Below, one piece after another: positions 1 to 64,000 of a stretch of DNA of 64,000 nucleotides; within the stretch, counting starts at the first letter, position 1, and every line of letters begins with the position of its first letter. Source of the DNA: Eledone cirrhosa (lineage: Eukaryota); NCBI GenBank assembly GCA_964016885.1, contig OZ024742.1, positions 308,946,001 to 309,010,000 of the forward strand, read 5' to 3'. Under the pieces are notes generated by a model that had not been told where the DNA came from, made no database searches, and worked only from the letters and a program-made list of their open reading frames with translations. The translations under genes and the position numbers were made by a program.

Positions 1-3000
1 AGACAGAGACAGACAGAGACAAGCAGAGACAGAGACAGACAGAGACAGAGACAGACAAAGACAGACAGAGACAGAGACAGACAGAGTCAAGCAGAGACAG
101 AGACAGACAGAGACAGACAGAGGCAGAGACAGACAGAGACAGACAGAGACAGACAGAGACATACAGAGACAGACAGAGACAGACAGAGACAACAGAGACT
201 AACAGAGACAGAGACAGGCAGAGACAGACAGAGACAGAGAGAGACAGACAGAGACAGAGACAGAGACAGAGACTGACAGAGACAGGGAGAGACAGAGACT
301 GACAGAGACAGAGAGAGACAGACAGAGACAGAGACAGACAGAGACTGACAGAGACAGACAGAGACAGACAGAGACTGACAAAGACAGAGAGAGACAGACA
401 GAGACAGACAGAGACAGATACAGGCAGACACAGACAGAGACAGAGACAGACAGAGACAGACAGAGACAGATACAGGCAGAGACAGACAGAGACAGACAGA
501 GACAGTGAAAGGGAGAGAGAGACAGAGACAGACAGAGACAGAGACAGGCAGAGACAGACAGAGACAGAGAGAGACAGACAGAGACAGGGACAGAGACTGA
601 CAGAGCCAGAGACAGACAGAGACAGGCAGAGACAGACAGAGACAGACAGAGACAGACAGAGACAGACAGAGACAGACAGAGACAGACAGAGACAGAGACA
701 GAGACAGACAGAGACAGACAGAGACAGAGACAGACAGAGACAGACACAGACAGACAGAGACAGACAGAGAAAGACAGAGACAGACAGAGACAGAGACAGA
801 GACAGACAGAGACAGACAGAGACAGAGACAGAGACAGACAGAGACAGACAGTGACAGAGACAGACAGAGACAGACAGAGACAGACAGAGACAGAGACAGA
901 GACAGACAGAGACAGAGAGAGACAGACAGAGACAGAGACAGACAGAGACTGACAGAGACAGACAGAGACAGCTAGAGACTGACAAAACAGAGAGAGACAG
1001 ACAGAGACAGACAGAGACAGATACAGGCAGAGACAGACAGAGACAGAGACAGACAGAGACAGACAGAGACAGATACAGGCAGAGACAGACAGAGACAGAC
1101 AGAGACAGAGACAGGCAGAGACAGACAGAGACAGAGAGAGACAGACAGAGACAGAGACAGAGACTGACAGAGCCAGAGACAGACAGAGACAGGCAGGGAC
1201 AGACAGAGACTGACAGAGACAGAAACAGGCAGAGATAGACAGAGACAGACAGAGACAGAGACAAAGACTGAGAGAGACAGAGACAGACAGAGACTGACAG
1301 AGACAAAGACAGACAGACAGAGACAGAGACAAAGACTGACAGAGACAGAGACAGACAGAGACTGACAGAGACAGAGAGAGACAGACAGAGACAGAGACAG
1401 ACAGAGACTGACAGAGACAGACAGAGACAGCGAGAGACAGACAGAGACAGAGACAGAGACAGACAGAGACAGACAGAGACAGACAGAGACAGAAAAAGAC
1501 AGAGAGAGACAGAGACTGACATAGACTGAGAGAGACAGACAGAGACAGAGACAGAGACAGACCGAGACTGACAGAGACAGAGAGAGACAGAGACATACAG
1601 AGACAGACAGAGGCCCAGACAGACAGAGACAGACAGAGACCGACAGAGACAGACAGAGACAGACAGAGACTGACAGAGACAGAGAGAGACAGACAGCGAC
1701 AGAGACAGAGACAGAGACAGACAGAGAGAAAGAGACAGACAGAGACAGACAGAGACAGAGACAGGCAGAGAGAGACAGAGACAGACAGTGACAGAGACAG
1801 GCAGAGACAGACAGAGACATACAGAGACATACAGAGACAGACAGAGACAGACAGAGACAGACACAGGCAGAGACAGAGAGAGACAGAGAGAGACAGACAG
1901 AGACAGAGACAGAGACTGACAGAGACAGACAGAGACAGGCAGAGACAGACAGAGACAGAGACAGAGACAGACAGAGACAGACAGAGACTGACAGAGACAG
2001 AGAGAGACAGAGACTGACAGAGACTGACAGTGACAGACAGACACAGACAGAGACAGAGACAGGCAGAGACAGACAGAGACAGACAGAGACAGGCAGAGAC
2101 AGACAGAGACAGAGACAGAGACAGACAGAGACAGACAGAGACTGACAGAGACAGAGAGAGACAGAGACTGACAGAGACTGACAGTGACAGAGAGAGACAG
2201 ACAGAGACAGACAGAGACTGACAGAGACAGAGAGAGACAGAGACTGACAGAGACAGAGAGAGACAGAGGCAGAGACAGGCAGAGACAGACAGAGACAGAC
2301 AGAGACTCACAGAGACAGACAGAGACTCACAGAGACAGAGACAGGCAGAGACAGACAGAGATTGAGACAGAGACAGACAGAGACAGACAGAGACAGACAG
2401 AGACAGACAGAGGCAGAGACAGACAGAGACAGAGACAGAGACAGACAGAGACAGACAGAGTCTGACAGAGACAGAGAGAGACATAGACTGACAGAGACTG
2501 ACAGTGACAGAGAGAGACAGACAGAGACAGACAGAGGCAGAGACAGTCAGAGACAGACAGAGACAGACAGAGACTGACAGAGACAGAGAGAGACAGAGAC
2601 TGACAGAGACAGAGAGAGACATACAGAGACAGACAGAGACAGAGACAGACAGAGACAGACAGAGACAGAGACAGACAGAGACAGACAGACACAGACAGAG
2701 GCAGAGACAGACAGAGACAGACAGAGACTGACAGAGACAGAGACAGACAGAGACAGACAGAGACTGACAGAGACAGAGACAGACAGAGACTGACAGAGAC
2801 AGAGACAGACAGACAGAGACAGACAGAGACTGACAGAGACAGAGAGAGACAGAGACTGACAGAGACAGAGAGAGACATACAGAGACAGACAGAGACAGAC
2901 AGAGACAAGCAGAGACAGAGACAGACAGAGACAGAGACAGACAAAGACAGACAGAGACAGAGACAGACAGAGTCAAGCAGAGACAGAGACAGACAGAGAC

Positions 3001-5409
3001 AGACAGAGGCAGAGACAGACAGAGACAGACAGAGACAGACAGAGACATACAGAGACAGACAGAGACAGACAGAGACAACAGAGACTAACAGAGACAGAGA
3101 CAGGCAGAGACAGACAGAGACAGAGAGAGACAGACAGAGACAGAGACAGAGACAGAGACTGACAGAGACAGGGAGAGACAGAGACTGACAGAGACAGAGA
3201 GAGACAGACAGAGACAGAGACAGACAGAGACTGACAGAGACAGACAGAGACAGACAGAGACTGACAAAGACAGAGAGAGACAGACAGAGACAGACAGAGA
3301 CAGATACAGGCAGACACAGACAGAGACAGAGACAGACAGAGACAGACAGAGACAGATACAGGCAGAGACAGACAGAGACAGACAGAGACAGTGAAAGGGA
3401 GAGAGAGACAGAGACAGACAGAGACAGAGACAGGCAGAGACAGACAGAGACAGAGAGAGACAGACAGAGACAGGGACAGAGACTGACAGAGCCAGAGACA
3501 GACAGAGACAGGCAGAGACAGACAGAGACAGACAGAGACAGACAGAGACAGACAGAGACAGACAGAGACAGAGACAGAGACAGACAGAGACAGACAGAGA
3601 CAGAGACAGACAGAGACAGACAGAGACAGACAGAGACAGACAGAGAAAGACAGAGACAGACAGAGACAGAGACAGAGACAGACAGAGACAGACAGAGACA
3701 GAGACAGAGACAGAGACAGAGACAGACAGAGACAGACAGAGACAGACAGAGACAGACAGAGAAAGACAGAGACAGACAGAGAAAGACAGAGACAGAGACA
3801 GGCAGAGACATACAGAGAGAAAGAGACAGACAGAGACAGACAGAGACAGAGACAGGCAGAGAGAGACAGAGACAGACAGAGACAGAGACAGGCAGAGACA
3901 GACAGAGACAGACAGAGACAGACAGAGACAGACACAGGCAGAGACAGAGAGAGACAGAGAGAGACAAACAGAGACAGAGACTGACAGAGACAGAGAGAGA
4001 CAGAGAGAGGCAGAGACAGACAGAGACTGACAGAGACAGAAACAGGCAGAGACAGACAGAGACAGACAGAGACAGAGACAGAGACTGACAGAGACAGAGA
4101 AAGACAGAGACTGACAGAGACAGAGAGAGACAGACAGAGACAGAGACAGAGAGAGAGACAAAGACTGACAGAGACAGAGAGAGACAGACAGAGACAGAGA
4201 CAGTGACAGACAGAGACTGACAGAGACAGACAGAGACAGACAGAGACAGCGAAAGACAGACAGAGACAGAGACAGAGACAGAGACAGACAGAGACAGACA
4301 GAGACAGACAGAGACTGACAAAGACAGAGAGGGACAGAGACTGACAGAGACTGAGAGAGACAGACAGAGACAGTGACACAGACAGACAGAGACAGACAGA
4401 GACAGAGACAGGCTGAGACAGACAGAGACAGACAGAGACAGACAGAGACAGAGACAGGCAGATACAGACAGAGACATACAGAGACAGACAGAGACGGACA
4501 GAGATAGACAGAGACAGAGACAGGCAGAGACAGACAGAGACAGAGAGAGACAGACAGAGACAGAGACAGAGACTGACAGAGCCAGAGAGAGACAGAGACA
4601 GGCAGAGACAGACAGAGAGAGACAGAGACAGACAGAGACAGAGACAGAGACAGACAGAGACAGAGAGAGACAGAGACTGACAGAGACAGAGAGAGACAGA
4701 CAGAGACAGAGACAGACAGAGACTGACAGAGACAGACAGAGACAGAGAGAGACAGAGACTGACAGAGACAGAGAGAGACAGACAGAGACAGAGACAGACA
4801 GAGACTGACAGAGACAGACAGAGACAGCGAGAGACAGACAGAGACAGAGACAGAGACAGAGACAGACAGAGAAAGACAGAGACAGACAGAGACTGACAAA
4901 GACAGAGAGAGACAGACAGAGACAGAGACAGAGACAGACCGAGACTGACAGAGACAGAGAGAGACAGAGACATACAGAGACAGACAGAGACAGAGACAGA
5001 CAGAGACAGACAGAGACAGACAGAGACTCACAGAGACAGAAAGAGACAGACAGAGACTGACAGAGACAGAGAGAGACAGAGACATACAGAGACAGACAGA
5101 GACAGACAGAGACAGAGACAGGCAGAGACAGACAGAGACAGACAGAGACAGACAGAGACAGAGAGAGACAGAGACATACAGAGACAGACAGAGACAGACA
5201 GAGACAGAGACAGGCAGATACAGACAGAGACAGACAGAGACAGACAGAGACACGCAGAGACAGACAGAGACAGACAGAGACAGGCAGAGACAGACAGAGA
5301 CTGACAGAGACAGACAGAGACACACAGAGACAGAGACAGGCATAGACAGACAGAGATTGAGACAGAGAGAGACAGACAGAGACAGAGACAGACAGAGACA
5401 GACAGAGAC

Positions 5410-5440
<31 letters not shown>

Positions 5441-6495
5441 CAGACAGAGACAGACAGAGACTGACAGAGACAGACAGAGACAGACAGAGACAGACAGAGA
5501 CAGACAGAAACAGAGACAGAGACAGACAGAGACAGACAGAGACAGACAGAGACAGACAGAGACAGAAAGAGACTGACAGGGACAGAGAGAGACAGAGACT
5601 GACAGAGACAGAGAGAGACAGAGACTGACAGAGACAGAGAGAGACAGACAGAAACAGAGACAGACAGAGACAGACAGAGACAGACAGTGACAGACAGAGA
5701 CAGACAGAGACAGCGAGAGACAGACAGAGACAGAGACAGAGACAGAGACAGACAGAGACAGACAGAGACAGACAGAGACAGACAGAGACAGACAGAGACA
5801 GAGACAGACAGAGACAGACAGAGACAGAGAGAGAGAGACAGAGACAGAGACAGACAGCGACAGACAGAGACAGACAGAGACAGAGAGAGACAGACAGAGA
5901 CAGAGACAGACAGAGACAGACAGAGATAGACAGAGACAGACAGAGACAGACAGAGACAGAGACAGACAGAGACAGACAGAGACAGAGAGAGAGAGACAGA
6001 GACAGAGACAGACTGAGACAGACAGAGACTGACAGAGACAGAGAGAGGCCGACAGAGACAGAAAGAGACTGACAGAGAGACAGAGACAGACAGAGACAGA
6101 CAGAGACAGAGAGAGTCAGAGAGAGACAGACAGAGACAGAGACCGAGACAGACAGAGACAGACAGAGACAGACAGAGACAGAAAGAGACTGACAGAGAGT
6201 CAGAGACAGACAGAGACAGACAGAGACAGAGAGAGTCCGACAGAGACAGAGACAGACAGAGACAGACAGAGACTGACAGAGTCAGAGAGAGACAGACAGA
6301 GACAGACAGAGTCAGAGAGAGACAGACAGAGACAGAGACACAGACAGACAGAGACAGACAGAGACAGAAAGAGACAGAAACAGAGACAGAGACAGAGACA
6401 GATACAGAGACAGAAGGAGACAGACAGAGACAGAAAGAGACAGACAGAATACAGACAGAGACAGACAGAGACAAACAGAGGGACAGAGACAGACA
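1..6495. repeat. (AGAC)n/(AGAGAC)n compound satellite with higher-order internal duplication
   Basis: Continuous AGAC/AGAGAC units. Rare variants (agtcaagcag at 85 and 2971; gtgaaaggga at 505 and 3391) recur at a 2886-bp offset. The long Ser/Leu/Val/Cys ORFs are artefacts. Confidence 0.97.
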
Positions 6496-6762
6496 AAAGA
6501 AAACGAAAGAGAAAGAGTTGGTGGAATTCTGAACAATATCTAATGAAGATTGCTTATGATGGGACTACGATCTTGTAATATTGAATATTTACAGTCATGT
6601 AACGTGCGTACAAGACTATCTGTACACACACTCAAAAATAGTACCATGGTACTACTGAATGAGTACTCAATATTTGTAACTAGAGAGTAAATGTTAATTT
6701 CTTGGTAGAAAATTGTCAGTGACTTCGAAGTTTCAGCTTCGTCGTTTCATGTGTGTGTGAGT

Positions 6763-6803
6763 TTCTCTCTCCCCTCTCTCGCTCTCTCTCTCTCTCTTCC
6801 TCC

Positions 6804-6834
<31 letters not shown>

Positions 6835-6900
6835 GGTTTAAAAAGTGGCAGTGACTTCGAAATTTCAGCTTCGTCGTTTCATATGTTTGTGTGCGTGTGT

Positions 6901-6978
<78 letters not shown>

Positions 6979-7008
6979 GCGTGTGCGTGTGCGTGTGTGT
7001 GTGTGTGT
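6763..7008. repeat. (CT)n and (GT)n microsatellites, each preceded by a copy of a ~35-bp duplicated segment
   Basis: cagtgacttcgaa(g/a)tttcagcttcgtcgtttcat occurs at about 6717 and 6849, followed by the dinucleotide tracts. Confidence 0.9.
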
Positions 7009-7695
7009 TTGTGAATATGTATGTGTATATTAAAACATGGCTGTATTGTCACGAGGTTCACTTCACAATCATGAAGACCGAAATTCAATCCACTGTGTGG
7101 CTAAATGTTTTTATCTTGATACATTGTGCCAACTCAAGACTTGTAAGTGAAATTCGATACCCAGAAACTATGTGGAAGCCCGTCAAATGAATTTTACCTG
7201 TAATTCAAAGATCCAGCCTTGTCACATATTGTGTCATGCTGATTCTGCCTTCTAAGAATTACCTTCAGGGTACACGTGCTTGTAAAATAATACTTACAAA
7301 TTAATTTTCGGATGTTGAGTCGATCGAACAATTGATTGCTCATTGTCGTAGCCGACGGAATATCCATTATATGTTTATTAACGTTTCGAGACTTTCATAG
7401 TCTCATCTTCAAAATTAAAATAACAGTAGTATTTCCGTGTTGTTTGCACGGTTCGCAGTAGATTGCATACTTTTTATGGGAGAAAAACGTAAAAAGCCAT
7501 CATGGTTATACGTGTATAGAACTATGTTTACGTGTATAAAACTATGTTTCTGGTGGAGCCATACCGTGAAAATGTTTAGATGATATAACAATTGTTTACA
7601 CACACGCAACTGTCAATGTTTTCAGATATTTGGTATAATTTCATAAGTTCATATCGAGTTAATCGGTCGACAAAATCTTATTATTAACACAGATT

Positions 7696-7915
7696 AGGGC
7701 GGTGGATTGGCAGTATCGGTAGAGGGTCGGACGCCATGCTTTTCAGCATAGAGTTACGGCCCTTTATAATCTGAGTTCAAATCCTGCCCAGGTTAACTTT
7801 GCCTTTCATCCTTACAGAGTCGATAAAATAAAGTACCAGTCACGCACTGGGTCGATTTAATCGACTTTCCCCCCAATAAAAATTGCTGGCCTTGTGCCTA
7901 TATAAGAAACCATTA
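7696..7915 (+). mobile_element. tRNA-derived SINE with Deu/Nin-like central domain (octopus-type), long 3' variant
   Basis: A-box-like tggcagtatcgg, B-box gagttcaaatcc, gcctttcatcc..gtcgataaaataaagtaccag core, gtcgatttaatcgac hairpin; attattaaca flanks both ends (TSD-like). Confidence 0.9.
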
Positions 7916-8544
7916 TTAACAAGTATTAAAAGTTTAAGCAAGCACTTCCTGCTTTCACCCTTATATGGAATCTTCTAAAACAGATATATCAATCCATGGC
8001 GTAGATGTAAATATTTCGAAAAAGAAATACGAGCAAATATTGCCTTTAAAAATAGAAAGACATAACGGCAACACGTGAAAACTTTCAATTGAGTTATCCA
8101 AAGAGAATTGAGTTATTATTTATTAATCTAAGACGATGGATTGGCAGAATCGTCCTTACGGGGTCAATAAAATAAAGTACCAGTAATGCACTAGGGTCAA
8201 TTTAATCGACTTTCCCCTTCCCCAAAAATTGCTGGCCTTGTGCCTATATGAGAAACCATTATCTCCTTATAATATATAACCAGCAATTTCTCTGTCTGTC
8301 TGTCCGACAGTGGAAACACGTGCGCGCGTGGTTGCTATCTCTCTCTCTCTCCAGCTATCCCTCTCTTTTAGTCTGTCTGTTTCTCTCACTCTCACTCTTT
8401 CTCTTTGTAACACACTAACATTCCTCCTCTCTATCGCTGTGACGAATGGGGAGATGGAGGAGGAGGAGGAGGAGAGAGTCACTTCTTCACTTCACCTCTG
8501 CCTTTCTTTCTCTCCCCTCTCACTCCTTCATTACGTACAGACAT

Positions 8545-8737
8545 TAGGGCGGTGGATTGGCAGAATCTGTAGAGAGTCGGACACCATGCTTCATAGCATG
8601 GAGTTACGTCCCTTTACGGTCTGAGTTCAAATACCGCCGAGGTTAACTTTGCCTTTCATCCTCACGGGGTCGATAAAATAAAGTACCAGTAATGTACTGG
8701 GTAATTGCTGGCCTTGTGCCAAAAGTAGAAACAATTG
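8545..8737 (+). mobile_element. tRNA-derived Deu/Nin-like SINE, short 3' variant
   Basis: Same head and core as 7696-7915 but lacks the gtcgat..atcgac hairpin (ctgggtaattgctgg junction). Confidence 0.9.
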
Positions 8738-8857
8738 TTAGAAACATTGCTTCATTTTTACATATCGAAGCATTAGTAAAATAACTAATAATTTCAAAAG
8801 TAATTTTTCAATTCCAATTGTTATGAACAGCAAAACATTAATAATAATTTTGTTCTA

Positions 8858-9002
8858 AGAAATATATATACATTTCTGTGTGTGTAATATATATATATAT
8901 ACACACACAGAAATATATATATATACGCACAGAAATATATATACATTTCTGTGTGTGTAATATATATATATACACAGAAATATATATACATTTCTGTGTG
9001 TG

Positions 9003-9059
<57 letters not shown>

Positions 9060-9085
9060 GAAATATATATACATTTCTGTGTGTG

Positions 9086-9121
<36 letters not shown>

Positions 9122-9135
9122 ACACACAGAAATAT
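8858..9135. repeat. Tandem array of palindromic unit cacagaaat(at)n catttctgtgtg separated by (TA)n
   Basis: About 4-5 copies of acacagaaatatatatacatttctgtgtgtgta, which is self-complementary. Confidence 0.85.
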
Positions 9136-9393
9136 ATGGGCATTTCTGTTTGTCTGTCTGTCTGTCTGTCCTTCCCTAAAACTCAAATGTAGGTGCCACA
9201 GAAATATTACCTTCCCCTTCCTTTCTCCACTTTGGCACTACCAAGAGAAACACTGTCGCTATAGAAACATTACCTTCCCCTCTCCACTGACTTTGGTCAT
9301 TGAGGCCGAGGGAATCGCTGGTTGCTATAGAGACACCTTGCACAAGCCAGAAGTAACCAGTTCGAGGCGGTTCTGACTTGACACCATGCCAAG

Positions 9394-9906
9394 TCTACTT
9401 ATAATATATAATGGGCATTTCTCTGTTTGTTTGTCTGTCTGTCCGTCTGTAAAAAATGCCAAGGAAACAAATAGATGCGGTTTCAAATCTCTATGATTTT
9501 CAAATTCATTACATTAATCTTTATTTATACGTTTCGCTTTACGAGTGTTTCGACTTACGAGTGTTTCGGCTTACGAGTGTTTCGGCTTATCATTATATAT
9601 AACGTTTCTATTTCCATCGTTTTATCGTAAACGTTTATATATTTCCATCGTTATATCATAACGTTTATGTATCATAACGTTTATATTTCCGTCACTAATC
9701 TCTTTTTCTCCTTTTTCGTTTTAACATATATTTATTTCAAAGATTTCACCGTATAGATAACATATATATTTATACATGCATAAAAGACACACCGAGAGAC
9801 GGTGAACATGTGGTGCCGAAAACATTTCTCATCCAAATCTCAACAATATCAGTATATACACTAGATTTGCTAGCAGAAAACCGCCCACCGAGTGGTTTTC
9901 TGCTAG
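9394..9906 (+). mobile_element. Non-autonomous Helitron-like element
   Basis: 5' TCtacttataatatataatgggcatttc..(GTCT)n; 3' hairpin ctagcagaaaacc..ggttttctgCTAG; internal 16-bp tandem ttacgagtgtttcggc at about 9535-9590. Confidence 0.65.
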
Positions 9907-10525
9907 TCTATATATATAAAATTGACGATGTCTGTGTGTGTGTGTGTGTGACTGTGAGTTTGAATCCCTAAAACTCGAGAAGTACGCAACCGAATTTTTC
10001 AAACTTTACATGTGTATTACTTATGTTTCAGGGAGTGTTATCAACATTTTGATCCCCTAGAGCCCGCATTAGGTGAAAAACTGCGTTTTTTCAGCTTTTT
10101 ATGGTTTTTTTGAGACGTTGCGTCAGACCGATTTCCTTGAAGTTGTAACTATGTATTAGTCAGTCTCTTTTTCATACCGTGAGCAAAGAAAATACAACTT
10201 TTTTATGGCCTAGGTGAAAAACTTCATTTTTTCAGCTTTTTAGGGCTTTTTTTAGGCGTTACATCTAGCCGATTTCCCCGAAATTTCAAGGCATATTATG
10301 CACATAAAAAAGTTCATTTTCTTGATCCCGTAGGGCCCGCCTTAGGTGAAAACCTGCATTTTTCCTGCTTCATCGAGTAAAATCTCAAAGATTATCCAGC
10401 CATCAGAGTATTCAGTTTATTTTCTTTACATATTGTCCAGGCATGCAGTTTTTCCACGATTAGGTCTGTTGGCGGCCCACGTTCCAAAATATCTTATCCC
10501 GTGCAATACCGGGTACCACTGCTAG
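9907..10525 (+). mobile_element. Non-autonomous Helitron-like element
   Basis: 5' TCtatatatataaaat..ccctaaaactcgagaa..caaccga; three internal taggtgaaaa subrepeats; 3' cccg..cggg hairpin then CTAG|T at 10522-10525. Confidence 0.75.
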
Positions 10526-10528
10526 TTA

Positions 10529-10789
10529 TCTATATATCTAAAACAGAGAATGTCTGTCTGTCTGTCTCCCTAAAACTCGAGAACCACCCAACCGATTTTT
10601 TTCAAGCATGTAAAACTTATGGTTGTGTGAGTGTTTTGAGCAAAATATATTTCAAATTTTCAATGCCCTAGGGACCGCAATAGATAGCTATAACGTCGCG
10701 CCCTTATAATATCTGTATGTATGTCTGGCTGTCTTCCTTGCGACATTATGACACTATCTGTGTGTGTATATATATATGTATATATAGTG

Positions 10790-10876
<87 letters not shown>

Positions 10877-11457
10877 TGTGTGTGTAACGTTTTTCGAAAT
10901 ATTTACTTCTGCGTTCACAGATTGATTTTTTTAGTTTCAGAAGATCCCGTTAAGGGTGAAAGCAGTGATTCTTCGCTTAAACTTTAATCTCTTATTTTAA
11001 TATATATATATATATAATTATATATTCGTGTACAGATATTTTTGCATACAAAATAACAAAATATAAACAAACGTATTTATTTCACGAGGCTCGATAAGGA
11101 TAAATATATATCAAATATATAAGAACCCTATAGCAAATATTGTTCTCATTGTTGACGAGGCAGAAGGGGATATACACGATTGGCTCAAGAAGGACGAGAC
11201 TGTGTTAATAGTACGACTAACGGCCGCTATCACACCAACAGCAGCAAAAACAACAACAAAAAAGAGAGGCTAACGCAATTACATGCTTTTGAAAAATCTG
11301 AATGGAAAATTATTTGCCTATTCTCCCAAGGCGACTTCACTTTTTATTAGGACTTCTGCATCAATTGGTGAACATACAACGAAACTGTTTCAGAAAGGAG
11401 GGATAAAAATGCCAATCTATGTTTAGAATCCCGAGCAACGCCGGGCCATTCTGCTAG
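10529..11457 (+). mobile_element. Non-autonomous Helitron-like element with TA-tract insertions
   Basis: 5' TCtatatatctaaaac..ccctaaaactcgagaa; 3' cccgagcaacgccggg hairpin then CTAG|T at 11454-11457. Confidence 0.75.
10933..10983 (+). ncRNA. Type I hammerhead-like motif with CAGAAGA (U4A) core (family D)
   Basis: Stem I agttt/aaact; CAGAAGA; stem II ccc-gttaa-ggg; GAAA; stem III agc..gct; CUU site. Second copy at 47943-47993 (-). Confidence 0.6.
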
Positions 11458-11764
11458 TATTACTACTAAATATGTGTGGGGTTGATGGAGGTAGGTGAGA
11501 TGATCCTGTGGGTCTACAGGTGAAACTCAGGGATAACAAGATTCATCACATAGCCATAATAATGTGTCTGCGTGCGTGCGTATGTGCACGTGCGTATGTG
11601 TGCATGTGCGTGTACGTGTTCACGCTTTTGTCTTTGTCTATATTTATATCACGTAACTTCGTACCAGATTTTAATAAATAGTCGCGGAAATATAAAATAC
11701 TAATTTAGATAGTACCCTAGACTAATGACTCTAGCCAGTAAAAAAAGGAAAAGAATATATATAT

Positions 11765-11948
11765 AATTGTTTCTACTTTTGGCACAAGGCCAGCAATTAT
11801 CCCAGTGTATTACTGGTACTTTATTTTATCAACCTTGTAAGGATGAAAGGCAAAGTTAACCTCGGCGGGATTTGAACTCAGACCTTAAAGGGCCGTAGCT
11901 CGTTGCTGCAAAGCATAGCGTCCGACCCTCTACCGATACTGCCAATCC
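11765..11948 (-). mobile_element. tRNA-derived Deu/Nin-like SINE (short variant)
   Basis: Reverse-complement match to 8545-8737. Confidence 0.9.
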
Positions 11949-12216
11949 AAATGATATATATGTATATATGTGTCGCTGAATGTGTGATAATAGATAAAAT
12001 ATATATGTACATAGAATGTGATAGAATATATATGTACATGTTTATGTATATGTACATAAATATGTATATGTACATATATATGTATATGTGTCTGTGAATG
12101 TGTGATAGTAAATAGAATATATGTATATGTATATGTACAGATATATGTACATAAATATTTATATGTGTATAGCTATAGATAGATAGATTTCTTTATTTAC
12201 CATAAAGGCATTGTAT

Positions 12217-12220
12217 AGAT

Positions 12221-12298
<78 letters not shown>
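12217..12298. repeat. (GATA)n microsatellite
   Basis: Pure tetranucleotide run; another at about 59380-59445. Confidence 0.95.
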
Positions 12299-12569
12299 GT
12301 GTCTGTGGACATGCGGTTATAAGTAGAATATATATAATGTATATATATAATGTATATATATATATGTGTGTGTGTATGTGTGTGTGTGTGAGAGAGAGAG
12401 AGGATGTGTGGTAGTAGTTAGATTATATATAATATATACGTATGTGTGCCTGTCTGTGAATGTGTGGCAGTAGGTAAACACTCTCTCTATATGTATGTAT
12501 GTGCATATATGTATATATGTATATGTGTATGTCTATGAATGTGTGATATTAGTTAGACTATATACAATG

Positions 12570-12641
<72 letters not shown>

Positions 12642-12665
12642 ATATTAGTTAGACTATATATAATG

Positions 12666-12706
<41 letters not shown>

Positions 12707-12797
12707 CTGTGATATTAGTTGGACTATATATAATGTATATGTATGTGTGTGTGTGTGTGTGTGTGTATCTGTGATATTAGTTAGACTATATATAATG

Positions 12798-12897
<100 letters not shown>

Positions 12898-12982
12898 TGT
12901 AAATGTGTGGTAGTAGGTAGACTAATGAGGGACAGACATCATTCAAGTTTGCATGTATCTTATCTGTTACATTGCCTCAACA

Positions 12983-13131
12983 CGGCGGCACAACCTGTCG
13001 TTTGTTGCACTGTCGGCTGCTGTGAAGTAAACCACGGCACAACCTGTCGTTTGTTGCACTGTCGTCTGCTGTGAAGTAAACCACGGCACAACCTGTCGTT
13101 TGTTGCACTGTCGGCTGCTGTGAAGTAAACC
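12983..13131. repeat. 49-bp tandem repeat, 3 copies
   Basis: ccacggcacaacctgtcgtttgttgcactgtcggctgctgtgaagtaaa at 13032 and 13081, plus a copy from about 12983. Confidence 0.93.
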
Positions 13132-13480
13132 AGACAGAATCTATAAAAGATATAGTAGAGAGGGGCAGGAGGTGGTGGGAGGAGGAGGAGGAAGAAGAAG
13201 GTGGAGGAAGAAGAAGAAGAAGGGGGGTTGTAGAGAGAAAGGGATAGTATGGTGTCGGGGATATGGAAGGATAGAGAGAGAGAAGGAGAGAGAGAGAGAT
13301 AATATGTGGTGTAGGATGGAGTGTCGGGGATATGGAAGGAGAAAATGAAGGAAAAATATCTGGAAATGGATAAAGGGGACGAATAAGTGAGAGGGGAAAT
13401 GGTCGGAAGGAAGAAGGAACGAAGGAAAATAAAGCATGAAGAAAAAGAACAAATGGTCGGAAATGAAAGTAATATAGAAA

Positions 13481-13667
13481 TAATTGTTTCTACTTTAGGC
13501 ACAAGGCCAGCAAATACCCAGTACATTACTGGTACTTTATTTTATCGACCCCGTAAGGATGAAAGGCAAAGTTAACCTCGGCGGGATTTGAACTCAGAAT
13601 GGCAAGGGCCGTAACTCTATGCGTCAAAGCATGGCGTCCGACCCTCTACCGATACTGCCAATCCACC
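13481..13667 (-). mobile_element. tRNA-derived Deu/Nin-like SINE (short variant)
   Basis: Reverse-complement match to 8545-8737. Confidence 0.9.
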
Positions 13668-14226
13668 ACCACCAGAAATGAGAGGAGAACGAGATGAAGA
13701 GAAGGAATAAATGAAGGAAGGAAGGAAAGAGGGAAGAGGGAATGAAGGAGGGAAAGGGGGAAGAGGGAAGGAGTGGAAGAAAGTATGAAGGAGGGAAAGA
13801 GAGCATGAAGAAGGGGAAGAAGGAATAAAGGAGGGGAAGAAGGAGGGAAGGAAGGAAAGGGGGAAGAGGGAAGGAAAGAGGGGAAGAGGGCATGAAGGAG
13901 AGAAAGAAGGGAGGGGAAGGAAAGGGTGAAGAGAGGAGGAAGAAAGAAGAAAAAGAAAGAGGAAAAATGAAAGAAAGTGAACGAGATAGAGAAATAATAA
14001 GAAATGGAAGACAATTTATTCCGCAATAAATCATTCCTAAAAGCTATTTCAGCTTTTATTTTATTTTATTTTATTGTATTTCAACACAAACATATATACA
14101 TTTTTGTGTGTGTGTGTGTATGTGTATGTGTGTGTGTGAGTGTGTGTGAGTGTGTGTATATATATATATATGTGTATGTGTGAGTGTGTGTATATATATA
14201 TATGTGTGTGTGTATGTATATATATA

Positions 14227-14271
<45 letters not shown>

Positions 14272-14444
14272 ATGTGAGTGTGTGTGTATATATATATATG
14301 TGTGTGTGTATGTGAGTGTGTGTATATATATATATATGTGTGAGTGTGTGTATATATATATATATGTGTGTGTGCGTGTGTGTACGGAGAAAGCAACTAA
14401 GAAGAAACTTCGATGGCTCTGCAACTATTCTACTCAGAAATAAA

Positions 14445-14503
<59 letters not shown>

Positions 14504-14711
14504 AATGAAATAACATACATACAATCATACATACATACGTACATACATACATACATACATACATACATACATACATACATACATACATACATACATACAT
14601 ACATACATGCGTACATAGGCACATACCTACACATACATAATATACATACACACATACGCATACATAATATATATACGCATGCACATACATACATACATGC
14701 ATGCATACCTG

Positions 14712-14781
<70 letters not shown>

Positions 14782-14910
14782 TACATACGCACACATACGC
14801 ACATACATACATATATATATACATATATGCATACATGCTTGCATGAATTCATAAATACATACATACATGCATACAAACAAACATACATACATACATACAC
14901 ACATACATAC

Positions 14911-15512
14911 ATTCTTGAGAAGTTGGGTTTCACAGGAACAGAAAGAACACAACTAGTTAGGAAATTACAAGTACAATCCATTAATACACAACTAGTTAGG
15001 AAATTACAAGTACAATCCATTAATACACAACTAGTTAGGAAATTACAAGTACAATCCATTAATACACAACTAGTTAGGAAATTACAAGTACAATCCATTA
15101 ATACACAACTAGTTAGGAAATTACAAGTACAATCCATTAATACACAACTAGTTAGGAAATTACAAGTACAATCCATTAATACACAACTAGTTAGGAAATT
15201 ACAAGTACAATCCATTAATGGAACAGTAAAAATATGTAAAACATTCCAAAAATTTTGCATCTAATGACTGCATATATACATGTACAGATACTAAGCATAT
15301 ACACATGCACACATACAACTCAAAACTTCCACATCCACACATACAATATGTGCATGTGCATATGCTTTGTATCTGTACAAGTGTATATGCAGTTATTAGA
15401 TGCAGAATTTTTGGAATGTTTTACATATTTTTACTGTTCCATTAATGGATTGTACTTGTAATTTTCTAACTAGTTGTGTTCTTTCTATTTCTGTGAAGCC
15501 CAGCTTCTCAAT
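14911..15512. mobile_element. Two inverted 3' fragments of an R4/Dong-like non-LTR retrotransposon
   Basis: 14911-15350 (+) and about 15347-15512 (-) both match the ORF end (LEKLGFT..KLQVQSINGTVKICKTFQKF) of the element at 21181; flanked by (CATA)n/(TATG)n. Confidence 0.85.
14947..15219 (+). repeat. 39-bp perfect tandem repeat, 7 copies, derived from LINE coding sequence
   Basis: acacaactagttaggaaattacaagtacaatccattaat x7; present as a single unit in the other copies of the LINE. Confidence 0.97.
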
Positions 15513-15696
15513 ATGTATGCATGTTTGTATTTATGGATTTGTGAATAATTGTTTGCATGTATCTATGTATATTTTTATGTATGTATGCAAGTATTTAAGG
15601 ATGTGTGTATAATTGTATGTATATAAGTGCGTATAATTGTCTGTATGTGTTTATAATTGTATGTATGTATGTGTGTATGTATGTATGTATGTATGT

Positions 15697-16089
15697 GCGG
15701 AGGCGTGGAAAAAACCGGTATGGTGCCTGAGCGCACTTTTAGATCATGGGAGTGAGAGACCCCTGGACCTTGTTAAAGCATCATTCTAGACGGAAAACTT
15801 TGATGTAAAACTTGCGACTCAACGGCAGCCAATGATGTTGATCTGTTTGGGGATACCTCTCACCGTTGTTCAGAGAATGTGATTGGTCCAGTGTAAAGCA
15901 TTTCTTCCCTTAAAAAGTTTCAAGCCCGAGAATCATTTGATTGCATGATCATGGCTGGCCATAGCAAAAAGAGACTTTTTTTTTTTCAGAAAGGAATGTA
16001 AGTTCTCGCAGAACTAAGTTGTCATATTAGGTCCACACATGTATGAGAAAAGTATCAAGTGGTTGCACTTCTCAAAACCGAGAGCCATT
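15697..16089 (+). mobile_element. RTE-derived non-autonomous element, family J (diverged)
   Basis: Shares cccct..ccttgttaaagca..ttctaga..ggaaaact and ccaatgatgttga motifs with families H and I; ends in gagagcca+(TATG)n. Confidence 0.55.
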
Positions 16090-16188
16090 ATGTATATATG
16101 TATACATGTATGTACGTATGTACGTATGTACGTATGTACGTATGTACGTATGTACGCATGTATGTACGCATGTATATACGTATGTATA

Positions 16189-16538
16189 TGCGCGGGAACA
16201 TAGAAATAATCGGGCTGGACACCCGATTTCGCGGTTAAACCACTGGGGAAAAACCCCTAGCCTTTGTCAAGGCATTCTTCTAGAAGAAGGCAACTCAAGA
16301 AACTGGGATAACTCTGACATATAACCTGCGGCTCAGTAGTTACCGATGATGTTGATCTTTTCTTCTTTTCGGGTTATAGCTATTGTTGCTCAGAGGGTGG
16401 GATTGGCTCAGTGCACAGTCTTTCCTCACTTTAAAAAATATCTTTACGCACAGGCATTGCATGATAGCATTAATTGATAATCATTAATAATGTTATATCG
16501 TGCAATGGCCATACTCGATAACGTGGGGGCAGCCATCA
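16189..16538 (+). mobile_element. RTE-derived non-autonomous element, family I
   Basis: Close second copy at 19791-20143; RTE-5'UTR-like ccctagcctttgtcaaggca..ctagaagaagg; tail ggccatactcgataacg..ggcagccatca+(TGTA)n. Confidence 0.7.
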
Positions 16539-16574
16539 TGTACGCATGTATGTATTTATGTGCATATGAATGTG

Positions 16575-16850
16575 CGACTTCGTGGTTAGGGAATTCGGTG
16601 CGTTGTGTCCTTGAGCAAGACACTTTATTTCACGTTGCTCCAGTTCACTCAGCTGGCAAAAATGAGTTGTACCAGTAATTCGAAGGGCCAGTATTGTCAC
16701 ATTCTATGTCACACTGAATCTCCCAAAGAACTACGTTAAGGGTACGCGTGTTTGTGGAATGCTCAGCCACTTGTACGTGAATTTCATGAGCAGACTGTTC
16801 CGTTGATCGGATCATCATGAACACTCGTCGTCGGAACCGACGGAGTGCCC
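16575..16850 (+). mobile_element. Second SINE family (CORE-like domain), partly deleted head
   Basis: gttgtgtccttgagcaagacactttatttcac motif; 3' part matches about 7210-7360, 37135-37340 (-) and 62790-62930. Confidence 0.75.
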
Positions 16851-16910
16851 GCCGTGTGTGTACGTACGTATGTATGTACCCATTTATGTATGTATGTATG
16901 GATGTATATG

Positions 16911-17499
16911 TGCAACTGGTAACATGTATCCCAGTACAACCTGTCTCATGGTCGGGTCGTTGGCGACTAAACTGGCAACCCCACCAAGGTTTCTTGGTGA
17001 GGAGGGTGACTTTGGACATCCTGCAGGACTAAAATCAAAACCTGTCAAAGGGCAAAGGAGCTCTTAAGAGTCAATGGCCATCCAAAATCACCGTGAGAGA
17101 TGACCCCTTAGCCTTTGTCAAGGCAGAATTCTAGAAGGAAAACTCTGATATAACACCTGCAACTCTGGTGGTATCCAATGATGTTGACTTGTTCTTCTTT
17201 TTGGTAAATATCATCTTGGTTAAGAGAGTGGGACTGGCTTTGTGCAGTGCCTTTGCTCACTATAAAAGCTTCACGGCACAGGCATTGCTTTATATCTGGA
17301 GATCCCTCTGCACTTGTCGTCACATGGTACCATGGGCCCAGCACTATGTGTCAATAAGTGTCACAAGTGTAGTGTTTGTACCAGAGTTTTCAAGTCGCTG
17401 GCTGGACTAAAAAGTCACACTCGTTCAGCGCATCGGTAAGGGTTCTGCTACATGGATATAAAGTAGTGGCTGTACTCGAAAACGAGTTGGCAGCCACCA
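16911..17499 (+). mobile_element. RTE-derived bipartite non-autonomous element, family H
   Basis: RTE-like 5'UTR fused to a 3' piece encoding a C2H2 finger (CSVCTRVFKSLAGLKSHTRSAH) and tail actcgaaaacgagttggcagccacca+(TATG)n; four copies in the window. Confidence 0.75.
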
Positions 17500-17533
17500 T
17501 ATGTGTTTGTATGCTAGTATCTATGTATCCAAA

Positions 17534-17608
<75 letters not shown>

Positions 17609-17699
17609 ATGAGTAGATCTATATACATTTAGCTACATGTGTACATATATCTGTTTCTATATATAAACGTGTGTATATGCTGTTATCACATGTTAACTT

Positions 17700-17805
17700 A
17701 CTGGAATGTTTAACATATTTCAACATTTCCATTAATGGACTATACTTGAGGTTTCCTAATTAACCATGCTTTCTGGTTGTGTGAAGCCCAACTTCTCAAG
17801 ATTCG
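17700..17805 (-). mobile_element. Diverged R4/Dong-like 3' fragment
   Basis: Reverse complement reads aatcttgagaagttgggcttcaca..tccattaatggaaatgttgaaatatg. Confidence 0.75.
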
Positions 17806-17896
17806 CAGTGTGTATGTATGCCTACATGTATGTATATATATGTATATGTTTATGCATGTCTGTTCGTACGTTTGTATATACGCCTGTATGTATGTA

Positions 17897-18087
17897 GCAT
17901 TAAGAACAACGGCACACCGTGTTCCATCAAATGGAGGTTATTAGAAAGATCTACCAACTACGTGAATGGGTCGAAATTTTGTCGACTTTGTAATTCTGAA
18001 AAATGGTATATACTCATACAATTAGCTTCAGATAATCACTGCCTCAACACACGGTTTGATTGCTTTGGCAGTTCTATCCGTGAGTAG
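17897..18087 (+). pseudogene. Relic GIY-YIG C-terminus of a second Hydra-type Penelope-like family
   Basis: IKWRLLERSTNYVNGSKFCRLCNSEK..LN aligns by eye to LTWRLLSRANSYTGGRRPCNLCSEE..LN of ORF 50464-52428. Confidence 0.75.
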
Positions 18088-18294
18088 AAGTATATTTTGA
18101 GTAAATCGTTTAGGCCTGACTAACAGGTCTAAAAGTATACTTTGATTGACTGACTATTCTGTATATTAGAGAAATTGGATTCTTTGAGTCAGCTAGAAAA
18201 AAAATTGTTTCTTCTATTTTTTTCTTCAAGCTTGACTGTGGTCTCGCAAGAGTTACTTCCCTTGATCTTACCTTCTAATTAAAAAATAAACCCT

Positions 18295-18866
18295 TGTTTC
18301 AGGAGTCATGCGCACAAAGATTCTGGCTACTATGATAATTCTGGGAGTTAAGAGCAAGGAAGATATCATGCCTCTTCACATCTTTCATCATAGCTTAAGG
18401 GTCAAAGTTTCTGACTTTGCGTAAGCAAACGAAGACTGTACTCCTACCAAAAAGACTCTGTGTTGTCTCATAACACCAAGTCGACAAAAGAATGGGTGAT
18501 TTACAATCTCCACGATCACGTCACCGCAAACATATGGCCTCCTAGTTATCCAGACCTGAATGCGTTGGACTACTATCTATAAAGCATAGTTGAGAAGAAA
18601 GTCAATCAACGAACTCCATAACATTATAAAGTCTCTGATTTCTGCCATAACAAGCATGTCCAAAATAGATAAAGATCATCTGATTCGGGAATATCAAACT
18701 TTCAGACCTCATATTGAAGCAGTCATCGATGCTAATGGGAGATTCATTAAGTAGATAGGTCAAGAAGTGTCTCAAGATTATTCCTGCCAAATAAAACTCT
18801 TCTTTCATGATTTATGTGTCTTTTGATAAATTCATGTAAATGTCCTCAAAGAACTGAGCAGCCCTG
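18295..18866 (+). mobile_element. Degenerate Tc1/mariner (DD37D/maT-like) transposon, 3' half
   Basis: Translates to NIWPPSYPDLNALDYYL*SIVEKKVN and RPHIEAVIDANGRFIK; ends gagcagccctg|TA. Confidence 0.8.
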
Positions 18867-19039
18867 TATATATGTTTATATATCTATATGTGTGTGTATG
18901 TATGTATATATGTATGTATGTATATATCTATATGTGTGTGTATGCATGTATATATCTATATGTGTGTGTATGTATGTATGTATGTATGTATCTATGTATG
19001 TATGTATGTATGTATGTATGTATGTATGTATGTATGTAT

Positions 19040-19500
19040 GTCAAAAGAGCAAAGGAGCTCTTAAGAGTCAATGGCCATCCAAAATCACAGGGAGAGATGA
19101 CCCCTTAGCCTTTGTCAAGGCAGAATTCTAGGAGAAGGAAAGCTCTGATATAACACCTGCAACCCTGATGGTATCCAATGATGTTGACTTATTCTTCTTT
19201 TTGGTAAATATCATCTTGGTTAAGAGAGTGGGACTGGCTTTGTGCAGTGCCTTTGCTCACTTTAAAAGCTTCACGGCACAGGCATTGCTTTATATCTGGA
19301 GATCTCTCTGCACTTGTCATCACATGGTACCATGGGCCCAGCACTATGTGTCAATAATTGTCACAAGGGTAGCGTTTTTCTACCAGAGTTTTCAAGTCGC
19401 TGGCTGGACTAAAAAGTCACACTTGTTCAGCGCATCGGTGGGGTTATCCTACATGGATATAAAGTAGTGGCCGTACTCGAAAACGAGTTGGCAGCCACCA
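19040..19500 (+). mobile_element. RTE-derived non-autonomous element, family H (5'-truncated)
   Basis: Close match to 17044-17499; flanked by (TATG)n. Confidence 0.8.
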
Positions 19501-19519
19501 GGTATGTATGTATGTATAT

Positions 19520-19710
19520 GTCGGGTCACTCTTGAGTGCTACTGGTAACATGTAACCCAGTATAACCTGTCGCAGGGTCGGGTCGTCGGCGACTAAACCA
19601 GCAACACCACCAAGTTTACTTGATGAGGAGGGTGATTTTGGACACCCTGCAGGACAAAAAACAATCTGACAAAGGGCGGAAGAACTCATAAGAGTCAATG
19701 GCCATCCAAA
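19520..19710 (+). mobile_element. Family H 5' portion
   Basis: Matches 16911-17087 and extends it about 17 bp upstream. Confidence 0.75.
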
Positions 19711-19790
19711 GGTGTGTAAATATGTATATACACATGTACATATGTATGTATATGTATATGTGTATATACATGGGTGCATGTGTGTGTATA

Positions 19791-20143
19791 TGCGCGGGAA
19801 CATAGAAATAATCGGGCTGGACACCTGATCGCACGGTTAAACCACTGGGAGTGAAGGAACCCTAGCCTTTGTCAGGGCATTCTTCTAGGAGAAGGCAACT
19901 CAGGAAACTGGGATAATTCCGACATAAAAACTGCGGCTCAGTAGTTACCGAGGATGTTGATCTTTTCTTTTTTTCATATTATATCTACTGTCGCTCAGAG
20001 GGTGGGATTGGCTCAGTGCATAGTCTTTCCTCACTTCAAAAAATATCTTCACGCACAGGCATTGCACGATAGAATTAATTAATAATTATTAATAATGGTA
20101 TATCGTGCAATTGCCATACTCGATAACGAAGGGGGCAGCCATC
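19791..20143 (+). mobile_element. RTE-derived non-autonomous element, family I
   Basis: Copy of 16189-16538. Confidence 0.75.
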
Positions 20144-20489
20144 ATGCATGCATATATCTATATGTGTATGTATTTATGTATGCAACAGTAGTAACTGCGA
20201 ACCAGTGAACGTATGTATGTGTGGGTTAATACAACTATAAGAATAAGCTTGTAAACCGGTGTCTATGTAAAGATCTTCATAGAAAAACATCTGCCAGTTT
20301 AAGTTTAGTAAGGGAAACATTTCTACATATTCGGTACTTGGGTAACGCTAGGTGCTGCTGCAACAGTGTTTCTTGGCGCATTTTTAAACCTGGCGGAGCC
20401 CATCTCCTCTACAGGCCTGAATACAGCAGATTTCTTCCAGGGAAGGATAAAGAGTGAGAGAAAAGAAGTAAGAAAGATATATAGAGGCA

Positions 20490-20642
20490 CCCCAGTACTA
20501 GACTGGTACTTTTTTTATCGAGCTGGAAAAGATGAAAGGCAAAGTTGACCTCGGCGGGATTTGAACTAAGAGTGCAGAGAGTCAAAACGAATATTGCAAA
20601 ACACTCTAGGAGACGTTCTAATAACTCTGCCAATTTGCCACC
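20490..20642 (-). mobile_element. Older Deu/Nin-like SINE copy
   Basis: ctggtactttt..gatgaaaggcaaagttgacctcggcgggatttgaact..ctgccaatttgcc. Confidence 0.8.
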
Positions 20643-20666
20643 ATACATACATACATACTTACACAC

Positions 20667-20697
<31 letters not shown>

Positions 20698-20747
20698 CAT
20701 ACATACATACATACATACATACATACTTATACACATACATACATACA

Positions 20748-21101
20748 TGGTGGCTGCCAACTCGTTTTCGAGTACGGCCACTACTTTATATCCATGTAGG
20801 AGAACCTCTACCGATGCGGTGAACAAGTGTGACTTTTTAGTCCAGCCAGCGACTTGAAAACTCTGGTACAAACACTACACTTGTGACAATTATTGACACA
20901 TAGTGCTGGGCCCATGGTACCATGTGACGACAAGTGCAGAGAGATCTCCAGATATAAAGCAATGCCTGTGCCGTGAAGCTTTTATAGTGAGCAAAGGCAC
21001 TGCACAAAGCCAGTCCCACTCTCTTAACCAAGATGATATTTACCAAAAAGAAGAACAAGTCAACATCATTGGATACCATCAGGGTTGCAGGTGTTATATC
21101 A
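20748..21101 (-). mobile_element. Family H, 5'-truncated, inverted
   Basis: Reverse complement of about 17147-17499, between (CATA)n tracts. Confidence 0.8.
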
Positions 21102-21180
21102 TAAATACATACATACATACATACATACATACATACATACATACATACATACATACATACATACATACATACATACATAC

Positions 21181-22012
21181 ATAACAAGTGCAGACTCCGC
21201 AGAACTAACATCGAGGATATCACCCATATCATCAGCAGCTGTCCAAAGATGTCATAGCGGTACAATCTACCTATGAGGCATGATGTAGTGGCCAAACACT
21301 GTACAATGCAGTTCGTAAAAAAGATAACCCCGATAATAAACACATTAAAAGCTACAGCAATGTGGAAGACATCCATGTACATAATAAGAAAGAGTACTGG
21401 TGGAATGTTCCAGTAAAAACCCCAATAAAATGCAGGCATAACAGACCAGATATTATGATATGGGACAGGGAGAAGAAAGCATGCACAGTAGTGGAAATTA
21501 GCTGCCCAGCAGATGCCAGTATAATATCAAAGATTAGCGAAAAGGAGAATATTTATGCAGAACTGATGAAAAATCTGCAGATACTCCACCCTGATTACAC
21601 CTTCAGATTTATGTCTGTGATTATTGGGGCACTGGGGTATGTTAGTAACTGCCTCAATACAAATCTTGAGAAGCTAGGCTTCACGTGAACAGAAAGAACA
21701 CAACTAGTTAGTAAATTACAAGTACAATCCATTAATGAAACAGTAAAAATATGTAAAACATTCCAAAAATGTTGAATCTAATAACTGCGTATACACATGT
21801 ACAAAGCGTATATACATGCACACATACAACTCAAAACATCCACATCCACACATACAATAACATCCATATCTACACATGCATGCGTACATACATAATCTAC
21901 CTAGTTGATGTTGTGTAAATTCCAATGAGAGAGTCTTGTGTCTATGTTAGAAACCGACTCTCTCTCTCTATTGGTAAAACTTTGTGAAATTATAAAACCA
22001 GAAGAACATACA
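21181..22012 (+). pseudogene. 5'-truncated R4/Dong-like non-LTR retrotransposon: CCHC knuckle, restriction-like endonuclease, 3'UTR
   Basis: KCRL..EDITHIISSC..RHD; YWWN..CRHNRPDIMIWD..VVEISCP..SEKENIY..VIIGALG (PD-(D/E)xK REL motif); stops and frameshifts; both ends abut (CATA)n. Confidence 0.85.
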
Positions 22013-22013
22013 T

Positions 22014-22372
22014 ACAAATCTTGAGAAGCTAGGCTTCACAGAAACAGAAAGAACATGACTAGGAAATTACAAGTACAATCCATTAATGGAACAGTAAAAA
22101 TATGTAAAACATCCCAAAAATTCTGCATCTAATAACTGCATATACACATGTACAGATACAAAGCATATGCACATACACATATACAACTCAAAACATACAC
22201 ATCCACACATACAATAACATCCATACCTGCACACACATGCATCCATGCAGACATGCATACATATCTACCTAGTTGATGATGTATAAATTCCAATGAGAGT
22301 ATCTTGTAACTATGTTAGAAACAGACTCTCTCTCCGTCGGTAAAAATTTGTGAAATTATAAAACAAGAACAT
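22014..22372 (+). mobile_element. Second, shorter R4/Dong-like copy in tandem
   Basis: Repeats about 21658-22010 including the 3'UTR end ..agaacatacatac. Confidence 0.85.
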
Positions 22373-22393
22373 ACATACATACACACACACACG

Positions 22394-22463
<70 letters not shown>

Positions 22464-22619
22464 GAGAGAGATACGTTATTTAAAGTAACTCCTCCAGATT
22501 CAAGATTATTAGTCTTTTATGTTTGGTAAACCCCCTTTTTTTACATCTTAAGCAAGTATATCTAATCCTATACACCTCTAACACTACCTTTATATTAGTG
22601 TGTAAAATGTATTCGCCAG

Positions 22620-23636
22620 CGCAACCACTATTGCTACAACCACTACCATCACAGCTGCCACCACTATCACCATCTCTACCGTCACCAATATCTCTGCCGC
22701 CAACATCACCTATACCGCGATCACCACCACCACCACATCCACCAACACCACCATCTCTACCACTACCATCACTCCCACCATCTCCACTACCATCACTACT
22801 TCCACCAACATCTCTACCACTACCACCACCAACACCAACACCATCACCAACACCAACACCAACACCACCACCAACATCACAGCAACCCCACCATCACCAA
22901 CACCACCACCACTACCATCACCAACACCACCACCAACACCATCACCAACACCATCACCAACACCATCACCAACACCACCACCACTACCATCACCAACACC
23001 ACCACCAACACCATCACCAACACCATCACCAACACCATCACCAACACCACCACCAACACCAACACCACCACCAACACCACTACCACTACCATCACCAACA
23101 CCACCACCAACACCACCACCTACACCATCACCAACACCACCACTAACACCAACACCATCACCAACACCACCAGCAACACCACCACCAACACCATCACCAC
23201 TACCATCACCAACACCATCACCAACACCAATACCATCACCAACACCACCACCAACACCATCACCAACACCACCACCAACACCATCACCAACACCATCACC
23301 AACACCATCACCACTACCATCACCAACACCACCACCAACACCATCACCAATACCACCACCAACACCACTACCACTACCATCACCAACACCATCACCAACA
23401 CCACCCCCAACACCACTACCACTACCATCACCAACACCACCACCAATACTACCACTAACACCATCACCACTACCATCACCAACACCACTACCACTACCAT
23501 CACCAACACCAACACCACTACCACTACCACTACCATCACCAACACCAACACCACCACCACCACCAACACCACTACCACTACCACTACCATCACCAACACC
23601 ACCACCAACACCAACACCACTACCACTATCATCACC
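22620..23636. repeat. (CAC/CAT/CAA)n trinucleotide-type low-complexity tract
   Basis: caccatcaccaa 12-mer subunits; poly-His/Pro/Thr ORFs are artefactual. Confidence 0.92.
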
Positions 23637-23734
23637 ATGGCAGTCACTTCTATAAATATCTCATATGACGTAATATTTCATCATTCGTATGACTTAGCAG
23701 AAATGAGTGTTGTATATTATATAACATCTAGAAT

Positions 23735-24202
23735 CACACACACAACAGCAACAACAACAACACATTCACACACATATGCATACACATACATACACACATA
23801 TGCATACACATACATACACACATATGCATACACATGCATATGCACAACAGCAACCACACATTCACACACATATGCATACACATACATACACACAACAGCA
23901 ACAACAACACATTCACACACATATACATACTTATGCATACGCACAACACCAACAACACATTCACACACAAACAAATACATACGCACAATAGCAACAACAA
24001 CAACACATTCACACACATATGCATACGCATACATACGCACAACAACAACAACACATTCACACACACATATGCATACACATACTTACACATCAACAGCAAC
24101 AACAACACATTCACACACATGTGCATACACATACATACGCACAACAGCAACAACAACGCATTCACACACATATGCATACACATATATATGCATGCACATA
24201 CA

Positions 24203-24267
<65 letters not shown>

Positions 24268-24960
24268 ACAGCAACACATACACATATCACATCAACGGCA
24301 ACACATACACATACACATATCATATCAACAGCAACAACACCTTCACACACAAACACATACCCACATATCAACAGCAATATATACACACAACAGCACCACC
24401 AACAACACATTCACACACATACATATACATACACATACATACGCACAACAGAAACAGCAACCACACATTCACACACATGCATACAGATACACACAACAGC
24501 AATACACAAACACAACATATATGCATACACAACACACAGACACACACAACACATTCACACACAACACATACACACAGAACAAGTATGCATGCAACACATA
24601 CATATAAGACTCATACACACACACACTGACACATATACAAGCGCATACAAAACTAATACAAACATACACAAAACACACATACATACACACACACACACAA
24701 CGTAAACACTAACATATACACTCTAAAAAACACACAAACACATGCACACTAACACATACGAACACACAGCGCTTACACTAATACATATTCACACATACAA
24801 ACACACACACCAACTCACACACGCCTATATACACACGCCACTTCATATAAAGCAACATATACACACACGAACCCGCACGAACACATGGACATGCTTACAC
24901 GCTTATATTTTCACACACACACTCACACACGATATACACACATAGAGGGACACACACATA
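23735..24960. repeat. Degenerate AC-rich minisatellite (acaacagcaacaacaacacattcacacacatatgcat..)
   Basis: Recurrent ~45-50-bp unit decaying into (AC)n/(AT)n. Confidence 0.8.
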
Positions 24961-25132
24961 TGCTTACAGACAGAGCCAAACGAACACACACACACACATA
25001 CATTATACCTTGAAGCAGATAAACTTATCTTCTCGATTATCTTATCGTGTATTGTTTGTTCTCCATGTATGTGTCTGTGTGTTTGTATGTGTGTGTCTGT
25101 GTGCGCGCGCGTGTGTGTGTATATACATGTAG

Positions 25133-25212
<80 letters not shown>

Positions 25213-25219
25213 GTGTAGA

Positions 25220-25596
25220 TAAATGTACCAAAATATACAGTAGTGTCCAATCCGTGTGAAGAACTCAATGTAATCCAAATATCATGAAAAGAGAAGATGT
25301 ATTCAAACATTTTTTTCGATGAAAATCACAGGAAAACAGAGTCAAGATAAATTAATAAAAACAATGAATAAAAACAAAGAAACAGTTCCTTATATTAAAA
25401 AATTCATCATTTTACGATCGTTTCTAGGATATATATGTGTGTTGGTATGTATATCATATAGATCTATGTAAAATTTTTACAAACTATCAGGGGAAATATA
25501 CATACCTACACATATATATGCTGTCTTCAGAAATAATGAATTTTTTAATATAAGGAACTGTTTCTTTGTTTTTATTCATTGTTTTTTATTAATTTA
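25220..25596 (-). mobile_element. Fold-back Penelope-like terminus in (TA)n with an asymmetric tail
   Basis: Inverted arms at about 25349-25412 and 25531-25596; the left tail contains an ATG (25310, MFEYIFSFHDIWITL..) running into the TA tract. Confidence 0.6.
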
Positions 25597-25777
25597 TATA
25601 TATATATATATATATTTATATATACACACACATATAAATACACGTATACACACACACACACACATATATATATTTATATATATATATACAATTACGCATT
25701 TGTGTCTGCATGTATACGTGCATGAATATATGTTTGCATGTATCGATGTATATGCAAGCACGCATGTATGTCTGTGT

Positions 25778-25823
<46 letters not shown>

Positions 25824-25834
25824 GCACGTATCTC

Positions 25835-26700
25835 TCAGTCCTTTTTCTTCTTTGCCCACTTATTCCTGGCAATCCTCGAGGACCGTCCCCAATTGATCCG
25901 ACTGAATCCCTAATCGAGGACAGTTGAGCTCATAGATGTTATCCAATAATCTTGCTCATGGGCTACCACTGGCTCGCCTGTCAATTGGTTTTGCTTGAGA
26001 CATTCTAAGCACATGTCCATAAAATGAAGCTGTGATCTCTGGATTCGGAAAAGTAGCGGCTCTATCTGGAGTGACTTTCAGATCTCTGACCTATGCACTT
26101 CAAAGAACTTCATTTCGGCCGCTTGTATTTGTGATCATATTATTTCGGTCATTATCCAAGATTCAGGACCATAGGTAAGGGTTGGCATGAATATTGAATT
26201 GAAGATAGCAAGTTTGGCTTTTATACCTATCTCCCTTCTTCTAATAACCGAATGCTGAAACTGACGCATTACTACACTTAATTCAGCCTTCTGCCTTCCC
26301 TCATTCGTGAACCGAGATACTTGAACCTCTGCACCTGCTTCAGTAGAACTCCATTTACATGTACGGTACAATGCGTAGGTTTCCTTGAACGGACGAGTGT
26401 CACAGTTTTCGCAGCACTGATTTTCATTCCAGCCGAGCAGTACTCGGCGTCAAACCTATCAAGTGCATGTCGGAGATCACTTTCTGGTGAGTTAAGTAAT
26501 ACCATGTCGTCTGCAAATTCCTACACCCGTCAGTCCTACACCCGCCAGTCTCGATACCATTTCCAACCAGGCTACACATCTCAATCTTGTCCATGACGAT
26601 AATGAACACAAGAGGTGATAGTGTGTATCTTTGGCGGAGTCCGACATCCATATTGAATGATTTTGACTTAGCACCATTTATCCTAACACAAATACTAGGG
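25835..26700 (-). pseudogene. RTE-clade (Expander/Rex3-like) reverse transcriptase relic
   Basis: GLRQ..LSPLVFIIVMDKI; FADDMVLL; GMKISAAKT; QVQRFKYLG; KLAIFNSIFMPTLTYGPESW; QIQAAEMKF, spread across several frames. Confidence 0.9.
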
Positions 26701-27039
26701 CTTCGTATAGAGACGTTAGGACAACAAGAAGCTGCCCATCGATCCCATAATTCTGTAGAGATCTACTTTGCCTTTCATACTTTTGGAGACGTTAAAATAA
26801 AGTGCCAGTCCTGGGTAAAATATTGGTGGAAGAGATGCCTTGTCGTATTAGTTCCAACTCTTTGTGATCTGAGTTCAAATCCCGTTGTGATAGAATTAAT
26901 CTGTCGCCCAATTTAACACCACTACCTGACCTTTAACAGAGTCCATATTGTTGCGAGCATTCGGGTCTGTTTTCAGATTTGAGGATATCTTCCTCTCCCT
27001 CATCTGTCTTGAAGGCCGTGAAAAAGATTCATGGCATTA

Positions 27040-27555
27040 CCGCCACCAACACCACCAGCATAACCACCACCAACACCACCAACAACACCGCCACAATCAC
27101 CACCATAACCACCACCAACACCACCAACAACACCGCCACAACCACCACCATAGCCACCACCAACACTACCAACAACACCGCCACAACCACCACCATAGCC
27201 ACCACCAACACCACCAACAACACCGCCATAACCACCACCATAACCACCACCAACACCCCAACAACACCGCCACAACCACCACCATAGCCACCACCAACAC
27301 CACCAACAACACCGCCATAACCACCACCAACACCCCAACAACACCGCCACAACCACCACCATAGCCACCACCAACACCACCAACAACACCGCCACAACCA
27401 CCACCATAGCCACCACCAACACCACCAACAACACTGCCACAACCACCACCATAGCCACCACCAACACCACCAACAACACCGCCACAACCACCACTATAAC
27501 CACTACGACCACCACCACAACCACCACCAACACCACCACAACCAACACCAACACC
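27040..27555. repeat. CAC/CAA-rich minisatellite (~45-bp unit)
   Basis: Repeated caccgccacaaccaccaccatagccaccaccaacaccaccaacaa. Confidence 0.9.
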
Positions 27556-27639
27556 CATCTTTGATTAAACAGTTACTAAAATACATCCTCAGTGCAGGAC
27601 TCTACTGATTCTGCCAACTGACAACCGTCTTAATTAGAA

Positions 27640-27852
27640 TTTCTAATATAGCCATAAGGTCAGAAATTTGAAAGAAGATGAACAGTCGATGATATTGAAC
27701 CCAGAATTTAACTGGTATTTTATTTAAACCATCCCAGAAGGATGAAAGGTAAAGTTGACTTTGGCGCGATATGAACTCAGAAAGTAAAGATCCGAAATCA
27801 TATACCACAAGGTATTTTGTCCCAACTCTTTAATGATCCTGCCAATCCACCT
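27640..27852 (-). mobile_element. Old Deu/Nin-like SINE
   Basis: ctggtattttatt..ggatgaaaggtaaagttgac..gaactcaga..ctgccaatccacc. Confidence 0.75.
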
Positions 27853-28087
27853 CCATCACGACTACCACCACCGCCATCACCTCTGCCACCACCAGCATCA
27901 CCGCTACCACCACCACCATCACTACCACCAACATCACTATCATCACTACCATCACCACAACCCATAACATCACTATATTATATAGTGAGGCAGGTAATAA
28001 AGTGTACCCCAATGTATTTGAGCAAACAATTCTTGTGATGGTAAATCGAATAGTTTGTCAATTCAGCTATGACATAATATTTTAAAT

Positions 28088-28510
28088 TCTAATTTATATA
28101 TAAGACCAGCAAATTTGGTGTAAGGGCAAAGTTGATTAAATCAACCCTAGTACATGACTGGTACTTTATGAAATCTATCTCAAAAGGATAAAAGGCAAGT
28201 TGGCTTTGGCGTGATTTGAAGTTATAACGTAAAGAGCCGTAAACGAATACCGCAATGTATTTTTGTGTCAACCCTTTAACGATTCTGCCAATCCACCCAC
28301 TTACAGTATTGGTAGAGCGTCAGACATCATGCTTTGCAGCATAGAGTTATGGCCCTTTACGTTCTGAGTTCAAATCCCGCTGAGGTTAGCTTTGCCTTTC
28401 ATACTTACGGGGTTGATAAAATAAAACGCCAGTAATGTATTGGGATCGCTTTAATCGACTTTCTCTTCCACACAAATTGCTGTCCTTGTGCCTATAGCAG
28501 AAATCATTAT
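28088..28510. mobile_element. Head-to-head SINE pair: 28088-28298 (-) and 28304-28510 (+)
   Basis: Both match the Deu/Nin-like SINE consensus, in opposite orientations. Confidence 0.8.
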
Positions 28511-28893
28511 ATTCTGAGGCAGGTGGAGTAAAGTACCTTCCAATTTATTTGAAAAAATAAAACAAGTTTTGCGACAGTAAATCGAATACTTTATCAATTC
28601 AGCTATAACATAATATATTAGCAGCTGCAATATTTAGTGAGCAGCTAAGCCAGGCAAAGCGATATGATATGTGGAAGGACAGTGGTGTAAAACGAAATAG
28701 TGATGGCTGAGAAAGGCACACTGCTACAATTTCTGCTACATTAATGCTTCACAGACGACACAAGACGGTGACATCATGTGATTTATTTTTGGACTTCTGC
28801 ATGCAATTCAATGTGAAAATGTGAATAGATTGCGACCAAGTGACAAACACAAATAAATGCATGTATACATACGCATGCACACACACACACACA

Positions 28894-28986
<93 letters not shown>

Positions 28987-29097
28987 CGCTTTAATATTTA
29001 TTTATATTCATTCCCAAGCGTGAAACTAATAAAACTACGTATTACTGCATCTCCGTGCTTCTCTTGTTATTAATGAAATATTAATATAGACATATAT

Positions 29098-29144
<47 letters not shown>

Positions 29145-29146
<2 letters not shown>

Positions 29147-29297
29147 ACGAATTGGCAGTTGTTAGAACTTGGGATAGAATGCTTTGCAATATACGTTTCA
29201 GCTCTCGGCTCACTGAGTTCAAATCCCGCCGACGTCAATTTTGCTTTTAATCCATTCGAGGCCGATAAAAAAGTACTAGTCAAGTACTGAGATCGAT
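29145..29297 (+). mobile_element. Old Deu/Nin-like SINE fragment
   Basis: ttggcag..ctgagttcaaatcccgccga..ttttaatccattcgaggccgataaaaaagtac. Confidence 0.75.
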
Positions 29298-29495
29298 TCT
29301 TCCTCTATATCCCTTTCTCACTTCTATTCTTTTACTCACTGTCCTTCTATGGTCTCTGCCAGGTTTTAAAATACCCTAGAAACGCCTTATGTCAATACAC
29401 CGCCCCTACGACTCCATCAGGATTTACGAGGCCACGCATGCATATATATATATGTGTGTGTGCGCGCGCGTGTGTGTGTGTGTGTGTGTGTGCGT

Positions 29496-30553
<1,058 letters not shown>

Positions 30554-31582
30554 TATTGAAGTTTGCTTGAAGCATTGTGGAACAATAAGTAAATATCTTT
30601 AAGTCGTTTGGAAGCCTCGACAATGCAAATGGGTAAATCTCCGGGTAACAAGGTCCGGTGGTGGAGAGAGAGATGTAAGTGGGTGTACGTTGAGATGCGT
30701 GGTGTGTATAAGATGTGTGAGATGTGTAGAATGAAGGGAAGAGTATAAAGGATAAAAATAAAAATAACAACACAAGAGAGAGTTACCTTGGGAGAGATTT
30801 AATAGTCCCTATATATTTCGGATTCACATCCATCAACTGGGGTTTTTTCCGGGGTGGGGGAAAGGTTGTCTGTCGGACAAGTCCGGAACGCGTCTTTCGC
30901 TGTTTGTTGTTTTGAATATCTGAGGTATTCGGCAGAGCGCGCGTGCGCGTGAAATGGGGTCGGTCGTACAGAGGTCAGCGGCCGAATGAGGGAGTGGGAT
31001 GGCGCTAGCTGTCAGTCCATTCTCTGCCTGTTTGTTAAATGTTACTGTCTTTCCGGAAACACATAGACAAATGCGGAAACAAAGACGGAAGGCCCATTGT
31101 CACAATTTTAGCGACTGAAAGAAACGTCGGTACGTTACGTATCAAGGAAGCGCTTTTTATCAAACGACTGCAACCGCAAATAAACAACCGATCAGAGAGA
31201 AGCGAAATGAAATGGCTGGTTTAAGTTAACAAGCGATGCAACAACACACAACACACGCACACACACACAGTAGCATTCCACCATACGAACATACTACACT
31301 GCCAATACAGATGAACAAGACAACAACACACACACACACACTCAAGCGAGACAACAACACAAGCACACACACACACAGTAACATTTAACAAACAGGCAGA
31401 GAATGGACTGACAGCTAGCGCCATCCCACTCCCTCATTCGGCCGCTGACCTCTGTACGACCGACCCCATTTCACGCGCACGCGCGACCTGCCGAATACCT
31501 CAGATATTCAAAACAACAAACAGCGAAAGAAGCGTTCCGGACTTGTCCGACAGACAACCTTTTCCCACACCCCGGAAAAAAA

Positions 31583-31618
31583 CCCCAGTTGATGGATGTG
31601 AATCCGAAATATATAGGG
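31583..31618 (+). ncRNA. Minimal hammerhead-like motif with aberrant CAGUUGA core in the PLE pLTR (copies 34887-34922 +, 30807-30842 -)
   Basis: ccc-CAGTTGA-t-ggat gtga atcc-GAAA-tata-TA-ggg; palindromic stem III ATATAT; followed by a splice-donor-like AAG|GTAACT. Confidence 0.6.
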
Positions 31619-31848
31619 ACTATTAAATCTCTCCCAAGGTAACTCTCTCTTGTGTTGTTATTTTTATTTTATCCTTTATACTCTTCCCTTCATTCTACAC
31701 ATCTCACACATCTTATACACACCACGCATCTCAACGTACACCCACTTACATCTCTCTCTCCACCACCGGGCCTTGTTACCCGGAGATTTACCCATTTGCA
31801 TTGTCGAGGCTTCCAAACGACTTAAAGATATTTACTTATTGTTCCACA

Positions 31849-34472
31849 ATGCTTCAAGCAAACTTCAATACTCTCTTATCCATACACCTGAGCCAGGAAT
31901 TGTTTGCATCCGTAAGGGAACTGTTTAGACTGTCGGAGAAATGGGCCAACGCTGGCTGCCAAATTATTTTCCTGAAACGCTGCCTAAAAAACGATGTCAT
32001 CCCCAACACCATCAAGAACATCCGCTTACCAGTAAGCCTACGTACACCAGCCTTCCAAAACACCACTAACCGCATACATCGCACGTGTATTAAACAGATC
32101 CTGAGACATCTCAACCGCCAATTACACGTCTATAAGCGGACACTCTCAGAGCGGACACATCGACTGCCAATAGCACCCGGAGACTTGCTCCTAAAAATCA
32201 CTAAAGCAATCGACCAGTGCTACCACTCCAGAGTCCAATACGAGAAAAAACGGCTCAAGCGAAAATATGAGTGGATCTTGTCGAAACGCCACAACGAGAA
32301 CATCGACACTAACGAACAGACGGACCAGAACCACGTGGAAAACAACAACTTAACAACCACCACCGCCGCAACCACCAACACCGAGCCATACCTCAACGAT
32401 GCGACGCACCTGGTCACCGACCTAACCAGCACTCTCACGAGCGACGAGCTGAAACTCCTACACCTCGGACCTAAGTTCATCGTCACACAACGTCTTGACG
32501 ACAGACTCAAACTCAACATCGAGGCCAACTTTTGTCGAGCCGCCTACCAACTTAAATGGGTGACCGCTATCAACAGCGCCACAGATAATAACAGCGCCGA
32601 CACAACCCACCCCAAGTTCCCCACTTACCACCCCGACAACCCACTCCACCCCCCACCCACCAACCACGAACTCGACACTAAACTCATCAGGCTAAAACAC
32701 TCCATCTCGGATATACTTCACAAACACACACACACACGCACAACACATAACCTCACCAAATCTCAACTCACCACACTCTCCAACCTAAAATCGAAGAACT
32801 TCATCTATCTCCCCTCCGACAAGGGAAAAGAATTCTGCGTCATCAGCAGAGAGGCCTACAACACCCTGGCCCTCCAACACCTTGACGATGACAACCTCTA
32901 CTCCAAGGTCACGGGAATCACTCCCGCGCAGATAGAAGAACACATCAACTCCGCCTGGACCAACATCTGCGACCGGCGGAAGCTCCCGAAGAAGCTGAGA
33001 TACAACCTCCTCACGAGGAACAGCAGACTACCCGCCTTCTACTACCTCGTGAAAACACACAAACAGGGACCCGACCTGAAAATCAGGCCCATCGTATCGA
33101 GCGTGGAGGGACCACTCTACAAAATTTCATGGCTCCTAGCCAGAATACTCAAACCCATCTTAGACACCTTGCCGGGACACGTTAACAGCTCCGAGGAGGT
33201 GTTGAAGTGCCTGCATCAAATGGATCCCGACACCAGAAGGAATAACAGATATGCCTTCAGCCATGATGTAGTCGCCCTCTACACCTCGGTCCCGGCACTC
33301 CCGGCCGTCAATATACTAATGGAACGCGTCCAATCTACCGACCTACACTGCTTCGGGCTCACCACCACTGACATCCACCAACTCCTATCCATCGTCGTCG
33401 ACAACACCTACTTCGGATTCCTTGACCAAATATACCAACAAACCTCGGGATTGCCCATGGGATCAAGCCTATCAGGTGTGCTAGCGATCTCCTACATGGA
33501 CAACCTCGAACGCAAGGCACTCAACGCCTGCCACCCCAACGCCGTAGCCTTTTTCTCAAGATACGTGGACGATATCCTCATCCTCACATCTTCCCAAGAC
33601 ACGGCGAACAGAATCTATGAGACGTTCAACAACACGGACGAGAACATTGACTTCAGTGTTGAACACCCCAACGAAGACGGGTCACTTGCCCTCCTCGACT
33701 TCCGAATCAACATCACGGAACAAGGAGGGATCCACTGCAACTTCTACAGAAAGGCAGCCTGCAGGGACCTATTCGTTCACTACAAGTCCGCCCTCCCTAA
33801 CAGTGCCAAAAGAGGATACATCACGAACGAGATCGCGCGAATCAAAAGCAGATGCAGCGATCCCGCGAGTGGTGTCACTCATACCAAGCGATTCCTCGAG
33901 GTCCTGGAGACGAACGGGTACCCTACCTCGATCACAGACAGAATAGGAGACACCAGACGCAAGGGACAGAGAAGCACCCAAGGCAAGTGCTTCCTTAAAA
34001 TGCCACACCTGGGCGAGAAAACCACCAACGCTATCCGCAGGCTATACGGAGGGAGGGCCTCGACATCCACCTGGCCCACTCGGGCCCCTCCCTGCGAAGA
34101 TGCCACTCCAGGAAACCCAAAAAATCTACTGACGCATGCTCCCTCAGAGACTGCCCGATACGCCATGCTAACTGTTGCCTACGCACATACGTCGTGTATA
34201 AGATAGAATGTGACAGGTGCAACCAATACTACATAGGTAGCACAATTCGACCTTTGCACATCCGGATCAAAGAACACACTAAAACCAGGGCCTCGTCTTT
34301 CCGGAAACACATAGACAAATGCGGAAACAAAGTCGGAAGGCCCATTGTTACAATTCTAGCGACTGAAAGAAACGTCGGCACGTTACGTATCAAGGAAGCG
34401 CTTTTTATCAAACGACTGCAACCGCAAATAAACAACCGATCAGAGAGAAGCGAAATGAAATGGCTGGTTTAA
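31849..34472 (+). pseudogene. PLE reverse transcriptase + GIY-YIG endonuclease, one frameshift at about 34041
   Basis: PSDKG, KTHK..IRPIVS, SHDVVALYT, GLPMGS, RYVDD, LLD, FYRK. Adding one G at cagg|ctata joins the ORF to AIRREGLDI..CSLRDCP..CC..VVYKIECDRCNQYYIGSTIRPLHIRIKEH. Confidence 0.93.
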
Positions 34473-34603
34473 GTTAACAAGCGATGCAACAACACACAAC
34501 ACACACAGGCAAACGAGACATCTACATACACACACGCACACACACACAGTAGCATTCCACCATACGAACATACTACACTGCCAATACAGATGAACAAGGC
34601 AAC

Positions 34604-34648
<45 letters not shown>

Positions 34649-35157
34649 AAGTGAGACAACAACACACGCACACACACACACAGTAACATTTAACAAACAG
34701 GCAGAGAATGGACTGACAGCTAGCGCCATCCCACTCCCTCATTCGGCCGCTGACCTCTGTACGACCGACCCCATTTCACGCGCACGCGCGCTCTGCCGAA
34801 TACCTCAGATATTCAAAACAACAAACAGCGAAAGAAGCGTTCCGGACTTGTCCGACAGACAACCTTTCCCCCACCCCGGAAAAAAACCCCAGTTGATGGA
34901 TGTGAATCCGAAATATATAGGGACTATTAAATCTCTCCCAAGGTAACTCTCTCTTGTGTTGTTATTTTTATTTTTATCCTTTATACTCTTCCCTTCATTC
35001 TACACATCTCACACATCTTATACACACCACGCATCTCAACGTACACCCACTTACATCTCTCTCTCCACCACCGGACCTTGTTACCCGGAGATTTACCCAT
35101 TTGCATTGTCGAGGCTTCCAAACGACTTAAAGATATTTACTTATATATATCTATATA

Positions 35158-35563
35158 TACGGCTTCCTAAAACTGTATTTCTTTGGAGATACGAAATATT
35201 TATACATATTGTATAAAGCTATGCTTGAAGCAAAATCCAATTTCTTTTTATTATAAGTTGACCCAACTTATGCAGCTTCATATGCAAATGAGATTAATCA
35301 CCTCATTGACACAGACGAGAAAACTATATATTCTCGCCTGTCTTCTAGTCCAGCAGTTGCAAGCGGTGGGGCGGGGCGTCCTGACGAAGGCCAGCTAAGC
35401 CTGAAATGCATAGACGGTTGTCCCCCTTGCTTCTGCTGGACATCACCAGAGGGCGTTATCCCCCCCGGTGTTTGCATAGCTACGGCTTCCTAAAACCGTA
35501 TTTCTTTAGAGATACGAAATACTTATACATATTGTATAAAGCTATGCTTGAAGAAAAATCCTG

Positions 35564-35568
<5 letters not shown>
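35158..35568 (+). mobile_element. Retrozyme-like non-coding element: 323-bp monomer plus ~88-bp partial repeat
   Basis: tacggcttcctaaaac.. at 35158 and 35481; internal hammerhead; no meaningful ORF; TA flanks. Confidence 0.8.
35377..35416 (+). ncRNA. Canonical minimal type I hammerhead ribozyme
   Basis: Stem I cgtc/gacg; CTGACGA; stem II aggc/gcct; GAAA; palindromic stem III ATGCAT; cleavage predicted after A35412; stem I extends via gtccagcag/ctgctggac. Confidence 0.88.
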
Positions 35569-35619
<51 letters not shown>

Positions 35620-35631
35620 ATGTTTATATAT

Positions 35632-35731
35632 AGTAATAATAATAAATGTGAAGACTAAAATCCAAAGAGAACTCGATAAGGGTGAAAGCAGCGATTCTTT
35701 GCTTAAACTTTAATCTGTTACTCTAATAAAT
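35632..35731. mobile_element. Family D fold-back fragment in (TA)n (same junction at 53731-53830)
   Basis: agtaataat..ctcgataagg|gtgaaagcagcgattc..; the two halves occur in opposite relative orientation in 47831-48026. Confidence 0.7.
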
Positions 35732-35751
35732 ATTTATATATATATATATAT

Positions 35752-36072
35752 ATTGTTATACTTTGGGAGGGTCATGTTGCCAATAAGAAATACACGCACC
35801 TGCTGCTTTCACTTCAATTTATTATAAATTTTATAAATATAAATTTTATAAATTTCCGGTCGGTTGGTTGGTTCCACAACCGGATGAACAACCATCCGGT
35901 TGTGCAACCAACCAACCAACCAACCGGAAATTTATAAAATTTATAATAAATTGAAGTGAAAGCAGCAGGTGCGTGTATTTCTTATTGGCAACATGACCCT
36001 CCCAAAGTATAACAATATCGGTTTCAACACACGTTTTCAGATAAAGAATCTTGCTAAACAAATTCAGAAACG

Positions 36073-36076
<4 letters not shown>
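35752..36076 (+). mobile_element. Fold-back PLE-like terminus (short copy of the 55160 family)
   Basis: Inverted arms about 35752-35885 and 35892-36016, plus ~60-bp tail carrying [28 protein letters not shown]. Confidence 0.8.
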
Positions 36077-36106
<30 letters not shown>

Positions 36107-36108
<2 letters not shown>

Positions 36109-36486
36109 CTTTATTATTATTATACTCCTCTTGGTCGAGATAAAATTTTGTCGTTTTGACTGCTGCTATTTATAGTGGTAGTAGACTGACCTCCCAGCCT
36201 CTGCTTCTATCTTTACACACGGCACTGGACAGAATTGCTTCCACATCATTCATTCTCATCTCGGGAACAATTTTGAATAGCGCCAGTTCGTAATTTGAAC
36301 TCGGGAATGTTTATATTCTCCGAGTGAAAAGAACCTTCTGACGAGAGTTTATCTTTTCAATGGAAGGCCGCAATGACTGTCCATTTATTTTTGAGACTCG
36401 AAACCGATTCGGTAAAGGTAACCATAGTGAGTACAGTGAATCTTTTGAAATTTATTTTGAAACTTTTTCTTATTTGCTAAACCTTG

Positions 36487-36488
<2 letters not shown>
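36107..36488 (+). mobile_element. ~380-bp non-coding hammerhead-bearing insert between (TA)n tracts
   Basis: Sharp TA boundaries; contains a canonical hammerhead. Confidence 0.7.
36333..36419 (+). ncRNA. Canonical type I hammerhead ribozyme with extended stem II
   Basis: Stem I acctt/aaggt; CTGACGA; stem II gagttt/agactc with inner aatgga/tccatt; GAAA; stem III accga-t-tcggt; GUA site (after 36414). Confidence 0.88.
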
Positions 36489-36579
<91 letters not shown>

Positions 36580-36732
36580 TATATTATATATATATATATA
36601 GAGAGAGAGAGAGAAAGTGAGAGAGAGACACACACATATATATATATATATTTGTATATATATATATGTGTGTGTGTGTATATATAGAGAGAGAGAGAGA
36701 CGCATATACGTATATGCATATAAATATACATA

Positions 36733-36770
<38 letters not shown>

Positions 36771-37129
36771 GACAAATATATATACACATAAATATATATA
36801 AGTGTGTGTGTGGGGGGGGGGGGAGTATATGACATATTGCTCATTAATCATTGACAGTATTGTTAGACAGTTATCTTTAACTTTTTTTTGTTTACATATT
36901 ATTTACTTGTTTTAATCTATATTATTATTGTTTTGTTTTCAGACAATCACTGTCTTGAGAATAAAGTTTGATATGTTTGTTTGATGATAAGTCTAGTCGT
37001 AAGATTTATTTGATTCTCCTATAATTTTCACAACAATTTACCAAACAATCAGTATCTGCTCGATGATCGAAGCCAAAAATAAAATATCAGTTCATAACAA
37101 TTCGCAATCTTCTGGAGTATAGTAAGCAG

Positions 37130-37508
37130 GTATTTCACGTCGACCAGCGCGAATGGATCTCCATCAGTTTCGGCGATGATTGTTACAGTTGTTCGATCAG
37201 CAGAACAGCCTGCTCATCATGAAATTAATGTGTAAGCTGCTAAGCATTCCACAACTACGTGTACACTTAGTGTAATTCTCAGGAAGATTCGGCATAACAT
37301 AATGTGTGACAAGGCTGGGGCTGGCTCTTTGAAGTACAAATACAGTCAATCTGACGGGCTTCTAAACAGTTTCAGTCTACCCAATTTCCCTCACAAGGCA
37401 TGGATCTAAACGAGGCTATTGTTGAATGACACTTCCCTAAGATGCCACACAGTGGGATCAAACCTGGACCTAACGATTGCGAACGAACTCTTTAACCATT
37501 CGGCCATA
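37130..37508 (-). mobile_element. Old CORE-like tRNA SINE (composite with the 16575-family 3' part); homologue at 62625-62930 (+)
   Basis: gacacttccctaagatgccacacagtgggatcaaacc..ttaaccattcggcca is a reverse-complemented tRNA head plus CORE-like region. Confidence 0.7.
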
Positions 37509-37784
37509 TTGCTTTCTCGCATCTGCTCTACGTGACGATGAGATCACTAATCTATTAAAATCTACCTGATTCACAGCTGGTATTGATCTGCTACTAATAT
37601 TGATTTGATATTGATATTGATACAAAAAGCGCTGCGACAACCGTCAGAGTTACGCTGATGAATTGGACGTTCTAGAAAATTATTTGTTTTAATAACTTTC
37701 ATTGCATTCAATATTAGCAACCTTATCAACAGGCTCTTGACATCTTAGACGACACCTTTAAGCAACCATGTAAATATACTCGCT

Positions 37785-37840
<56 letters not shown>

Positions 37841-37845
37841 TGTTT

Positions 37846-37916
<71 letters not shown>

Positions 37917-37949
37917 TGTTTCATATATATATAAATATATATATATATA

Positions 37950-38297
37950 TAAACGGAAAAAATGAAACGAAATTTCATTTCTCACTCTTAGTACGGCTGT
38001 TACTTAAATATAAGTATGTATACGTACATACATATATGTATACAGGCGTACAGTAGAATGTATATATATATATATACATACATTCACACATATATATATG
38101 TACGTATGGATTCACCGAACATTTATTATAATGCTCGGTGTGTTTGTAAACAAACATCCCGAATTAAGCCGTACAGTGTCTAGCAACCATCGTTGCTCAT
38201 TTGTTCAACACTGACAAAGGAACGCTGTACTAGTTTCAAGCTTATTAGCTATCGTCAGCAACGTATACCTTCCTGCCAGATGGTTGAACGTCTGAAA
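37950..38297 (-). mobile_element. Family G retrozyme-like element, partial monomer
   Basis: Matches 59781-60125; hammerhead at 38223-38263. Confidence 0.8.
38223..38263 (-). ncRNA. Canonical minimal type I hammerhead ribozyme (family G)
   Basis: Reverse complement: cgttg-CTGACGA-t agct aata agct t-GAAA-ctag-TA-cagcg; palindromic stem III ACTAGT. Confidence 0.85.
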
Positions 38298-38644
38298 CTC
38301 GTGGTGGAGCCCGTAACTCCTGGTGGAGTGGTAGCGGTCCCGTAGTGACATATGGCGTTTCTTGGTTACCAAACAAAGTGAAGAGTACAGTTTTTATCAG
38401 AAAGATCTAGTGTTATAATCAGTTCGCAAGACAGTCACGCAATACTGAGGAGGTTTTACCAAAAGTGATGACACTATTTAATGGCGAGTGTCATTGTCAC
38501 ACTGGAGCAATATCTATTAGTAAAATTAAGTAAAATGCTTCCATTGAGACTGGATGCCCCGTCTCTAAGTCTGAACACAGCCAATTTCTTCCAGAGAAAG
38601 GGAGAGAGTGATAAAGAAGAAGTGAGAAAGAGATATAGATGAAG

Positions 38645-38772
38645 AATCGACTCCGTGAAAGGATGAAAGGCAAAGTTGACCTCGGTAGGATTTGAACTCA
38701 GGGCGCCGAAAGCTAGAGTCAATACCACAAATCATTCTATCTGACGTTCTAATGACTTTACCAATTCACCAC
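38645..38772 (-). mobile_element. Old Deu/Nin-like SINE fragment
   Basis: ggatgaaaggcaaagttgacctcggtaggatttgaactcag. Confidence 0.75.
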
Positions 38773-38789
38773 ATCACTCGTTTTATACA

Positions 38790-40535
38790 AGTTTTAATAT
38801 ACTGGCTGTATGCAATCTTTAATGTGTTGGCTGTATACAACTTTGTAATACACTGGCTATATACACACTTGTGATATACAATGTATACATCCATTTATTA
38901 TACACTGTTGTAATATAAGGGATGTATACGCAGTTGTAATATACTGGCTGTATATAACATTGTAATGTACACTTGCTGTATACACCCTCGTATTATATTG
39001 GCTATATACACCATTGTAATATATTGGCTATATACAACATTGTAATATACTGGCTATATACACCCTCGTAATATACTGGCTATATACACTCTTGTAATAT
39101 ACTGGCTATATACACCCTTGTAATATACTGGCTATATACACCCTTGTAATATACTGGCTATATACACCCTTGTAATATATTGGCTATATACACCGTTGTA
39201 ATATACTGGCTATATACACCCTTGTAATGTACTGGCTATATACAACATTGTAGAATACTGGCTATATACACCCTTGTAATATACTGGCTGTATATAACCC
39301 TGTAATATACTGGCTATATACACCCTTGTAATATACTGACTATATACACCCTTGTAATGTACTGGCTATATACACCCTTGTAATGTACTGGCTATATACA
39401 CCCTTGTAATATACTGGCTATATACACCCTTGTAATATATTGGCTACATACACCCTTGTAATATATTGGCTATATACACCCTTGTAATATACTGGCTATA
39501 TACACCCTTGTAATATACTGGCTATATACACCCTTGTAATATACTGGCTGTATACACCCTTGTATTATACTGGCTATATACACCCTTGTAATATATTGGC
39601 TACATACACCCTTGTAATATATTGGCTATATACACCCTTGTAATATACTGGCTATATACACCCTTGTAATATACTGGCTATATACACCGTTGTAATATAC
39701 TGGCTGTATACACCCTTGTATTATACTGGCTATATACACCCTTGTAATATACTGGCTATATACACCCATGTAATATACTGGCTATATACACCGTTGTAAT
39801 ATACTGGCTGTATACACCCTTGTATTATACTGGCTATATACACCCTTGTAATATATTGGCTACATACACCCTTGTAATATATTGGCTATATACACCCTTG
39901 TAATATACTGGCTGTATACACCCTTGTATTATACTGGCTATATACACCCTTGTAATATACTGGCTGTATACACCCTGTAATATACTGGCTGTATATAACC
40001 CTGTAATATACTGGCTATATACACCCTTGTAATATACTGGCTATATACACCCTTGTAATGTATTGGCTATATACACTCTTGTAATGTACTGGCTATATAC
40101 ACCCTTGTAATATACTGGCTATATACACCCTTGTAATATATTGGCTATATACACCCTTGTAATATACTGGCTGTATACACCCCTGTAATATACTGGCTAT
40201 ATACACCCTTGTAATATATTGACTATATACACCCTTGTAATATATTGACTATATACACCCTTGTAATGTACTGGCTGTATACACCCTTGTAATATACTGG
40301 CTGTATACACCCTTGTAATGTACTGGCTATATACACCCTTGTAATATATTGACTATATACACCCTTGTAATATATTGACTATATACACCCTTGTAATGTA
40401 CTGGCTATATACACCCTTGTAATATACTGGCTATATATACCCTTGTAATATACTGGCTATATACACCCTTGTAATATACTGGCTGTATACACCCTTGTAA
40501 TGTACTGGCTGTATACATTGTAAATGTATTGGCTG
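38790..40535. repeat. 26-bp minisatellite, roughly 60-65 units
   Basis: taatatactggctatatacacccttg with period 26 (39121, 39147); homogeneous centre and degenerate left edge. Confidence 0.97.
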
Positions 40536-40769
40536 CTCGTTATTCGTTGACAAACGATGAATGGCCAACAACATAAAGGAGAAACATTGAAACTTTACAT
40601 ATTATATATAAAGTTATAGACTTACAATGTAAATATGTCACTATCATGTAATGCAATTCTTTTAACTCAATGTTGTAAATGATGAAATTCTTAAAGAGTT
40701 TTGGCCTCGAAGCTATTACTTTAAAAGGTCAGACACGAATTTGCATCTAATCATAATAATTGACTTTTC

Positions 40770-40802
<33 letters not shown>

Positions 40803-42657
40803 TTGTTGTTAACTCCCTTGTTGCTATCAACACCGTGAAAAAAGAATCTCCGAAAAACGAGAATTTAAATGCAAACCCGTTAGCATCTGTTCAAAAATTA
40901 GACAAAAACTTTTCGTCATAAAATAAAGACATGGATTACTTCTGCGGAATTCATATTATTAGAATATCGGTTCTGCGGTTTAAAATGTTGTTTTGTATGT
41001 GTTTACCAAACAAATTAAAGAGAACAGTTTTATCAGAAAGATATAGCAAATGATATAGTGTTATAATCAGTTCACAAAGACAGTCAAGTAATACTGAGAA
41101 GGTTTTACCAAGCTTATGGCACTATCTAATGGTGAGTTTCAGCGTGCCATTGGAGTAATATATATTAGTAAAATTAAATTAAATGCTCTCTTTCACACTG
41201 GATCACATAATCTTACATTGAGGATCATATCGTAAACAAATATCCAAATATCTTCAGATAGAAAATTGGAACATAAAGTCATTGTAGAGGCGAAATTTGG
41301 GGAAATATTTAAAAGGTACTTAACTACCTTAAACCTTCAAGACAAAAGCTATTCTAACACCAAATTGTCGATCTTTCGCTATTGAGTGGAATCAATTCTC
41401 CTTGGGAGAGACTTTATTTCAAGACATTCGAAATATTTTCGAGTTTGATTATCCTAATGGAAATCTCACAATCAAATAGTCAGTGTTGGCTTTTGAAACC
41501 GTTATTGATAAAATCTGTTCCTATATTTGACTTCCTGAATTTCGGAACAAAACTTTATTTTCACTCAGTCGCAAAGATATGGCTTTCAAGACTGACAGTT
41601 TATTAAAGAAATCAACCGATTGTGAGATTTTGAATCAATGAACCGCGTCGTTTGGTATAGTAAGCATAAGCACGTGTAGTCAAGAACGGGTCAGAAAGAC
41701 GATAAGTTATAGATTACAGTCATAGTGTAAACCATTAATTTGACGCCTACTTAATGCCTTGAATTGATGAAATGACCAGTAATTTGCTAAAGTATAAAAT
41801 ATTTTTCACATTCAATTTCCGACTTCCATTCAATCAAATACCACTTCAATATTTTGGACGTTCATATAAGGTATTAGAAGTTGATAAGTAAGGTTAGATC
41901 TGTCGGTTTCCTTTTGACATTACAAATGAAGTATTACATTTTCAGCAGCTGATTGACAAAACCTTTGACAAGTACAGACAAGACAATACTTTTACTTACG
42001 TTGATAAAGTCACCATCGCTGGTAATTCTCAATAGACTGACCAAGATACTCTCTTGGAATGGCCAAATGAGGTTTATTTTTCAACATATGCAGTTATTAA
42101 TAAGAAGAGTTGAAATTAATGCATGCAAAATTTCACAACGTTAGCATCACTCCTTCATAGTCAGCCCATGAACATTTAAACCGACCCTCGTATATAATTT
42201 TCGGAGTATACGTATATTTACCACTTTGGGGAATGGTTGGAAAATAAATAAAAATTCATGAGTATATCAATAAAATAAACAAATAAATATATGAAATACG
42301 AATAACTGAATCTATTACGCTTGCATTTGAGTAGAATGTTTCATATTTCTCACATTCAAACATTATAAAACATGGTATTAAAGGATGTAGCGATTTGAGA
42401 AGGAAAGAAAAAGGAATATTTTCATATATTCATAAAATAAATTGACGAAGGAAAACTGAAAAGAAAACGTAACTTCGTATTAACACTATAAGCATTTACT
42501 GATGTCCCTGCCAACGGTAATTACTTGTGTGTATGCATATATATTTATGTATATATGTGTGCTTTCGCTTTAGCGTTCGTTCATCTCTTCTCTATCTCTG
42601 TCTCTATCTACCTGCCTATTCGGTCAGTATGTATATTCTTCCATTAACCCACATATT

Positions 42658-43015
<358 letters not shown>

Positions 43016-43276
43016 CTCTTTATGTTGTCAAAATCTTTATATTTAACCATGTTCATTTAATATCAAAATTACCTATTCCTTGTAATGAAATTTCTTATCA
43101 ACTTAATCTAACTCATGTTGAATCGCTCTTAGCTATTCCTTCTCCATCAGTGACTACCCAGTTTTTCAAAAAGTATTTTCTATCTAATAATTTCCAGTTC
43201 ATTTACCTATAAATCGGGTAAAATGAAAAGTATTTGAATCAATATAATATGAGATTACATTATCTAATATTCACCA

Positions 43277-43464
43277 AAGGGCGGTGAATTGGCAGTATCG
43301 GTAGAGGGTTGGACGCCATGCTTTCTAGCATAGTTACGTCCCTTTGCAGTCTGAGTTCAAATCCCGCCGAGGTTTAACTTTACCTTTCATCCTTATGGGG
43401 TCGATAAAATAAAGTACCAGTAATGTACTGGGTAATTGCTGGCCTTGTGCCTAAAGTAGAAACA
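43277..43464 (+). mobile_element. Young SINE (short variant) with 18-bp TSD
   Basis: attatctaatattcacca at 43259-43276 and 43465-43482. Confidence 0.95.
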
Positions 43465-43749
43465 ATTATCTAATATTCACCAGTTCAACTAGTATCAACG
43501 AAGATAAAACATTCCAAGTAGAAACAGGAACATATGAATATATTATAGATACAACTGTAAGTCAAGATTATTAGCCAATAGATTTCTTCTCTGATATTCT
43601 ATCAAATTCATAAATTTGTAATTCTGCGATGAAGACGGAAGTTCTATCAATAGTGGGTTGCAGCCAAAAGAAGCAATTTCTATTCCTCGGAAAGACTTTT
43701 TCTTTTCAAATCCTGATGCACCGTCTTAGCATTATTACTAATCATACAA

Positions 43750-43964
43750 GGGCGGTGTATTGGCAGTATCGGTAGAGGGTCGGACACCATGCTTTGCAGC
43801 ATAGAGTTACGGCTCTTTATGATCTGAGTTCAAATCCCGCCGAGGTTAACTTTGCCTTTCATCCTTACGGGGTCGATAAAATAAAGTACCAGTCACGCAC
43901 TGGGGTCGATATAATCGACTTTCCCCTCCACCAAAATTGCTGGCCTTGTGCCTATATAAGAAGC
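43750..43964 (+). mobile_element. Young SINE (long variant) with ~20-bp TSD
   Basis: cattattactaa(t/a)catacaa at 43730-43749 and 43965-43984. Confidence 0.95.
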
Positions 43965-45239
43965 CATTATTACTAAACATACAAAAAATAAATCAAAATA
44001 AAATACAAAGATGGCACGAGAAATTGTTAGGATATTCTTTCGATATTTGCCATCGATCTGGTTCACAAAATATCGCCGTCTTTGATCGTTGCTATTAAAC
44101 CAATGTTAAAACAATACCATGATGACATCCGATGTTGAAACAATACAACTATGACATCCGATGTGGACACAGTATGTTTGAATGTTTAAGAAGTTCGATT
44201 CGCAATCATAAGGTCTCGTATTCAATACTACTGCGTGACATCTTGGGCAAGTGTTATTTAGCATAAGCTCGGGTCAACGCATGTCTTGTGAGCATGTGGC
44301 ATGCCTTTGCTAAGGGTTTTAGGTGCCCGTGCAGTTGTAAGCAGAGACAGACACTCTTTTAACAGTTCCCCTCTTGGTCCAGCAGAACATCCAGGATGTG
44401 ACAGCTGAAAAGAGAAAGGGCAACACCAGCACTAGGCTGGAACTTTCTTTATGAAACCCGAAAGTACGAAAGGTAAAGTCGACACCGGCGAGATTTGAAC
44501 TCAGAATACGGATACCCAAAACAAATATCCACCGTTCTAATACTTCTGCCAAACCGACCACCATATTGTATGAATATACATATAATTAGCTCGTTATAAT
44601 TTTATTCTTACGGTGATTAAAAGTAGTTTTACATCTGAAGTACTATATAGACAATGGTACAATACATACCTATATACTTATTGAATATAACAATTATATA
44701 TAAAATTCGCGTGTAATTATTAATATAGCTATCTTAATATTACTTTGTGCGATTTTGATTTCAATAGTGTCTGTTATAATTATATCTTTGGGTATTTATT
44801 GCGTGTCTGCTAGTAGACTATTAGTGATATTATTACGCTCTGTAATTGATACTTATACTAAACGTTTACTACTAAATTTATGATTATAGATGTAAAAATT
44901 TCGACTAAATTCTATAGATATTGTATATCTAGGGATAGTAATTTTATATATGTATAGAAATATGAACATAAATATGTTCTTGGTATAATAATTGTATCTT
45001 ATAAATATTTTGTACACTTTTTATAGGATATTATCATGGATGCATATACATTTGAATGTAGTTGGAACTTAAATATCAACATTGTTTATTAGAGCCTATA
45101 TATCTATATCTATTTCGTTGAGTATAATAGGTTTGTAGTTGTCGATTGGATTATTTGTGTATACGCGTATGTGTGTTATGTACTTGTTGTAGTGAAATAT
45201 GTGTGTGTTGGAGGGTAGGGGGCTGATTGCTACTTTTTG

Positions 45240-45987
45240 TCAGAAGAGTGTCATCCCTTTATTGAACAATGCAGGGTCATGTGCACGCAGGTGACTTTTC
45301 AGACCTGCCTTTGTTTTGAAGGTGCGTTCACAGATGTGACATTTGAACTGTCTGTCTCCTGCCAATACCAGCTGTCTTCGTGCATTCTTTTGTCTTTATG
45401 CATTCTTTTATCTTCATGCATTCCACCAGCTGACTTGCAAATTAAGCCACACTCACTGCAAATGCACCGTAGAGTGTGTGACGGTAAAACCATCTCACAG
45501 TTGACTCGATTTTCTCCCTGGCTTGTGCGATTTCAGATGGTTGACAAATCCAGCTCTTGTTAGAAGAAATCGGCCACATACATTGAACCTCAATTCTTGC
45601 TGGATTTTTTGCAGACACTGCGATTGAATCCTGATTATGAAGTGAACGCTTCAAAACAGCATCCTGGACATCAAGTAGTCCTCTAACAGATCTGATGCTG
45701 CTGTACTTGAGAAAGCGGGTAGCACCAGTATTGACAGGAGGGTTATTATGAACCAGATGCGTTGGGATGGTCATGTGATCTCAAGATGGAAGATGGAAAG
45801 CTGTTATTTTATAGTGAGCTGACCAGAGGAAAAAGGCGACTGCCTAAACCAAAGAAGTGGTTTAAGGATGTCATAAAAGACAAACTTAAAGCTCTGAAGA
45901 TTGATATGGAGAACTGGGACAGACTGGTTGAAAACCGTACCTCATGGAGAAAGACCATCAAGTATGGATATGATGTCTTTGAGAGAA

Positions 45988-45990
<3 letters not shown>
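45240..45990. pseudogene. RTE LINE 3' relic with 5' inversion; three C-terminal C2H2 fingers
   Basis: Minus strand: VCGRFLLTRAGFVNHLKSH, CSECGLICKSAGG, CHICERTFKTKAGLKSHLRAH. Plus strand about 45720-45990: QMRWDGHV..FYSELTRGKR..FKDVIKDKLK..NRTSWR. Confidence 0.8.
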
Positions 45991-46045
<55 letters not shown>

Positions 46046-46943
46046 TTCATTACAAGTACATAACGCGAATACGCGCGTTTCATTACCGTATTGAGTTGGC
46101 GTATCTCAATATATATATATGTCCGTGCGTGTATGTGTGTGTGTACGTATATAAATTTACTTTGCAACATCGTAATTGGTATATATAGATAAACTGACAT
46201 GTATATATTCTTTTGTATTCTTGGGATGTCGTTTTTATATTTTAAACCTTCGTTTAACATGAAGCCTAATTTAATTAAGATTTATATTTATTACTTCTTT
46301 GTTCGGTGCTTTCTTCACAATTTACGTTAGCTAATTTTATCCCTTCATAGCTGACTACTACAACTTCCATAGCACGGTTTACGATTATAAATGACCGGAG
46401 CTGTTTCTTATAAATAAGCTCTGAATTATAGACAACAGGTCATTATTCTATAACATACTTTTTCATTTATTTTATTTTGTTTTGTTTTTATTTTATTTTA
46501 TAAAAGTAACTTCTTAAAGATAAATAATTAGACTGCTAAACCATAAAAACTAATTGTCTCTGCCAATTTTATAAATTTATGCCTGAGTTCATTAAAATAT
46601 AAATTATTTCTACAATCGTTTTAAAAGTGTTATTTTTTATTTAATTAGATATATCTTAAGAACCACAATAACTACATAACACCATAAACTAAATATTTAT
46701 TGCATTTTATAATTAATCTAACTTTTCTCCCCCTCCTCTTCTGGCACCTAAACTAGGTTGCTGTAATTCTTTAAACTATTTTACAAATGCTGTTATCAAA
46801 ATTTTAGTATTAGTGTTTTGCAAAAAAAAAACTTTTTTACGAGGAAGAATTTAAAGAAATAATAAAGGTGATATATATACATTTACTTTATAAAAGTGGA
46901 ACTAAGGAGTTCGCTTCGAAACCACATGATTTAACCTGTATTC

Positions 46944-46974
<31 letters not shown>

Positions 46975-46980
<6 letters not shown>

Positions 46981-47625
46981 TAAACGGAATAGAAAATGCT
47001 GACAAATATCCCCCACACACTTACAGACACATTCCTACTGACCATCCCTCTACCACGAATTACTCTGCTACACACACACACTTGTCTTAATAGGCATTTG
47101 AACTGTCAACAGTCTGCGGTTCACACACACATCTCTGCTGACCATTATCACAACAACGAACCTCTTTACTACTACTACACACACACACACACATATTTGT
47201 TAGACTTATTTCTCAGTCAGCCGACACAAACCTACATTTGGCGCAAAATCAATTTTTTTACATTCACATGACATCTACCGACCAATCAAAATTGTTTTGA
47301 CCACAAGCATTTTTGCAACACGAATTGGCGCAAAACTTATTTTAATACCACTGGCGCCACTTTTTTAACATAAAAACAGGTAGAATTCCCAAAACTAATC
47401 AGATCAGAGCAAACATCACGGACGCTCTATCTCAAAATTATTTTTGAGAAGCATTAGAAATGCGCAACCGGTAAAACTTAAAACCAAAACTTAATACTAA
47501 CCAATACTATTACTAATTATCACTTATTCCTAATTAAACTATTTTTCACTGTGAACAATTTGTCAGCATTTTCTATTCCGTTTACTAATATATCATAACT
47601 TGTGTGTTACACCTCTATTCTTTTA
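46975..47625 (+). mobile_element. PLE pLTR-like insert in (TA)n with 33-bp inverted arm and tail (family F)
   Basis: Arms 46975-47007 and 47558-47591; tail to 47625; decayed hammerhead TTGAGAA-gcat/atgc-GCAA-ccgg-TA at 47441-47476. Confidence 0.6.
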
Positions 47626-47654
47626 AATATATATATATATATATATATATATAG

Positions 47655-47772
47655 TAATAATTGTTTCTACTTTAGGCACAAGGCCAGCAATTACCCAGTG
47701 CATTACTGGTACTTTATTTTATCGACCCCGTAAGGATGAAAGCCAAAGTCAACCTCGGCGGGATTTGAACTC
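47655..47772 (-). mobile_element. 5'-truncated SINE (short variant)
   Basis: Reverse-complement match from the B-box to the tail. Confidence 0.85.
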
Positions 47773-47830
47773 TATTACTATATATATATACATATAGTAA
47801 TTTGAACTCTATTACTATATATATATATAT

Positions 47831-48020
47831 AGTAATAATAATAAATTTGAAGACTAAAATCCAAAGAGGGCTCGATAAGGATAAATATATATCAAAATAT
47901 ATAAGAACCGTAGAGCACATATTTATTAAAATAACAGATTAAAGTTTAAGCAAAGAATCGCTGCTTTCACCCTTAACGGGATCATCTGAAACTTTGCTTA
48001 AACTTTAATCTGTTATTTTA

Positions 48021-48026
<6 letters not shown>
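47831..48026 (-). mobile_element. Family D fold-back element with hammerhead-like motif (47943-47993, CAGAUGA core)
   Basis: Reverse complement: agttt-CAGATGA-tccc gttaa gggt-GAAA-gca..tgc-TT-aaact; short inverted arm 47993-48026. Confidence 0.7.
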
Positions 48027-48058
<32 letters not shown>

Positions 48059-48063
<5 letters not shown>

Positions 48064-48283
48064 AGAAAAAAGAAAATCAGTGTTGCGACGAAAGGAATTT
48101 ATTGGACATATTACAATTGTTTCTCGGCCGACCAGCTCGAGGCACGATCGATGTGGTGATCAAACCTGTGATGATCACCACATCGATCGTGCTTCGAGCT
48201 GGTCACCCGAAAAACAATTGTAATATGTCCAATAAATTCTTTTCGTCGCAACACTGATTCTCTTTTTTCTGTGATATCATACT
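48059..48283. mobile_element. ~220-bp near-perfect palindrome in (TA)n (family B); inverted duplicate at 53914-54139
   Basis: atcacagaaaa..gtggtgatca aacctgtga tgatcaccac..ttttctgtgat. Confidence 0.85.
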
Positions 48284-48310
48284 TCGTACGGTCTTCAAAA
48301 TGCTTTTAAT

Positions 48311-48351
<41 letters not shown>

Positions 48352-49567
48352 AACCAGTAAGACCCCGATAGCTGAGCTCAAGCCGTTTCGACGGCTAATT
48401 CTGGACTAAATGAAAATTTATCCTGGTATTTAAATAGCCGATCTTCTCAAGGGGTAATTCCATATATGGTCAAAGTGATTGTCAAAAATCAGTAGTAATT
48501 CTGTGGTTGCAAATTAGTAGGGGAGATGGTGGCTAAACCTGCCAGTAGGAGAAAGAGGGGAGGGGGTGGAGTAGACCCAATCAAGCGTTGGTAGTGCCAG
48601 CTACAGCTGGGCATGAGGTCAAAGAAGATACAGGGGAGGGGGAGGGGGAGGAAGTCGGAACGGTAGGTAGAACAATGGGGGGTAGAAATATATAGGAAAG
48701 AAAAAATACTGAGAGTGAAGAAAAGCAAATAAGTGTAAAGAAAAAAGTAAAGTAAATTAAATTCTACGACCTAGGTCTCAGGCTATTGTTAGGCTAGAAT
48801 AAAATAAAGGAAGAAAGAAAGAAGTAAAGAAATAAATAAAGAAAGAAATAACGAAATAAGTAAAAGAACTAGGTGGGACGGGATAGGCAAGGACCCTTTT
48901 AAGAGGTATAAGTACGTAAATGATACGGTGACGGGTCAACAAAAGGGGCCAAAATACTAAAGAGACTACCACGAAATAAACAATAAAGGTTTCCATCCCG
49001 GGCCAGCAACGACCCAGTGCAGCAAAGTGAACTTGTACGAGATAATAATTCTGAGTCCCGAGAAAAATATATACTAATGCTAACTCTAAAAGATCTAAAA
49101 CAAGCTACATGAAAGTTCGTACGAAATAAAGGTAGAATACGGAGAAATAAATTCAGAATCCACCCCGCCCAGAAGAAAAGCGAAGCAAGACATACTGAAA
49201 CGAAAAAATAAGGCATAAGTGCCACTAAGAAATATAGAGGGCACAGAGAATAGTGGGTGCGGTCGGAAAAAGGGGGCAAGTATCCGGGGTCTAAGCCAAC
49301 TGCTATAAAGGGCGGGGTCCGCCAAATCTATCATAGACTAGGGGAGGGGGTGGTGGGGGTACTAAGGCTACATGGGGCCAAAGGGCAGCCTCGGGTGGGC
49401 GAGAAAAGACGCCGACAAAGGAGAAGAGCTGGGGTAGAAGGACAAAGGAGAGAGGGGGGAAGGAAATAAAGGAAGCGATAAAAGAATACAAAGAAGATCT
49501 TACGTCTTCCTTGGCAAGCAGGGGTTACCCATTGCAAAATCGGCAAGTGGGGTGTTATAGCCCTAGT

Positions 49568-50470
49568 CTACCCCCCCCCCCCCCCCGGATCATTATGGGG
49601 TTTGAGGGCGAGGTAAGTCCTACGCAATCTATGTTTACATGCAGTAACCAGTTCATCTTTCTTGTTTAGGAGTTTGTCCGTCGAAAACAGCATTTGTAAA
49701 GTTTCCTTCGAGCATAAATTGCACGGACGGCGTCCTCCCGTGTAAGAATTGGCTCTGGACAGTAATCTCCAAGTGAGATCATAGGTGATGTTGTTGTCCT
49801 TGAGGTCCCATATGTGGCCCGAAAGTGTAGTGGCGTGACGCCGGGCCGGGTTTCGGAAGGTATGTCTATGTTGGTATAGCCGGGTCTTGAAGTCACATGC
49901 GGTAAGTCCTATATAGGCTTTGTTGGAGGTATCCGTCCTCACGTTGCACTGGTAGATCACATTACGGTCTCTGCATCTATTGTCGAGTGGGCAAATAGAT
50001 CTATCCGGGCAGTTACACCTCCTGGTCGGTTCTCCACTGCTATTTAGGTTATTTCTGCCATCGGGGTTGAGTTTTTTGTTGTTAGAGGAGACGATGTTTT
50101 GTGCGAAGTTTGGTGTAGTGCTGTAAGAGAGTTTGATGGTATTTTTGTTAATTATGTTGTGGTAGCGGTGTTGTAATGGGAAGTGTTTTTCAATGAGCCT
50201 AAAGAATAGTTTCCCGATGGGAGTAGTCACCTCTGCGTTGTGGGGAGGATTGAACCATGTTACATTGCGTGAGCGGCGGTGTCTCCTGCTGGTTCCGCTA
50301 ATGGGAGCTGGACAGTAGGATATTTCCTCCCGGAAACCACTCCGCTTGAGGGCCTGGTTGTAATAAGGCGCATGTTCATCGAATATCCGCTCATTAGCTG
50401 ACAAACGGGATATGCGGAGGGAGATGTTTTTGACCAGGTTGTTTGTGATGTTCCTGGGATGGTTTGATCG
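49568..50470 (-). pseudogene. Inverted duplicate of the thumb/GIY-YIG part of the same PLE ORF
   Basis: Translation is nearly identical to the C-terminal ~300 aa of 50464-52428. Confidence 0.93.
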
Positions 50471-52428
50471 CACCCTTCGAGAATGACCTCTTCCAACTGG
50501 TCAAGAACATTAAATTTAAACCCAGACACAACCGATTCCTACAAAAACTCCGTAGCAACTTAACAGAGTATGATAACACAAATGACATCATGGTGCATTC
50601 GGATAAAACTGGGAACCTATACTTTGTCAACCCTGACAGATACCACACACTGATCAGGAGCAGCCTAAACTCCACCTATAAAAAGGCCAACCACTCTTGC
50701 ATCGAGGACATAAATCGAGATGGACAACAAATCACCTCCAGCCTCGGGGTCGCCGACCGCACGGAACCTCTAGACCCACGGACACCATACTTCACACTGA
50801 AGGACCATAAATCCGATTTTGACCGTAAACCCTCTATCAGGCTTATTAACCCAACGAAGTCCGACATAGGGAGAATCAGCAAAAAAATCCTAGACCGCGT
50901 GATACCAAAAGTCAAGCAACACACCCGACTTAGCCTATGGATCAACACCCAGGAAGTAATCTCCTGGTTCAGCAATATGGAGGATAAACGAGAAACTAAA
51001 TTCATACAGTTCGATATAGAGAGCTACTATGCTTCAATCACCTTACCGCTACTTACTGCCGCCTTGGACTTCGCCGAAACACTTGTGCCCATCACCGACC
51101 AGGAAAGAAAAATCATCCTCCACGCCAGGAAGACAGTCTTACTCTTTGACGACTCTAAATGGATAAAAAGAGCTCCCGACTCACCCTTCGACGTCAGCAT
51201 GGGCGCCACGGATTCGGCGGAGGTCACAGATCTTATAGGATTATTCCTAATAGCCAAACTCACTGATATGTTTCCTGCATTCGGTGGTGGATTGTACCGT
51301 GATGATGGGCTCCTTACCCTTAAAGGGTACAACCCCAGTAGTACAGATCGGGTCCGGAAACAATTAATCAGATTCTTCCGCGACTGGGGATTTAAAATAA
51401 CCCTACAAACGTCCCTGACCCGAATAAACTTCCTGGACGTGACCCTCGACCTCGAAAACGACCTGTACTACCCATACAGGAAACCTAATGACAATCTGCA
51501 CTACATCCACCGCCGATCAAACCATCCTAGGAACATCACAAACAACCTGGTCAAAAACATCTCCCTCCGCATATCCCGTTTGTCAGCTAATGAGCGGATA
51601 TTCGATGAACATGCGCCTTATTACAACCAGGCCCTCAAGCAGAGTGGTTTCCGGGAGGAAATATCCTACTGTCCGGCTCCCATTAGCGGAACCAGCAGGA
51701 GACACCGCCGCTCACGCAATGTAACATGGTTCAATCCTCCCCACAACGCAGAGGTGACTACTCCCATCGGGAAACTATTCTTTAGGCTCATTGAAAAACA
51801 CTTCCCATTACAACACCGCTACCACAACATAATTAACAAAAATACCATCAAACTCTCTTACAGCACTACACCAAACTTCGCACAAAACATCGTCTCCTCT
51901 AACAACAAAAAACTCAACCCCGATGGCAGAAATAACCTAAATAGCAGTGGAGAACCGACCAGGAGGTGTAACTGCCCGGATAGATCTATTTGCCCACTCG
52001 ACAATAGATGCAGAGACCGTAATGTGATCTACCAGTGCAACGTGAGGACGGATACCTCCAACAAAGCCTATATAGGACTTACCGCATGTGACTTCAAGAC
52101 CCGGCTATACCAACATAGACATACCTTCCGAAACTCGGCCCGGCGTCACGCCACTACACTTTCGGGCCACATATGGGACCTCAAGGACAACAACATCACC
52201 TATGATCTCACTTGGAGATTACTGTCCAGAGCCAATTCTTACACGGGAGGACGCCGTCCGTGCAATTTATGCTCGGAGGAAACTTTACAAATGCTGTTTT
52301 CGACGGACAAACTCCTAAACAAGAAAGATGAACTGGTTACTGCATGTAAACATAGATTGCGTAGGACTTACCTCGCCCTCAAACCCCATAATGATCCGGG
52401 GGCGGGGGGGGGTAGACTAGGGCTATAA
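50464..52428 (+). CDS. PLE reverse transcriptase + C-terminal GIY-YIG (uninterrupted but N-terminally truncated by the inversion junction)
   Basis: SDKT, TLKDHK..IRLINP, QFDIESYY, VSMGA, YRDDGL, NFLDV, WFNPP, CNC-x5-C-x5-C, VIYQ..YIGLT..FKTRLYQH, CNLC..E. Confidence 0.88.
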   Translation: MIAPFENDLFQLVKNIKFKPRHNRFLQKLRSNLTEYDNTNDIMVHSDKTGNLYFVNPDRYHTLIRSSLNSTYKKANHSCIEDINRDGQQITSSLGVADRTEPLDPRTPYFTLKDHKSDFDRKPSIRLINPTKSDIGRISKKILDRVIPKVKQHTRLSLWINTQEVISWFSNMEDKRETKFIQFDIESYYASITLPLLTAALDFAETLVPITDQERKIILHARKTVLLFDDSKWIKRAPDSPFDVSMGATDSAEVTDLIGLFLIAKLTDMFPAFGGGLYRDDGLLTLKGYNPSSTDRVRKQLIRFFRDWGFKITLQTSLTRINFLDVTLDLENDLYYPYRKPNDNLHYIHRRSNHPRNITNNLVKNISLRISRLSANERIFDEHAPYYNQALKQSGFREEISYCPAPISGTSRRHRRSRNVTWFNPPHNAEVTTPIGKLFFRLIEKHFPLQHRYHNIINKNTIKLSYSTTPNFAQNIVSSNNKKLNPDGRNNLNSSGEPTRRCNCPDRSICPLDNRCRDRNVIYQCNVRTDTSNKAYIGLTACDFKTRLYQHRHTFRNSARRHATTLSGHIWDLKDNNITYDLTWRLLSRANSYTGGRRPCNLCSEETLQMLFSTDKLLNKKDELVTACKHRLRRTYLALKPHNDPGAGGGRLGL

Positions 52429-53527
52429 CACCCCACTTGCCGATTTTGCAATGGGTAACCCCTGCTTGCCAAGGAAGACGTAAGATCTTCTTTGTATTCT
52501 TTTATCGCTTCCTTTATTTCCTTCCCCCCTCTCTCCTTTGTCCTTCTACCCCAGCTCTTCTCCTTTGTCGGCGTCTTTTCTCGCCCACCCGAGGCTGCCC
52601 TTTGGCCCCATGTAGCCTTAGTACCCCCACCACCCCCTCCCCTAGTCTATGATAGATTTGGCGGACCCCGCCCTTTATAGCAGTTGGCTTAGACCCCGGA
52701 TACTTGCCCCCTTTTTCCGACCGCTCCCACTATTCTCTGTGCCCTCTATATTTCTTAGTGGCACTTATGCCTTATTTTTTCATTTCAGTATGTCTTGCTT
52801 CGCTTTTCTTCTGGGCGGGGTGGATTCTGAATTTATTTCTCCGTATTCTACCTTTATTTCGTACGAACTTTCATGTAGCTTGTTTTAGATCTTTTAGAGT
52901 TAGCATTAGTATATATTTTTCTCGGGACTCAGAATTATTATCTCGTACAAGTTCACTTTGCTGCACTGGATCGTTGCTGGCCCGGGATGGAAACCTTTAT
53001 TGTTTATTTCGTGGTAGTCTCTTTAGTATTTTGGCCCCTTTTGTTGACCCGTCACCGTATCATTTATGTACTTATACCTCTTAAAAGGGTCCTTGCCTAT
53101 CCCGTCCCACCTAGTTCTTTTACTTATTTCGTTATTTCTTTCTTTATTTATTTCTTTACTTCTTTCTTTCTTCCTTTATTTTATTCTAGCCTAACAATAG
53201 CCTGAGACCTAGGTCGTAGAATTTAATTTACTTTACTTTTTTCTTTACACTTATTTGCTTTTCTTCACTCTCAGTATTTTTTCTTTCCTATATATTTCTA
53301 CCCCCCATTGTTCTACCTACCGTTCCGACTTCCTCCCCCTCCCCCTCCCCTGTATCTTCTTTGACCTCATGCCCAGCTGTAGCTGGCACTACCAACGCTT
53401 GATTGGGTCTACTCCACCCCCTCCCCTCTTTCTCCTACTGGCAGGTTTAGCCACCATCTCCCCTACTAATTTGCAACCACAGAATTACTACTGATTTTTG
53501 ACAATCACTTTGACCATATATGGAATT

Positions 53528-53621
53528 ACCCCTTGAGAAGATCGGCTATTTAAATACCAGGATAAATTTTCATTTAGTCCAGAATTAGCCGTCGAAACGG
53601 CTTGAGCTCAGCTGTCGGGGT
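53528..53621 (+). ncRNA. Type I hammerhead with compensatory U3-A8 core (UUGAGAA); mirror copy 48362-48455 (-)
   Basis: Stem I acccc/ggggt; TTGAGAA; stem II ga(t)cggcta/tagccgtc; GAAA 53594-53597; stem III acggct/agctgt; GUC 53614-53616. Confidence 0.82.
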
Positions 53622-54134
53622 CTTACTGGTTCCTATTACCCACTCTACTACCTCAAGTATTGAGTACTTTGGTGCGTTATGGTCCACCTGGTTCCTTACC
53701 TCATTTCCTTCGTTATATATATATATATATAGTAATAATAATAAATTTGAAGACTAAAATTCAAAGAGGGCTCGATAAGGGTGAAAGCAGCGATTCTTTG
53801 CTTAAACTTTAATCTGTTATTTTAATAAATATATATATATATAATTGGTGTTGGATGCTTAAAGCGTCCGTATGCGGTAGGCCGTTTGAGCACTCGGTGC
53901 CCTCATGGAGCAGAGTATGATATTACAGAAAAAAAGAGAATCAGTGTTGCGACGAAAAGAATTTATTGGACATATTACAATTGTTTCTCGGGTGACCAGC
54001 CCGAAGCACGATCGATGTGGTGATCACCACAGGTTTGATCACCACATCGATCGTGCCTCGAGCTGGTCGCCCGAGAAACAATTGTAATATGTCCAATAAA
54101 TTCCTTTCGTCGCAACACTGATTTCCTTTTTTCT

Positions 54135-54171
<37 letters not shown>

Positions 54172-54264
54172 GAATACAGGTTAAATCATGTGGTTGCGAA
54201 GCGAACTCCTTAGTTCCACTTTTATAAAGTAAATGTATATATATCACCTTTATTATTTATATTT

Positions 54265-55134
<870 letters not shown>

Positions 55135-55159
55135 CATATATATGTATGTATAAATATAT

Positions 55160-55863
<704 letters not shown>

Positions 55864-55903
55864 TATATACATACATACATACATACATACATACATACAT
55901 ACA

Positions 55904-59284
<3,381 letters not shown>

Positions 59285-59379
59285 ATATATATATATATAG
59301 GAAATCAGTGCAGGATTGTTTGTAAATCAATTACATATTTAATGTAATTTAATCCTGGTTATTTTATTCTTATATATAT

Positions 59380-59446
<67 letters not shown>

Positions 59447-59477
59447 TTAGAATTGGTGCTCTGAAATAGCGATATAT

Positions 59478-59699
59478 ATATGAATGTATATATAGTGTAT
59501 TTTGCAATACACTATATGCTTAATTAAAAGCATTTTGAAGACCATACGCTATTGTTTTAAAATAGTGATAATGTCAATTATTTAAATTTTCAGCAAACAG
59601 GTGAGATAAACTGACAGAGCTCTGTTTCGTACTTTCGTACGGTCTTCAAAATGCTTTTAATTAAGCATACAGTGCATTGCAAAATACACTATATATACG

Positions 59700-59705
<6 letters not shown>
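59478..59705. mobile_element. Family E fold-back insert in (TA)n; hammerhead-like motif 59610-59652 (-)
   Basis: Arms about 59478-59549 and 59636-59705. Reverse complement: att-TTGAAGA-cc gtac gaaa gtac-GAAA-cagagctctg-TC-agt. Confidence 0.65.
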
Positions 59706-59780
<75 letters not shown>

Positions 59781-59782
<2 letters not shown>

Positions 59783-60816
59783 AATGGAAAAGAATGAAAG
59801 GAAATTTCATTTCTCACTCTTAGTACGGCTGATACTTAAATGTAAGTATGTATACGTACATACATATATGTATACAGACGTACAGTAGTATGTATATATA
59901 TATACATACATGCACACATATATATATGTACGTATGGGTTTACCGAACATTTATTATAATGTTCGGTTTGTTTGTAAACAAACAGCCAGAATTAAGCCGT
60001 ACAGTGTTCGGCAACCATCGTCGCCCTTTTGTTCAACACTGACAAAGGAACGATGAACTAGTTTCAAGCTTATTAGCTATCGTCAGCATCGTATACCTTC
60101 CTGTCAGATGATTGAACGTTTGAAAGTATATACTTTCCTTATGCATATTAACGGCCGAGCAGCCTAATTTGCATATCGAGTGAGTTAGTCGGCCGGGCGT
60201 ACCGAAAACGATAAATGGAAAAGAATGAAATGAAATTTCCTTTCTCACTCTTAGTACGTGTGATACGTACATACATATATGTATACAGATGTACAGTAGT
60301 ATGTATATATATACATACATGCACACATATATATAAATGTACGTATGGGTTTATCGAACATTTATTATAATGTTCGGTTTCTTTGTAAACAAACAGCCAG
60401 AATTAAGCCGTACTAAGAGTGAGAAATGAAATTTCATTTCATTCTTTTCCATTTATCGTCAGTACGCCCGGGCGACTAACTCACTCGATATGCAAATTAG
60501 GCTGCTCAGCCGTTAATATGCATAAGGAAAGTATATACTTTCAGACCTTCAACCATCTGGCAGGAAGGTATACGATGATGACGATAGCTAATAAGCTTGA
60601 AACTAGTTCATCGTTCCTTTGTCAGTGTTGAACAAAAGGGCGACAATGGTTGCCGAACACTGTACGGCTTAATTCTGGCTGTTTGTTTACAAACAAACCG
60701 AACATTATAAAAAATGTTCGGTAAACCCATACGTACATATATATATGTGTGCATGTATGTATATATATACATACTACTGTACGTCTGTATACATATATGT
60801 ATGTACGTATACATAC

Positions 60817-60823
<7 letters not shown>
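59781..60823. mobile_element. Family G retrozyme-like array: ~1.5 tandem 431-bp monomers (-) plus one inverted near-monomer (+)
   Basis: taaatggaaaagaatgaaa at 59781 and 60212; inversion at agccgtac (about 60406-60413). Confidence 0.85.
60051..60091 (-). ncRNA. Canonical minimal type I hammerhead (family G); C3A-mutant mirror copy at 60573-60613 (+)
   Basis: Reverse complement: cgatg-CTGACGA-tagctaataagctt-GAAA-ctag-TT-catcg. Confidence 0.87.
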
Positions 60824-60880
<57 letters not shown>

Positions 60881-61087
60881 AACATTAAATATAAATACCA
60901 AACCAGACGACTCACTACAAGGAAGAAATATATTAGTTTAACATTTGATATAATAGGAAACGAGGTTTAACGTCGGACACTTGTACTTCATTAGAAGTTA
61001 GAATGAGAAATAAAAGATAGAGAATGAGAAGAGGAAGAAATGGAAAAAAAACACGTTTGTTTCAGTCAACCATTTTGGAGAAATATA

Positions 61088-61750
61088 TATGAGGGACTCT
61101 CCCATCGTATGTAAACGTATGGGCGTTCTACATTCTTCTCAGTTCATTTATCTATGGTTATGCCTTAAATGGCACTTCAGTCCAGCTGCTGATTTACACA
61201 TCAAGTCACATTTAGGGCAGATAACAGGATTTGGGACAGACAGTTCTCCATTTTCTACGGTCAGCAGCTAGGACTTCCAAACAAGTAAGAAGTATGTTCA
61301 TAGATTTCAGACTGTACTTCAGTTTGTCTTTATATCTGAGTAATGTTCTGTCTATATTACGTGCGCTATTATAAAGTTGACTGTATAACAGTACCTTGGG
61401 TGTTATTCTAACTCATCTGAGGTGGGAATGCATCAAAATGACTCAATCCCACTGATGTTGTACCTTGTGAACAAATTGGCATTGGAGACTGTTATAAAGT
61501 ACATAACCACAGATAGAGCGAAGACGCCTGTGGAAGACATCAAGCTTATAAATGTGGGTGCAATAAAGTGCCCATGTCTCCGAGTCGTATAAATGTGTTG
61601 TCAGTACCACTGAAGGATAAACTGCAACTTTTGTTTTCAGAAATATATCTGTGACACCCCGTAGACGATGATGTAGTTTGCCAAAGGTATCAGTTGCTTT
61701 GGAGACGCGAAATCAGTGATCAGTTTCTAAGACCCACTGCGCAAAGGTCG
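61088..61750 (-). pseudogene. Old RTE 3' relic with terminal C2H2 finger
   Basis: RVSKATDTFGKLHHRL..FLKTKVAVY and CPKCDLMCKSAAGLKCHL on the minus strand. Confidence 0.7.
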
Positions 61751-62039
61751 ACAAATTTGGGTCACATAGATGAAGACTGAAAAAAGAGAGAGGGTGAATG
61801 ATGAGAGAGAGAGAGAAGGTGAGAATGGGAGAGACGGAGAGGGGTGGTGACTGGGGGTGAGAAGAGAAAAAAGGGAGAAGGATGAGAGAGAGAGTGGGGG
61901 AAACGGAGAGAGATGGAGATTGAGATGAGAAATGAAGACTGAGAGGAGAGAGAGTGAGTGATGAGAGAGAGAGTTTTTGATGTGAGAGAGAGAGAGATGT
62001 GAGAGAGAAGGTGGAGAGGGAAATGTGAGAGGGATAGAG

Positions 62040-62087
<48 letters not shown>

Positions 62088-62624
62088 TAGAGCTAACCAG
62101 TTCATAATCACACTTTAGAATTACCTTAAGAAACTGGTGAGAAAAAGATGTCTGTAATTTATTTTTACATGTTTCTTTGTTTTCTGTTTATTTTTTATTT
62201 GTTGTTTTGCTGTTTCAATGTTTAGCGATGTCTTAGATGTTCTGATCAAATGTATTTTTTAGATATGGTCAAAAATTTAAAGAGCTAATTAAAAGACACG
62301 AAAATACCATTTTCTTTTGTTGTTGTTACTGTTCTTATAACTCTTTTTCGTTTTTACTTGTATTTTAATTGTATTTTTGTTTTTGTTTTTTACTGTTTCG
62401 TTTCGTTGTTGTTGTTTTTTGAGTAGGGTTCGTTTTTTTGTGTTTTCAAATAACTGTTGTTTTATTATCTCCCTTTTTTAACACTTTATGCTGTGTTCTT
62501 TTTTTATCAGATAGTTTTGTTTTTGTGTGTAAAAAAAAAAAGCCAATGATTTGTTATCTGTTCAACATTTTCAAACGTTGTGATGTGGTCGATTAAAACA
62601 CCATGCCTACTACTAGTGTCGACA

Positions 62625-62930
62625 CAGCGTGGCCGAACGGTTAAGATGTTCGCTTTGCAGTCATTAAGTCATGGGTTCTATCCTACTGCGTGGCAACTTG
62701 GGAAAGTTTCATTTGCCACAGCCTTGGATCGACTCTTGTCTTCTGAGCTTAATTGTATAGACGGATACTGTTTGGAAGCTCATCAGATTAACTGTACCTG
62801 TAATTCAATGGGCCTGCTTTGTCATGTATACACAGTGTATCACACTGAATCTCCCTGAAATTACGTATCTGTGGAATGCTCAGCCACTTGTACATTAATT
62901 TCATGCGCAAGCTGTTCGAAACCGACAGAG
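62625..62930 (+). mobile_element. Old CORE-like tRNA SINE
   Basis: gcgtggccgaacggttaag..gggttctatcc..ttgggaaagt; 3' part matches 16690-16800. Confidence 0.7.
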
Positions 62931-63564
62931 GTCCATTCTATTCCAGCCTACTACTACTAATATTAATACTACTACTACCATCCTCCTCCATCAGTACAAC
63001 TACTACCATCACTACTACAACTACCACTCCCACCATCATCACTACTACTACCATCACAACCATCGCTAATGCTACTACTGCCATCAATATTACTATACTA
63101 CCATTAACACCATCACTAATACCACTATCATCATCACTACTACCACCACTACGTCTACCATAACCATCATCACTACTATTATGACCACGTCGATAATGAA
63201 GCAATGAAGAAGCCCCCAATCAGCCATTTCACATGCTAGAAATAGCAGCCAAATTACAACTTGCCATCTCTAAACATAAGAAGGACACATTGGACAATGT
63301 AGTCTTGAATAAATATGTCTTTTGATTAGAGGTGTGTTCTTTCAGGTCTAATCTGAGGCTAGACAACAAGAACAACAATTACAAGTATGAGGATGTATCA
63401 GCTAGATAAGTAAGATATACATTGCCTATCCAGTATAAAAACGTAACTATTAATTGTTTAGTATAAAAGGTCTGTAGATTGATAGCATTAGTAGGACGTC
63501 AGGTTTTGCGTTATTTAGATACAAATGGTTCGGAAGGGAGCTAACCTAAATAAAACTTTGTACC

Positions 63565-63705
63565 TTCGGAGTTTAAATCCCGCCGAGATCAATTTTGCCG
63601 GGGGTCGATAAAATAAGTCCCAGTAAAGTAATGGGGCCCGATATAATCGGGTTCTCCCTCCACACAAATTGTTGCCCTTGTGCCAGTGTTAAGAAGAAAA
63701 GATAA
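63565..63705 (+). mobile_element. Old Deu/Nin-like SINE fragment
   Basis: gagtttaaatcccgccgag..gggtcgataaaataagt..cttgtgcc. Confidence 0.75.
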
Positions 63706-63790
63706 TTATATAGTATGAAATATATATTATTGCCAATACATTATAATAATTGTTTCTATTTTTGGCACAAGGTCAGCAATTACTCCAGTT

Positions 63791-64000
63791 CATGGCGCCC
63801 GACCCTCTACCGATACTGCCAATCCACCGCCCTAGCATGGCGCCGACCCTCTACCGATACTGCCAATCCACCGCCCTAGCATGGCGCCCGACCCTCTACC
63901 GATACTGCCAATCCACCGCCCTAGCATGGCGCCCGACCCTCCACCGCTACTGCCAATCCACGCCCTAGCATGGCGCCCGACCCTCTACCGATACTGCCAA
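63791..64000 (-). repeat. 45-bp tandem repeat made of the SINE 5' head (runs off the window end)
   Basis: catggcgcccgaccctctaccgatactgccaatccaccgccctag x ~4.7 is the reverse complement of SINE nt 1-45. Confidence 0.95.

Follow-up and report, generated by a model that had tools for sequence, protein, structure and literature searches.

Hammerheads of Penelope-like elements (PLEs) have been described from several lineages. Those of Hydra-clade PLEs (Craig et al. 2021, PMC8557442) are sense-strand type I motifs near the 3′ end of elements that insert into (TA)n. The motifs listed in File S2 of that work all read CUGANGA with a C3-G8 pair, and have a stem III of 3–4 bp, a stem III loop of 1–3 nt and a loop II of 3–10 nt. 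Replacement of this pair by U3-A8 is in itself ordinary: it has been published for natural hammerheads, where the covariation from C3-G8 to U3-A8 is reported to be active in vitro (Perreault et al. 2011, PMC3088659), and for PLE hammerheads, with about 1,300 U3-A8 matches in Schistosoma mansoni (Cervera and de la Pena 2014, PMC4209133). The S. mansoni Cercyon elements carry the swap in the terminal repeat, where a standard descriptor misses it, and their minimal hammerheads have a palindromic helix III region without a real stem III. Fungi and protists have monomer-type PLE hammerheads with a large, stable helix III, and monomer cleavage was measured for Serpula lacrymans; the host elements are endonuclease-free and telomeric, and the core is canonical (PMC4209133). 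In the Poseidon element PAc of Anolis, a member of another clade in which the hammerhead overlaps the ORF start, cutting requires protein, and the RT starts at two internal sites on uncut RNA; hammerhead mutants, namely engineered C3G and G8C, do not block insertion in vitro (PMC11167929). Further literature on hammerheads and PLEs includes PMC6765202, PMC3884650, PMC7229834, PMC7151607 and bioRxiv 10.64898/2026.07.22.740005.

The locus described here lies in a 64,000-nt stretch of the genome of Eledone cirrhosa, referred to as the window (GCA_964016885.1, contig OZ024742.1, positions 308,946,001–309,010,000 of the forward strand). Its features are listed in Table 1, where hammerhead positions follow the standard scheme, in agreement with PMC4209133. 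Sequence motifs, compared with published Hydra proteins by eye only, identify the element as a Hydra-clade PLE. A single ORF encodes an RT with a C-terminal endonuclease (YRDD and the endonuclease motifs were recognized by eye). The protein (P0003) contains SDKT, hence DKT and not DKG, as well as RWR, and no GxKF; published Hydra proteins show RWK or RWR (PMC8557442). The linker contains CNCPDRSIC (CxCX5C), CNLC (CxxC) and CKH (CxH), with no CCHH. Insertion into (TA)n is found at both ends in the window and in further copies. Pfam returned zero matches for this ORF, and a canonical RT4 match is not expected for the Hydra clade. The motif architecture, the inverted 5′-truncated partner, the one-sided tail, the protein motifs and the (TA)n target are all as in the Hydra-clade PLEs of PMC8557442, whereas the 3′ UTR of more than 1 kb and the 3.5-kb unit are not. 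Members of this clade tend to be shorter than 3 kb and to carry a canonical hammerhead, and the present element, with its 3,531-bp unit and variant core, departs from this tendency, which is not a strict criterion.

Table 1. Features of the Hydra-clade insertion and of the family F end in the window
Feature	Position	Strand	Remarks
RT + endonuclease ORF, Hydra-clade PLE	50470-52428 (frame open from 50449)	+	open; lacks roughly 70 N-terminal residues relative to the 717-aa protein
Long 3′ UTR / pLTR	52429-53715	+	ends in (TA)n, roughly 99 nt past C17
Type I hammerhead motif in 3′ pLTR	53528-53621	+	three stems, stem I open, around core
Stem I	ACCCC 53528-53532 / GGGGU 53617-53621	+	sequence
5′ core half U3-U4-G5-A6-G7-A8-A9	53533-53539	+	sequence
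Extended stem II	53540-53593	+	54-nt span; G10.1-C11.1 pair at 53540/53593
Stem II outer helix	53543-53551 / 53583-53591	+	plus bulged U; fold and alignment
Competing hairpin AGCCGU / ACGGCU	53587-53602	+	predicted; buries GAAA core strand
GAAA (G12 A13 A14 A15.1)	53594-53597	+	sequence
Stem III	53597-53602 / 53610-53615	+	6 bp including one G.U; 7-nt loop
Loop III palindrome GAGCUC	53604-53609	+	
GUC with U16.1 and C17	C17 at 53616	+	predicted cut between 53616 and 53617
One-sided tail, absent from mirror copy	53637-53715	+	sequence comparison
Small hairpin	ACTC 53642-53645 / GAGT 53662-53665	+	in one-sided tail, just behind short end
Inverted 5′-truncated copy, same insertion	48347-50470	-	ends in (TA)n, roughly 20 nt past C17
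Mirror hammerhead	48362-48455	-	private G16.2A at 48369; pair 15.2-16.2 broken
Terminus of another PLE, which has RT and GIY-YIG	47004-47653	+	hosts family F motif
Family F hammerhead-like motif	47441-47476	+	U3-A8, 5-bp stem II, palindromic ACCGGU

Over 647 residues, the ORF in the window shares 99% identity with an intact protein of 717 aa encoded at another place in the genome. Since this copy lacks a start codon and a 5′ repeat, it is not a source element. Its two arms differ by 11 substitutions and one indel in 2,124 aligned columns. One of these substitutions is G16.2A in the mirror hammerhead, which an earlier note on this DNA had put forward as a natural comparison. The change is present, but it belongs to a decayed duplicate: A is found at 16.2 in other rows too (3 of 51 and 3 of 62), and we can rule out a selected variant in favor of ordinary decay. 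The two copies are located on opposite strands, and therefore cannot dimerize within one transcript. The whole insertion is flanked by a 240-nt fold-back element (48027-48268 and 53930-54171) with 98% mutual complementarity.

The motif itself lies about 1.1 kb downstream of the RT-endonuclease frame. The core residues U4 G5 A6, A9 and G12 A13 A14, the A15.1-U16.1 pair and H17 are all in place, and positions 3 and 8 form a Watson-Crick U3-A8 pair in both window copies. The interior of stem II is a variable 31-nt inner loop or hairpin, and the A10.2-U11.2 pair of this stem occurs only in the window subfamily. A descriptor with U3-A8 finds this motif as its single match on both strands of the 64 kb; 60 block shuffles gave 0.067 loose matches per 64 kb and none with stems I and III of at least 5 bp. 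The minimum-energy fold by RNAfold is the three-way junction, with an unremarkable z-score of -0.9. Thus, the proposal that a Hydra-clade PLE ends here in a type I hammerhead with a U3-A8 core and long stems II and III agrees with what is seen in the sequence. With its UUGAGAA core, the motif also escapes CUGANGA searches as anticipated, and Rfam is equally blind to it: no hammerhead was returned at this site with E up to 10 (301 nt searched), and none appears among the matches listed (150 of 215 rows).

In contrast to the File S2 motifs of PMC8557442, the 3-8 pair here is U3-A8 or, as described below, C3.A8; stem III has 5–6 bp and a 7-nt loop, and stem II spans 54 nt. The U3-A8 swap in a terminal repeat that standard descriptors miss and the palindrome in the helix III region are shared with Cercyon, while the real stem III is not. 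This length also separates the motif from minimal dimer-type hammerheads, in which stem III is absent or 1–2 bp long, even though the palindromic stem-loop III of that type is present. The stable stem III is shared with the fungal and protist PLEs, but their lack of an endonuclease, telomeric location and canonical core are not.

Several other hammerhead-like sequences lie in the window. A compact canonical C3-G8 hammerhead with a 6-bp stem I is present twice, at 60056-60086 (-) and 38228-38258 (-); a palindromic ACUAGU replaces stem III, as is typical of PLE minimal motifs. A different family is represented at 36338-36414 (+) by a hammerhead with long stem II, short stem III and a canonical CUGACGA core. 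Further C3-G8 hammerhead-like matches were found at 35381-35412 (+), 55490-55524 (+) and 55316-55350 (-), the last two forming an inverted pair. An 859-residue frame at 31627-34206 (+) with an RT match, a DKG motif and inverted repeats on its flanks is likely another PLE, and positions 1-6600 are a long array of 8–16-nt repeat units.

The 3.0-Gb genome contains 7,219 exact matches to a 21-letter pattern covering the 5′ core, and none to a control pattern. While 5,422 of these cores carry U3-A8, 1,765 (24%) carry the mismatch C3.A8; 22 are U3.G8 and 10 are C3-G8. Position 8 is A in 99.6% of family matches, and G8 occurs at 0.56% and 0.40% on the two position-3 backgrounds, which is the level of decay. 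Since this background amounts to just 0.4–0.6%, the 24% share of C3 cannot be decay, and together with linked diagnostic sites it rules out C3.A8 as random decay. Contigs of run X1, which may be the source sample, also give a C3 share of 24% by depth. The swapped 3-8 pair noted earlier therefore holds for the window copies and not for the family as a whole; the more unusual fact, that a quarter of the family cores are C3.A8, had been missed. A natural C3.A8 lineage was not found in the mostly open-access literature searched; the string CUGANAA occurs once in PMC8490949. The consulted parts of PMC4209133 report neither C3.A8 or U3.G8 lineages nor a history of the pair for Cercyon, and the U3-A8 variants of PMC3088659 are, as far as that source was covered, scattered examples without a mismatched state amplified in a replicating lineage. 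It is this family record of a mismatched active-site pair, and not the U3-A8 swap, that is new.

Two sister families have the same hammerhead architecture. S2 gave 312 matches, the first 100 of which comprise 87 U3-A8, 10 U3.G8 and 3 C3-G8. S1 gave 5 matches to the pattern, 4 with C3-G8 and 1 with U3.G8, and further copies were found besides. In an alignment of 47 rows from the three families, 85.5% of the stem I–III cells are paired, and two-sided changes occupy 60 cells compared with 27.6 after shuffling (a number that none of 500 shuffles reached is thus 60), exceeding all slid controls; kinship of the sequences inflates these statistics, and decayed and truncated rows were kept. Covariation resides mainly in stems II and I, whereas stem III is conserved without covarying, and its sixth pair is intact in only 15 of 45 rows. 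Hence, conservation in the family, which the earlier note had named as a check, supports stems I–III across 47 copies. One locus (L202:1429-1526, -) joins an S2-type 5′ half to an old-family 3′ half, and may be an intermediate or a recombinant.

The end of the other PLE in Table 1 carries the family F motif. Its DKG and GxKF motifs, identified by eye, suggest a Neptune-type element. Stem I has 3 bp, all A-U, and position 13 is C (47465). Genome-wide, 4,105 of 4,180 family F matches have C13 (GCAA, not GAAA) and 24 have A13, so that the motif departs from the G12 A13 A14 of hammerheads. A13 is essential in hammerheads. General support for this requirement comes from PMC8490949, and the motif is likely a hammerhead relic. 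The UUGAGAA core had been said to recur in this family. The string is indeed present at 47444-47450, but it is a private change of one copy: G7 occurs in 0 of 29 other copies, and all 100 matches listed carry A at position 7.

Most insertions of the window family are stubs cut inside stem II without a 5′ core: the 3′ motif half has 39,772 exact matches as opposed to the 7,219 of the 5′ half. A strong truncation hot spot lies just inside loop II (window equivalent 53571-53582), with 3′-half stubs at least 5-fold over full cores, often arranged as head-to-head pairs. In a full-length copy, some 190 nt separate C17 of the 5′ repeat from the start codon; the 5′ UTR of one copy (L163:3016-3120) contains two small similar hairpins, each a few bases behind one insertion end point. 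The 5′ UTR is present in 30 copies. In 25 of these the sequence continues past C17 into a preceding unit; the others start downstream (3 copies), at C17 itself (1) or at -5 (1). No concentration of 5′ ends was seen at the cut site, where 1 of the 30 falls exactly and a second one lies no more than 5 nt away, so that genomic copies offer no direct evidence of cutting. One could surmise from this lack of concentrated ends, the abundance of insertions without a 5′ core and the spread of family F with C13 fixed that the motif is no longer a ribozyme in any subfamily, but a structure for protein binding or RT positioning in which positions 3, 7 and 8 drift. We consider this explanation very unlikely. 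Truncated copies are uninformative about source elements, all 47 rows, drawn from three families with widely different ORFs, retain U4 G5 A6 and A9, and paired states dominate among the four states of 3-8, with pairing regained.

The order of these states was read from ORF-only trees rooted on three S2 rows. They were limited to copies with enough linked ORF (37 of 144, then 32 and 38 rows), so that a family of thousands is sampled by 32–38 copies, the majority of which lie on one chromosome. The 32- and 38-row trees both form a ladder from old U3-A8 through C3.A8 to young U3-A8, with the window subfamily at its tip. In the 38-row tree, 14 C3 rows make up a contiguous middle of the ladder and one C3 row (L302) stands among the old U3 rows. 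An AU test rejected 10 C3 rows as a single clade (p 1e-41), which rules out C3.A8 as one side branch. Because U3-A8 copies branch below C3.A8, the trees also give no support to C3.A8 as the intermediate by which C3-G8 turned into U3-A8. A tree of 230 columns with a long-branched S1 outgroup and unsettled bootstrap places the family root at the young end, opposite to the ORF trees, but still puts C3.A8 between two U3-A8 groups. The same tree nests the G8 copies of S2 inside U3-A8, which would make G8 there a reversion, and the direction C3-G8 to U3.G8 to U3-A8 is not established for S2. Median arm-to-arm divergence is about 0.3% in the window subfamily (n = 2), 2.2% in young U3 (n = 8), 3.6% in C3 (n = 15) and 4.1% in old U3 (n = 7); these medians were taken by hand, with three mixed-state pairs and two repeated rows left out, and the group ranges overlap.

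The C3 stretch of the ladder measures about 0.056–0.057 changes per site, or about 47% of the trunk in the 32-row tree (hand sums). From early to late C3, majority changes in 326 codons comprise 32 synonymous and 10 non-synonymous ones (pS 0.149). The resulting pN/pS of 0.09, compared with 0.5–0.7 for terminal changes, shows that the C3.A8 masters encoded a protein under purifying selection. From old to late-C3 copies, the majority base changed at 16 of 73 sites in loop II and the flanks but at only 2 of 39 sites in the 3′ motif half (p 0.03), which thus stayed constrained. This comparison does not extend to the 5′ half, whose sequence was fixed by the search pattern. Position 7 is A, C or U in old U3-A8 copies and G in C3.A8 copies. 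This would fit an alternative register of the C3 core, in which N7 is deleted, G7 serves as G8 and an extra A precedes stem II; G7 is present in 56 of 62 C3 rows, but descent explains it as well.

Predicted folding follows the same division. Fold probabilities, calculated for the 67 of 108 grouped rows whose stems are unbroken, give a median full-hammerhead probability of 0.044 in old U3, 0.001 in early C3, 0.003 in late C3, 0.022 in young U3 and 0.50 in the window subfamily. They concern secondary structure only, ignore tertiary contacts, Mg2+ and protein, and penalize C3 copies by forcing the core to be unpaired. The competing hairpin, which can bury the GAAA strand owing to the similarity between the 3′ strands of stems II and III, is predicted to dominate in C3.A8 copies (0.56–0.84) and in the mirror copy. 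Folding as a monomer, proposed earlier from the long stems, is thus predicted for the youngest subfamily and appears peculiar to it.

We read these data, with a probability of about 60%, as follows: the U3-A8 hammerhead, predicted to cut after 53616, is a ribozyme whose cutting is useful but dispensable. Cutting is probably not essential because the lineage kept spreading with the mismatched C3.A8. A deep scan of another hammerhead found low activity for single changes of the 3-8 pair (PMC9901934), as is also the case in PMC11167929; taken together with the unaffected insertion in Anolis, this low activity leads us to regard cutting as helpful but not required. The size of the C3.A8 and A13C defects is taken in part from these two sources. 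Accordingly, the lineage likely spread with a probably crippled ribozyme and then re-paired it. One result of the deep scan counts against this reading: all double mutants except the G3-C8 swap were low in activity (PMC9901934), so that U3-A8 may itself be slow.

The main rival, which we consider clearly less likely, holds that C3.A8 is a tolerated active core, in which a C.A wobble supported by long stems and protein cuts fast enough, and that cutting was essential throughout. The other core positions and the stems did stay fixed through the C3 phase, although the stems may be fixed by protein binding near the RT start sites. The protein of the Anolis PLE assists cutting (PMC11167929), natural core variants that are weak in vitro can suffice in vivo (PMC3088659), and S2 contains a U3.G8 lineage as well. 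The low activity of single 3-8 mutants (PMC9901934, PMC11167929), the collapse of the predicted fold in C3 copies and the later return of the pair to Watson-Crick speak against an active wobble.

A second way to keep cutting in the C3 phase would be cleavage in trans, with strand exchange through the palindromic loop III allowing U3-A8 cores to cut C3.A8 transcripts. GAGCUC is kept in 35 of 47 rows even though the two preceding bases vary between families, and the stem III segment is predicted to form a duplex of -26.5 kcal/mol, as opposed to -5.0 kcal/mol per hairpin. These two observations make dimers possible despite the long stem III. PLE hammerheads have been reported to act as dimers (PMC4209133), and U3 and C3 repeats are mixed at loci L152, L018 and L117. 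On the other hand, L153 carries C3 in both repeats, stem III is long enough to close alone, and co-expressed partners at high local concentration would be required; we therefore hold cleavage in trans to be improbable.

If cutting is useful but dispensable, the element may replicate as follows. Transcripts would run through two terminal repeats, and the hammerhead would cut the RNA after the GUC at 53616. Cuts in both repeats would release a unit of 3,531 nt that could be closed to a circle, as in the model of PMC4209133, where cutting and joining make a circular template. The RT would initiate at internal positions of the RNA, some 20 or 99 nt past the cut, and copy back across the hammerhead, which would explain both the two alternative ends and the copies of more than one unit. 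Two internal start sites defining the tail have a precedent in Anolis PAc, where uncut RNA is the template (PMC11167929). With slow or absent cutting, uncut RNA with repeated ends could still serve in this way. The changes C3U, A10.2 and U16.3 of the youngest subfamily likely restored pair and fold. At L283:2046-9901 / L284, roughly 4.5 tandem units, each of 3,531 bp and carrying intact 717-aa ORFs, form an array. Neighboring units differ by 1 base in an alternating pattern (the first equals the third), which may reflect a two-unit template, duplication or assembly. Such tandem units fit a cut-and-joined circular template and an uncut repeated-end RNA with internal starts alike.

Hammerheads are near-universal in these elements, yet poor cutters in vitro and unneeded for insertion in the sole reconstituted system. 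The present family offers dated natural alleles (U3-A8, C3.A8, U3.G8 and C3-G8) in one scaffold, unlike the engineered mutants of Anolis. As each allele is tied to a countable lineage success, the role of the hammerhead becomes testable with a few short RNAs. Searches based on CUGANGA overlook thousands of such motifs per genome. In its strongest form, our interpretation is that C3.A8 was crippled and that an autonomous PLE lineage nevertheless replicated through it for about half of its trunk history, left more than 1,700 cores and later repaired pair and fold. We propose this tentatively, at somewhat worse than even odds. If true, the genome would hold a fossil series of a ribozyme active-site pair through both unpaired intermediates, with C3-G8, U3.G8 and U3-A8 in the sister families. 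It would also provide in vivo evidence that PLE retrotransposition needs no self-cleavage, for which family F, with A13C fixed, would be a second case.

Follow-up and report, generated by a model that had tools for sequence, protein, structure and literature searches.

Animal non-LTR retrozymes are non-coding elements of low GC content, arranged in tandem units with one type I hammerhead ribozyme each, and their monomers, dimers and multimers lie scattered through genomes by the thousand (Cervera and de la Pena 2020, PMC7229834). Their unit size is given as 150–450 bp (PMC7229834) or 51–972 bp (Li, Clavereau, Pollet 2026, bioRxiv 10.64898/2026.07.22.740005), and the latter work links them to the pseudo-LTRs (pLTRs) of Penelope-like elements (PLEs). 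The word ‘inverted’ is absent from the available text of the 2020 paper (PMC7229834), and insertion ends are not treated in the available part of the more recent one (10.64898/2026.07.22.740005). Endonuclease-positive PLEs combine a pLTR with an adjacent inverted 5′-truncated copy and an optional tail of 30–40 bp (PMC8557442, PMC3846280). In existing descriptions the PLE tail is often one-sided, and the origin of both the tandem/inverted structures and the one-sided tail is described as still undefined (PMC8557442). In vitro, the PLE protein of Poseidon introduces a nick into each strand of the target and extends both; it favours AT-rich DNA, and a dimer is predicted for it (Frangieh et al. 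2024, PMC11167929). Poseidon PAc initiates internally in vitro, at two neighbouring positions of the RNA that lie beyond the hammerhead on its downstream side and mark the limits of the genomic tail, and these starts do not need ribozyme cleavage; according to the available text the start site was no different between strands, and pairing within one event lay outside that assay (PMC11167929).

How animal retrozymes are moved is still a matter of hypothesis. In the twin priming of LINE-1 each end of the target serves as a primer on the RNA, and microhomology joins the two cDNAs head to head; the position of the second priming varies, and the two parts cover separate stretches of the element. 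Here we describe a retrozyme-like family of 431 nt that, together with a sister family, offers thousands of natural reaction products on a small ORF-free template. The strict pairing of its starts, its non-nested arms and an identical two-armed array make the PLE/retrozyme mechanism experimentally tractable.

Architecture of the element

The window, by which we mean the whole stretch of DNA analysed (64 kb), belongs to a genome of 3.0 Gb that is rich in microsatellites. At 59780–60826 it carries a head-to-head insertion of 1.5 tandem 431-nt units and an inverted arm, flanked by (TA)n runs; the mapping bears out the preliminary description, which had proposed a 431-nt retrozyme-like unit present as about 1.5 tandem monomers followed by an inverted copy, and sets the right end at 60826. 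The features are listed below, with m denoting positions on the monomer.

59703–59779, unstranded: (TA)n target microsatellite, left flank (sequence)
59780–60210, minus: complete 431-nt unit (m1–431) of the forward arm; the outer end is the tailed start m1, and the RNA sense is minus
59780–59836, minus: tail of 57 nt, bounded by the fixed outer ends m1 and m58, each of which starts with TAAATG on the plus strand
59823–59830, minus: 3′ arm of an 8-bp multiloop-closing helix, paired with 59995–60002 (fold, covariation)
59995–60002, minus: 5′ arm of the same helix, paired with 59823–59830 (fold, covariation)
60051–60091, minus: minimal type I hammerhead of the forward arm, with predicted cleavage (sequence, motif scan, covariation)
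60211–60413, minus: second unit, 5′-truncated (m1–223), with a private 20-bp deletion
60406–60413, unstranded: head-to-head junction with 8-nt microhomology, shared by 11 loci genome-wide
60406–60826, plus: inverted arm, m51 to m1 (60406–60456) and then m431 to m57, aligned from m426 onwards at 60459–60826; the outer end is the tail-less start
60573–60613, plus: hammerhead of the inverted arm, with a private C3A at 60578 (sequence)
60827–60877, unstranded: (TA)n right flank (sequence)
37949–38297, minus: independent single-arm copy (m1–346) with a tailed start, truncated at m346, following a (TA)n run

The forward and inverted arms overlap at 60406–60413 by the eight bases AGCCGTAC, the reverse complement of GTACGGCT at m44–51, and both segments are paired in the predicted fold of the minus-strand RNA. 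The inversion had been proposed to land on agccgtac, pairing with gtacggct elsewhere in the monomer; the overlap and the predicted pairing agree with this proposal, but in the second forward-arm unit the GTACGGCT partner is no longer intact, the unit carrying GTACGTGT along with its 20-bp deletion. Compared with unit 1, the inverted arm differs at four linked subfamily sites (m325, 332, 341 and 377). The independent copy that had been reported near 37950–38297, with stem I changed to CGUUG/CAGCG, is indeed found at 37949–38297; it is about 91% identical to the unit and belongs to another subfamily, with U-G in stem I and a GUA cleavage triplet.

The 431-nt family and its sister

Genome-wide, the exact pattern of the ribozyme core has 11,774 matches and an exact 30-mer of the tail 6,575. 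Mapping 218 fetched loci on the monomer gave 193 unique insertions (83 single-arm copies, 87 simple head-to-head insertions and 23 complex loci), drawn as best hits or as first hits along one contig rather than at random across the genome; about half of the simple insertions are head-to-head. The units occur both in tandem and dispersed and contain no ORF of at least 150 aa, and m431 runs straight into m1 between units, leaving no RT or GIY-YIG ORF in the element. Outer ends, which correspond to the RNA 3′ end, concentrate at m1 (95) and m58 (51), followed by m61 (15) and a minor site at m18 (8), and inner ends are scattered over the whole 431-nt unit. Truncation at the 5′ end, partial tandems, an arm inverted head to head and two fixed 3′ ends with an optional tail between them are all present in the family, a high-copy non-coding hammerhead element that is likely to be an animal non-LTR retrozyme and a non-autonomous PLE. 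DNA contigs from two of the four listed sequencing runs confirmed the polymorphic sites and the scattered joints. A limit of the 5′ ends at the ribozyme cut site, suggested by partial units reaching at most m276 in the first 30 best-hit loci, was gone in position-ordered samples and was discarded.

Among inverted insertions, TA runs adjoin the outer end in 59 of 74 cases on the tailed side and in 45 of 76 on the tail-less side. In a comparison for target-site duplications, the two flanks have at least 9 nt in common in 8 of 64 pairs, against 3.2 in shuffles (maximum 6), and nearly all of these stretches are microsatellite-like and lie in a (TA)n context.

A homologous sister retrozyme family of 467 nt (9,809 matches of a degenerate hammerhead pattern; example at L257:1835–2301 on contig C1) has a tail of about 70 nt and forms arrays of up to about 30 units; a DNA search that used one stretch of it and passes over common words gave no match. 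One of its insertions (L296/L301) holds 18 exactly identical units of 468 nt, 6 in one arm and 12 in the other, with private variants in each arm, and is very young; other long arrays (L297, L299–L298) are internally varied, as local expansion would give. A circular template would be the simplest reading of the identical 18-unit array, and assembly polishing could also yield such identity.

Tailed arms are paired with tail-less arms

Both outer ends are readable in 64 of the 87 simple inverted insertions, and every one of these (64/64) pairs one tailed with one tail-less arm; tailed/tailed or tail-less/tail-less pairs do not occur (0/64). This count leaves out 23 insertions with an unreadable outer end, the 23 complex loci and the 83 single-arm copies, and it includes L009 alone of L008 and L009, which look like one duplicated insertion. 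The pairing holds in each sample, with 20/20 core-selected, 15/15 best-hit and 29/29 tail-selected insertions, the last of which under-samples tail-less pairs. Single-arm copies in the core-selected sample are tailed in 11 and tail-less in 13 cases, and the chance of a 20/20 pairing is about 1e-6 (2^-20 by hand arithmetic, if starts were independent). All 14 inverted insertions scored in the sister family are likewise tailed plus tail-less, one with an unreadable end (L282) and the complex loci L253/L300, L287 and L293 being left out.

In 25 of the 64 insertions neither arm lies within the other, a number somewhat below the 31.4 ± 3.6 obtained from shuffled arms, and some arms may be nested for a reason. 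The arms of L313, L320 and L321 have no sequence in common at all. Those of L313 are m63–223 and m1–50, joined at the 8-bp stem; they do not overlap and therefore neither can be a copy of the other. A snap-back fails for non-nested arms in general because a cDNA fixed to the target can serve as template only for what it contains itself.

The two arms of an insertion probably derive from one source: rare alleles are common to both in 11% of cases, compared to 1.0% for cross pairs and 1.1% for subfamily-matched pairs, and diagnostic sites mismatch in 7% as opposed to 48%. Gene conversion could also produce such allele sharing. In L015 and L026 the arms differ at linked subfamily sites, as they do in 59780–60826.

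Hammerhead and RNA fold

The hammerhead at 60051–60091 comprises stem I (CGAUG/CAUCG), the core CUGACGA...GAAA, a 4-bp stem II and a palindromic stem III, with a cut predicted between 60056 and 60055 at a GUU triplet. A search of the 64-kb window at the Rfam gathering score gave no matches, and the hammerhead call therefore rests on the core motif, the helices and their covariation. The palindromic stem III of 2 bp suggests, by analogy, that activity may depend on dimers, as has been established for amphibian motifs (PMC7229834).

The preliminary description had advanced the altered stem I as a sign of selection on the ribozyme, a claim that the larger alignment strengthens. Across 250 segments the middle pair of stem I is A-U in 104, U-G in 75 and G-U in 49, and another hairpin pair is G-C in 136, A-U in 93 and G-U in 28, such covariation within the family amounting to few independent events. 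The motif alignment contains no polymorphic site among the 11 core positions of the family; 100 of the loci had been picked on an exact core. Between the 431-nt and 467-nt families 12 of 26 tested pairs changed on both sides (1–2 when the pairing is slid); stem I contributed 3 of its 6 pairs, stem II 3 of 4 and the 8-bp stem 2 of 7, and most of the changes represent one between-family event apiece. Five named helices in 9 + 5 real copies have 98.9% of their cells paired, and a shuffle control on the number of pairs gave no significance (43/500). Judged from these alignments, the 8-bp stem is itself conserved and compensated as a helix, and selection acting on the ribozyme fold is supported.

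Folding of the monomer, which had been put forward as a check, gave a structure much more stable than shuffles (z -10.6) in which the 8-bp stem is predicted; the AT-rich palindromic part probably contributes to this score. In the circular fold a long-range helix spans the unit junction (60178–60184 with 59813–59819, that is m399–405 with m34–40), and its pair m404/m35 has changed from U-A to C-G in 10 segments.

The C3A mutation ascribed earlier to the core of the inverted copy is present at 60578; found in 1 of 250 segments and resembling ordinary decay, it was rejected as a meaningful change. After insertion the core is conserved no better than other invariant sites (26/1253 vs 585/21931 decayed, p 0.24).

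Inversion junctions

An exact 22-mer spanning the 60406–60413 junction has 11 matches genome-wide, L313 among them. Among control junctions of like design, a 7-bp stem, the long-range helix m399–405/m34–40, returned 9 matches and is a recurrent inversion junction too; a 7-nt microhomology outside any stem and a loopless palindrome of 8 nt returned 3 each. All four counts exceed the roughly 0.5 matches at most that we estimate by hand for uniform breakpoints, which indicates that microhomology matters. There may be a weak preference for stems (11 and 9 vs 3 and 3), a comparison confounded by both stems sitting in the tail and being GC-richer. At the agccgtac stem, for which enrichment of breakpoints had been proposed, the genome-wide matches surpass expectation; only 2 of the 87 sampled inversions (L001 and L228) use the stem, and a possible added effect of it is confounded by position and GC content.

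Inserted bases are found at 46 of 87 junctions according to the X-drop caller, whose figure we adopted (other callers gave 30/68 and, with strict settings, 63/87). Among the direct joins with an overlap of up to 12 nt, 26 of 36 have at least 2 nt of microhomology against 17.7% expected, five loci with overlaps longer than 12 nt being excluded from this test. Inserted bases and microhomology together are as end joining would give. Around 9 of the 87 junctions lie in hairpins or palindromes and resemble snap-backs, and L317 and L319 are loopless palindromic joins.

Neighbouring elements and the search for a partner enzyme

The window harbours an autonomous PLE at 30545–35144, with RT and GIY-YIG encoded by an ORF in two frames, direct pLTRs and an inverted arm. 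A 40-bp tail is present on one arm only, an asymmetry like that of the 431-nt insertions; candidates of this PLE number 2,532 genome-wide, and a regular expression detected no canonical hammerhead in it. Right after it a hammerhead-like motif at 35376–35421 (plus strand), with stems I and II of 4 bp and a palindromic stem III, lies in a 323-bp direct repeat (35158–35245/35481–35568) and possibly represents a further retrozyme family. A third hammerhead-bearing tandem unit, with a period of 310 bp, occurs at L183:253–615 and L061:1455–1818.

A second PLE-like element at 48347–53636 has a truncated ORF of 659 aa with a Cys-rich linker and a GIY-YIG-like end, and inverted arms of 2.1 kb that are 99.4% identical; a Pfam search of this ORF gave no match. 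Its relatives (35–59% identity) are common near copies of the 431-nt family. The element is flanked by two copies, 97% identical, of a palindrome some 220 bp long that sits in (TA)n (48027–48283 and 53914–54171) and may be MITE-like or a head-to-head stump. Elsewhere in the window there are a 26-bp minisatellite of 62 copies (38899–40517) and, just left of 59780–60826, pieces of a LINE-like ORF on the minus strand (56005–59280) which by their appearance we take to encode an endonuclease and an RT.

Searches for a partner enzyme, by tblastn of the PLE proteins of the window against fetched flanks, by protein search and by profile searches of masked loci, identified none; the protein search brought back only the queried PLE's own family. 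No pLTR sequence shared with an autonomous PLE was found in the two PLEs of the window, in 30 loci of one of them or in other fetched flanks, which cover a small part of the PLE families of the genome. Matches to PLE ORFs beside 431-nt copies mostly look like older elements that were used as targets. At two sites (L044/L249:3273–6396 and L049/L250:2057–3213) family units are fused directly to 5′-truncated fragments of a PLE ORF, one of the pairs being an 853-bp inverted duplication; the fusions could stem from template jumps between RNAs or from later rearrangement.

Origin of the head-to-head form

We regard it as probable that the element is a retrozyme moved in trans by a Penelope-like RT/endonuclease and that its head-to-head form results from double priming, at m1 and m58, by the two strands of a cut (TA)n target. 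Each strand of the cut target would prime one cDNA, one of them starting at the tailed m1 and the other at the tail-less m58, and both would probably be copied from one source RNA, which may plausibly have been a tandem transcript or else a circle closed by ligation after ribozyme cleavage. Each cDNA would be extended over a variable distance by strand displacement, often for more than one unit, and the free 3′ ends would be joined through microhomology-mediated end joining; single-arm copies would represent events in which one cDNA was lost or very short. The coincidence of the 60406–60413 junction with an RNA stem follows from the geometry, since microhomology between antisense cDNA ends has to be an inverted repeat within the unit, and a join can land on a stem without the structure guiding it. 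Besides the strict start pairing, the non-nested arms and the alleles found in both arms, the in vitro behaviour of the Poseidon protein (PMC11167929) and the one-sided tail of the autonomous PLE at 30545–35144 speak for this model; the absence of a partner among the sequences searched, the slightly low number of non-nested arms, the hairpin junctions and the equal start sites on both strands in the Poseidon assay (PMC11167929) count against it.

A more specific version, which we offer tentatively and would not quite expect to hold, places a Penelope-type RT dimer on one ribozyme-made circular RNA with two obligatory starts 57 nt apart, rolling round it twice at once and making one cDNA per target strand. 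The identical 18-unit sister array and the m404/m35 pair hint at a circular monomer RNA. The four linked differences in 59780–60826, and those of L015 and L026, speak against one monomeric circle and are better accounted for by a pair of RNAs, by a multimer of mixed units or by subsequent gene conversion; the varied long arrays and the somewhat low number of non-nested arms also tell against a circular template. If true, this single step would explain the inverted arms of PLEs, their one-sided tail and the long perfect arrays of retrozymes.

The two primed cDNAs might instead have a different RNA molecule each as template, with a protein dimer binding the two RNAs asymmetrically, an unlikely variant of our preferred model that shares part of its probability. 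The linked subfamily differences between the arms of 59780–60826, L015 and L026 favour it; most arm pairs, however, share subfamily and rare alleles and would require one dominant source RNA per cell, and the strict asymmetry of the starts is simpler on one RNA.

Resolution by the endonuclease, suggested in passing for PLEs (PMC8557442), posits a palindromic DNA intermediate with tails at both ends, one of which is trimmed at m58 upon integration. It would account for one tail per insertion and, after trimming, permit non-nested arms, and the AT-rich motif at the tail-less start resembles that at the tailed start. We nevertheless judge it distinctly improbable: it requires an extrachromosomal intermediate in place of target priming, RT starts fall at both tail ends in vitro (PMC11167929), it would have to assume for L313, L320 and L321 a very short arm whose template was trimmed away afterwards, and the bases so often inserted at the inner junction indicate end joining.

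The preliminary description favoured a fold-back, in which a single cDNA folds onto itself at an internal stem and serves as its own template, the breakpoint thus being fixed by RNA/cDNA structure, and self-priming has been proposed for rotifer Penelopes (PMC3846280). The element at 59780–60826 is nested and its junction is the 8-bp fold stem, alleles are common to both arms, and the hairpin junctions and the excess of stem over non-stem matches are in its favour. As a general mechanism we nonetheless find it very improbable, with 2/87 inversions at the stem, breakpoints mostly scattered, 25/64 insertions non-nested and the arms of L313 disjoint even at that very stem. It offers no reason why copying must stop at the other start site in 64/64, and in 59780–60826 unit 2 is without an intact partner and the inverted arm departs from unit 1 at the four linked sites. 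Contradicted as a general rule by the non-nested loci, fold-back survives for a minority of junctions only.

Rearrangement after insertion, or the separate arrival of two copies in a single (TA)n run, is scarcely credible and already contradicted by the start pairing: (TA)n runs do attract many elements and complex loci such as L100, L117 and L249 exist, but independent events would produce neither 64/64 tailed plus tail-less pairs nor shared rare alleles, and the arms would normally be separated by a remnant of the target.

Comparison with known systems

The class of element and the qualitative asymmetry of the tail are already known. The 431-nt family resembles animal non-LTR retrozymes in its tandem non-coding hammerhead units, in low GC content, in a unit size within their range, in its thousands of dispersed copies and in its co-occurrence with PLEs; it is unlike the described ones in that about half of its simple insertions are head-to-head with fixed paired starts, and it is known here from DNA alone. 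Neither a strict tailed/tail-less pairing nor a two-start model for retrozyme inversions was found in the literature searched, which consisted mostly of the main texts of open-access papers.

With PLEs the family shares 5′ truncation, partial tandems, the inverted arm and the optional tail. In contrast to the elements of the available descriptions (PMC8557442, PMC3846280) it has no ORF and a longer tail (57 nt, and about 70 nt in the sister family), its tail asymmetry is counted as a strict rule, and arms may extend to many identical units. Poseidon PAc is similar in having two internal RT starts that bound the tail, an AT-rich target and priming on both strands, but its start region is AC-rich and lies inside an ORF, and in the available account the starts are not linked per event and inverted arms are not explained (PMC11167929).

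A further parallel is with the twin priming of LINE-1, from which the 431-nt family differs in that both sites are fixed, 57 nt apart, and that most of its arm pairs have an overlap, which in many cases exceeds one unit.
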